This document shows positions 1 through 64,000 of a stretch of DNA of 64,000 bases, piece by piece (the stretch's first letter is position 1; every line of letters starts with the position of its first letter). The translations under genes and the position numbers were made by a program. The notes beneath the pieces are model-generated. The model searched no databases, was not told the DNA's origin, and was given only the letters and a program-made list of their open reading frames with translations. This DNA comes from Podarcis vaucheri (lineage: Eukaryota), in the NCBI GenBank assembly GCA_965113315.1, contig OZ220370.1. One strand, given 5' to 3'.

Positions 1-739
1 GGGCTGAACGATGGTGGTGGAGATGCTCCTTCAGATGATGATAACAGCATGCAGGTTGGTTCATATGGGGAAAGGTAGTCCTAGAGGTGACTATGTTTTG
101 TATTTAAATATTTTCTTCCACTTTGGATCATAAAAGCCTGGAAGTCCATGCATAGGACCATGTGCCTGCACATGAACATGAATACATAGATAACAGGAAC
201 TACAAATATATGGAAAGCTAATGAAACGCAGGCAACAAGGTGCACTTACACATTTTCCAAAGCTGTTACATGTGAACTTAGACTAAGTAGGTTACATTTA
301 ATTACCATAGAAACCATTTGGGATAGTTAGTCAGGACTTAATGCCCATTGATGTTAATGGAAGGTAAGTTCAAATAACTGTCCTTTTTTCCTCTTTTGCT
401 CCACTCTTGACAGAAAGGTCTCGGAATGAAAATAAAAACAATGCAACATTTCAAACCTGTACTTAGAGCAATTGTCTACGCCCATTGTCAAGACATTTTG
501 GGATGTAAAACATGTCTTACTAGCTCTCCTTGGTGTTTCTGTTCATTAAATAAGACAAAGAACACAGCATGAATTGCTTGGGATAATCAGTAACATAGAC
601 TTTAAGGACATCAATCTGCAGTGCTCTAGGAGAGCAGACTGTGCCCACAAATGAGTTTTAGAGGAAATCTTTTCAGTCTGTCAATGGGAGCTGCTTCATA
701 TTGTCTTTATGGAAGGTCACATTGCTGGTCAGCCTCCCT

Positions 740-960
740 CTGTGCTGAAGAAATACCTCTACAGATCCTCTGAACAGTCCTCGCATGATATATCAGGCCC
801 TAGTGTGAGGGGTCAGGGCATTTACAAGATCTCCTGTGGTTTCAGAAAGGTGACCAGAATACAGATTCTTGGCCCTCTGGGCTGAAAAAAGAAAGGCACT
901 GATTCTGAGGAGAATACAAACCAGAAAGCATATCTAATTGATTGAGAGGGCTTTGACTGC
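740..960 (+). mobile_element. Possible highly decayed Penelope-like element fragment (GIY-YIG endonuclease start)
   Basis: An in-frame stretch reads ...GQGIYKISCGFRKV (GIY codons start at 817), resembling the Penelope endonuclease motif GVYxIPC.CGKV. GAAAGGCAC (ERH) follows downstream. The match is short and could be chance. Confidence 0.25.
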
Positions 961-1529
961 TCTGTGTAAACAGTGTTTTCCACAATGTAGATCTTTTACT
1001 AATTAAGCATCTTGAGGAATGAGTTAATCAACAAACAAGTGCCAAGAGCCATCAATGTTCAACAATCAATAAAAGCTGCAGATACCAAAAACCACAGAGA
1101 AGTCTGAGATGGGTGAACTTTGGGTTCAGATTGTCAAAATAAAGGATCTAAAGCTGGCTTCCAAAGTCCACATTTAGCTGCAAAAATTAATGGCCTGGTT
1201 TTTCTAAAGCATCTTACATCGTGAAACTATTGCCTGAGAACTACTGGGTGCTAAATGTATGAAACATGAGATTGCTTGCCAAGTGCCTAAGTTAGGAATT
1301 CTAAGACTGTGGCTAGGGAACATTGGATGTTCAGTCAGAATCAACAACACTGGGAGCTGAAGACCATCCTCTTAGCTGAATATTTTTAAGGGTGCGTTTG
1401 GAGTATGACCCCCCCCATTGTACATTAATATTTGCAGTCTTGTGTATGGTGGATTCAAATGCATGATGGATTCAAATCTTTACTGTGAAGAAGATTTTGA
1501 TACCAATTATTAAATAGATTTTCTATTCC

Positions 1530-1716
1530 ATAATTTATTCAAGGAGTTCAGTATAGAGTATGTAGTTCTCCCTTCTCCCATTTTATCCTCACAATAACCC
1601 ATGAGTTAGATTAGGCAGAGAGAGTGACTGGTCCATGGCCAACCAGTGAGCTTCAAGGCAGAGTGGGGAATGGAACCTCCAGCCCAACTGTCTACTCATT
1701 ATACTACACTGGCTCT
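1530..1716 (-). mobile_element. Diverged tRNA-derived CORE-type SINE (Squam3/MIR-like)
   Basis: The reverse complement begins AGAGCCAGTGTAGTATAATG, as does the young copy at 19638, and contains the CORE-like ...GGGTTATTGTGAGGATAAAATGGG segment. Confidence 0.7.
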
Positions 1717-1814
1717 TATTTCTGATTATCCTGGCAGATAGTCCAAATCGACATGTATTGCACTGCTTGGTGACTACTTGCAATCTAAATCACCCTAAAC
1801 CATGTATCTGTAAA

Positions 1815-1974
1815 ATCTAGTGCAGTATTGTCTACTTTGACTGGTAGTGACTCTCCATGGTTTCAGGCAGGATTCCACCCCCCCAGCCCTACCTGGAGAT
1901 GCTGCCAGGGATTGAGACTTGGGACCTTCTGCATGCAAAGCCAATGTTCTGCCACTGGGCTATGGCCCTTCCCT
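1815..1974 (-). mobile_element. tRNA(Cys)-derived SINE (Squam2-like)
   Basis: The reverse complement GGGCCATAGCCCAGTGGCAGAACATTGGCTTTGCATGCAGAAGGTCCC has a tRNA head with a GCA anticodon region, followed by CTGAAACC...GTAGACAATACTG shared with the copies at 54684 and 61003. Confidence 0.8.
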
Positions 1975-3840
1975 CAAGCTTTTGCTCAAATGCTGGAAGG
2001 TACAGCAAACTCAGGGAAAACAGCAGCCCTTAAAGCAGGCTGGTTTGAAGCTTCACAAGGCATTGCATCTTAAAGAGATGAGAAGGCAAGGCTATCAGGA
2101 ACATAGGAAGAGTGACACACGATGACTTGGTACTACAATGGTTCTTCCAACACAGTGCAGCCACCAACATAACCTTCAGTTCAGACTGCATGGGCTGTAT
2201 GCATACAACTGTCCAGATGCCTAGTGCAGATTGCCTGAGTCTACATCAGCAACATGTCTGATGTGTAAACAACCTAGTATGGAGTAAAAATGCAGCCTCA
2301 GCTCTAGCTAGTTAAAAAATCAGCATCCTCTTTCCTTTTTTTCAAATTTCCATTTATAGCTTTATAATGAACTCTGAGGTTTGAACAATGTGCTTTAACT
2401 GCAACTTGAATCTTGATTAATAACGTATTTCCTTGTCATGAAGAAATTCTCAGTGTTGATAAATTGGCTCAAATAATTTGTTTCCTTAACAGGGCTGATG
2501 TTGATGAGTTCACAATACTTTTCCTTATTTTATTTATTTATTTATTCAGTTTTAAAGAACACTTACAGGGAAGCAGCTTTATAAATTGCACACCAGTAAA
2601 TATAACCATCTAAGTCTGGCACATCATCAAGAGCCTATATTTTTAACTTCTTTTGGTAACATCAACAAAGAGCGAGACTGCAGCAGCCGGATGTTTTGTA
2701 ACTCTGCTGTACTACCTAATAGTGTTGATGCAGATTTTATGCCACTTAGCTTTGCAGGTGTCAAGAGCATACCACTAATTGGACACTGGACAACAATTGG
2801 GAATGGTCTGTTTTTTATACGGTGAACAGTCACTGACAGATTTTATGTTTAGGTCATTGAAATGCACTAACATCAGCAACAAAGGACAACAGAATTGAAG
2901 GGTCTCCTTGGATTCCTCCAAACAACCTGCTTATTGAGCCCTCACCCTGATCTGCTTACACAAAACTTGTATGGAGGTTAGCCCATGCCTCGTCTTTCTT
3001 GAACATTTGTTCCAATTTGTTTGTGGGGATGGCCTAACCTGGTGCCTGGACAATGAGAATTCATCCTGATTTGCTTGTGTGGTGGTTATACATCTTCCTG
3101 TTAATAATTTGTTCATTTCATACTTCTCAGCGCATTTCTCCTACGCTTTTTTCCATTTTGGAAAATAGTGAATTTGTTGCACCACGGCAGCAGAGCACAT
3201 TAATTCATTTCAACTGCCAAACCTATCTTTCCTGTATGTGCCTGAATCCCTCCAGAAAAATACTGACAGTCCGGAGGTGACCTATTGGTCTTTGTAGAAT
3301 CTTATCAGGAGTAGATAAGAGGCTGGATCAAACTGACTATTGTACTATAAAGCATGCTGCTGCTTTTTCTTGTGGTCTGGTACATGAAGGATATCCAGTG
3401 TCATACTTCCATGAGGCCTGCACTGTGGATTCTTTTTCCTGTTTAAATTATTTACTCAGGTGTGAGTATGCGTAAGAGAGCAGCGGGCATAGGGTGCACT
3501 AATTCCTCCCTTTGTATTAAACATAACCTAGAACCGTGACTTTGAATGATTTGTTTTGTTTAAAAATTGCTTATTTCAATTGTCAATACTGGGCAATATC
3601 ATCTCAGCAAATTTAATTTACATTCGCAGAGTATAAAATCTGTGATTGGAAAACAGAACCAAATGTCCCTTAATTATGTCAGACACTATGTTAATGAGTT
3701 CACTTTCCTAAAAGCATCATTACTTTCTGGCAGCAAGGGGGCCAGAAAGTAAAGCGCATTTTATACTAAAGAAAACAACCTAGATACTCTGTCAGTCTCC
3801 AAAGTGACAGCAGATAAATGTTGAGAAGAGAAATCAGATT

Positions 3841-4530
3841 TGTGAACAGACCCAGAAATAAAGAGGCAAGACACAAGTGATGGGTTGAATTAGAGCCACA
3901 GTTTATTTATAGTATCTGCAAATGAGAAGAGTAGGAACCTAACAATTTCAACCTTGGGTGAGCCAAACCCTGCCCATTCCAAGAGGCAAAAAGCCTGGGC
4001 CCTACCTTATGGCGAGTAGGGAAGCCTACCTGCCCCAACCAATCCTGGACCACTTTGGGCAGGTGCAGCAGCTGAGCCTCAGGAACATTTCACATCCAGG
4101 CTATGGGCATCACAACCCTGAACAGTTGACCTCTGGAAACACCGTTCGCTTTCAAAAGTGCCTAAGGACGCTCACCTGTTACCTGATCTCCACCTTCATC
4201 TTTCTTGCACCTTCGTGCCAACAATGTGACATATTTAACCATGCAACCAAATCAATCCATTTTGCAGCACTGACTACTAAACACCAATATTTCCCAAATT
4301 CAGTACAGAGCAGGTGAATAAAAGTACGTCAGGGCAGGCAAAAAAATTCCTATTCAACCCTGACATGGCTGGTGATCCTATAGGGAAACAGAGGGCTGGC
4401 AGGAAGGGTGTGAAAATAAACCAAGGCACATAAAGTCTGTGACCATACCAAGTTGTGCTCACTGCATCCTGGGTCCACCACAGCGAGGTTCCCAAATGCA
4501 TCATGGCTGGTGTGAGCAGACATAAAGGAT
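3841..4530 (-). mobile_element. Degenerate solo LTR (same group as 41943-42499)
   Basis: The reverse strand ends TTCTGGGTCTGTTCACA (cf. TTCTGGGTCTGAACACGCA ending at 42499). It has AATAAACTGTGGC (poly(A) signal at 3902-3907) and TCACCAGCCATGTCAGGGTTGAATAGGAATTTTTTT, homologous to 42198-42234. The high-coordinate boundary is approximate. Confidence 0.6.
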
Positions 4531-4759
4531 TAGGTTAGAATCATCACATTTTAACTCGTGCAAATGACCACATTATCATTAGTACAAAGCACCTTGTCCC
4601 TGCCACTTTACTCCCACGATGTAAATGAAATGTCTTTCTATATATATCTCTTATTATACACACCAAAAGGCAAATGGTTTGGAGCCATTGCTTGCTCTCC
4701 CCCTCTTTTTCACGATTTTACATTCTACAATGTAATGACTAATTGGCTGAGTTTCCCAA

Positions 4760-5335
4760 GCTATTTTATGTTTCTCTTGCTCTGGTTACAAGTCGTACTA
4801 AACCAGCGTCTCCACAGGGACCTATAGACGGCCAACAATTCCAAACGCTATATAGCATTCCCCTTTGCTTCTAATGCGTAAAACATTTACGAGTAATTTT
4901 GCAAATGCATTAAGAAGGACCACCTCCCCAGGAGCCCCCCCCGTCTTCTGTCGGGCACTAACCCCTCACCTCTCACACACTGCCGGCGACCCAGTCCTTC
5001 CTGCCTGCTCCTCTCCCTGCCGGCCCCCCCCCCCCGCGCGCTCCTTCACCAGTTAGCAGCACAACTTTCTGTTTGTGCCAGTGGGGCGGCCTGGCGAGAC
5101 CACAATTGCTCTACTCCACAGATTGACGAGCCCTCAGATGCCGATTTACTGTACATGGCAGCCACTCTGGAGCCGAGGCACATCTGGAGTGGAGTAAGCT
5201 TACCGAGAAACAGGGGCCAGCTTTAACTGGAGCCAGTGGAACTGAGAGCAGCCGATGAAAGGCAGCTTTCCCGCCTTCCCCTTCCCCGCAGTCCCTGGGT
5301 AGATTTCCTAATGTAAACAGAGTCGATGGGGGGAA
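4760..5335. promoter_or_regulatory. CpG-retaining GC-rich island
   Basis: Local excess of CpG against a CpG-poor background, with a C-run and CGCGCG at about 5020-5041 and GGGGCGG at about 5083. Confidence 0.5.
5204..5307 (-). ncRNA. Candidate exon of a minus-strand spliced transcript
   Basis: Acceptor ...GTGTTCTTCCCCCCATCGACTCTGTTTACATTAG| and donor TCG|GTAAGC; 104 nt. Confidence 0.4.
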
Positions 5336-5468
5336 GAACACAGTAACTCTTTGCAGAATGTTTGTTGTTTAATGTGCTTTATCTACTTGAGGTCAAAATA
5401 GTGCCTTAGAAAAACAGAAGCTTTGCTTTTCATCTAAATAGCTAAAAGCCTGCGTATTACTATAGTGG

Positions 5469-5470
5469 TT

Positions 5471-5518
<48 letters not shown>

Positions 5519-5553
5519 TCCTTCCTTCCTTCCTTCCTTCCTTCCTTCCTTCC
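5469..5553 (+). repeat. Compound microsatellite (TTTC)n-(CCTT)n
   Basis: Directly visible tandem array; an 85-bp pure pyrimidine tract. Confidence 0.98.
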
Positions 5554-6560
5554 AAGAGGTTAGAGTGGGAAAAAGTGGCACTTTGGTGTTTATTTGTTCC
5601 TTTTTTATTATCATTTAGGGGCATAATTTCATTATCCCGAACCAAATGAAAAACAAACGATTTGTCTCTGCTAAAGTTCTCAGTTCCTCTTTTTAATGTA
5701 TAGGAAGATGCTTTAATCCACAAGAAGGGTACATATCTGTTTATTGTATGTACCATTTAAACAGTAAAAATCTAAAAGAACAAAAAGATCCGCCAAACTC
5801 ATCTGTTCTGATTTTTAAAAAATAAATCCCTCCAACCCGCCATTTATATTATCTGAAAACAGAATAAAAAGATTATAGATGGAAGCTTTGTTTTACTGAA
5901 CGGCAAATAACTTGTGCATCCTGGTGCCAACTGGAACTCGGGGGATTCTTAATTTCTTTTCTACATCCAGAGGATATGGTTGTTTTAATCTGGATGGACC
6001 GATTTCCTAACTGAATCTTTGAGTTATTTATTTGCTAACAATATATGAGGTTTTTAATAGCAGAATGAGAAGTTTGCATGGAATGAGAAGCTGACATCTT
6101 ATTTCATAGTTAATTAAAGGGGAAGGCATATAAATGAAACAGAGGAGCTGTGGGTAGAAGGGAGAAATTGTGATAGGGGTTTCATATTACACTTCATAAT
6201 CACTAAAATGAAATGGGTTGAATTTTTAAAACACTCAGCGGGCCTTTCAATTTTAATCCTACCATATTAAAGATAATGATACAACATAAGTTTAGTCGGA
6301 ACATGATTAGCCTGGTGTTGAGAGCTGGAGGATATAGCATATTGACTGCAGTATGGAGCCCCACACAACAAATCTGAGACTCACACAGCCATTCAGAAAT
6401 CTTGTTTTTCCAATGTACCTGTTTCCTTTGCTCGCCTTTCAAATCCCATCTAAGGTTTCTCAAATGCAAAAGGGTGTATTAAAAGTGTTATTTGGACCAC
6501 AACTTGCTAAAGGTTTCTGAGCATTGCTGCCTGTCTCTGGTGAAATGTCATTTTAAATCA

Positions 6561-6650
6561 GCAATCCTGTCTATACCCACTTACCAAGAAGTAGGCCTCA
6601 GTGAATTCACTGGGGCTTTTTCTGAGTAGACGCGAACAGGATTCTGCTGT
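6561..6650. repeat. Short palindromic interspersed repeat (GCAATCCT...AGGATT family)
   Basis: Imperfect hairpin. Related copies share ...TTCTGAGTAGACA...AGGATT at about 10210-10253 and 19987-20053, and more loosely at 25873-25965. Confidence 0.55.
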
Positions 6651-9172
6651 TAGTTTGCACACTGCTTTTTATGTACTCAGCATCTCTTAATAGGTAAACT
6701 AAAAAAAGAGGAAGGGTTTGCATAAACAGAACTCTATAGAAATTTTGTCTTTAAAAATAATGAATATAAACAAAATAATTGAACCCCCTTTGAAAAGGGA
6801 ATGCTTAAATAAAAGAAGACACTTCTAATTAATTTTTAATTAAATGATTTAATTTAATTGTATTAAATTAACAGTGATTCATTTATGTTGAACGGTGTCT
6901 CAGTATTGTGACAGGAGCCTCTGCACACAATCTCCCATTTCATATTGGATGCCTGGAAGGAGGAGATCAGCAACTCGGTTGTCTCGCTTCATGGAGTACA
7001 AGAGAGTTCCTGCTGCCCCATTCCTTCTAGGAACCTCTTCCCTAGTGGGTAGATGAGAACTTATCACAGAGGCCCTTGCACCATTGCAGGGGGTCTAAGA
7101 GACAAGGCTCATTGGGAGGGGAATTCTGAGGCCTTCAAGCAGCAACTGTCTCAGGATTCTTGGAATGAGTGTTGCTATTCCACCTCTTCCAGCTCTTAAA
7201 CTGGGAGGTGGACATTTATTGCAGAGCTGCCCTACAGATAACCACTTGTGACTTGGTGGGAGGACCATCTCGCAGTAAGTGGAGCAGTAGTTAGACTCTT
7301 GCACTTAGAAGAGCTGGTGGGGCTAAGAGGGATGTGAGAAAAATGTTGTTTTGTCCTCATCAAGAAAAGCACACTTGTTCCAGAGGGTCCTGCAATGCTG
7401 CATGGAGGACACTGATGTGTAAAATGCTGAGTGTGGGTGTCTGAAGAGGAACCTCTACATGCGACCAGGACCCTGCTTGTTCAGGCATATTGATGGTGAG
7501 GAGCAGCGAAGTCTCCTCTTCAGAGGTCCATGATCACCACAAGGATGTCAGGGGGCAGGGCTAAAGTGGTCATATGATGGCAAGGGCAGGGCCAGCAGCA
7601 CAGCCTTGCTCCTTGGTCTACACATGAGTGCCTCCTACATGAAAAAGATGTGAATAAGACTTGTATATATGAATTAATATGATGGGTGTGTGGCCTTTCA
7701 GCCCACATGGTTTAAGCACCTCTGTCTCTGAGGTACCTTCTCTTTTCAACAGCTGAAGACTTGTTCAGTCTGTGAGCACTTGTTCTAGCTCTTCTGGTCT
7801 TTGCATTTGTATTGTTCGTTGAATCTCGCTCGATGCTCCACAACGTAACCGTTTTATTGAACAGAACAATATACAGCACCCTAGCAGCATATTAGAAAAG
7901 CATTGCTGGTGCCCCGTTTCTCCAAGGGCCAAACCAGAAGTGGCAACATTTACACAGTCATCTATTGTGTGATTTTTTTAAAGGAAGTAGCACCTGTGGG
8001 GCCGCTTAATTCAGGCTGGGACCCGACCAGGAAGGGAGCTTTAACCACCTGCATTAGGTCCCTGGGCTTCCTATTTGCCTTGTGACAAAAGGGTTAATGG
8101 GTGCTACCAGTGTCCCCTGCACCTGTTATTTACTCTAAGAAAATAATGGTGTCCCATCTAGTCTGGCCCCTAGTTGGATGGAGGGTGGCTAGGTTTTTCT
8201 TAAAGGAGCTGTATGCAGTTAATTCACTATCCCTAGATACGAAACATAGGGCACTAACACAAATATTCTTATGAACCTGAAAAGGCTGCATATAGATCTG
8301 TGCCTGTATGCCCACTGAATAAACAGTACACAGCAGCACAGACAGCTTTGACAGTACCAAACACCTTTTTGTGTGTTGAGTTTGGATTTAAACTACCCCA
8401 AATGGGATTGGTTCTGTCAAAGCCAACAATGCCAAAAAAAAAATAAAAGAATGCTTCGGTAAAATATTCACCCCTGCCAGATATCTACCTTCTACTGCAT
8501 ACAGAGCCAAAAAGAAAGAAGAAAAGCTGAGCAGCAAGAAGATGAATGAGAAAAATGCTACAGATAAAAGCACAGATAATTAGGAAATATGTTAGATTTC
8601 CTGTTAGACTCTGTAAGATTATTTAGAGCTAATCTGTGTATGTACCATTCAAACCAGCTGTTCATATGACAAGATGCTTTGAATGGATCATAGGATGAGA
8701 TAATTACCTTAAAGGACAAAAGTGATATACTGTATTTGCTTAAAAAACGGATTAGATAAGCATCTAAGCCTAATGATTTATCAGAACACATTCCTCTCTG
8801 GAAGTATCTTTAAAATTGTCACCAGTACTTTCCAGCCAATATGCTTTTCTAAGCAGAATGGTATCTCTGAAGCAACAAAAAAAAAGTAATTATTTGACTC
8901 CTAATTTACATGTGGGATTACTTGAAGATTTACACAACTGAAACAACATAGTATGGATTGATTTACAGATGTAATTTTCTTTTCCTTTTTTTTCTTGATA
9001 GGTTTTCTACTTTAGCCCACACAATCTTGGGGGTCTGAATTTAGAGTAAGAATGCATTTTCCTCATAAATTGCAGACTATTTATTTCTGTGCAGTTAGAT
9101 TAATAACATATATCCAAACTTAAACAGTAGGTTTATGCAAAACCACACTTTAGTCACAAATACTTGCCTTAC

Positions 9173-9303
9173 CTGATTTTCCCTTCTCCAAATGGATTAT
9201 ACTTGCAGAAAATCTGGAAAAAAGCCATTTGCAGACCCCTTTCCTTGAATAGGTATGCAACTCGAAATATAATGCATGTAACATAAAATACCAAACAGGA
9301 AAA
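9173..9303 (-). ncRNA. Candidate internal exon (131 nt) of a minus-strand transcript
   Basis: Strong acceptor CCTGTCTTCTCTACTATTCTTGTCTTACAG| and near-consensus donor CAG|GTAAGG. One frame is open (FSCLVFYVTCIIFRVAYLFKERGLQMAFFQIFCKYNPFGEGKI) but matches no protein I recognise. Confidence 0.5.
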
Positions 9304-9760
9304 CTGTAAGACAAGAATAGTAGAGAAGACAGGCAATAGTGATTATTCCATAAAGACTTATATTAATAGAAGAGCAGGACTTCTGAAAAGGTTGTGTCAG
9401 CCGTTCAAGAACAGATATATAATTCCTCTTCCAGACACATGATATGGAAGTACTATGACATCGCAGACACCATGGAGCCATTGATTTGGAAACATATGAA
9501 ACTACTATCAGAATTTGGTTTAAGACCTCCAGTCAGCTAAATGTTTAAACATGGGTTTCAGAGTGTACAAAAATGGGAAGCATTTGCATAAATTTTGTGG
9601 CTTACAGCCATGCAAATTGACTTTGCTGAAGGTAAGTCTCCAATACTGAAATGAGCCAATTTATTTTGGATTGAAAAACCTTATTTAGTTGCATGGTACA
9701 GGTGTTTATAAACTTTATAAACATAGTTATTCTTTGGAAGAGATTCTGTACCATAAAGGT

Positions 9761-9980
9761 ACACGTTCCTTTTTAACCAGGCCTTTGGTTGATTTGATTG
9801 ATATCCTGTGTCCTTTCAAAATGTGTTTTTTGTAGGGAGGGGGTGTCATTGGGTTGTTGCTTTTATTTTGATTATGTATTTTGTAGTTTTACGTTTTGAT
9901 TTTATTCTGTGAGCCGCCCTGAGTCCTGCAGGTATAGGGCGGTATATAAATTCAACCAACCAACCAATAAATAAATAAAT
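9761..9980 (+). mobile_element. L2-type LINE 3' end
   Basis: T-rich 3' UTR ending TGTGAGCCGCCCTGAG...GGGCGGTATATAAAT, with a terminal stem-loop and a (CCAA)/(TAAA)n tail. Confidence 0.75.
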
Positions 9981-11235
9981 CACACCAGAATTGTGATGAA
10001 ATAGTTGTGTGAAAGTGTGCAGATATATTATAACTGCTCTGCATACAAATTCAGGTGCTTGAGAAGATTAAGAAAATGTGAAGATGGGCATATTTGAAGG
10101 ACAAATGCATCCTATAAAAACTTGAAACAAATAATTTCTGCTTTAGAAAAAAACCTACATGTTCACTAGCCCAGTTATGACCACCTGAGATTTTTGATGC
10201 AGCTATCAGCAGTGGTGCTTACTTCTGAGTAGACATTCATAGGATTGAGCTGTAAGCCTCCATAACTATCATTGTTGGGGTTTTTTGTTTTTTTGTTTTT
10301 GCCTGTTTAGCAGCAGAGTACCGTAATTGAATTACAACTTGTCAACTGTAAACAGTATTTCGAAACAAAACAAAACAGACAGGGTAATATTTCTCCAACC
10401 AAAATATGTACTTATTGCATAAATTTTCAGACTATAATTCCGTTCCAAATATAAATATCCTAAAATAAACCACGGTACATTTTAGAATAAGCACAAACTA
10501 AAACAAAGAAATTGAGAGAACCACTAGAAGAAGAACAAAAACATAGGGAAAGGAAACCACAAAAATGGGGGGGGGGAGAGAATTGGAATTGCAGGCATTA
10601 AGTAATATGCTGAGTAAGCAAAGAATGCTGTAAAGTACAACTAGGTGAGGAGAACGGAAGAAAAATACCACAAGTTTACTGTTGAATCAGAAAGTAATAA
10701 ATCCCTTTAGCTGAGGCAGATTCTGTTTCCTTATTCCAGTGGATTCAGATGTGGAATTGTAAAGTGTGGTGTTATGATGCAACAGGAGTTTGATTTCTGG
10801 AAATACTGTAACTAGAGGTGGTGAGGTTGGAACTCTTATCACTATATAAGGAAAGATCATCTGGATGAAAACCTCAGACACATTTGACCAGCGGCTGAAA
10901 TGTGGACATTTTCTATGTTGTTGCGGTCAAAACCCATACATTTCAAATCCTCAGCTTAATATGGCTCTCTTTTTTTACCATTTAGAGTTAAGATATCAGC
11001 CTCTTGCTACCACATTACTACAAAGAAAACCTAGCAGTGGCTGCTACTGAACTCTATAAATACTTGTAATATCTCCCCATTGATCTTGCTTGCAGAAATA
11101 GCTTTAATGGAACTCTATTAATACAGAGACTGATTTTAAATGAGAGTTTCTTTGATTTCAAGATGCCTCAGCCTTCTGCAGGTCTGCACCAAGACACCTA
11201 TCAACACAAGCTCTGCTATTCTGAGGAACACATAT

Positions 11236-11730
11236 TGTAGAGGGATATGAATAATAGGTTAAACAGGCCACAACTTTATTGAGGGAACATGAAATGCATG
11301 TATCAATTAAGACGAGGAGATGGTTCTTGCCCCTTCTGAAGAGTTGCCTAGGAGGACTAGCATGGATGGATGGCCAACTCACTGTCTCCCTTGCGTCACT
11401 GAGCAGAACTCTGAGCTTCACTGATGAGATGTAACCAGAGGCATAGCATGGGGGGCTTTCAATACTGTTGAGACTATATTGCATGGAACCCTCTACAGAA
11501 GATGCATACAAGGGGGCATGAAGATTGTCCCTCATAATAGTTTATTTGCACCTGGAAAACTCGAATCCCTGATATGGCACATTTGCTTGTTGTGGCCTTG
11601 CACAGAAGCACATGAAGCCAGAAAGAATCAGGCAGGATACTAACAAATAGACCCCCCAAGGGAATTGAAAAGGTCTAGACTTCAGTTTGCAGTGAAGCTC
11701 CTTGCCCCATGCATATATGGCTGATTTCTT
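11236..11730 (-). mobile_element. Degenerate solo LTR candidate
   Basis: The reverse strand has CAATAAAGTTGTGGCC (signal at 11275-11280), identical to 42401-42416, and ends ...CTACA followed by ATAT. The upstream boundary is uncertain. Confidence 0.45.
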
Positions 11731-12089
11731 CATTTTCTAGGTATCCCTTTGCTTCTTTTCAAAAGTAAAGTTTGGATTTCAGCAGCAGCAATGCTGTACT
11801 CTTGTCATTTTGTGAATGTTAAAATACCATAACTGTGGGAAATCAATTCAAGAATGCACAACACAACCAAATGCAAATAATTACAAAGAAGCATGTTTCT
11901 CTTTTTTGAGCGAAAGACTTTGCAGTACAGAACGTTGACATAGAATGAGTTTTGCTTTCTAGTCTGTATTCAAAGACCATGATAACAGTGAGAACCAAGC
12001 AACATGTAGCTCCAATCTGGTAGTCTGTGGCTGAAAAAAAAATCATAGGCTATTGCACTGCAAGATGCCCATGGAACACAGAGAGTAAT

Positions 12090-12160
12090 AATAATAGAAT
12101 TAGAGAATTGGAAGGGAACAAAAATGCCATTTAATTCAGCCTCCTGCAATGCAGGAATCA
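12090..12160 (-). mobile_element. CR1 LINE extreme 3' end
   Basis: The reverse complement GATTCCTGCATTGCAGGAGGCTGAATTAAATGG...TCCCTTCCAATTCTCTAATTCTAT matches a CR1 terminus. Confidence 0.65.
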
Positions 12161-13872
12161 TGTATAGTAACATTTTTAAAATGGCATTAAGAAATAAAAG
12201 TTATCAAATGACAATAATGTGGTGAAATCGAGAAATTCCTAGGTAGTATAATAAACCCTAGTGTTCTTACCACAGGGGTGTGTAGCCTTTGCTATATCCT
12301 AGGAACAAAGCCTCAACCAATCCAATTGTGAAGTTAAGGTTTATATTTGCACGAATATTTGCAGTATCTATGCTTCAACTTCTTTATCATCAACTTTGTA
12401 CAGCAATGGTTTTGAATGAGTGCAATAAATAATGTACTGTCGCTGACTTTGGGTTGTTACCACAGACAGTTTACTTGGCTTTTTCAGCATTTGGAAATGG
12501 TATTTCTCACCTCCTCCACACAAGTCTTTTCACCCTCCTGCCAAGATTTTGAAAGGGAAAAATAACTTCATTTTGGTTTGAGGTGTTTCAGAAGTTATTT
12601 GAGGAGAAGCATAGCTGGCTACTTGCAGGAACATTAGAAGTCAGCTATGTAGTTCATTTCTAAACACATTTTGGGATGAATTTGTACAAACCCTGGGAAA
12701 GAAATGCTATCAAAAATGGACACATTTTGAACTCCCCCCCCCCTGAATTTAACAATAACAGCAGCATTCCCAGGTGTATGCAGCATATTAAATAAATATT
12801 TAGTGGATGGAAAAGAAACAAACATGTCAAGCAGACAGATGGATTACGAATCTATATGTTTAATGGTTTGGTTTCTTTTAACATTTAGTTAGAAATCAAG
12901 TTGCCATTCATGCATTTCTAACATAGATACAGAATTACAGTGAATAGTCGATGTGCTTCATTGTTACTAGGGTGAAATTTAGCAATTCTCTATTAGCTTT
13001 TAGATGATAGCTTGACAGGCAAAGACTTGATGCTTTCGTATTATAGCTCTTTAGTCTGGAATTGTCATCTATTATTCATTCTTTGTAAATGAAGAATCCA
13101 GATGACACTATTCTAGTGGCTTTTTGAATATATTTTTTTCAGGCTAGTTTTTTTTAATAATTGTTCACTTGCAATGCAATTGCAACGCCAGGCTGCCCAG
13201 TGTGGATTGTAAAAGTACTATTTAAAGTTTTCAGGGCTACTGTACCATTAATTAGTAGCTTCCTCCTTGTGGCATATGTTTCAAACTGCTCCTGTTCAGC
13301 AAGAGAAAATAAGTGAAATGCTCCCAGTTTGAGTAAAACAGTACAGAGGAGGTGTTTCTCCAGTTTAGTAAAGTGAATTGCAGTGCACCACTGGTACACA
13401 CAGGACTATAGGAAATGTCTGCAATTAGAAATTAGGAAATGGACGTAACATTCTCTCCCTGTCTGAACTTCTTTAAAGCTAGCAATGCTGAATTAGGATT
13501 TTTGCCATGGTAGCAGTGAAGGAGGAAGTTGCTTCAGTTACTTGAAGAGATTTATTTTTCTGTTTGTGTGGGACACCACCCCATTACGTTTTATGGTCTG
13601 AGAGTGGCACCATTTGTTGGGCTGCAATATGGTGCACAAAAAAGCACATCTTTATGTGCCTACACAGTCTGAAACAATAATGGGGTACAGAAAACATTTT
13701 TAAAAAATATATTGCTTTAAAATCCATCTTATCTAACAACAGCTGGGAAACTAAAGAGTGGACTGTGGGGTCCTTGGTGGACAGAAAAAGAACTCATGCA
13801 CCTGAGGTATGCAGTAAAAATAATGTTTTATATATATATATATACGTGTATGCCAGTTCTCATTTACTTTAC

Positions 13873-14212
13873 CTTTAAGAGCCACCCCACCACCATTTTT
13901 GCAAAGCTGAGCAGGCAACTCTAATGAACAGCAGCAATAAGTAGCCTGTGGCAGTAAAATAAGGCAGACTTCACCCCATGCCCTTCTCTTTTCTCGAGAT
14001 GAGGAAGTCACTTGTTTGCCTCTGGTGCGTTCCATCCCTTCCCTGGGCTGAAATATATTTGGGTCTGCTGGTGAGCCTGGTAATAACTGTGGTGGCTGCT
14101 GAATGGGGTGGGGTGGGGGGAGCAGGGAAGCAAAGGGAGTAAAATAAGTGTCAAGGAATTCATTGTCTGTCCTCCACCTGTTGTTATTCTGGTCCCAATC
14201 AACCTGCTAGCC
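13873..14212. promoter_or_regulatory. Probable (bidirectional) promoter region upstream of the + strand first exon
   Basis: No recognisable TE. Contains an ETS-like AGGAAGT, a G4 motif at 14105-14127, CCAAT near 14196, and a minus-strand donor AAG|GTAAAG at 13873/13872. Confidence 0.45.
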
Positions 14213-14344
14213 NNNNNNNNNNNNNNNNNNNNNNNNNNNNNNNNNNNNNNNNNNNNNNNNNNNNNNNNNNNNNNNNNNNNNNNNNNNNNNNNNNNNNNNN
14301 NNNNNNNNNNNNNNNNNNNNNNNNNNNNNNNNNNNNNNNNNNNN
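14213..14344. other. Assembly gap (132 N)
   Basis: Run of N, followed by GA-rich sequence. Confidence 1.
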
Positions 14345-14595
14345 GAGAGCGAGAGCAGGACGGAGAGGAGGCTGCAGGGGAGAGAAGAACAGAGAGTTCC
14401 TTTGCTCTTCGACTAAGAGGGGATTGTGGATGTTTCTGATCGAAAAATATATTCCTATCGTTCCTGCCCAAAGGTTACCCCATGATTTAAGGATAATGAT
14501 GGCTCTTCTGCTGCTTTAATCTGGCTTTTCCAAATTGCCTCTTCTATTTATTAAGTTTCAAAATTTTCACCCGTACAACGAAGGAACGGAGAGAA
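14345..14595 (+). other. Probable non-coding first (5' UTR) exon of an unidentified large gene
   Basis: GA-rich, CpG-retaining leader ending at the donor GAGAA|GTAAGT. It has no long ORF and is followed by about 50 kb with no recognisable coding exon. Confidence 0.5.
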
Positions 14596-15188
14596 GTAAG
14601 TTCAAACCGCAACCGCAACTCAAGGCAATCTTTCTCAAAACCAGATCATATGATACAGTTCCTACTCATTTTTACCAGCAGTAAAATCTGCCACCCAGAG
14701 AGCTCATATTTGTGCGCTTTCCATGGGGGGGGGGGATGGCTTCCTCATCCTGCCTTCTAATAAAATATGGGACACTTTGGGGGGTTCTCTTCATCACCAA
14801 TCCCTCCTGGCAGTGATTCCCTTGAAAACGTTGGTTGTGTTTGCTCCAATAAAGCCAGGCCTTCATGCAGGCACCCAGTTCAGGTTCTGCCTGATGAAGA
14901 ATTAGCCAGGCAGGTAGCTTGCCAAACATGAATCTGATTAAGTCGAGACTCAGAGAGAAGGAAGTTTTAAAAAGAACATAGGCATTGTAAATTGTACAAG
15001 CAACTTTGTTCTTCCTAAGTCTGAGTAATTTTACCATGGCAAGTACAGATGCCAGCATGTTGCTTCATTTCTCACAGTTTGTACATTTAGTGGAAAAAAA
15101 GGCTGCCAGATGAGACGATCTTACAGTAACTCCTGTATGAGTAAAGGGAAGTTAGGCAGAGCTCTTGCTTCTCTATCAGAACTTAAGG

Positions 15189-15324
15189 CAGTCTTTCTCA
15201 ACTTAGGGTGCCCAGATGTTGTAGGGCTACAACTCCCACCATCCTTAGCTAGCAGGACCAGTTGTTTGGGATGATGGGAGTTGTAGTCCAACAACATTTG
15301 AAGACCCCAGGTTGAGAAAGACTG
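15189..15324. mobile_element. Non-autonomous hAT (Charlie-like) MITE
   Basis: Perfect 14-bp TIR CAGTCTTTCTCAAC/GTTGAGAAAGACTG, 8-bp TSD ACTTAAGG/ACTTAAGA, and internal palindrome CTACAACTCCCA...TGGGAGTTGTAG. Confidence 0.9.
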
Positions 15325-16414
15325 ACTTAAGAGTTCTTTTTCTGCTATAGTCTCTGGGGGGCTATACCACTTGCTTTTTCTGAATTTGAAGTTTTGCCCT
15401 CAGTTGCAAACAAGTAGTTTGTAGAAACTGTTGCTTGGATTCACACTGATATGAAATGTAGTAAATAGGTTGTTGTTACATGTAGTTTTGTTTTAATGAG
15501 GGGTTAACCGTTAAATTAGTTTTGCTACTGGTTGTTGACATGGAAATTGTGATAATATGCACAGTATCACATTGCTTACATAAAACTTGTTATTTATAAA
15601 GTATGAGTACAAAATAGGGTGGACTATTTTGCTATGGATTGAAATGCATTTTGCTGTTTAGAAAATATGCTAGGTTGCAACTCTTCTGTTTCTATCACAT
15701 CGTATGGGTATTATTCTTACGGAATTCCTATCTGATATTTGTTGCTGTGTTGGTCCAAGAGAACACAACAGGCAGACTAAGTGAGGCTTGTCTTATTGAC
15801 TGAACCCTTTGGGAGAGAAAGAGTGGATTTCAAAAACATGTGCACCCCACCCCCTTCAATACGAAGGGGCTTGAAAGGAGTGCAAATGGGAGAAGAGTTT
15901 AATTTGGCCTTCTTTGAAGTAGCTTTATGACTAAACGTTTCTTTGGTAATGCAAGTTACACAGACCCTTGGCATTGGGGTGGATTTTGCCCATAAGAAAG
16001 AGGATATGAGGGAGCTTGATAACTGAGAACTGGATCCTGTGAAGTGCTGAGCACAATATTTCAATCGTGAAAGCCCATAATTTTAAGGAATGTGTGTAGT
16101 GCTCAGTGGGACGACTTCCAAGGTGCCAGTTAATCATGTGTTCTGTTGGCGCAGATTCCTTTACAGAATAAGGTTTCAACTGCAGGGACCTCTGTTGTGG
16201 GCAAATAAAAAAATAGAAGGCTCCATTGCTGTTAATCTGCTATCTCTACCAACAGTTTGATATCTATAGAGTCTCCCTCCATTAGTAGAAATATGTTTCG
16301 TCAGTTACTCACTGGTTTTGTTTTGTTTTTGCCTGAAAAAGTATCATGTCAGGGTTGTTTGCTGGTGCTATTTTAAAATCTCACTATGGCAGCCAACTCG
16401 GGACTGCCTGCATC

Positions 16415-16464
16415 ACCTCCTTCTTCCTCTTCCTCCTCCTCCTCCTCCTCCTCTCTTCCTCCTC
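16415..16464 (+). repeat. (CCT)n-rich low-complexity tract
   Basis: Visible CCT/CTT trinucleotide run. Confidence 0.9.
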
Positions 16465-17607
16465 TTACAGAGCCTCTGCAATCTAAAAGAACATAGAACG
16501 GAGTGTAGTGCAAAAACAGAGAGGGCTTCTTTAATGCGTGAAATGGCAAAGAGGCAAAAAGCAGTTCATCCACAAGGCTAAAGCAAACATCTTCTTCATG
16601 AAGCTCTGGTTGTTTGGTAGCTGCAATTTTGAAATGATATGAGTAGTAACATTTGTTAAAAAATGTTCAGTCTGGGAAATTATTTCTGAAACTCTTACGC
16701 AGCATTGTTGAAATTAGATCAAATTGAACTGTAATATATAAAATATTGTGCTTTCTTAACCCCTGTAAACTGATTTCATTTGTCTTTGTGAACTTGCTGG
16801 GCTATTAAGGACGCACATTCCTTCCACAGTTAATAACATTTAATATTTTTCTCTGAATTCATAAATTTAATTAGACTTGGTTAATCAATCCCATATTTTT
16901 TAAAAAGTTGAAAGACTATTGAGAAACCTTTTGATTTAAGAACAAGCAAGTATCAAGTTCATGCATTTCAACTGGTTAATAGTGTGCTTACATTATCTTC
17001 TAATGCATAATATATGCCTGAACTGACTGGCTTCTAATTATACTGCAAAGAGTTTCCAAAGCAAACCATTTTCATGACTGATAATAAGACAGTCCAAACC
17101 ACTCCCTTGGTAATCTCTCACAGCGTCATGGCTGTAAACTATACGGGGACAAGGAATTCGTTCTCTCCTACCTACCAAGCAAAAGACATGCCACTTTGTG
17201 GTAAAAGTAAACAAGAAGAAACTACTTTTAGGTGTAAAATATGTTGGGAGGAATGTCCAAGCCTTTGACCTTCTAGCTCTAAGGGTTAGGGAAGCACTTC
17301 CAGCCTGAGGGACACATTTCCTCATGGACAACCTTCCAGAGGCCAGTGGTGGGTGTGGACAGAAGCAAAAAGTGGGTTGGACAACATTGTACCTTTGTAC
17401 ACTGAGCTGCATTCCAGCCACACAGAAGTCAGAGGTTTCCAACTCACCTCCTCCCGATGCTTCATCTAGGCAAGCAAGAGACATTACCATAGTTAGGGAC
17501 ACAATTCAGCCTGGCTAAAACATTCAAGGAGGGCATTCAAGAAGAATTGGACCCATTCCTTCCTGGCCACTGTCACATTTCTCCCCCCATATTAATCTCT
17601 TACTCTT

Positions 17608-17930
17608 TGGGATGCTGGATGAAATGATCTGTCAATTTCAGTTTTCTCAGTTTATTTTTCCAATTTTAAACCCAGTTTCCCACTTTTCTGTAGCAATTTT
17701 CTGTGATTTTTTTTAATCTTCATGAAAAATTTTCTGTGTTTTAATTTGAATTTCTGCATTTTTGTGTGCAGTTTTGACTAAGGTATACATTTTTGCAAAT
17801 AATTTCTCCCAATATAGTGGATTTTTATATGTTATTTTAAAAAATACCTTCATTTTTATGCATATGTTCCCCTAATATATGCATTTTTCTAAACATTATT
17901 TGCTTGGAGAACTGCATTACAAAAATTGGT
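17608..17930. repeat. AT-rich interspersed repeat with internal CATTTTT subrepeats (unclassified)
   Basis: Recurring (A/G)CATTTTT units, as seen in old lizard non-autonomous DNA elements. Confidence 0.4.
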
Positions 17931-18107
17931 ACTCTGACGGGGGGACAGAAAAGGGGTAATGTCAGTTGCAGCCTTTTAGTTTATTGTGGAGGCACAGTAA
18001 GAAATTATTATGATTCTATGTTGTGAGGTACTATTACCCCTAGATAACAGGATTTCCCGTTTACGGAATGTGACACTGGTTGAAAATTCAGAAACTACCC
18101 ATCTACA

Positions 18108-18464
18108 GGGGATGCGCAGAGCCTAGGGCCTACAGGGGACCACTGAGCCACCGATCAGAAGGTCGGCAGTTTGAATCCCTGTGATGGGGTGAGCTCCCAT
18201 TGCTCAGTCCCTGCTCCTGCCAACCTAGCAGTTCAAAAGCACATAAAGTGCCAGTAGATAAATAGGTACCACTCCGGTGGGAAGGTAAACGGCATTTCTG
18301 TGCACTGCTCTGGTTCGCCAGAAGCGGCTTAGTCATGCTGACCACATGACCTGTCTGCGGATAAATGCCGGCTCCCTCAGCCAGTAAAGTGAGATGAGCG
18401 TTGCAACCCCAGAGTCCTTTGTGACTGGACCTAACGGTCAGGGGTCCTTTTATCTTTACCTTTC
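18108..18464 (+). mobile_element. Sauria SINE (Squam1), near full length, with rearranged 5' end
   Basis: Diagnostic CCGATCAGAAGGTCGGCAGTTTGAATCCC...CCTGCCAACCTAGCAGTTC...GTAGATAAATAGGTACC body, ACCTTT-type tail, and 10-bp TSD CCCATCTACA (18098-18107 and 18465-18474). Confidence 0.93.
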
Positions 18465-18600
18465 CCCATCTACAATAAACTAAAATAAGTTTTCAAAAGA
18501 GGAAAGCAGCACAATGTGAAGATAAAATGCCATGTTTTGGTTTTTTTTTAAATTCCCTAACAATGCTCTTGTTGATAAAATGCTTAATATGTACAGATTA

Positions 18601-18771
18601 GGGCTGGATCTAGACACTTCAAAGAAGCGTTTCAGTTGAAAGCGCTGTAAATTTAAACAGGGAAAACAGGTAGAGAAAAACAGGACTCCACATCACCATT
18701 TGGTGGCACAATGTTATATCGCACATGCAACGCATATAAATCGCTGTTTCTTTACCAGTCTAGGTGAGTCC
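18601..18771. mobile_element. Non-autonomous DNA element, PIF/Harbinger-like
   Basis: Imperfect TIRs GGGCTGGATCTAGAC / GTCTAGGTGAGTCC with TTA and TAG flanks. Confidence 0.5.
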
Positions 18772-19637
18772 TAGTTTGCAATAATTATTCTTAGCAATTC
18801 TTTCCTTCCATTTTTCAGCAATGTAATACGAGGCCAAGGCCAAGATTTTATGTCAGGATCTGTCCAAAGCACTCCTTGAACGGCCTGTTAGTTGATATTT
18901 TTGAAGTGGCAGAAAGGAAGCACCAGGGCAGTGTCCTTCCTGGCTCTGCTGGGCTTCCTGTACGCTTCCCTGATGGAATGTTAGTCAGAAGCCTTGTTAC
19001 AATTCAGACTCAGTCTCTCATGCCATCACCCGCCTCCTGGCTTTGATTTTCTGAGCCTGTGTTCTCCGCCGGCACACTGTCTCTACCCTCTGACTAACAC
19101 ATGAGTGTACAGGTGGCAGAGGAAAGGGTGAACAGTGATGGAAATTACCAGTGATTCAGATTTGGAGAATGACATGGTTATTTCCAGCTGGAAATACACC
19201 TGCTTAATAATGCTGCAGCAGACATAGTTGTGTAACATGGCCAGATTACCGTCTGCAAGGTTTCTTCGATATACCCGCCGTGGTTAAAAATCCAGAGGCA
19301 ACTGACTTTGCTGGCTTGTTGCCAGAAACATGTATCATATCCTTCATGAAGTCTTCCCAAACTTTGAAATTCCCGTTCCCTTTTGGCAAGGCTTGCCTGT
19401 TGTTGGTGCTCCTTTAATCACTGTTTTGTGGAAGGAATAAAGCTGAACCAATTGGGTTTCCCTGTGTGTGCATTTCTATAATATTCACCAATAAATGGGG
19501 CTATTTTTTACCCAGATAATTCCCAATATATGGCAAGGAGGGTTGCTAGGCAAAGAAGCCTACAGCATATGCAGGGGAGGGGGGATTCAAAATCTGAGGG
19601 AGAGAAAATTGAATGAAGGTAGCAATAGGCTATATTT

Positions 19638-19887
19638 GAGAGCCAGTGTGGTGTAGTGGTTAAGAGCGGTAGTCTCGTAATCTGGGGAACCGGGTTCGCG
19701 TCTCCGCTCCTCCACATGCAGCTGCTGGGTGACCTTGGGCCAGTCACACTTCTCTGAAGTCTCTCAGCCCCACTCACCTCACAGAGTGTTTGCTGTGGGG
19801 GAGGAAGGGAAAGGAGAATGTTAGCCGCTTTGAGACTCCTTAAAGGGAGTGAAAGGCGAGATATCAAATCCAAACTACTACTATTCT

Positions 19888-19919
<32 letters not shown>

Positions 19920-19940
19920 TTCTTCTTCTTCTTCTTCTTC
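19638..19940 (+). mobile_element. Young Squam3-like tRNA/CORE SINE with (CTT)n tail
   Basis: A-box GTGGTGTAGTGG, B-box GGGTTCGCGTCTCC, CORE GGTGACCTTGGGCCAGTCAC, L2-like 3' stem, retained CpGs, and a (CTA)/(CTT)n microsatellite tail at about 19875-19940. Confidence 0.88.
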
Positions 19941-20899
19941 GTATGTATAAATTCAGAAAATTGTTATCAAGGCTTCAGTGTATACAGCCTTACTTGGGAG
20001 TAAGACTAATTGGACTCGGTGAGATTTGCTTCTGAGTAAACATGTATAGGATTCCAAAATCCACAGCTGGGCAACACCTTGACTGAAATGAACAAAAATG
20101 TCACAGTTTAGGACTGCACATAAAATTTCTACATTTTTAATATTAGATGTTTTTGTGCATGTAGACTGATAATTCAGTCCAGATAGGGCATTGATAAGTC
20201 TCCTGTGGTGAAAGAACTATCTTAATTAAGTTGGATTCTTAATCCTTGTACATCAGCACCCAACAGCACGGAGGCCTCTTTCTCCGCTTCAAAAGGGCAA
20301 GAGGGGGAAATCATGTGACTCCTGCTTCTGTGCTATTGGGTTCTTATTCAGAGGGCACAGTTTGCACAAGAGATCACCTGAACTGTGGAATGGAGAGGAT
20401 TAGGCCGGTCCTTCATCACGCTGCCACAGACCAACTATATGAAGTGTGGGTCATACGAATCTCCTAACTATTGGGGGGGGGGATTTGCTATAATGTATAA
20501 CAGAGAATTATATTGGAGCTAGAATGCAGTCAGAATAACTGTGACGATGATGGCAACAACAACAACAATAACAGGTGATAAACTGGCAAGGCTGAGTTAA
20601 CTGATATCTGCAGGCGAAAAGGAAGCCATTGTCTTTATACAGGTCCAAATGGGTACATTTGAACTTCCAGATGAACTTCCATTTTTCAGCTTCATGCTCA
20701 CCTTCAGATCATTGGTAGAGTGTCCCAGAAGATGGAAAATTATCTTACTAGTTTATGAATATTGCCCTTTCTGATGTCAGATTTGTGTCCATCGTTTCTT
20801 TTGTATAGAGACCGGGTGTTGCTGGCATATTGTTTTGTATTTATATGGTATATTTTCAAAGTGGTCATACCCACTTTGTACACGTTTATCTCAGTTCTG

Positions 20900-21050
20900 C
20901 AAGGTCATCCAGTATTACCCTCATGTCATAGATGGGAGGCTAAGAAAAAGTGGCATGGGTCATGGGTAAATTCCTGGCGGAGGCAAGATTTCAAGTGAGG
21001 ATTTCCTGGCTTAAAGCCTATTCCCTTATCTACGATGCCAGACTAGCTCT
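20900..21050 (-). mobile_element. Old MIR/CORE-like SINE remnant
   Basis: The reverse complement starts AGAGCTAGTCTGGCATCGTAGAT and has ...CCCATCTATGACATGAGGGTAATA, a CORE-like segment. Confidence 0.45.
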
Positions 21051-22707
21051 TTTCTTTACTAGAGTTGCATTAAGTAATACAGATTTTACAATCGGGTTCC
21101 CAACTTTTTATTCCAAAACTGATGACCCATGGAATGAGTCAGGGTTGCAGACTCTTGTTAGGCCAGGAGTTGAAGATAACAGCAAATATTTTCTGCTAAA
21201 CTCCTGGGGATTATGCTGGCTGGCATGGTGGGCTGAGCTTTGGTCCTAACAAGGAAGTACACTAAGAACAATCCCATAGCTGCCACCGCTATGTTTGGCT
21301 GACAACACCTCTTGTCCTTCACTTCATGGGCTACCAGAAGTTAGCATTTGTAGAAAATGGGTTGAAGCAGTCTAAAAAAAATCCTCTGCAAATGATGGCA
21401 GTTACATACAGCCTTTCCTTCCTGCAGAACAGAAGTTTGGACCTAGTATATTTCTAATATATTATATACCCTGAGAGACAGCAACAAATTGGCATTTCTC
21501 AAAGCAGGGCTACCCTGGCTTCTATTAATAGTTTATGTTCCATTTTATTCAGCACAGACACAACTTGTATGATAGTCAATGTTTTAAAAAGCTTATTCAA
21601 TTTCATTGCTGGAGTGTGTTTCTATAATCAAGTCATGTGTACCCTAGCATTACAGGGACAACTTCTGCCTGCCATACCCAGTTTTGTGTTCTTGGAATTT
21701 CTTTCAGGAATGGCTCTATGCAATTGTTTCAGCTTTCATTACACCAATAAAGCATTTTAATGACTTTTGAATATCCACCAAAAATGGTTGGGGTTTAAAA
21801 GAAAGTAGAGTCTTGACTCTGAAAAGTATTTGGAAGGAGAGAAGTGGAATGTGTATAGAGTTTGCTCCATTGCCCTTTCAAATTCCAATTGCTCACGAAG
21901 CACTTGTTCAGTGTCTGGTTAACAACCACCAGAATAATAGAATCGTTTTTTGGTTGGCATCTATCTGTCTCGAGAGACAATGGAGTGCTCTTCCAGGGGC
22001 AAAGTCAAACCACTGGAGAATCACAGCACCTACTTAGAAAATTTAAGCTGCAATTAATATATATGGGGTTAGCAACTGTGGTAGAATTTGATTTTTTATT
22101 TATTTTAAAGAATCATTTCTCAGTTTTCGTTGCCCCTCCATATTACTTCCCTAAATGTTGGTGCCTGCCTGTGCCCCCTTCTAGTAGCTCAGCCTCAGAG
22201 TAGAATATATTTCCCAAAGTTAATGTTCTATCACACATGCCTTAAGAGTCTCCTGTGTATTACCAGCCCCTGTGCTAATATATTAGTGATTGTCTGCTTG
22301 GAAAAAAAAATAAAAGCACAAATGTCAGGCTGGCATATGAGAAAAATAAATCATGAAGAATTTCTGGTGGGCTTCTCTTTTTTCTTTTTTGCATGAATGT
22401 TGCATTCCTGGTTCAGGAGACAGAGCATGTTTCCTGACCACTAAAGCACCTTTTCCGCTTCATGTAAGTCAACACTTCAGCTGTGTGTGCAATGCCAAAA
22501 AGACTGAAATCAGCCCCTCAGGAAAGAAAAAAAAAATCAGTTTTAGTACTTCACAGGGACTCTGGAGTATAGATAACCTATGCATCATCAAGTTACATAC
22601 GATTTTGTTTTCAGTGCTACCCAACTTATTGCCTTGGGCACTTACGGGTAATTATTATTTTTTTATTTCCCATGGCAGCCCCTGCACTGGCATTCCATGT
22701 TATAGAG

Positions 22708-22834
22708 CAGATGTGGGGAGTCTGTTGCCCTTCGGGTGTCCTTGGATTCCATCTCCCATCAGCCCCAGACAGCATGCCTAGTGGTCAGGGATGATGGGAA
22801 TTGATGATCTGGAGGGCTGCAGGTTCCCTGTTCC
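22708..22834. mobile_element. Degenerate hAT-type MITE related to 15189-15324
   Basis: CTCCCATCA...TGATGGGA palindrome with CAG..GGGGA / TTCCC..CCT ends. Further relatives lie at 26535-26627, 39922-40023 and 48400-48508. Confidence 0.6.
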
Positions 22835-25800
22835 TTTTTGGAAAACACCCCACAAGTTAAAATTGTGTCCCAAGAGAAGGACTAGAAGGGAAGAAATTCA
22901 AATTTATGAAGCCACAAGTTACTTATATTCTGGTTACGAACATGGAATATATTAGTGTCTGAAGAAGAACTTGCTCTTTCATAACCCAACTTCTCCTTGG
23001 CTTGAACTTATAGTGAAGTCATGTAGTATTTATGACACAGAAGATGTTTCCAGAAAAAAAAAATGTTATCACAAATCCACTGGGGTCAGAGGAAAGTACT
23101 TTAACTAAAATAGAAACCACAGCGAACTTTTGCCTAAATAGTAAGCTCTCTTGAAAGCAAATGCACCATCTTAAATTCAATATACATATACCTCCTTTTT
23201 CGTGATGGTGGTCTTCTTTAACTATCCTGTCCAAAATCCCCCAGTCACTTGTTTTGCTTCCAAAACAATTCAGTTTTTAAGATTGAAACCTTTAGGCATT
23301 AAGAGATGCCTCAGACAAGAGAAAGTCTGAAAGCAGTTTGAGTAGTTTGATATTAATGACAAATAATGCAAATAATTAACAACGCTAATGAAATTGAAAT
23401 CAGGGACACACTGGGGAGTTTAAGGGTGGTGACTTCTCTGAGAATGGAAGTTTCTCTGTGAGCTTTGCGCACACCCTACAGTGTAGGCGTGTGGGAAAGG
23501 TTACACTGAACTTGCCCTTTCGTAAGAATCACTTTAGAGCAAATAGCAGTTCCAACATGAGAAAACAATTCTGTGGCACAAGAAGCCGAAGTCTGATTCA
23601 AGGGCTCATTAAATCTGTTCTTTGCATTTCTTTCTCCATATATTATGGCTTTGATAATATTTATGGTTTTAAGAACTTTATTGGCTGTGGTGTTCACTTT
23701 AATCAAACTATCACACGCATCATGAAGCAATGGCTTTGCTTTGTATCCTACACCAAGGTATTAGGCTTTTGTAGCACAATCTACCCTGGTCCTCAGAAAT
23801 TGCACTTGCTCTTTAATCACCCTTTCGCCTTCCCCTGGTATTAATTGCAGGCCAAATGTGAAGAAGCAAATCTGTTCCCTATTTAAAAAAAAGTCTGTGC
23901 ATCATTACATCGATCTCTTGTCTGAAAATGCTGTGACGTGAAAATGTGGACAGGCTAATCAGCACTTCAGAATGGTTGGCACTTATTGATAAAAAACCAG
24001 GTTGTGCCCTTAAATGTTTTTCACCTTTCTTAGGGGGCACTGAATGTATCTTATGAATGCACTTGTGCTTTCCCATGTACCACAACATCAGGGCAAGCAC
24101 CTTGCCTGCTTCCATTGAAGAGAAGGGTGGCAGCCATGGCTTTGCCTATTCATGTGTCAGAGTCTGATCAGTGATCTCTTTCATAGCCTATTCAAGGATA
24201 GGTTGGCTGAGTTTGTCCAGGCTGTGTGATGAGACTGTTTTGAAAGACTACGTTGTTCAAGACTGATGCTCTGCCTCTCCACTGCTGTAGGAACTTAGCA
24301 TGACATCCCAACAGCCCTACAAGTGAGGCAGTGTGAGAGTAGTTGAGTGCCAGTTCTGGGGTCAAGCAGGGATCATTTCCCCCCTTGATCCATATTAAAC
24401 GGAAGATAATAGTCTTCTGCCTACTGTCTCTGCAGCTTCTACAGGTTCTAGAACCAGAGATGGTTGACTGGACTTAGGTAGAGGTAAGGCTTTGGGATAT
24501 TTGGCAGAGTTGCAAATATAAATAGTTGCCAATACAGGTTTGGGTTAAGGCACAGTTTAAAAGGCTACAAGGACGAGCAGCTCAAGACATTGTGCTGGTG
24601 AGGGAACTTTCTCATCACCTCCAAAGAGCTTGTGGGAAGATGGGCTGGTAATTCCTCATGAGGTTACTGTCACAGCGGCTCACAGCATTCCAGCTTATGG
24701 ATAATGATATTTGCTGGTCTCCCTCAGAATACCTTCTATGTATGTAAACTGGGAAAAGTGGAGATATCAAGTCTGGATGAGGGTCACCTAGAGAGGTTAT
24801 TGGAAAAGGCCAACACATGCTTTCCTCCTTGAATTAAGAAGGTGTAACTGTTAATCCTGAAAGGCTGAAGGTTGCAGGAAAATACATAGGAACTGTTAGG
24901 CATGCTGCATATCCTTTGTATGTAATAAAGTTGTGACCTTACTTTATTCCACCTGCTCTTCATATAGGGACAATGCTTGGAATTCCTTTTGACCAAAATG
25001 AGCACTGGATGCTATAACGAGGTGGGTGATTTGCCCACAAGCCCCTGTTTCACTATGGTAGACCAAGCAGCTATGCCAAGAATCTGACTCATACTTTCCA
25101 AAACTGATGAAAAGGAAAGATAACATATATGTAACTGAGGCAATATTGACACCACTATTTCTTTAGTAAACACCTTATGAAAGATTCAAAAAGGAGAAAC
25201 ATCCTTTGAGCTTTATGAATGAAATGTGGTCATGGGATCCCATTAAGTAGGAAACTGTGGCACAATTTCTTTATTTTTTTAAAAAATACTGCCATTTTGG
25301 AAATTTTCTTTATAAGTTTCAATTACTTACATATTGATTGAATGGAGATCAATAGTATTTCCCCATCTCCCTGAAGCCTACTGTCATTCATTTTCTTTTT
25401 AGAGTACAGATGACGACGAGTTTAGGTGTGTCCAATTGGTGCATGGCCACTGACATGTGGGTCCTTTTGAACCTGGAAGAGGGAAGAATGGGGTGGGATG
25501 GGGTGTAACGGAGCAGGGCAAGCTTATGCCTGCTCCGCCAACACGTGCTTTGACCCAGAACACAACCCCCATGGAAACAGGGAGTTGCCTGTACTGCACA
25601 TGACCCTGGTGAGTGGTTCTTATTCTTTGATTCTATCTTGATGATCAGACTTTTCATGCTGTGCACAAGTGATCAACATCTATAGGTGACCAAGCTGTTC
25701 CGCTATTCCTAGTAATTTGTTATGATGAGTGCTGGCTCAGAGTATTTACTGAGACTAGCCATATTCATGTGAACTATCTATGTCTCCTAGAATAAATTGA

Positions 25801-26958
25801 CCTGAACTGTTTTTTTAGAGTCAGTTGAATAGCAGTTACTATGGGTGACTTTATATGTCTATAGCCTTCTATGGCTGCAGTTCAAAGGCACTTACCTGGG
25901 AGTAGTTCCCACTGAGCACAATGGGATTTAGTTATAAGTAGGCATGTATTGGATTGTACTGTTAAAGGCTCATAGGACCTTTCCTTATTTGTCTTCTCAA
26001 TATTTTTTGATTAATCTGCTTTCAAAACTTTCTGTTCTCTTATCTCTTCTGAAGTTAGCATGCCCCCAGAGGGTCTGCTTTTGGATTTGAATTGAGGAGA
26101 CCAGATTTGAAATGTCAGTTGACTTTTGAATTAAATGAACGATCACAGGCAAATCACACCCCATCCCAATTGTGGAACATGATTCCTCTGATCTTTCTTA
26201 GTGATGCTACATATATTGTCACAGTGGGAATAGAAATAATATCTTTCCTAACAAGAGTGTTCTGAGATAAAAGTTGCAAAGAACATTGTCTGCTAAAATG
26301 ACTATATGGCAAATAATTAATAACATTCTTGTGGATTGCTTTGAGGCTGATATTGTGCCTTAGGTTCTTTTTCTAGGGATTTCAATTCCCTATTAATTAT
26401 TTTTCTTTGTCACTTTGATTTTCTGACCCCATAGCACTTTAGCATTGTAAATTTTATCTCTGTTTCTTAAGCTACAGTGTTCTTTTTTCACTTTACATAT
26501 AACACCCCTACCTCTTATTACAGAAACTGTAAACTGGGATGGGGAACCTGTGGCCCTCCAGATGTTTGAGTCCCATCATTTCCATTGGTCTAAACACAAC
26601 TAGAGGGCCACATGTTACTCACCCCTGCTCTTTATGCTAGTCGTAAAGAAGATATTGGCCAGTTAATGGCTGGCTATTTGTTTCTGAGAAATGTATCATT
26701 TTAAAAAAATAAAATCTCATCCCTTACCCCAAATGCTTGAAGTGATGAAAAAAGAGAGAAGGATGTTGGTTTAGGTTTAAATTAAAGCAGGTTCAATTAT
26801 GCCTGTTGAAAAGTAGTGGGATGGTTTTAATTCTACCTAAAAAGAAGTATGGTAGAGTCCCACTCAACTATTAGCACAGGTGTAGTAAAACAAGGTGGAA
26901 GTACTGATGGTAGGAGGGAGGGTTTAACTGGGAAGAAGTATTCAATATGTTCTGTGGG

Positions 26959-27132
26959 CAGGGGCAGACTTTGGTCTTTCAAATTTCAGCAGCGCCTTGT
27001 AGAAGGCCAAAATTAAGTGCCCTTGCCGCTTTCCCTCTGTTGTACTCAATTCACTGTGTCATAGTTGCAACACACCCTAGACTTGGCACCTAGTGTGGCA
27101 GAACCACTTGTGCTGCCCCAAATCCACCTCTG
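26959..27132. mobile_element. Degenerate hAT (Tip100-like) MITE
   Basis: Ends CAGGGGCAGA / TCCACCTCTG with near-duplicated flanks CTGTGGG(C) / TTGTGGGC. Confidence 0.45.
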
Positions 27133-27289
27133 TTGTGGGCACAGGTTTAGTTTGGGGTGGTCCTGAACCCCATCCAGTGTTGTCTTTGGCAGATTGGAGA
27201 AGGTTATAACCAGAAGTGCTTTTGCCCAGCTTTACCTGGTCCACTAGCTATGGCCTTTCCTGAGGAAGGCTGATAGTTAAGTTACACGT

Positions 27290-27720
27290 GCCCTGGTCAC
27301 AGATGGACTACTGTAATGCGCTTTACATGAGGCTGCCCTTGAAATGTTCAGTTGGTACAAAACGCAGCATCAAGGTTTGCTGACCTGAGCTTGTTTCTTT
27401 GACCATATTTTATCATTACGATAGCAGTTGGAACAGTTCTTAGGCTGTGTCTAATTGAAGGTGCTGGTTCTTTGTTTTAAAGTCCCCAACCAGTTGGGGC
27501 CCTCACCTTCCATGACCTGCATGCATACTGTGGACATCAGGAGTTATATGCTCCTCTAACTTGTGAGGCACAGAGACCATGAACATGAGCTTGAGTCTTC
27601 TTGTCTGTCACAGTCTGTGGAAGCCAGGTTATGGAATGCACTCCCCCAGCAGATCTGGATCTTTTGTTTATTAAACAAGTTGTAGGAAATCACAGTTTCG
27701 AATATGTTAAAACTGTCCTG
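27290..27720 (+). mobile_element. Decayed L2 LINE ORF2 C-terminal fragment
   Basis: Frameshifted remnants of DYCNALYMxLPLK, QLVQNAAxR, KVLVLxFKxxNxLGP and LWNALP, the canonical L2 ORF2 end. Confidence 0.85.
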
Positions 27721-28946
27721 CAAGTCGAAAAGCAGCACAGGAGGCAAAGGATTGGGTTACCACAAATTCCCCTGATACGCTAGTTAGCTATTTACAGCTA
27801 GCCATTTTCCTTTTGCATGGGGAGCTATACAAAAGTGATACACCTGCAGTCTGGAATGGCACAGTTCATTCAATTAACTCATTTCCTTCTTAGTTTGCTG
27901 CATGTGTAAATCAAGCTTCAATTAAGAGTGACAAACATCTTGTGTTCCATAGTGAACTTGATGGCAGGTCTGCAGACTTTTCTGGTTAGGAATGTTGTCC
28001 GACTCTACTGTTTTCCTATACTTGAACCAAGGGTATATAATTCTAGTCTCCAGGGTAAACAAAAGCTAACAGAAGAAATACCCTGCTAGCGCCACAGGCA
28101 TGGATATTGACTATTGTAAAAAGATAGCCTTTGCAATCTGTGCTGACAAGTGACAATACACATGTAGATCAGATGGATAAGGAACACACAATTCTTGTTT
28201 TCTGGCAGTATGGAACTAAGACAGCCCTCCTGGCTGGCTTGTCAAGAGTTACGGCATTCCACACACTGGTTGAATAATCGTTGTCAGGTTTTCAAATCAG
28301 TGTCAGGATTTGATGCTAAAAGGGAAAAAAGCATCTCATTTCAAGAAACTGTCATTGTGTTTCATGGGATTCAGACTCGGAGACATTTTATTTCTTATGC
28401 TTACTTGATTACCACCAATTTGCTGAGGTTTTCTCAGCATGTCTTTGAAACCACTTAAGTATTTATGTGTCAAGAAGGATGATAAATGATCTAGGTTACA
28501 GAGTACTGGTGTTCTGGATCCCATCCTTCCTTCAGCTGAACCTGATGCTTGGGGAAAAACATGGCATAGTAATAATATATAGAAGTACAAGTTCCACAGT
28601 TGCTGGTGATAATGGAAAAAGCTTTAGCCATGTGTTGGGTTTCCATAGCTGGAAAAAGAAACACTGTTAGAATTCACAAGATGAATCACAAGAATGGCTT
28701 AGCAACATCCGGAAGAAAAGATATTCTTTATTTGGATTTATTGAATATGTAAAAATTGATTCCAGAGACATTTAGATGATAAAATACAAGTCTGAGTAGA
28801 TCTAAGATGGAAGTAGACATAAGATGTAAAAGTATGACACACATCATTTTTACATGACATGGAACTGATGTTCTAAACCTTGTAACCCTACTTCTGTTAG
28901 TCTACAATAATGGTTGCAAGATGGCTTTTCATAGTGAGAACATTAT

Positions 28947-29003
28947 AGAGTTTTGCAGCACCTTAAAGACCAAAATATCTATCATGACATAAGCTACTTC
29001 ATC
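28947..29003 (-). mobile_element. Penelope-like element short remnant
   Basis: The reverse complement GATGAAGTAGCTTATGTCATGATAGATATTTTGGTCTTTAAGGTGCTGCAAAACTCT is homologous to 34570-34650. Confidence 0.55.
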
Positions 29004-29821
29004 CACTGCAGCATTCTGACTAGGGAGGTTCAAATTCAAATGAAACATGGTAGTTCAATAAAGAGGCATTTTTTAAAATAACACGCTTTGAATAATTGTA
29101 AAGAATCAAGTGGTAAAGAGGCATGTTTTGCTGAGCTCTGAAAACGCTGTTGAAGTTAATTTTGAGATTAGATATCAGTAATGGTGTTTGAAACATAATC
29201 CTATATTTTAATCCCCTCCCCAAAAAAGCCAAATGTGACTAACTGGGAAATAATACATTTCTCAGACCTCCCTGTGCATGCTGATGTAACAACACATTTC
29301 AGGGAAAATGAGAGAGTGGGAGATGGAGGGAAGATGAGAAACCTTCCTTCCAGCCATCCTCACTACTGCTTGTTTGTATCCAAAGTTGAAATTTATGAGT
29401 GTCAGCACCATCTCTAAATATTTAATAAGCCCCTAATAACACCAGAACTTCAGCTAGCATAAGCTGATGGATTTGAATTATTTTTGCTGAGCAATATTCA
29501 GAAATAAACAGATACTAATAGGCTTTTTACGTTATTCACTGAATGACATAAATAACTTCACTGAGTTGAAGTTGCTTTCAGTTACCTCTTCTCTCTTCCC
29601 AGTTTTCTTCTGTAAGCTGCTCCATAAGTTCTGAGGATCAGTCTTAAGAGCAGGCCAGAACAGCGCTTTGTCTGCAGTTCAGCCAATTCCTGAAGTTCCC
29701 ATATAGGGGAGATTTCATCCACCACTTATTCCCTACTCATCCATATGGCTGATAGAAATGACTACCACATCATATTTTCAGCTGTGAGGGCCAAACTACA
29801 CATTACACATAAAAATGTATA

Positions 29822-30063
29822 CAGTGGTACCTCGGGTTACATACGCTTCAGGTTACATACGCTTCAGGTTACAGACTCCGCTAACCCAGAAATAGTACCT
29901 CGGGTTAAGAACTTTGCTTCAGGATGAGAACAGAAATCGTGCTCCGGCAGTGTGGCAGCAGCAGGAGGCCCCATTAGTTAAAGTGGTGCTTCAGGTTAAG
30001 AACAGTTTCAGGTTAAGAACAGACCTCCATAACGAATTAAGTACTTAACCCGAGGTACCACTG
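29822..30063 (+). mobile_element. Tc1/mariner (pogo/Tigger-like) MITE, 242 bp
   Basis: Perfect 18-bp TIR CAGTGGTACCTCGGGTTA; TA on the left, TG on the right; internal TTCAGGTTA subrepeats; second copy at 40703. Confidence 0.92.
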
Positions 30064-30118
30064 TGATTGTAGCGGAAAAACCCACTTCAGGACGGAGCAA
30101 TGCTGTGTACATGCTATG

Positions 30119-30262
30119 AAGCACATTTGAAATGCAATTTTCACCTCAAAGAATTCTGGGTGCTGTAGTTTGTTAAGGGTTGCTGGGAATTGTAACACTG
30201 TGAGGGGTAAACCACAATCCCCAGAATTCTTTGAGGAAAATAATGTGCTTTGAATGTGCTTT
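30119..30262. mobile_element. Palindromic MITE-like repeat
   Basis: AAGCACATTTGAAA..CCTCAAAGAATTCTGGG pairs with CCCAGAATTCTTTGAGG..TTTGAATGTGCTT. Confidence 0.7.
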
Positions 30263-33200
30263 AAAGGTATACTGTGTATGCTTCCTCAGTCGAAGGAAGA
30301 ATGAGATGTCTTACCTGTTCTTCACCTTCTACTTCCCTAGTTCAAATGGTCTCCTCAAATGGCATTTCCTCTGTGATGTTCCAAACATGGGCTTCTTTAA
30401 AAGAACAAAGGAAAACTCACTTTCTGGGGAAACAGAGGCTGGGAGAAAGAAGTTCCCTTCTCCCAGCTGCTTCTCCAATCCCAATTACGCCCCCCCCCCA
30501 AGTGTTGTGTTTATTTAAAGTATAAAAATACAGCAACGGACTTAGGTTGCTGTATATAGCATTACAGGCAGAACAAAGTTGAAGAGGGAGTCGCATTGTG
30601 TGTCCACTAATTCAGTTTGGTGGCATCTTGCCAGCTATGTCCTGCCACCACATCTTCTCCTCCACAGACAGAAGAACAGATGAGACGTGTTCTGCATGAA
30701 GCAACACAATAAACCTGCCAATTTGGCATGGCGCTTCTTACGTTATTATATTTGACTTGCGGTTGGGAATGGAAGAAACTAAACTCCTGTAATTTAAACC
30801 TGAGTAGGACATTGTGCGCTCTTTCAAATGTTGCATAGCTCTTAGAAGATTTCAGCGGCTGCACACCATTATGGAAAGCGATGTAAGGCAAAAAGAGAAA
30901 AATGCTTTGAGTACTGCCTTTAAGTCATGATCAGAATCCTTCGGAGCATCTCTGAAATGTCACCACCAGCAGAATACTGAGACCTATAGTTTCATACAGA
31001 TAAGAAAGCCTATACTATGGAGGGAACAGGGGTAGCAGCAAACGGCTTAAACAGAACAGACGGAGGTAAAACTGTAACAAAAATGTTTTTGCACTGTTGT
31101 AATGATAAAGCCTTCTTGGCTTAGGAAAAAATGTAAAAGAGGTCCTCAGAGTGATTTGAATTGTGCACTCCTGACCTAGGACACCAAGAGGGAAAGACAC
31201 CCTTTACCCATTTCCCATTTGCCAATACAGCGCCTGTAAAACATCAGGGAGGAATTGAGCTGAGACTGGCTAAGGACAGTGGGCTGAATCTGACCAAGTG
31301 TTGTAACAAAAGCAAATGTTTTCCTCTAACTGTGAGGTCAGATTTTTAGCACAATTGCAATGATTAAGTGATACTTTGGGGGTAGTTAAGGTTGAGAAAA
31401 AAGAAAGGGGAAAAAAAGATAAACCATGCCCCCAAAGCTAATAAAAAGAACAGAATTCTGAAGGAACTCAACCTGGGGAATCATAATTACTTGACATTTT
31501 CACTGAAAACCAAGCAGCATATTAACAACTGGGAGCATGTTTACTGAGAACCAAATGCATTGTGAAATATTCTCAACTAGCAATCTATCCCAGGTATTTT
31601 TGCTGGATGAAACCATTGGATTTGTGTGCCATTTTTAGAGGTCTCCAGTGCACCAATGTTAATAGAGTTTTGTTGTACTTCTGGTTTAATTTGTTCTGGA
31701 CTTTATTAGCTTCCCCTTAACACATATGCTGTATTAATCTCTACTTATAAATGGCACTCAGGGCATTTATAGTGGACATTCTAGATGTACTGGGGAAAGG
31801 CACAGGGAGCAGGATAAATAACATATAAAACAAATTCCAAAAGCTTGTCTACTTTCAAGCTATAATTCCATAAAAGCAAACTTTGTCAAAGAAAATACAA
31901 GTATCTCACATGTGGTTATGGCTTAGGGATGCTGCTATGTAACAATATATCAGGATATTATTAAATATGCCTGTCTAGAAGATCTGGAAGCCTCTCTATC
32001 ACTCAGACCTCCCAAATTGTACAGAAAACCCAGTGATAATGCAAAGCAAAAACTACAAATATTTTGGCTTTAAAATTGCATTGGTTTCTTAATAGGTAAA
32101 ATATTTTCTGCACATCTTCCTTGGCCTTGATACTCTGTCCCTGGGAGATAGATGTCAGCTTTACTGATAGCAGATATATTTTCTTATTTTGATCATTAAT
32201 TTCCTTTTTTGCTGTGTACCAAGGTTACAGAATGATGTAGTGCAGAGATTCGCTACCGCTATCAGCTTCTGGAAAATAGGGTTACCTGTACCCAGGTGTA
32301 CCTATTGTTGACACTGTTGCACCATATGTGATTTTTTTTCAGCCTAAGTCACAGAGACGATCTGACATATGTCACTTATTTAGATAAGAGATATATAATC
32401 CATGTGGCTCATTGATCCATCAGGAGTATGAATCCCCAGGGCTCCTCCTTTGTGCAATTGCACAGTAGTGGAAACAGCAGCTCTTTCATGACCAATGACG
32501 GACCCCTATGACACCATGATATGGCAGTACTTTGTTCCTCCCCAACAAGCCTACAGCTGCATAAAGTTCTTTTAGTGTCAACAAACAGCCTCATTGTGTT
32601 CCTTTTCTTTTCCTATCCTCTGTCATACAAAACCACAAGATGGTTTAGAGCATTCAACTAAAGGACCCCCTCAAAAAAAACACACCCTGGTAGGATACTA
32701 ACAAGATTACTGTCCAGCTTTAAACACACTCGGTACCAGCTTATCATCAGCCATTAAAATATTTGCCAAGTTGGATAAGAAGCTCTTGCTTTTTGGAAAA
32801 TGTTTGACCATGGCAGAAGTCCAAGGGCGAAAAGTTCCACTGTTAGTTGCCATCTTGTGCAGATAAAATAGTCAAGCTGTCTTGGTTCATTATAATGATC
32901 CCTATCTAACATAGTCATAGAAGCAGTCTCGTTGACAAGTAGGGTATGATATATTTCTGCTTATTTACACTATGTGTAATTTAGATCCCACTGATATCAG
33001 TTGGGCAATTAGTCATTCTTTAACTTAATTCTACTAAGTTCTACTAACTTAGTCTGGACCTAACCCTCTGTTCTGAAATTCTTTTTGATGTAAGCCACCG
33101 TATCTCACGTAGGGGATTCTGCCTGCCTCTCCTCAAGGAGATCTAAGGTACCTTGCACAATTATGTGCCCAAGGAATAAATAATCTGTTTTATGCTATGA

Positions 33201-34179
33201 AATCACTCCCCACTGCACATGTTTGACTTGTGAGATTGATTTTCCTCATTTTAAATTTTCTTCACCTCCACACTTTGGAACCTTTGGTTCCAGACCATTA
33301 AATAAAAAGTTCATGCTTTGTAGAAATCCAAAAGAAAGAAAATGGCTGGGGAGGCAATTTCCGCTATCCTTTGTTATCCGTCAAGAAAAAGAAAAAAGAA
33401 AGAAAGGCCTCACACAGGGAAACATTCTGCCTTATACCCCCGTGTATTTTGTAACCACTTCTACAGAGAACACAGTTTTTAAACAAAAGAAAGTGCAAAG
33501 CAAATGCTTATTAGGCTGGTGTGGTTGTGCAGTTTATTAAAGGCTAAACCAAAAATAACATTGAGCCACCTCACAGAAAGGTAATGAGATCCAATTGAAA
33601 CTGTTACTTTTGGCATTTCATTTAATCACTTATGCATAAGTCTGATGTCAATGTTTCTGGCATATTTGATTTTCTTTATTTTTGGAGTCTTAAAAAAAAG
33701 AAGAAAAGAGCATGAATTATGTACTGGAACTCAAGCTAGTAGTTTGCCCCTGAGTGAGGGGCTGCAGGAACACAGGCCAGATATGGCACATTGGGCTTCC
33801 CTAATCAGCACAAAACCTCCTCATCTTCCTTATATGTGTTATTTAGGTTTAGAAACAGCATTCAGTTAACACCAATAGACAACTATTTGCAAGCCTAATT
33901 CCATTGTGGAGGCGGTGGTGCAGCTGAAAAGGGAAGGGGGTACTCCTTCCCTCACTGCCCCCCCCAAACTCATTCTGCCCCTGCCCCAAGACTCTCCACC
34001 TGTCCTGGAATGGGGCTTAAAATTACACTGGAGTTAGCCTACTGGTGTCAATAGAAGGCTATTTTCAATGGGGAGAGAGTACAGTCTTCATGTACATGGC
34101 AGTTGGGGATAGAAAGGTCAGTTTGGCTCATCCCATTTCACTGCCGAAGTGGGGGGTTGTGCAGCTACAGTGTTGGCTT

Positions 34180-34495
34180 CTAGGTATTGGCGATGGCAGC
34201 GCCCTCTACCTCATGGGAGAAGCAGTAGTGGCCTCTGGTTTCCAGCAACATCTCACCAGAACCCGGAAGCCGCCACCACTTCTTGCTTTTCCGGAGATGC
34301 TGGGGGGGGGTGCCCACAGTGGCGCCAGGGAACTTATCCAGTGGCACCCCAAGTGCCCCCCGTTGCAGGAGAAGTGAAGGGAAGCACCACACCACTTCTT
34401 GTTTTTCTGGTGGCGACAGCAGCAGGTGGGTCACTCATGGGCTTCCACTGCCTGAGGCAGCTGCCTCCGTTTGCCTTAGGGGTAGATGGGCCCTG
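34180..34495. mobile_element. GC-rich non-autonomous DNA element remnant
   Basis: CpG-rich, with internal direct repeat CACCACTTCTTG(C/T)TTTT at about 34275 and 34391, and ending GGGCCCTG as hAT termini often do. Confidence 0.4.
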
Positions 34496-34565
34496 AGTTT
34501 AGGGCCTAACATCTTTTAATTTTCCTCTGAACTTACTGTTCAGAAACACCCCAGCATCCAATAAC

Positions 34566-34692
34566 ACATCTGATGAAGTGCACTATAGTCCCCCAAAGGT
34601 GATGCCATAATGAATTTGTATGATTTTGAAGTTTTACAAGACTCTTTTTAAATTTTTGCTGCAACAGACCAGCACAGCTACCTGTTTTGGAA
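34566..34692 (+). mobile_element. Penelope-like element remnant with degenerate minimal hammerhead core
   Basis: CATCTGATGAAGTG.AC.TATA.GTC..CAAAG, followed by ATGCCATAATGAATTTGT...ACAAGACTCTTT...GCTGCAACAGAC...GCTACC, matching my recall of the abundant sauropsid Penelope-derived repeat. Confidence 0.65.
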
Positions 34693-35404
34693 GTATTCTG
34701 GTTACATTTTTTTTTTTTAAAGGAGAAAAGCCAGACACAGTTCTCACTTGCACCTGTCCACTCCCAAGGCAAGGATTTATTTTGTACTGGATACATTAAT
34801 GTGTGCTGACACTTTGCATCAACCATCGTTTCCCAAACTGATGCACCCCCTGCAATGGATGAGGGGATTAGGTAATGGCCAGCCTTAAATATCTGGGCAC
34901 CTGGTTTTGGATTTGGATATTATGTGTCGGCCTATAGATAGTGGGGGGTTCCTTTTCTCTGAGGGCAGTACATGTGTCCATTATCCTATATTTCGTTTAA
35001 AACAACCCAGTGTGTTATTAGGATGAGAAGTGGAACCTGACTCAGGATCACCACAGTCACCTAAGCAGGGATATGAAGCCAGCTTTCTGCAGTCTAAGGT
35101 CATCACTATGCTCACTGCACCTCACTGGATGGAGCTCTGTCTCTTTTTCTTTGCCTGTCTCCCTCCTACATTCTAGCTAGTCCACCTTTTATCTACATCC
35201 TGCTGGAACTGTCTGCTTACTTGGCATACCTAAAGGGCCATCAGAAGCGTATCTTTCGCTTCAGTGGGTTGACCCTAGACAAGTAAGCCTTGTGGTGATG
35301 GCATGGGCAGAACTGCAACTTTCTTGGCCCTTTTGCAGCTTTGCAATTGGTGCAAGTTCATATAAATGCCCCTGTTCCCTGAAATAAAATTCATATACAT
35401 CTAT

Positions 35405-35690
35405 GTTGTTGTTGTTTAGTTGTTTAGTCGTGTCCGACTCTTCGTGACCCCATGGACCAGAGCACGCCAGGCACTTCTGTCTTCCACTGCCTCCTGCAGT
35501 TTGGTCAAACTCATGCTGGTAGCTTCGAGAACACTATCTAACCATCTCGTCCTCTGTCGTCCCCTTCTCCTTGTGCCCTCCATCTTTCCCAACATCAGGG
35601 TCTTTTCCAGGGAGTCTTCTCTTCTCATGAGGTGGCCAAAGTATTGGAGCCTCAGCTTCACGATCTGTCCTTCCAGTGACCACTCAGGGC
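35405..35690 (-). mobile_element. 5'-truncated Bov-B (RTE clade) LINE
   Basis: Translates to ...SLEGQIVKLRLQYFGHLMRREDSLEKTLMLGKMEGTRRRGRQRTRWLD...WRALVHGVTKSRTRL, the Bov-B RT C-terminus. It has a (CAA)n tail and a perfect 11-bp TSD TATACATCTAT (35394-35404 and 35691-35701). Confidence 0.96.
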
Positions 35691-36209
35691 TATACATCTA
35701 TAAGAAATGCAATGTAAATATTTAGTAGTTGTATTTTAAGGCATCACTATAAAGCCAATAGGAAACTAATTATACAGTATATCTCTCTCTTGGTGGTTGC
35801 TACATATGCTAACTGATTTTTATTTATTATATTTATTTATTAATTTTGCTATTTTTGTCAGCTACAGGGAGGTTTTCCTTATCATCTACAAGGAAAGGAA
35901 CAAGATAACATAACAGGAACAGCTGCTTAATCTGGAAGTATCATCCAGCATTTTCTCCCCAGATTGTTTGGATCTTCCTTGCTATGCATGGACTAACTGA
36001 CCAATGTGATTGTGAGTGTTTAAGGCTGGGAGGTTTGCAGAAAGGACGGGGGATTTCCTGATACGACATAGACTCTGGGTATGTTAAAATCTAGCAAGTG
36101 TACAAAAATTAAAACTAGCTCCCCCGCACTCTGCACTTTATTAGGAGAAGCTATGAATAGTGTCTGCTGCTGAAGGGGAAAATTTGTATGGAAAGATGGC
36201 AGGAAGCTG

Positions 36210-36445
36210 TTCTGGTTTTTGATTGTTTTGTATCTCTTGCTGTATGTTGTGACCTCCCTGTTTGATATTTGTATTGATTGCTGATAGGTTGCACTGTGCT
36301 ATGTTATGAGTGGATTGTGTTTTAAGTGAGAAAGGTTCTGAGGTTTTGTTGATATTTCTGTGTTGCTTTTATGCTGTAAACTACTCTGAACTGTCTCTTG
36401 GGAGGAAGGGCAAGGTTTAAATTTTACAAATAGAACAATAATAAA
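36210..36445 (+). mobile_element. Old L2-type 3' UTR remnant
   Basis: TG/T-rich tract ending TGTAAACTACTCTGAA...GGAAGGGCAAGGTTTAAAT plus an A-rich tail. Confidence 0.5.
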
Positions 36446-37029
36446 AGAATTTAAAGAAAGCAGCCTGGGTCACCCCTCTCTCTGATTGTAGGGAAGATCC
36501 GGGCTCTGTGCTGGAGTGCATTCCGCCAGCTGCAGACCAAATTCCCCAAGGAAGCCCAAGCAGGTGGTTTGAATTCCACTGACAGGTGTTGCTAGTTCCT
36601 GTGTTAAGGATAGCTGGCTTTCTACCTCTTGCTCAAATTCTGGAAGGAAGATTTCAAAGCTAAGCAAATTTGTGTCTGTCACTGTCAACATTATTATTCC
36701 CAACGTGGTGCTCATAATGGTTGTAATGACACTGTGGTGTTTTTGGTTTCTTTTTTTTAATGCTAGTTCAGCAGCTCACATTGTACTTGTGGGATAATTA
36801 GATTTGTTTTGGCTTCCTTGCACTCGCTTGCTCAATAGTTCAAAAGTTGGCACTGAAAAGTGAGTTTGAGTTCAAACACATATCAGTTGGAGTTCACTAT
36901 TCAAGCACATATGGAAGGCTTGCATCTGTGTGATATTTTTGAGGTTGCTATTAAAGAATGTTGTTAAAATAGCCCTGGCTAGAAATAGCTTTGCCTTTAA
37001 TTTTAACTTCATTAAAATGGGATTGAAGA

Positions 37030-37440
37030 AAGAGGGGCCATAAATTATAAAGCTGTACAATGCTTTATGGGAAGATGTACAGAATGCAGCTCGTTTTTTG
37101 TTTTCCATTTATATAATAAGGACATTTTCACGCCCTTGGCAGCAGCAACTAAATGCACCGCTGTAGCCCAAACGACATTTTATGGGATTATGTGTGGGAG
37201 CTGCTGGCTCACATCCCCTTGGTAATGTTGAGTTGAAAAAAATGCACAACGTGATGTCATTGCGTTAGTTTTCACCCGCCCATTCCCCTGCTCTGGTTCA
37301 TTGGCTGCCACACTTCTTTTATTCTACAAGTTACCAGGGAGATATGGCAGTTGTTTTGGCTGAAGTAAGTGTGGTCACGTAAAATTAGGGCAGAACTACG
37401 TTTTATGAGCAATGCCGGGATGCTGATGAAATGGCATCTC
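37030..37440 (+). promoter_or_regulatory. Candidate internal promoter/enhancer with possible short exon
   Basis: CpG-retaining and free of recognisable TEs. TGATGTCA (37252), GC box (37275), ATTGG (37300), X-box-like GTTACCAGGGAGAT (37330), donor GAA|GTAAGT (37365), and several TTTATG motifs. Confidence 0.4.
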
Positions 37441-37539
37441 TGTTTTGAGCTGCCTTCTTTCCCATGTAATGTTTGGAAATGCCAACCTATGTTGAGGCAC
37501 TGCCACACTGTGCCTTTTGCTATCCCTGCTCAGTATCAT

Positions 37540-38077
37540 TCCCCCTCTCCCCCCTTTTAGGGAAGACAGACTAAAGGATTCTGCCCAAGGCCTAAAACCG
37601 CCATAGTTGCGACAATTGCTACGGGGAAGGCAAAATTCCTTCCCGGTTCTTTAACAGCAACCATCATAAGACTGTAGCAATGCCCTCTGACCTGGAAGGA
37701 AAAAAAGGTTAACCTGTAATCAAAGCATTAAACAGAGAGAGGGTTGGGTGGGTGACGCTCCGAAGCCAACTGCATGCTCCCAGGTTGGCTCCACCCCTCT
37801 CTTTATACCCCTAAAGTGGACTGGAGTGAAGCCTGCTCACTCTCGGTCTGCTTGGTTGGCCCTGCCTCCCCCATCACCATGGGTTGGCTCATTTGAACTG
37901 GGGTATGTGGGAACCCCAATGGCTGTGATGCGGGAAGGCGGGCCAGCGTGACCATCCAGTGAGTCTCCAGCGGATTGGGGGTGCTGCGCGTGGCCCCGCA
38001 AAGGGCGCCCACCAACAGATAGGTGAGCGATCATTATTGGTGGAGTGGGGTGAAAGGCTCAGGATGATGATGTCACA
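37540..38077 (-). mobile_element. 3'-truncated solo LTR related to 49860-50536
   Basis: The reverse strand starts TGTGACA and has TATAAAG (37801-37807). Its segment ATGGTTGCTGTTAAAGAACCGGGAAGGAATTTTGCCTTCCCCGTAGCAATTGTCGCAACTATGGCG is homologous to 50000-50099. Confidence 0.7.
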
Positions 38078-38090
38078 AGTGGGGTAAGTG

Positions 38091-38533
38091 CATACCTTTT
38101 AAGTGTCCCGATTTGCCCAGGACATCCCTGGAATTACAGAAGTCATCTCAGCTTCTTTTTGACCCTGGAATGTCCCATTTCCCCTCTCTGCCACCGCTGC
38201 TACTGAGCTCAGAGAGGAAGATGAGCCAGTGTTTGCGCCTGCAGTGGAACCATCATGAAGTGGAACCCTTGTGTGGGGGGAGGCAGTTCCCCACTGAAGC
38301 GGAGGTGGAGAACGAGTGCAGCACTCTTGCCAGTCCCTCTCTGCCACTGCCAAAGCTGCTACCGCTGTCATGGTGGCATGAGGTGCAGTGTGGGCGAAGG
38401 AAGCAAGTGAGGAGGGAAGGGAGTGGGCAGCTGCCAGGCAGAGACTGTGGCGGAGGAGGCTTCCAGCTGATTTGCACAGCATCAAAAGACCGTCATCCTG
38501 ATTTTCAGCTGAAGAATGTTGGGGGGGGGTATG
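38091..38533. mobile_element. Non-autonomous DNA transposon with CATACC/GGTATG termini
   Basis: Terminal inverted ends, a flanking 6-bp duplication TAAGTG (38085-38090 and 38534-38539), and a GC-rich interior with CCCTCTCTGCCAC repeats. Confidence 0.6.
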
Positions 38534-39349
38534 TAAGTGTTATTACACATTATACAGAGGAGAGAGAGAGATCAGCCCAGGGGTTTATCATTTTCGATAG
38601 CATCCCCATGACAATTCATTATCAAAAACTTCTGCATTTTCTTTACCAAGCAGAGCACTCAGTACTGCTGCTTTGAATTACACTTCCCCTACAAACTAGA
38701 CCTGAAAGAAGTGGGATAGCACTATCATACATAGACTGAGCATTATATCATGCATATGATATCATACATATATTGAACAGCTGAGCAGTCTTAATAAATA
38801 CTGCTTTTATTAATATTGCTTGTGTAATATATTTCTGATCCAGTTTACTATTGAGAGCTGCAGCTTCACAGCCAAGTTGAAAATCTGTGGTAATATATGG
38901 TGATCTTACTCTTTAAAAATGCGAAAAGGATTTGTCACACTTTCCATCTCAAATAGGATTATATGAATTAAACCCTGTCCAGCATTTCCTCTTCCAGACT
39001 ATATGCATTGCGTAAGTAATTCAGAATTGCCTATATCTCATATTTTGTTTGTAAAAGTCTGAAAGAAATAAAGATATTATCTTAAACCTTCCCCTGATGG
39101 ACTATTTTCCAGTGTAAAGTTCTTTAGAGCTGCTGGAAATGTAAAATGTAAATGATGAGAAATTGTAATAAATCTCAGAAATACAATATCTCCATGGGAA
39201 TAATAAAAAAGCAGAGACATGATTACACCAAATATCAGTCAACGAGAGTTCAAGTAAATCTCATATATGTTTGCCATAATGTTCCTTTCTTTTCATGTGG
39301 TAGTCAGTATGGCTGAATGTGTGGTGGCATCTATGAATATCTGCGAGTC

Positions 39350-39440
39350 TGATGAAGCCCAGTGAATATCCTTGGGTCAATCATTATCTCTCAGCCTATG
39401 CTATATCACAGGGTTGTTGTGAGGAAAAATAGAGGGGGCA
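39350..39440 (+). mobile_element. CORE-SINE fragment
   Basis: CCTTGGGTCAATCATTATCTCTCAGCCTA...CACAGGGTTGTTGTGAGG. Confidence 0.6.
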
Positions 39441-40113
39441 GAAGCACGTTCAGGGAATGTGATGATCACTGTTCTTGTTCTCTTCTGATTATCGTGTAAA
39501 GTCTCATATTGTGGACAATGCACCCCATGAACTGAACTTCAGGGAAGAAATGAAATTCTCCCTTTCATACAAGACCTAGAAGCATGGGAGGAAAATGTTT
39601 GACTCCCTTTAGAAAAGACGACAATGCTATCTTGATGAAAACCACCAAGCTGCTGTAAAAGATTTAAATAATGATTTTAAAGCAGTACATACACTTACAC
39701 ATTCAGAGGCCACCTTTGCTTGTTTAAACATGCTTTTTGCTATTATTAGCATAATATACATAAACAAAACCTGAGAAACCACTGTGAATATCATTCAAAT
39801 TACTGCCAACTTTCCTTTTGCCAGAGAAAGTGATCTTGGAGAAAGGTGACTTTGAGAAGTGACCTGGGGGTACAGGGCAGTGAGGTAAAGTTTCACCCCA
39901 TGACTCCTGAAGGAGGGATGAGAACCTTCAGATGATGGACATCCATCATGGCTGACCACTGGCTGCGGCTGATGGGAGTTGTAGTTTAACAACAACTGAA
40001 GGGCCACTGGTTCCCCATCCCTGAACTAAAGGGTCTGCTGACAAGTTGTGTCACCATGGGTACATGGGACCAGATATCCCTGCTTCTTCTTAGTAAATAT
40101 GAAGAGCCAAACC

Positions 40114-40330
40114 TAATAATAATAATAATAATAATATAATAATACCCCGCTTTTCCCGCTGAAGGGATTCAAGGTAACTTACAGATAAAAACAAGAAATG
40201 CTGAAAACATAGAAAGAGCAATAATTAAAATGCAATTAACCATTGATAAAATAAGAACTGTATACATATATAAAGTATGTTTAAAACGTACCAATAATGA
40301 GAATAGAAACAGCACAGCAAGACATTTTTC
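40114..40330 (-). mobile_element. L2-type 3' end with (ATT)n tail
   Basis: The reverse complement reads TGTAAGTTACCTTGAATCCCTTCAGCGGGAAAAGCGGGGTATT followed by a microsatellite. Confidence 0.6.
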
Positions 40331-40702
40331 TGCTTTTAGAATGCGGAAGACCTACTTGGTCCTTTTTAGGAGTGCATAAATATATTCTTATGAATATATA
40401 CATTCACTGGATTCCTGAAGAGTTTCTCCTAAACATTTCCAACAAGTCAATGAATAGCCGTGTGAAGTTGAGTAGACTGGAAGTTTGCAGGTCTAGACCT
40501 GGGGTTCTATTTGGTCACCAGAAGGTTATCCCACAGACCTCACCAAGATTATCACATTAAAAAGATGCCTACTTAATATATGCTGAAACACAGTGTACCA
40601 GGTAACTAGATGTCTTTTAAGTCTTTGTAATGTGCATATATTGATCCAAGAGGAAACATGAATTTATTTTTAAAAAATATTGTTATATGGTTTCCCATTC
40701 TA

Positions 40703-40944
40703 CAGTGGTACCTCGGGTTAAGTACTTAATTCGTTCCGGAGGTCCGTTCTTAACCTGAAGTTGATCTTAACCTGAAGCACCACTTTAGCTAATGGGGCGT
40801 CCTGCTGCCGCTGCGCCCCCGGAGAACAATTTCTGTTCTCATCCTGAAGCAAATTTCTTAACCCGAGGTACCATTTCTGGGTTAGCGGAGTCCGTAACCT
40901 GAAGTTTCTGTAACCTGAAGCGTATGTAACCCAAGGTACCACTG
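40703..40944 (-). mobile_element. Tc1/mariner MITE, 242 bp, inverted relative to the 29822 copy
   Basis: TIR CAGTGGTACCT(C/T)GGGTTA with TA on both flanks. Confidence 0.93.
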
Positions 40945-41942
40945 TATTATTTCAGGTCTACATAAACACATTTTTATAAATAAATAACCTTCCTGAAATC
41001 ATTTTTTTCTCGTTACTGTTTCTCTTAAAATAGCCCCACTATTCAAGCATCCTGAAATCACAGACATAAAACTCCATTGAATTAATGTAACGCTGACAGA
41101 ACCTGACACACAGCCTGGAAATTCAAAGCTGTGGTTGGCATCCCCTTCTGAACTCAAGCCACTGTGCCTTTTATTTTCCACAGGAGCATTATTGCAGCTT
41201 TAAGTGTGGCTTTCCTGGTTATTATTATTTTCATTTTCATCTGCATGTGTTTTCTGCCTTTATGTTATTTAAAACTGGGCTTCTGTTCTGGACATCTACC
41301 ACAAAAGAGAATCCATTGAAGTCTGACTCAGTGTTTATATTGATAAAGCCGGTGTATAGATCAAGAAGCAAGACTAATATTGATCCAAACTAGGCCAAAT
41401 CTTTCTAGATGGAAGGAAATCAAGGTAATTTGTTGTGCCGACATATAACACCAGTCAAAACCTTGAACACTATGTTCTGAGAAGCACAAGAAAGACATTT
41501 CCCACATCATTATTTAGTATCCACTTCTACAAATGCAAACAATTTGGAAAGTTCAGCTAGGCATACCTTGGGTTCCATTCCAATATGCCCAGGTTATTGT
41601 TGTTGTTTTTTAGCTCTGAATTCTACATTGAATCTACCACTGAATCTCAGTAAACACAAGGCAAAATTAAGACCATCGTTCCCAATATGAATGCCATTAG
41701 CTTTCATCTCTGCTATACAAAATTACCATGCTTCTTAGCAGCTAACAGATGAAGTACCAATACAATTCCTGAGCAGGTTCACATAGATTATTTTCAAGGC
41801 CTCTTCTAGGTCAGAAAATCTGACAGTTCTGAAGTCTGATAGCCACAATTATTCCATAGTTATTCCTTTGAATACGCCTCGCTGTTTCAAATTGAGACTT
41901 TTCTAATGATTAATCAGGTCCTCCCTTAAAGAGGGCACATAT

Positions 41943-42499
41943 TGCAGTGAGACCTGGACAACCGACACCCTGTGTTGTGGGTGGGTACAATTGGTTAGCC
42001 ACAACACCCGATTGGTAGGTCCCTCGAAGCTGGGTACCATCTGGCCAATGGGACGCAGTCTAAACGGTTCGAGGGACCTATTTATGCCCATGCACGTGAC
42101 CCAGAGCTTCCTCTTTCGGCACGTGCATTCAGAACACCTGCCCACCTCTCCCTACCTTTAGGGCTTGTTGCACTTGACCTTGCTATGCCGTCGTGTCTCA
42201 CCTGTCATTGGGACAGGGGCAGGGCAGGAATTTTCCCTCCTTGGCTGATTGGCTGTTGCCATTTGGGCTTCACCCGCTCTCGCCATCCCTATGTGAAGGG
42301 TATTCCGTTAAAGGAATCTAGGGACTTGGTGGTTTGGTCAACCCCTGAGAGTTGAACCAGAGTTGAACCAGAGCCTATGCAACCAGTCACTTTCTGTAAT
42401 CAATAAAGTTGTGGCCTAAATTCTGCCAAAAACCAAACCAAAGTTTTGAATCAAGTGTGAATTTATTTAGGGGGGAAGGTTTCTGGGTCTGAACACGCA
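41943..42499 (+). mobile_element. Solo LTR (probably Gypsy-type), 557 bp
   Basis: TG...CA ends with ATAT/ATAA flanks, CCAAT boxes, TATA-like CTATTTAT at about 42078, CACGTG boxes, AATAAA at 42402-42407, and retained CpGs. Confidence 0.75.
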
Positions 42500-44030
42500 A
42501 TAATGGAAATACCTAAGTGCACAAGTGAGTATTTTACAACAGCTTTGTGTAATCATGGAAATCTGGCCACCATGAATTCAAGAATTAGTGAATGAGATGA
42601 ATACATTTGCTGGAAGGCAACTCACCCTCATATCATACAATCATGCCCATATCATACTTTGGAATTGTTCGAATATTTATAAATCAATATTTATAAATAG
42701 TTACCCAATGTTTAACAAACTTCCTGACCCTCATAAATATACATTTTAGCTTTCCTTTAACTTACCCTTCCATTTTGAGTGAAATTTCTCCTTTTGAGAT
42801 TAAATATGATTATGTTGAATTTAACTGAGCAATTCCCTACTCACAGATATTGAATTTCGTAAGGCTGAGGTCACAAACAGGATCCTGGACACTATTTAAA
42901 ACTAAGATCCTGCTATTTGTTTGTATGGTTACTCAGGGCATATTATTTACACCACCTTGGTACCTTGGTGGAGATGATAAAATCAGTGATACTTCCACTT
43001 CTAGAGGAACAGAGGAACTGAATCAACTGGTGAAGGCTGTTGGAACACGTTGTGTCTCTGAAGGCTATTTGCATCTTGAATTTTATATTTGTGCAAGTGT
43101 CTTTATATGTGACCTGTGTCTTTTACTTGATGACTTCCCATTTCCCATCCTTACCGTATCGGGTTGTATCTCACTGCTCAGCGGGAATTGTGTCAAGCTC
43201 AGAAATGCCTTAGGTTACGGGTTCTCTAGTCTCACTGATGACAATAAAATAAACTGTTGAGTTCGGAGCGCTGTGCATCCTGTCTGCTGAAGCCTTCTTC
43301 CTGTCTGTAGGAAGGCATTGTCTATCCCATGGGGAAAGTATTTCTTGCCAGACAATGCAAAGCAGCTTCTCACCTTCCCGTTAGAACGAAAGAAAGGAAA
43401 CCAGAGTGCTGCCAGCCAGAGATGAAGAGGAAAAACATGCCACATCATTTAGTGCTAATAATGACCAGAAATTCTTGATAGCTGCAAGGTATTCAGGGTA
43501 TTCTCAGTTTTAAAAGAAGAAGGCGAATACTATAGTCAGATGGCTGCAAGTTTTAACACCCCTTTCCACTAGTGCTAATGTGGGACTTTTGATAGAAATT
43601 AGAATTCATAATAAATGCTTCAGGAATGTAGAACACTTCCTGAGCAAAGAAATGAAGCTAGGTAGATGTAAAAATAATAGGATTGCTTTCAGAAACCCCC
43701 CCTTTTTGTATTTCTGTAGGATACAAAAAATGTCTCTATTGCATCAGACCAGCTTATTAGCCGTCTGCCATTGGGTCCATTTCCTATGTCTTAGAGAAGA
43801 AAATAAAGAAAAGAGCAGATAATATTAAGATTTCAGATACTGTAGTATGCTGCTAATGTGAACATATCCTAAGACCATCCATCATTATTCACCACCATTC
43901 AGTGGAAATGGGATAGAAACAATATTGAATGGGCTGATACCCAGGAAGAGCATTGGTGATTTTATAACGGTGGATGATATTGGTTGCAAAGGCCAAATAG
44001 ATCACAAGACCATCAGCCTAAATAAATGTA

Positions 44031-44199
44031 CCCTATTTTTCGCTCTATAACACGCACCCGACCATAACACGCACATAGTTTCTAGAGGAGGAAAATCCGT
44101 AGGCATGCCACCCGTAGGCATTCCCTCCATAACACGCACAGACATTTCCCCTTACTTTTTAGGAGGAAAAAAGTGAGTGTTATGGTGCAAAAAATATGG
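44031..44199. mobile_element. Tc2/pogo-like MITE
   Basis: About 23-bp imperfect TIR CC(C/A)TATTTTT.GC.C.ATAACAC, TA flanks, and three ATAACACGCAC subrepeats. Confidence 0.85.
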
Positions 44200-44940
44200 T
44201 ATTTTCTTCTTTGTCTTTTCTCTGGCTAATAACTCTACAGAATTGGGATATGGTTAGAAAGACTAAACTCTGCTAAGTGTTCTGATTGGTTATTCTTAGT
44301 GTCATACGGATGCCAATGAAGTCCGGTAAATCCACGGGCCTGTTTTCATTATTATGTAGAAATTCCATTTCATGACAGAAATAATTTATTCCAGACAGAG
44401 AATTTCAGGGTGATAATTATACTTCTTGGGTGGTTAAAGTAACTCCACCTTAGTTGAGTGAGTAGATTTGCCTGCTGGCAAAAATGGCAAACCTTTTTTT
44501 TGGTTTCAGCTGATTTTTTCTTTTAAGGAGAAAGGAAGGTAATTTTGGTAATATATTTCAATATTATTGGCCAGATAAGAATAAAGTGATATTAGACCCG
44601 AGTATAAAAAATACATTTTTACTGACAATGTCAGCCTGCCCTTTACTTATAGAAATATCAGTCTTCCCTTTACATAAAGGAGTTATACCTCCATAATGTC
44701 TGAACAATGGCTTGTGATGTAATCCAAAGTGGAAGACAGCACTTTGGATGAAAAATAAGCACTATAAATTATTGAGCTGCCATAAAAAAAAACCCAAAAC
44801 AGTTGGAGAAAATTTCCAAATCTCATTAATTTCCTTTGCAATAAGAGGCATCATTTTGTATTTGTATTTAGGAGAAACAGGGGGAAGTGTGAAAAATATA
44901 TGAATTTAGTTTTAGGACAGCATTTCTGATAAACTTTCTT

Positions 44941-45200
44941 AAGAATGCAAGAAGACCCGGCTGGATGAGGCCATCTGGTCCTGCATCCTGTTCTCACAGT
45001 GGCCAATCAGAAGCCTGAAGGAAACCCACAAGCAGGACCCAATCACAAGAGCACTCGGCCCTCCTGCAGCTCCCAGCAACTTGCATTTAGAAGCATGATT
45101 ACACCTGACCAGGCAGGCAGAGCATAGCCATCAAGGCTGGTACCTGTTGATGGCCTCCTCTTCCATGAGTTTCTCTAATTCTCTCTTAAAGTCATCTAAC
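44941..45200 (-). mobile_element. CR1 LINE 3' end
   Basis: The reverse complement has ...GGCCACTGTGAGAACAGGATGCAGGACCAGATGGCC...TCCAGCCGGGTCTTCTT, a typical CR1 3' terminus. Confidence 0.8.
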
Positions 45201-45623
45201 TTTTGCATTTAATGTTGCACAATATGCTGCCTTAACATGGACTCCACACAGCTGTGCACATGCATGTAATTAGGGTATAGATAATCTCTGTCATGCAAAA
45301 TGGTATCCATTCATCACCCCTTTTAAGTTGATAGGGGAACTCACGTGGATTTTAATGAAGGAATCAAGATTGCATCCAAGGCCTCACATATCCTGGCTAG
45401 CTTGGGGGCATATAAATTGCCCCTTCATCTGAGTTCTCTTCACGTGGTCCCAGTCCTGATGTAGCACAACTTCCCACCCCATCCAGTGCATGGATGTGCA
45501 CTGGGTAATGATATCTCTATACATGAGCAGGCTTTTATGTGCTCTGGAACCCCAGTTGTGCAGGTTTCCACCAGAAAGGCTCTATGCATAAGCTTTAGGT
45601 ATGCAGGTTTCCCTTATGCAGAG

Positions 45624-45734
45624 GAAAATAGAACAGTGGCTTGCATACAATGGTTGATTTAACTTTTGCCAACCCTCTGCACCCTCAAACTGATTGCAGC
45701 CCTCTATATCATATCCTATATTATTTCAGAGGGT
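45624..45734 (+). repeat. Left arm of a 111-bp inverted repeat
   Basis: Ungapped match to the reverse complement of 48227-48337 with 8 mismatches (manual count). Confidence 0.95.
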
Positions 45735-48226
45735 GCCTCTGTGTGGATGTCACAGAGGGGTCAGGAAACTGCAGAACACCAGGAGTGGGGCCAACAGCAC
45801 AAGCCTACTGATGGAGCCCCCTACACATGAATAAAATGTGAAAGGACTTCGGGCTGGATGGAAAAGTGGATTTCAGCACTTCAGAATACTTCTAATCAAG
45901 AGTTAATTTCCCTCCCTTGTCCTCAAACACTCTTTGTTTCTCCTTTTCAGTGTTTCCTTCTTCAAGCTTTTAAGTCCAATGTTGAGAGTGATTAATGAGG
46001 GCAAAGATTACTATGAATGTAAAGTTCAAGAGTAAGGATGCTTATTTCTTTAAGAAGGTTGTTTTTGAAGTGTTTTTCTATATATTCAGCCCCATGGTTG
46101 GACTGAAATACTACAGCACAGTCACTGGCCTATATGAATATTGTTTTGACAGGAAAGAATGCTTACAAACTGCAGAGCCAACTAATCAAAAGGTTCATGT
46201 TCTCAAAAGTAATTCCACATTTAGATAAACCATGCTCATAGTCCCGACTGCGGGGAGGGTGGTGGGGTGTGTACAATTTTGTAGCCAGATTTAGATAGCA
46301 ATGGGTGAGAAGCCCCAGAGGAATTTGCTTTGATTGCTGCTTTTAAATGTTTAGCAAAGTGACCAAGATGCTCTTCGTGTTCTGCATATTTTCCATCCTT
46401 TTTGTGATACGTATTTCCTTCAAAAGTCACACTCTTTGCAATGTGCTAATTAGATTCGCCTTTAAATGTGAACTGAAACAAATTTCTTCCCTGTGCCTAA
46501 CAAGAGAACACAAGTTCTAAGAATAATGTAATATAGCATACACTGAGGAAATATATTTGGGAACCTTAAAGTAGTGATGAGTGGGACCGGCAACAAAATG
46601 TGTGAAGTGTGAAGTGTGAAGTGCTCCTTGTTAGTGTTTCAGTCATCCAGTTATACCCTCAGCCATGATATGTTAATCTGTTCCCCTTTCCACTAAGTTT
46701 TGCTTTCTTTCTTCCTCATGGCCACTGTATGTGCACGGTCCTCATTGTGCTATTTGGGGGGTTTTCACCCATTAGGCTTCTTTTCCTAAAGATCTTTTCT
46801 ACTTTTGCAAACCTTGAGCTTCCTTGCCCCAAGCCCACTGAAACCTCTTTCTTGGAAACAGATACTGTCATTTTGGCTGCACAGTACTCACCTCTGAAAA
46901 TTGGAAATAGTGGGAATGATTTGATAAATGGTCCACCTCTGGTTCACCTTGCTCTGCTCCCATCAAGCTCAAAGGTGTGGTTTTTTTTAGCATTCTTGTT
47001 GGTTGAGGCTTAATTGGTTGAAATATGCTCCCACTTTCTGCCCCACCCCTTTGTCTTCCTTGAGCAAAATTGGCCTTACCTTGAGGAAGGGGTAGTAAAT
47101 GGTGGTGGTGGTGGGGGGGGGCAGAAATAGGATGGTGATAGAAGGTAGGGTATGAGTATCTTTTTGAGTTGGGCCTAGCTCAAAGTGGACTGAGACCAAG
47201 TCAGAATGAGGCTGGCTTATTTTGTGCCATGAGGAGATCGGTTTCCAAGCTTCTCCTAACCAAGGGCTCACACCATCACTGTGATTAGTAACAGAGTCTT
47301 AAGCTACATTTTGTTGCGTTAAGTTGCCCCTGCCCAAATAGTTGCCTTGTAATTCTGCAGCAATTCTTCTAGAAACGAATATAAAGTGATTCTTCACTTT
47401 CTTTTCTAGCAACTCAGTTCCCCACAGCGGATGCATTTACTTTGTGAAAATAATTGTTTAGACATAATGGTGTTGTTCTGTTTTCTTTCACTGGAAAACA
47501 GTTGTAATTGAAAATAAATTGTTATTCATCATTTCTGTATCCCCTCACATAATATATTGTTTCCTCTATTCTTTTCCAAACAGGCTAATTTAAATCAGGT
47601 TCCCTTCCCCATTTCAGTGCTTATTCAAATCACTGTCAGTGATTAGCTAAGGAAAGATTGTTTGGATGCTTCCAAATATAACTCTTTCTTCTTCTTCTTC
47701 TTCTTTTTTTAAAAAAAGTTAGAATTCTTGTTCTTTTAATGGGTTGATTGCCAGAATTCTTCAAAATTATAGCAGTTGCTTCCTGTTTTCAAAGGCTATC
47801 CCAAACCAGACGTGGAGACAGGCTAGCAAAACAAGATGCCTATATTAGGCTAAGCAATAATAGTTTTGTCCGACTGCAGGTGTCACAATGATTAGACACC
47901 CACCCACAGACAGCAAAGCAGGAGGCAGTTTCATTCAACCCTAAAGGGAGCTTATTGACCAGAGTTCATGCATCTGAGCTCATAAGGTCAGATTATACAA
48001 AAGAAGCCAAAGCAGCACAAGGAAGACTGATAAACACCTTCCTTGCTTGATATTGTTCACTGTAACCATAAGAAAAGCAAAATACAAGTTGTTTTTTGTT
48101 TTGTTTTAATGAGAGCTTTAATTTAAAAGTGATTGGTTTGTACTAGGTCAGTGCACATGTGCTTTTACAAAATAGGCACCCAATTTTTGCTCCCCTCCCT
48201 TGCAAGCTGCCCATAAGAGCCGAGGG

Positions 48227-48337
48227 ACCCTCTGAAATAATATAGAATATGATATAGAGGGTTGCAATGGGTTAGAGAGTGCAGAGGGTTGGTAAAAGTT
48301 AGATCAACCATTGTATGCAAGCCACTGTTCTATTTTC
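48227..48337 (-). repeat. Right arm of a 111-bp inverted repeat
   Basis: See 45624-45734. Confidence 0.95.
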
Positions 48338-49859
48338 GTCAACATGCACGTGTGCACGCACACACACAGCTTTTCTTGTCTTTCTTGGATAATATGATTG
48401 GATAGCCAATGTAGTGCTTTCCTGATTTCATTGGACTATAATGCCCATCAGCCGTGGTCAACATGGTCAACACTCAGTGCTGATAGGAGTTGTAGTCCAA
48501 TAACATGGACTTTTGTACTTTCTAAATGTTCTGATGCAGTTCTCAGCTCAATGTATACACAAATACACAGTGCAGTGCATTTAAAAGTGAGTAATATTTT
48601 GAGAAGAAAATATATATAGACATGCCCATTTAAATACATATAGACATACACATTTAAATGTGAATTTTCATATTTCTTTTTAAAAGTAGGTCAAAGCAGA
48701 AATGAGACAGAATGTCATTTTGTGAGTACACATGCCAAAATAACAGATTAATAGGCCTATCCCTAGATCCAGACTGATATAGTCAGTCATATAGTCAATA
48801 CTGAAATAATTGTACAGAAATCATAAACAATGATTTTAGCAAATGCAGCTTGGGGAGGGGGCTAGATGTTTACACTTCTCAAAGGACCAACTGCTGTTTG
48901 CCAAGGTGCACTGTGGAGAGGGTGTGTGGCTTTGATGGAACCAGTGTTCAGATGCCAAGCTTCAGCAATGATCTTTTTTTTTTTTTTACAATCAACTCCT
49001 AAATATAAAGGTTGATAATGAAGTTTTCACAGGATTCTTAACTCCAATGATGTCTTGATAATATTTATACTTATATTGTGATCTTTCTAAGTGTATATGA
49101 ATATTTCTTACTTGTCTTTTTCTGTTTCTGTTCTAATGGGGCCCTTGATATTTGCAAAAAGATGGGTTTTCTTCTGGCTACCAAATCTGATCAATCTGTT
49201 ACTGTTCTGTTAAAACAGCTCTTGAGCCTTCTCTCCCCCTCACATCCAAAATAACCCTCACTGCATTTGATGCAGTACAAGTTCTTTACAATGCAAAAAA
49301 ACCGTTCTTTTTTCATCTTCTTGAAATTAGCAACATTGTGTACTTACTGTTTTTAGGGGGGGGGGTAAACCCTTTAAAAAGCAAATTTAAGCCTTAAAGG
49401 CAGCTTGTGGCAGCTGCCCTTACAGGTTTTGACAATTTAGTCCACTCCAAATAAACAGAGGAAAAGAAGAAACGTGTTTATTTAAGAACACTTGCTACAC
49501 CAACAGCTTGTGTCAACCTGCTGATGAAAGTTCCCAAGGAAAGTGATTGCATAATTGTGATGGGGGTTGACAGGGACTTCCTAGCCTTCCATTAAAGTCT
49601 CAAAGCATGGTGGCTCTACTAGCAGAACATGCTTACACTCATGCAAGATGGTCTCAAACATGCCTGGGACCATTTATCATTTTGACAGATATTGTCAATA
49701 GCCTGTGCAGGCCACTTGAAGGCATATGGAGTGAAACTTGGGGTTTTTTTTAATGTGATATGATGGATTGGGCATATAATGTCCTCATTGTCTGAAATAT
49801 TTACCATGAAGGATTTCTTTTTCTTTTTCTTTGCAATGAAGCCTCATAGTTCAAGGCAG

Positions 49860-50536
49860 GTTGGCACTGTGAACTTACTTATACATATAGGCAGTGGCCA
49901 TTTTTGGAGCATCCGATATGTGCATGACCACGTGTTTGTAGGGTTTTTCAATGGGTGTTCCTAGGGCACTGTGTTTATTGGCTTTACTGTGGTTTGGTAA
50001 TGGTTGCTGTTTTCGGAGTCGGGAAGGAATTTGCCTGAAAACAGATTGGCCCTGTTTGCAGGTTTTGCTTTCCCCATAGCAATAGTCACAGCTCTGGCGA
50101 ATTGGGTGGAATACTTCTACTTTAACATCAGGCGGCAGGGGGTGGGGTGGGTGTGGGTGAAGTGGTTCATCCCCCCTCCTCTGAACAGTGTGCTAACAGG
50201 GTACGCCATTAGAGGGGTCTCACTGGAATTCTCTGCCCCAAAGCCAAGGTGTACGGCAGATGGGCCATAGAGCTTCCTTCAGAGGCTTGGATGGGTCATC
50301 TGTGTAGACCTGTGTCTTGCAGAGGAGCCATTAATCCTGGGGTTAACCCTGTCATGTGATAGTGCTCCACCAGCAGGGCTGTGAGAGGTATATACCCAAT
50401 GCTTAAGCCAAGTCCAACCAACATCTGGAATCAATAAAGTTGTGGCTAATTTTAATCCCAGAACATTGTCTTGTCCAGTTTGTTCTCCTTCACAGGCCTT
50501 GCTTCTGAGGGAGCGGACACTGAGAATGGGTCTGCA
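49860..50536 (+). mobile_element. Solo LTR with ENE-like hairpin
   Basis: AATCAATAAAGTTGTGGC (signal at 50433-50438) shared with 42398-42415, and homology to the 37.6-kb copy. Boundaries are approximate. Confidence 0.65.
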
Positions 50537-50855
50537 ATGGGCCCAAGTCCTCATCCACCATCAAATACTACCCCCTCCACCTCTCAACCCTGGAAGGCTC
50601 CAGTTACTGAAGGTACTGTATGCTTTCACTGGGTGGAGTGGAGTTATAAAACTACTTCAGTAACTCCCAATCACAGATTCTTATCATAAACAGTATTGAA
50701 CAACCCTGACAAATAACCAATGTCAATATTAGTAGTAACTAGAAATAGGCACAGACAGATATGATAGCAGATGCAAAACAAACACTAACCTCGCTCCAGT
50801 GGTGTCCCCAAAGATATTTCATTATTCATGCACTTAAAAATCTTCTGTTTCCACC

Positions 50856-50880
50856 AAACTAAACTAAACTAAACTAAACT
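50856..50880 (+). repeat. (AAACT)5 microsatellite
   Basis: Visible tandem repeat. Confidence 0.95.
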
Positions 50881-51599
50881 GAAATCTCATTTATTTAGTA
50901 AAGATGATGCATATTGAGCTACCTGTTTAGTTATAAATATCAATCTCTCAGTTATCAGTTGTATCATGATATAGAATGGTTTTTCAGAAAATGTTAGCAT
51001 ATAGAATGCTCTGACATTTGGCCATTAATTTCTGACATGCCATTATAAATTGGTTATAGTTTCTCTCAGTCGTTCTCTCTTTTATACATTTGTATTATCT
51101 CTGGATTGCTATTGTATGTTTTCCCATTAAAGCCAAATACAGTATGTGGGAGTGAAGGATTTGGCAGCGAGTGGTCCAGTCCAGCCGTGGTCACCTGAAG
51201 GCACTTGAGATGTTAGCTTCCTCCTCTAGAGACACACTAGAACTTGATTTCTTGGCTTGCTTTTGTGTTTTTGTGCGCACACGAAGTGTGTGTGCATGTG
51301 TGCACCTTAGCACGTTTAGGACACAAAAGCATTTCCAGATGAATGGATAATGTCCAAATGTTTGCTTTTTGACAGTTAGCATTGAAAACAAGGATTTTGT
51401 CACGGTCAGTCTCCTTTAATTATTTGCACCAAAAAGCTACAACAGCATTTGCTTTCCAACAAATCACAACTTTGTGATAACCAGTGGACCAGTGGAGCCT
51501 GAGCATACCAAGGTTCATCATTCTAGCACCTTTGTGAAATGCATAGGGTGAATCTTTGGATATTTCCCACCCTTTCAGGATTGCTGTGCAGCTGTTTTT

Positions 51600-51872
51600 A
51601 TCATATGTCTACCCTGCTATTTTGTTTTTGTTAAGAAAGAGAAAATCGAAATGGCTCACAAATTAAAAGAAAACATTTAAAACAATAACATGCAATAAAA
51701 CAATATTAAAATATACAAGCTAAACAGCATGGAGACTACAAAATGGAAGAACCCAATAGGGGGATGCAAAGCACCAACCCTCTCTCCGCAAAGCCTTTTC
51801 AAGCAAAAATGTCTTAATATAATGACATTAAGGCAGGTGTGAAGGGGCCACATAGACATCCCAGGGGAGGCG
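51600..51872 (-). mobile_element. Old L2-type 3' fragment
   Basis: The reverse strand has CTCCCCTGGGATGTCTATGTGGGCCCTTCAC...AAGACATTTTTGCTTGAAAAGGCTTT, then a T-rich UTR and TGTGAGCC. Confidence 0.6.
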
Positions 51873-53788
51873 CAGGTGAGATAACAATTGCAATGCAATC
51901 TCTGCTCAGAAAAAAATTCAATAGAAAGGAATAGAAATGGTAATAAGACCAAGTGTTTTAATACAGTACCTTTACTAATAGTTTCAAAATTCCAGATGGC
52001 CATTATAGCCAATTACCTGTTGATAGGCTAAGGAAGCAAATCTCATCATGAGCTCACTTCCTTCCGTGGGCATTGTTTTGTACAAAAATAAATCTGCATG
52101 TGCCCATACAAATGTTCTTGCAAAGTCTGGCCAATAAGTGTTAACAGGATAACTTTTGGAATGTCTCCTAACTTTAAAAAACAAAGTGTAATAATTTGTG
52201 AGTAGTGGCCAACAGAACAGAACAACAGAACTAGTTCTTACTGCACAAAGACAAACTATTGGAACCAGCATGGGCTGTGGAATCTGAATGGCTATATATC
52301 TGGTGTTGGTGGGAAGAAAAGAGAGTGCTTACTTTATGGTCGCCAGTGGCAGGCTTCTGAAAGTGACCCGGGCTTGGCTCATAATCTTTGGGAGTACTCG
52401 TGTGACCCTCCCCATGATATTTTGAGTCTGTATGGACTCCCCCAGATGATCTGATTATGGGGCATTCATTTTTATTTTGCTTGCACAAAACATATGTGGC
52501 TATTATACAATACTGGCTCTTTACTGAGAATTCGTTTGGGTTTGTTTGCAGGGAAGTTAGAGGACAATGACCATCCATCTTGATTTGCATGGGAGGAGAT
52601 TGTCAAAGAGGTGGTGAGTCAGACCAAGGGATCCAGGGCCTTCAGGGGAAATGGCAATCTAGCCTTCCCTGGACAATACAGGCAGTTGCTTCTTAGACCG
52701 TGAGGCAGATGCTACCAAGGCCGAAATGTTCCATATTGGTTGGGATGAACTCAGACTCGCCTCCTAATGTGGAGCGCTCATAAAAATATGAAACTCAGCA
52801 ATAATTCCCCAAAAGAGAATTGGTTTGTTGACATTTTCTAATGTTTTCAATGAACTTCTTGCTGTAGCATCTTATGCTGTTTTAATAGAGCTAATATAAA
52901 AAGAGGGGGGTGCACTACATTTAATATGTAATGCACACATACTGAAGAAATAGAAGCAGATGGCCAACAATTGCAATCAAAAAGAAATTAAGATGGTTGT
53001 CAAAACATTGTGCAAATGAGTGATCTTTTCTGGGCAAGCATACAAGAGGAAAATCTATTTAGACAAGCAATGCTTCTTAAAAATGGCTATAACATGAGGC
53101 CCTAAAAGCCAACCACTTTATAGCGTTCTTCTAATTTTGCACCTTTTTTCTGTCCTTTTCTCTTCTTACACTTGGCATAATCTGCACCATACACCACATG
53201 ATTTTTCTCACCCCATTTAAATCTCAGTTTAACACAAATAGCACCAAAATGAAGCCACTCCCTACAACCATAGCACATGCATGCCAAGGCCTACCTATTT
53301 TCATGTGGATAAACAGGATTCAGTACAGAGTTTTGCTTTAAATAAACACCTTCAGACATGGTATAATGTAAGAATCAGCAACCATAGAGCATCATGTCCC
53401 ATAAATGCCTTATTTATTGTGCAGGGATTTCTTGCAGATTTACAGGAGGTCACCTTTATTCTGATGGAAGCTGCATTTCCTCAGGGACATTCTGTTGGGG
53501 ACTGCATATTGGAAGTGAGCAGAACAGGAGCCCCAAGTGGGTGGGGCCTGAACCAAATATGGGTGGTGCCATTTCCTTTTATTTATTTCTGCCACTTCTT
53601 TGTTTTCCACTCTTTCTCTTTCTGCTAGCCACTTTTCCCTCCCTCCTCCTCCTTGCCAGACCTATGGCTCACTAAAACTGTGATAAGGGTTATGTGTTGT
53701 CCACCTGTCACCTACAGCTTCAATTAAATTGCCCTCTAAGTTCAGTGGATCTTATTCCACTCCTAAGCAAGTTTCCACAGGATTTCAT

Positions 53789-53886
53789 GAACATAGGAAG
53801 TAGTCTTGTACTAAGTCAGACCATTGGCACATCTCACTTAGTACTGTCTACATTGACTGGTAGTGACTTTCCAGGTTTCAGACAAG
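53789..53886 (-). mobile_element. Squam2-like SINE 3' half
   Basis: The reverse complement reads CTGAAACCTGGAAAGTCACTACCAGTCAATGTAGACAGTACT...CCAATGGTCTGAC...CTTCCTATGTTC. Confidence 0.75.
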
Positions 53887-54683
53887 AGCCTACTGGGAGA
53901 GGCTGTATAATTGATAGACGAGAAATGATTGAGAGGAGCACAGTTGCTCTTGGAAACCTAGCTCCAGGTTCTCAAAGGTCCATTACCAAACTGGATATGG
54001 AACATAAACCAGTTTCCGTAGTAGTAGTTAGCAATGTTTCAGCCAACAAGTCAAGGAGAGAAGAGATCAAATAAGAACCACATCTAGCATAAGGCTTACA
54101 TATTGGTCCTAGGAACCAGGCAAACAAAATCAAGTGGCATTTGTTCTTCAAAAACACAAAATGCCAACAGACAAAAGCAATCCCCCAAGTCTAGGAATTA
54201 AGGAACAGCTTGTCCTCTATGCAACGCCTGTATTTTGCTTCCAGACATTTGTGAACATCTTTGAGGAAGTGCCAAATATTCCGGAAGTGGAGGAGTTATA
54301 GTCATCTCTGAAATATTGTGGGGAAAATAGGGGGGGGGGAGAGACTCTGGCTCAGATGAACAGGGAAAAACAGTTTTGTGGCAGGTCACTCTGGCTCTCG
54401 TTGACCTTGGCCCAGTTGCAAGAGTCATATTTCAGATACATTAGCTGCCCTTGAACAATTTCTCTAGTGTCTTATAGGTACAAACATCTTTTCTTCTGCA
54501 TGAAATGTGCTGGTCTGATTCTTCTTTCCTTCTCTACCTCTCCACCCTCTGCCAAGATAATCCAGAGAATAATTCATGCTCCACTCACTGGATTTTCATT
54601 TCTGAGGATTCAGGAGACTTTCGAAAGGATTTTACTCTCACTTGTAGGAAAGTAAATGAAACATAAGACATTAATACACAATA

Positions 54684-54848
54684 ATAGCTCAGTGGTCAAG
54701 CATCTGCTTTGCATGTAGAACGTCCCTGGTCCACTACCATGTTCAGGTAGGGCTGGGAATGTTCCCTGGCTGAAACCCTGTAGACAATACTGAGATAGAT
54801 GGACCAGTGGTCTGTCTAACTATAAGGCAATGTCAGATGTTCCTATGT
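54684..54848 (+). mobile_element. Squam2-like SINE
   Basis: ATAGCTCAGTGGTCAAGCATCTGCTTTGCATG head and ...GTAGACAATACTGAGATAGATGGACCA...ATGTTCCTATG tail. Confidence 0.8.
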
Positions 54849-56423
54849 TACTACGACATCACAAAATGTGTTGGAAATTCCCATATGTACACAATACTTC
54901 AGGGAGAAGAGAGAATTAATGTAATTTTACCCCCCTTCTCTGACAGGAGTGTTCTGTGAATAGAATTCCACTTACAGGAAATGTGGATTCAACACAAACA
55001 CACAAACACACTTTGAAAATTTATGTCCCACCAAAGCTTCTGTGCCTCCCTTACCAGGCTTTGAGATGGTGCCCCTTCAGCTCAGCACCCAGGGTGTGAC
55101 TTTTGAGCCAAAGAGTGGTATATACATAAATAAAAGCAATAACAGTAACATCAATGTAATGAACAAATTTCAAGAAAAATATAGTTAGTGATGGAAAAAA
55201 GAAAAGGAACAAGAAATCTGCATGGCCAAGTCAATTTTATTTGCAGAATTCTAATTTGGGTCCAGTAGGTAGCTAATTTTAACCTGCCGGAGGTTAGTTA
55301 TTTTGATTTCTCCCCCCTCCTAAAATACCAAAAAGGATTAAGCTGTAACATGGATTAAGCACTTGTCAAGAATAATTTTGTTAAGTGAAACAGTATGTAT
55401 GAGGACTAGATGGCTCAGTGCTCTGGTGATGGGATAGCTTTCTAGGTCAGCGGTTCACAAATGTCCTAGTTCAGCTGCAAATCAAGTTAATCAGTACATT
55501 TTAAAAAGTTCCCTACCCAGTGGTGTAAGTTGAATGAATTAGTGACCACAGTAATGTTGCTAGCAGAATCCCCACATAAATGTATATCTTCCAAATGACC
55601 AGTTTCTTTTTTCTAGATAGATAGTAGAGATCAGACAGAACTTTTGTGCTTTTTAGTAAGTCTTTATGTGTCCCTATCTGGCATTCATTAAAAGTGCATT
55701 ATGGGAAAATCTCCTCTGCTGCTAGATATGCCATGTGGTTCTGTGGCTGGGATCCTAAGAACTGTGCATGTGCACTGCTATAAGTTTGCCTCCTCATTTT
55801 CCTGCAGCTGCTTCGACTGCAGAAGAGGCAAGGGGTTTTTCAAACGGAAAAGTGGCTTGTCGCTTTGGCAATGGTAACAGCTGCAGAAAAACCAGAAAGC
55901 AGATTTTTAGTTGTGCCTGTGGTTCTCTTTCAGGCACCCCCCCCCCTTCCGATGGATAATGTACATTTGGTATTGATATCATTCTAATTCCGAGATGAGA
56001 AATCTTTCTCAATGCAATTTAACATCAAGAGGAAAAGTGAAGCTGGATTTAAGGAAGCAAATTCAGATTCAAAGAAAAGCTGAACCTCTAGCCTTAACGA
56101 AAGCCTGCTGGGCAGTATCATGTTTCTTATGCTGAATCTCAACCAAAGATTATACACTGTTGGATAAAATGTGAGTTTTGTTTTGCTGTTGCTGGTTTTT
56201 TTAATTTTAAAAAAACAACAACATTTGCGCCATTCTGGGTACATGGAAATCCTCTGGCCAAAACAGCTTTCCACCCATATCAGTGGAGGTAGCCAATATA
56301 TATGTTCGTTCTTCTGTGAAGGCAGATGGACTTCTTCTGTTGACATGAACCAGGTTTTCTCCACACATAAAATATTAGTGCACTATGTGCATGTAAGTTT
56401 ACTTATAAGTTTATATGCATATA

Positions 56424-56783
56424 CCGTATTGGCCCGAATATAAACCGCACCTTTAAAATTGGAGGGGAGGGGGAGGAAAAGAGAGAAAAACCTGAAAATA
56501 AGCTGCTCCATTCCTTGCTGCTCCTGGCCGCATACTGGCGGGGCGGGGGGGAGCCGTGCTGCGTTGCCAGCGGCCTTTCCTATTCCTTGCTCTCTCACTT
56601 CCTGGCCTTGGGGGATAGGATGGGGGACTATGTGTGGGGCGGGCACCACTTTGCTGCGCTTCTGGCGCTGTTTGCCCTGTGCTCCTGGCTGCATACCGTA
56701 AGGTCACAAATATAAGCTGCACTTCTAACTTTTCACAGTCAGAATTTGGGGGGAAAGCAAGGCTTCTATTCAGACCAATACGG
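56424..56783. mobile_element. Tc2/pogo-like non-autonomous DNA transposon
   Basis: 17-bp TIR CCGTATTGG(C/T)C(C/T)GAATA, TA on both flanks, ATA(T)AA.C.GC subrepeats, and a GC-rich core. Confidence 0.88.
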
Positions 56784-57230
56784 TAAATGCGTATAAGTTT
56801 ACATGGCTTTTGGGATTGGGAACTCTGATTCCTATATCCAAAAAGAAAGGGGGGGGGGGAGAGAAACCACATCAGTTTCCTGCAACTGAGAAAAAGAAAC
56901 AGAAATACAATTTAGCCATTTGGCTGTACAAATCTAACTAGTTGGAAATTGCAAGGCTTAGCACAGCTTCTCCTTTAGAGCCATCTTCTGCTAGTAAAAC
57001 ATGGGCATTAGAAGCCAGGGTCTGTTTTCTTGAAGAATTATTCATATCTCATTACATTTAATAGACAACATGCTTGCAAAATCCTAGTCTTACTAGGAAA
57101 GGTGTACATCAGATGTTCCTTCTCCATTCACATCGCTGCTGCATTACAGTGAGGCATAAAAAGGCAGACACTGTTTCAATATCAGGAATTGGGAAAGTGG
57201 TCCATGGATTTTAATGAACAGGGCTACACA

Positions 57231-57234
<4 letters not shown>

Positions 57235-57278
<44 letters not shown>
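57235..57278 (+). repeat. (AG)22 microsatellite
   Basis: Visible tandem repeat. Confidence 0.98.
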
Positions 57279-57280
<2 letters not shown>

Positions 57281-58806
57281 TCCTTGGATCTGGCTGAACT
57301 TCTCCTGGCACTGCAATTATTTAAAGCAGGCAATTGCTCTCAAAGGCCAGGTGTTGGCAACTCTATACAGGCGGGAATATTGTACTGGAATCAATGCATT
57401 CCTTGAAAGTGGAACTAGCGATGAGATGCAACCTCAGCTGAACTTGAACTAAGCAGGGAGAAGCCAGATTAATTCGGGTATTGTCATTTTATATACGAAG
57501 CTCACACACCTCAAAGCCGTCGCAAGACAATACTAACAGTAAACAAACCATAATGAATTCATTGCCGAGTGGCTAAACCCAGCTTTTAATAGCATTGTTA
57601 AAGCTCCAGTCTCAGACACTGTGAAGAGCTTTGTTGCTTCGTTCCCATGTTTCTAGGGGGATTTCCAGCTTTGCTTTACCAAGAGTGATCCTGACAGCTT
57701 ACTGTAATTGCTTTGAATGTATGGCACAGTGAAGCTACTTGCTACAAAACCTGATGCTTCTTGCAGAAACAGGTTATTTGCGTGAGTGCAGCAAGTGTCT
57801 CCTTTCCTCCCTGAAAGAAGATTGAAGAGTGCCACAGGGGGGCACTCTTATGAACAGATGCAGGACATCTTTCAGGTGTGCTCCTTACCTGCGAACCAAT
57901 CACATAGCACTTCAATGCATTTAGGTAGCAAAAGGGATGTACTGCCTGTACTATATGCCTTAATTCGGTGACTGGATTTTGGATAGGCTTTTTTTTTTAA
58001 AGGAATATTAAAAAGATTAGGGTTTGACTCTCTGGTAGAGCTGCAGAAAATGCGTCATTGGAAAGGCAAAGCTCTTTCGGCTGTTCATCCCAAAGGGCAA
58101 TGTCTGAGCTGTCCCCTGGGTCTGAGGCTGCCCCAGAGGTTTGATAGAACTCATCAAGGCTGAACAGTCAGTGCTTTGCAAAAGTTTATCTGTCATGTGA
58201 TTCCAAATAATCCTTGAGTCTTGAGGGCTAATTGCAGGAAATGGTTTTTTGGCAGAGTTTTGGAATTCTTCCCTCACCCCCCAAACTACTAATCTAAGCT
58301 TTAGCTGGAAGTTTTTCCTTCCACCCCCTTAACACACTTTGCATTATTAAATGTGGTAGGTAATATATCAAGGAGGAAAGAAATAGAGTAGAAACCAGGA
58401 TCTGCAGCCAGGTTCTAATTAGATGGATTTTATGTGTTTGCATTGTGCAGATTTGAAAAGAGCATTTGTCTAACAGGAACTTATGGACCCACTTAAACTG
58501 CAATGGTGAAAAATAGAGGTGTGTGCCAATGCTGTTGAAATGTAGTTCTGTTTCTGAAGAGTGGGCAGAGCTAGGTTGGTTGACTTGCTTGAGCCACTCT
58601 GATAGAAAGTTTAATCCCTTCCCTTATGATTAGGAACAATCATGTTCATAGTCTACTGGCTGCCCTGCCCTGATGTCATAGTGGGGCTAGGTAGGGAGAA
58701 ATCATTGGCTCATCAGCTCTGATCTCACAGCAGGGCTAGGCAGCTAAGTGCTGAGGCATCATTTCATTGCTTAAGCACATGAACTACTTAAAAACAACAT
58801 GTATTT

Positions 58807-58972
58807 GGGGAGGGGGCATAGCCTGGTGACATGCTTTGCGTGTAGAGGGACCCAGGTTCAATCCTTGACATCATCACATAAAAGAGTTAGCAGGTACTTT
58901 GTGAGTCAGAGTAGACAACACTGGGCTAAATGGACAAGTAGTCTGCCATGGCTCAAAGCAGTTTCCTATGTA
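58807..58972 (+). mobile_element. Diverged Squam2-like SINE
   Basis: GGGGCATAGC...TGCTTTGCGTGTAGAGGGACCCAGGTTCAATCC head and GTAGACAACACTGGGCTAAATGGAC tail. Confidence 0.65.
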
Positions 58973-59890
58973 TTGTCCTCAGGCTGTGGGCCTCTTGAAC
59001 TATTGGTTCAAATTGTTCAAGCAGGTCTGGCACTCTATAATGAACAGCTATTGGCCATATATACAAGCAGCAAGCGATGTCTGTCTGTGATTGCCAGTGT
59101 AGGTTTCTCAGGGATCCATTTTGTATGATCCACACACAAAATCAGAGTTGTGAAGATGAGTAACATTTGAAAATAACCAATCCTTTATTCAACACCATGT
59201 TATAATGCGCTTGCAGATATTTGATGCTGAAATTAAAATAGTAGTGACCAGCTAAGTTTCCACTGTTTTTAATGTAATACATTTATATACCTGTTTTCTA
59301 TTTTCAGAGCACTCTGATTGGCTTATGTTAGTAAAAATGGCAATGCAACAATGGTCACAGTAAATGTATTTATGTACCATATTTTGTACAAATATATCTG
59401 TGCTCAAAGTGGTTCACAAAAAATTAAAACTGTCTAAATGCAGTACTGCAGTTACAATATGTAATAGAAAGTATAATATCATTGCTATTAACCCTGCAAC
59501 AATTAACAGTTCATTTAACATACATCCATATTTAAGTGAGCATAAAGATTGCCAATAAATCAAGTAATATATAGATATATTCACATTCAAAGGTACCCCC
59601 AAAGCTAATGTCATTAGTTCCCAGCACACATACAGACACTGTTATCATTTATCTTCAACCCCAAAGGCAAGAATGCTCCTTCTGAGCTCATCTGGAACTA
59701 GCTCCCTTACAAAGGCTTCAGAGTGGAGCAAGGCAGGTGGAAACAGGTGGACTCAGAAATGTTGTAACTTCATTTTAAAAGAGAGCATTGATGGAGCCAA
59801 CTGGATTTAAACCAGGAGGCTGCTCCAGAGTGGTAGCGCCACCACTGAGGAGTCCCTGTTGTTCAGGTAAAATGAGCACTGTCTCCAAGT

Positions 59891-60115
59891 AGAATAATAG
59901 AATTCTAGAGTTGGAAGGAATGCTGAGGGTCATTTTGTCCAATCCTCTGCAATGCATGACAGGAGACCATCTAACCTCTGGTTCAAAGCCTTCCTAATGT
60001 TCAGTTGACATCTCCTTTCTTGTTACTTGAATCCATTGGTTCAGGCCCTACATTCTGGAGCAGGAGAAAACAAGCTTGCTCCATCTTCCACGTGACAGCC
60101 CTTTAGATATTTGAA
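59891..60115 (-). mobile_element. CR1 LINE 3' fragment with internal deletions
   Basis: The reverse strand reads TTCAAATATCTAAAGGGCTGTCACGTGGAAGATGGAGCAAGCTTGTTTTCT (FKYLKGCHVEDGASLFS, CR1 ORF2 end) ... CCTTCCAACTCTAGAATTCTAT. Confidence 0.85.
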
Positions 60116-60200
60116 TGTATTTTAATATTCTGTTGGAAGCTGCCCAGAGTGGCTGGGGAAACCCTATCAGATGGGTGGGGTATAAATATGATGATGATGA
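60116..60200 (+). mobile_element. L2-type 3' tail
   Basis: TGGAAGCTGCCCAGAGTGGCTGGGGAAACCC...GATGGGTGGGGTATAAATA plus (GAT)n. Confidence 0.7.
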
Positions 60201-60213
60201 TGGCTATAAGTCC

Positions 60214-60298
60214 AGGCAGATCCTTCTCCTACATTGCATTTCAGGGGGTTGGACTAGATTAGACTTGAGATCCCTTCCTCCCTTCCAGCTCTATGGCT
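60214..60298 (+). mobile_element. CR1 extreme 3' end
   Basis: CCTACATTGCA...GGGGGTTGGACTAGAT...TCCCTTCC...CTCTATG. Confidence 0.7.
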
Positions 60299-61002
60299 GC
60301 TAAAGTCTGGTTGTTGGGTGTTTGGAAAGTGCTGCACTAGGGACTCTGACAGGTGTCAATCACATGTTGTCATCAGAAGATTGGCAGATATATTATGTCT
60401 CAACTACCTGTCAAAATTGGCCCATTGGGGTGGAAGATATAAAGATCTCCACTCTTGCACTACAAAGATGTTATGATCAAGTTAAAACTCATTGCTGATT
60501 TTAGGAGATAAAAGTTGCAATGGATCCCCCCTCCCCCGCAATATTACACAGAGCTTTGATAAAAAGGATTATCTCTGCCTGGTTCATCTAGGGAGGCATG
60601 AAGATCCTATGGGTGTGTTTGAGAAATGGAATAGTTTGGGATAATGCAGTTGCTTTCAGATCCTTGATCAGTGGCCGCTCTTGCTTAAGATGGATAGAGT
60701 TCATTGCTGGGTATCAGAAACTGGGCTTCTTGTCCATACATTTGTAAGAAATTAGGAATCGTACAGGATTTCTGAAGTGGGGAATATGAAAAAATGAAAA
60801 GTGTAGAACGCTCTACTATAAAGAGCTTGGGATCACATCTTTAGCTGACATATATGAAGATAGAGCTTTGCAGCACATTACTTGCACTTGCAGAAAAGAG
60901 TGATCTCAGAGTATGCCAGTGTGCCGTCAAGACTTCAAATGACCAGGCAACATCATGTGATCTTTGCATGGTTTTGAAAAACATGGTTTACTTTACTGTG
61001 GT

Positions 61003-61153
61003 GGGTAAGGCCTGCAGCTCAGGGGCAGAGTATTTGCTTTCTATGCAGAAGGTCCTAGCTTCAATCCCTGGCATCTCCTCAGAGAGCTGCTGCCAGTCAG
61101 TGAATGCAATACTGAACTGGATGGACATATCAGGTAGTTTTCCCTTGTTCCTA
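61003..61153 (+). mobile_element. Squam2-like SINE (internally deleted)
   Basis: GCAGCTCAGGGGCAGAGTATTTGCTTTCTATGCAGAAGGTCCTAGCTTCAATCCCTGGCATCTCC...GAGAGCTGCTGCCAGTCAGTG. Confidence 0.8.
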
Positions 61154-63054
61154 TTAGCTCTGAATCATGGTGCATCTGAAGACAAGACATTTTCAAAAAA
61201 AGTCAGTGGAGTCCTAATGTGGTTTCCTATTTTGTCTACTTTTCCTTTAAGTCATCTTGTTTGCTTAGTCATTTCACTTGTCTATGTGTGTGAGCGCAAG
61301 TACTTCTTCTTGACTCGCTTTGTCTGTCTCCCTGATTCCTGGAGTCAGCCAGCAACACGACAGGACTTGCTTGTTTACATAGCTCGGAGGGCTATGACAA
61401 CATATCAGAATGTACAGGTGCCATGCAGTGATGCAGGATCCAATTATGATCAGCCAAACAGACAGTTTAACAGGGAATTTCTTAGCATTCAAACGCTTGC
61501 ATCTCTCATTATGCTCAGTGTAATAACCTGCTTACTTTGTGCCTTTTGTCTCTTCCAAATGAATACTTTTTTTTGCCTATTTTGTTGAAAAAAAACACAA
61601 ATGCGAAACAGTTGTGTTAACTGAGGAGAGAGAGAGAAAAATAAAATTCATAAAACATGTGGTTAAGTGCAATTTCCTCATAATTGCAGCAAATGTGCTG
61701 CCAAGGCAATTGCAAAACGCATTTGTTTTGGTTTGGCCCATTCAGGGGCATTTCAGCCCAGCCTTGTTAACATCAGAAGTGGCCCTGGAAGGTATTGTTC
61801 AAATTCAGACGTGATTGAAGAATCCAGTAACTCTTGTGACATAGACCCATTGTGAAAATTTCTGTCTGCGCAGTATGTGCAGCTTCTAAGTAAGAATCAA
61901 AACATTTTTTCAGCTGGCAGCTTTATATGAAACAGGTGCAAGCAGATGGGATGGAGGAGGTGAACTGCTTATATAATAAGGAGATTAAGAATAAGAGTAC
62001 AAGTGTTTTGATTTGGTAGGGAACAAAATGTGCTTTTTATTGGTATAACTATAGCATGTTTAAGTATCAAATAGCATTTTATTCTTACAGCAATTGATTC
62101 TCACAAAAGATAGGTTCAGCTGAGCTATAGAAAGCAGTCTGAATTGCTATCAGCCAGAACTGGCAAGTGGGGTGTGTGTGTGTGTAGGGTGCCAGGGCTA
62201 TGTCTGCTGACACCACCCCCTCCAAAACCTATTATGTTTAGCAAAAATATCTGAAACGGGCTTCTAAACACATTGGGCTGAAGCCTTCCAGCTGTAGGGA
62301 ACTCTGTGCTATTACAACATTGGAAGTGGTACGTGTGCCCCCAGCCCCCTTCCCACTCTTTGCCCTAGTGAGCTCAGGGTTCACATGTGAGCTTCAGTGT
62401 CAAGGAGGGTTTTGAAGCTGGGAATGGCATCTAAGGGCTTCTTCAGACTGGCAGATTTCTGTGACTGTATTCTGCAACATGTTATAGATGCTAGGGTTGC
62501 TATATGTCTGGTAATTCCTGGACATGTCCTCTTTTGGGGGTCCTACATGCCCATCCAGGGGAAATTTTACATTTGAAAGCAAATGTACTGGATTTCGGTT
62601 TTATTTTTCTGTGTTTGCGCGCGGACAGTTCTGGTTCAGGCTCTGGGTCTGGCACAGGTGACCTGGCTCTGACATGGGTGGCTCAGGTCTGGCGGCGGAG
62701 GGGCTATCGGGTGATTGATGCAATAATTGTGTGTTAGTAGCGGCTTTGTACTGCACCGTCCACACATCATTCCACTTCATTAGTTCTGTAAAGCTTTCCC
62801 AGCGTTACCCCATCACTGACATCTGGAGGGACACTTTTGTGCAATAGCTTGACAAAAGCGTGACAAAACAACAAGACTCAGGACATTGGTGGGATAAAAA
62901 GCTGCAGGATTTCAGCAGGAAGCTACAGGACATGCACCAATTGGAAACAAAGCAGCCTCAAAACTTTTGCAGGAGTAAACAATATTAAAAACACAACAGC
63001 GTCTAACTGCCACACAAATGATCATGAATACACAATACAAGGGATGTCTAGGGG

Positions 63055-63502
63055 CAGGGGCAAAGGAAGACTAACTGTCCCCTGGTGTGGGGTGTCGGGG
63101 GTGGGTCAAACCGTCTGGTGCCACATGCGTGTGCGCCGCATGTACGGCTCATGCTCATGCGCCGTATGTAGCAGTGGCGTGCATGTGCTGCTGGATGGTT
63201 TGCTGACAGCGCTGGGATCTTCTGTTCATGGCTGCAGCAGCGGCAGAAGGATCGTCTGCATAGCTGTCAACTGTCTCCCCTTTTTTAAAGGGAAATACCC
63301 TTATTTCAAATAGGTTTCCTCGCAAGAAAAGGGAAAAGTTGACAGCTATGATCCTCTGCATGTAGCTGCGCGGCGCATTGGTGGCTGCTTGTGCCACCAC
63401 ACCTGGGGTCGGCAGGGCAATCCTCCCATGGGATGCCTACTTGTCACCCCCCTCAGAGATGGCACCTGGGGCAAAGCGCCCCCACCCCTTCCTCCGCCAC
63501 TG
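63055..63502. mobile_element. hAT (Tip100-like) non-autonomous element
   Basis: TIRs CAGGGGCAAAGGAAG / CTTCCTCCGCCACTG with 8-bp TSD TCTAGGGG/TTTAGGGG; CpG-rich. Confidence 0.8.
63259..63350. mobile_element. 92-bp MITE nested inside the 63055 element
   Basis: Perfect 13-bp TIR CATAGCTGTCAAC/GTTGACAGCTATG with 8-bp TSD ATCGTCTG/ATCCTCTG. Confidence 0.88.
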
Positions 63503-64000
63503 TTTAGGGGCCTCCTTAGTGCAGCATCCTGACTACTTTGCTACTGAGAGGCCAAGGAGAGGATAAGTAAAGATGGATTAAAATGTGTACGTGTCTTACT
63601 CCACATTGCTCAATTTTGTCCCACCCTGTTTTTGCCTGACTTCTGGTTGTGCATGTTTGATGTGAGATTCTTAACCACTTCATATCAGCTGTTGGAAGGA
63701 GCTAAATTTTATTCCTGTAATTGATTAAATACACGGACACTGAAGAATAGCTTCAGTGACAGAACGGTCCCCCTCCCCCCACACACACCAGTATTTGCAG
63801 CAGCAGGTTCCAGGTTCCAAAAGTGTGTGTGAAAGAAAAACAAGTGTCTTCATAGGAAGTGCAAAAAGAAGGAGTGGGGGAAGAGGCTGAACAAACTGTA
63901 ACATCACGAGGGGATTTTTACTCCAGGAAAGCACATGAAGAAGTTGCATTGGGTGACATGCATGACCTCAATCTCCTCCCAGCTTGCTAAGACGTTTTAT

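Follow-up and report, generated by a model that had tools for sequence, protein, structure and literature searches.

An ENE-like hairpin in a lizard retroelement repeat and its bird homologues: a candidate poly(A)-clamping element

Known ENEs and the hairpin of Podarcis vaucheri

ENEs are built from a U-rich internal loop between short stems; the poly(A) tail is bound as U.A-U triples, and A-minor contacts are made on the neighbouring G-C pairs (PMC7583470, PMC13541005, PMC4378190). The ENE of KSHV PAN holds five U.A-U triples (PMC7583470). The ENE of the Arabidopsis element Evade requires the U's as well as the G-C pairs that flank them (PMC12501189). ENEs embedded in LTRs have also been described (PMC13541005), and a blunt-ended MALAT1/MENbeta ENE construct is printed in PMC6633196. 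Transposon ENEs are known almost wholly from plants and fungi. In a review they are attributed to plants, fungi, slime mould and the retroviruses of stickleback, the last being the only vertebrate case given there. The literature search brought up no description of ENEs in transposons of reptiles or birds, and tables of the primary ENE surveys, which lay outside its scope, could list such cases; no match to the letters of the motif was found in it either. Tycowski 2016 is said to cover transposable-element ENEs of plants, fungi, slime mould and stickleback retroviruses, and the MALAT1-like loci of Zhang 2017 reportedly include lizard members.

The window analysed here is a stretch of 64,000 nucleotides of DNA from P. 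vaucheri. The hairpin at 50021-50074 shares with the KSHV PAN element the order of stem, U-rich loop on both strands and stem, the G-C pairs adjoining the loop, and the position 5' of a poly(A) signal. It differs in that about three triples would be possible in the family of the window, and four to six in the bird copies described below, as against five in KSHV PAN. In addition, its 5' loop opens with two A and its 3' loop closes with a G. The likeness to transposon ENEs would lie in the place within a putative retroelement 3' region or terminal repeat. Most plant transposon ENEs, however, are double-domain elements, whereas a single U loop is present here and the hosts are amniote repeats. 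A double-domain ENE was considered and rejected, as one U loop was obtained in every fold.

By eye, the hairpin shares with the construct in PMC6633196 the purine-rich lower arm, the CCUG/CAGG start of the upper stem and a 3' loop ending in G. MALAT1 has far longer loops, which pair with an encoded A-rich tract, and a tRNA-like element follows. No run of at least four A occurs in 50075-50600. ARAGORN, which could miss mascRNA-like folds, predicted 0 tRNA genes, and Rfam gave no tRNA-like element. With neither an encoded A tract nor a tRNA-like element, membership of the MALAT1 type is excluded.

The hairpin, its host repeat and the paralogues

The features of the host repeat are as follows.

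49868..50494, +, host repeat of about 627 bp; solo LTR, or lone terminal repeat from a different class of retroelement, without a coding relic
50003..50083, +, predicted outer 8-bp stem around the hairpin (50003-50010 with 50076-50083); prediction, not in the centroid fold
50021..50027, +, lower stem, 5' arm, purine-rich, with G-C pairs adjoining the loop; predicted fold, same arm in bird copies (six letters preset by the search pattern in the a-type, none in the b-type)
50028..50033, +, internal loop, 5' side: two A, three U and one G, which pairs with U50063; predicted fold
50034..50044, +, upper stem, 5' arm, with a mismatch of the window copy at 50038; fold, paralogues and bird copies
50045..50051, +, apical 7-nt loop with ATTGG (reverse CCAAT) at 50045, common to the bird a-type and absent from the b-type
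50052..50062, +, upper stem, 3' arm, containing the variable position 50053; fold and paralogues
50063..50067, +, internal loop, 3' side: four U and one G; predicted fold
50068..50074, +, lower stem, 3' arm, with a G.U wobble of the window copy at 50069; fold and paralogues
50389..50394, +, TATA-like box, from sequence only; another TATA-like stretch begins at 49880
50433..50438, +, AATAAA poly(A) signal within the most widely shared block of the family; its start lies 359 nt 3' of the hairpin

The preliminary description had read the letters and coordinates of 50021-50074 correctly. Its architecture of stem, U-rich loop and stem agrees with the minimum free energy fold, which consists of a 7-bp lower stem, a U-rich internal loop, an upper stem with one mismatch (50038) and an apical stem-loop. 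The fold adds a predicted G50033-U50063 pair that leaves three U on each side of the internal loop. Its energy is -22.8 kcal/mol (z -3.64; 1 of 200 shuffles equally good), compared with -17.0 kcal/mol (z -1.99) for the antisense strand. Within the whole 627-nt repeat, the mean predicted pair probabilities are 0.80 for the lower stem, 1.0 for the upper stem and 0.91 for the apical stem. With flanks of about 35-40 nt, z is only -0.31 and 68 of 200 shuffles fold as well. Among 14,172 sampled 54-nt windows, 33 fold equally well. A descriptor written post hoc for the hairpin has this one site in the window and also matches in 4 of 30 resampled windows. Taken by itself, the hairpin is thus barely beyond chance, and it is its relatives, the paralogues and the bird copies, that make it more than a chance fold. 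On their evidence, 50021-50074 is very probably a conserved RNA hairpin. Rfam contains no gathering-level match in the window; 49000-51500 gave just five weak unrelated matches and the bird loci three.

The host repeat ends in TG...CA with a 6-bp inverted repeat (49868, 50494), a pair picked from the many TG/CA pairs tried. Read as target-site duplications, its flanks match at 2 of 4, 3 of 5 or 2 of 6 positions. The insertion is old, since one contig of another organism (X8 record 9) carries it with both flanks (15 differences and 2 gaps over 1080 bp). By mapping of public contigs and reads, the stretch is present in 20 DNA-type runs from five organisms. The label of solo LTR given earlier has the TG...CA termini and the inverted repeat in its favour but is a putative one, with 3 of 5 flank positions matching and a paralogue depth that stops short of the left end. 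The carrier may be a solo LTR or the solo split-repeat unit of a Ngaro-like element, which it resembles. Full-length elements of the latter type would carry tyrosine-recombinase or SGNH coding sequence next to the repeat. In Ngaro-type elements, the split direct repeats are arranged as A1...B1 A2 B2 (PMC9210276).

Depending on which TATA-like stretch is used, that at 49880 included, the hairpin could be located in U3 or in a long R. The 123 reading frames around five relics gave no Pfam match at cut-off, and no reverse transcriptase, integrase, recombinase or SGNH domain. No longer protein was found for the reading frame that runs through the hairpin; its two matches among 1.84 billion protein representatives are a paralogue read-through and a repeat artefact. 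The solo copy in the window is probably inert. Two RNA runs of another species, of which about 12% and 6% of the reads were searched, yielded 7 and 2 reads, none of them at least 95% alike. In these few reads, the mate orientation on the hairpin is opposite to that on the poly(A) block.

Public contigs and reads were placed on 49600-50800 at a likeness of at least 80%, giving a depth that is not a copy number. Over the hairpin block, 50010-50091, depth reaches 4577-5727 (X1) and 4833-5349 (X8), and it is 77-475 next to the hairpin (50092-50173) and 71-214 in the flanks of the repeat. Other blocks are found at 49887-49927 (about 1000), at 50215-50337 (980-2700) and on the poly(A)-signal block (up to 80,000). 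After the poly(A)-signal block, the hairpin block is clearly the one shared most widely. Paralogue depth begins near 49887, short of the left end, and most loose ends fall at 50446-50460. Among the 15 joints listed of 33, seven connect the hairpin block to downstream blocks, all as same-strand skips. Among the listed joints, the hairpin therefore retains its orientation and its position with respect to the poly(A)-signal block. The distance to AATAAA, about 360 nt in the earlier description, was measured as 359 nt.

Position 50038 forms a Watson-Crick pair in 83-88% of the paralogue depth (28-42 contigs), and so does 50069 in 80-85% (30 contigs). Position 50053 is different in 50-65% of the depth, with no partner change among the 40 variant rows listed of 153. 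The same 40 rows include no loop position. There are four indel rows among the paralogues of at least 80% likeness and none is in the hairpin, so that no loop insertion is listed. An unnamed paralogue peptide stays in frame through both loops and would place two mismatches in the apical stem. The short U tracts had been taken for a sign of decay in this copy. This view is not supported: no loop indel is listed and the peptide keeps both loop lengths, so that the short tracts look like a family trait. From the sequences, the decay of the window copy looks to be placed in the stems, with the apex looser than the core.

Related hairpins in a bird repeat and in the window

A two-arm pattern with 23 fixed letters recovered 13 metagenome loci, five of which are members of a single repeat family, with a likeness of 74-95% over 0.25-1.7 kb. 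The other eight are unrelated, two of them being one sequence, and were used as controls. The family is read as avian because of the reverse-transcriptase-type fragment that neighbours it in L008: among the best 120 relatives of this fragment, L008 being the locus examined, every named one is from stork or crane. The unit of the repeat, seen in L008, L009, L011 and L016 (e.g., L009:700-1500, minus strand), measures at least 1.7 kb. It includes an internal tandem array of units of about 175 nt, each with a hairpin copy in a differing state of decay. No consistent open frame was found on either strand, and a search with the bird frame returned 15 unnamed peptides showing further copies. One peptide of the family, P0135, reads as a shortened apex with both arms retained, on peptide evidence only.

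Five a-type and four b-type hairpins were distinguished, with one or two clear copies per locus. U counts on the 5' and 3' loop sides are 3 and 4 in the window, 4 and 6 in the bird a-type, and 7-8 and 5-6 in three of the four b-type copies. The b-type has one more G-C pair than the a-type. In tandem pairs of a and b units, 21-24 of 24 positions match in the stems beside the loop and 9-12 of 23 in the apex, and the flanks are 67-71% identical. The four loci all show the same single duplication, and the stems, being homopolymer runs without CpG, would mutate slowly in any case. The five a-type copies show no compensatory change among themselves. Six cells break pairs and the rest make a wobble, as in neutral decay. 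The antisense strand of the a-type folds about equally well. The next AATAAA is located 779-1185 nt from the bird copies, or is absent from the available sequence.

Of the letters outside the pattern, the window copy and the bird a-type share 4-5 of the 6 upstream ones and 10-12 of the 13 apical ones. In 10 control loci, from which L013 was excluded as a duplicate, the same letters agree at 0-3 of 6 and 6-8 of 13. Built from the five a-type copies, a structural model gives the window hairpin 44.2 bits (E 1.6e-8), the top score in the window. A sequence-only bird model gives it 16.8 bits, so about 27 bits come from structure. With the structural model, 35 pattern-matching control loci, 11 of which carry both arms, reach at most 27.2 bits. 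Pattern matches elsewhere (0, 1 and 23 loci in viral sequences; 3, 23 and 0 in genome contigs) are chance-like; they lack the fold of the motif, and their scores are nil or no higher than 27.2 bits.

Because MAFFT misaligned the arms, an anchor table and the model-fitted alignment served for counting the pairs. In the fitted alignment, six stem pairs are changed on both sides and still pair, compared with 2.0 in shuffles, none of 500 being as high. Three of these pairs do not depend on the fit. The covariation is one lineage comparison, because six of the seven double-change cells come from the row of the window. Judged from their sequences, the window and bird hairpins are homologous, and the ENE-like architecture is conserved between the lineages with compensatory changes in the stems. 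The split between lizards and birds dates to roughly 280 million years ago.

Further relics of the family have been recognized in the window.

37599..37664, -, second relic, without the upper stem; lower stem (37644-37638 with 37630-37624) and flanks as in the copy at 50021; 24.9 bits with the bird model
42222..42285, +, third relic, more diverged: 5' arm, U tract and apical motif retained, 3' half unfolded; E 0.047
24335..24441, +, possible far older copy with bird-type flanks, weak; E about 0.003, poly(A)-signal block then at 24924

The fold has been lost in two of the relics of the window. In the 37.6-kb relic, the outer 8-bp stem is predicted as well, and the upper stem may have been lost by a deletion that joined two short direct repeats. 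The same relic has, at 37690-37810 (-), a TATA box followed by a polypyrimidine tract and an AG, resembling a splice acceptor about 45 nt before the hairpin. The 42.2-kb relic is followed, at 42402, by the same poly(A)-signal block. This block is common to four diverged repeats of the window: 11267-11282 (-), 24924-24935 (+), 42393-42415 (+) and 50424-50446 (+). Its depth of about 15 times that of the hairpin block, together with its presence in four diverged repeats, implies that many families end alike.

Possible functions and other repeats of the window

There is about an even chance that the hairpin acts as a compact poly(A)-clamping ENE. Active elements would transcribe it on the + strand, near their 3' end, and it would fold in vivo. 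The U-rich loop of the transcript would then capture the poly(A) tail as U.A-U triples, around three in the family of the window and four to six in the bird copies, with A-minor contacts on the G-C lower stem. Capture of the tail would slow deadenylation and stabilise the retroelement RNA. The predicted fold has a U-rich internal loop on both strands between two stems, as do the bird copies. G-C pairs are present at both loop-closing stems in all 10 copies tabulated. The structure is kept by covariation and the apex is variable, a pattern that rests on two evolutionary comparisons, and AATAAA follows 359 nt downstream, collinear with the hairpin in the paralogues. With the core fixed, the apex free, U opposite U and the position 5' of AATAAA, an ENE fits the pattern of conservation best. 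In the modelled pairing, the family of the window permits only about three U triples, which speaks against an ENE. Further points against it are the missing near poly(A) signal of the bird copies, the almost equal antisense fold of the a-type, covariation that comes from a single lineage comparison, the variation at 50053, the few RNA reads of opposite orientation and the two relics in which the fold is lost. The ENE-type element proposed in the preliminary description gains from the architecture conserved in paralogues and in the bird repeat, from the compensatory changes and from conservation on the loop-flanking stems; what falls away is the appeal to U-tract decay.

The main rival is a conserved RNA hairpin with another task in the retroelement, either as a protein site (for packaging, export or recognition by the reverse transcriptase) or in dimerisation, the U loop being a protein or distortion site. 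Such a role would explain the conservation of the stems and the covariation equally well. It would also suit the apical 13 nt, near-identical in the window and the bird a-type, which an ENE would not need, as well as U tracts that are short here and open with two conserved A, and bird copies with no near poly(A) signal. The apex, however, is least conserved between bird a and b, where the U loop and the G-C stems persist; the U tracts are longer in the b-type, and P0135, as far as a peptide can tell, has shortened its apex and kept both arms. The other-task reading is possible, if on the whole unlikely.

An element acting at the level of DNA is improbable. Promoter sites might be represented by the reverse CCAAT in the apex (ATTGG at 50045) and by the 5' arm, which resembles an NF-kB site, and TATA-like boxes are present in the same repeat. 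Alternatively, a hairpin or recombinase site could form in single-stranded cDNA. The inner arms are an 11-bp inverted repeat with a 7-nt spacer, the geometry of tyrosine-recombinase sites. The letters of the arms, however, differ between the lineages while pairing is kept, unlike in a double-stranded binding site; T faces T in the loop, and U opposite U on both strands is not expected from an inverted DNA repeat. The CCAAT motif is lost in the b-type. Less probable still is a fold that is due to chance, in a decayed repeat whose structure is not under selection. The matches in resampled windows, the loss of significance when flanks are added and the dozens of chance matches yielded by pattern scans of bacterial and viral contigs would be accounted for in this way. 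The conservation peak, the better pairing in paralogues, the bird homology at unselected positions and the 27 bits gained via structure all argue against chance.

If the hairpin is a poly(A)-clamping ENE, such clamping would extend to mobile elements of amniotes, over a span of roughly 280 million years. The natural variants with 3, 4 and 5-6 possible triples might then show how small a triplex can be and still protect a tail. Copies dispersed in 3' UTRs or lncRNAs could be an overlooked source of stability elements for host RNAs. A tentative and rather doubtful extension is an ancient family of compact ENEs with three to four triples, older than the lizard-bird split, which would serve as a portable module of unrelated amniote retroelements: the terminal repeats described here, the tandem bird repeat and, possibly, the 3' UTRs of turtle and frog CR1 LINEs. 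The letters of the motif are missing from the searchable supplements of PMC4316615 (an alignment without the boundary of ORF2 and UTR), PMC8665684, PMC5786205 and PMC11303007. Should the hairpin not be an ENE, it would still represent a retroelement RNA structure that is deeply conserved and has no Rfam family.

Other repeats are scattered along the window, which is interrupted by an assembly gap of 132 N at 14213-14344. A decayed CR1-like ORF2 end is found at 59891-60115 (-; tblastn E 0.04 with a bird fragment), and a related sequence at 12090-12156. Several families of short, palindromic, non-autonomous elements are represented at 15182-15331, 22703-22803, 30114-30266, 39954-40028 and 63259-63350. 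At 29819-30064 and 40701-40947, a 246-bp element is present twice, in opposite orientations and with 91% likeness between the copies; it has terminal inverted repeats, contains tandem repeats of 16-17 bp and looks like a MITE of the Tc1/mariner type.
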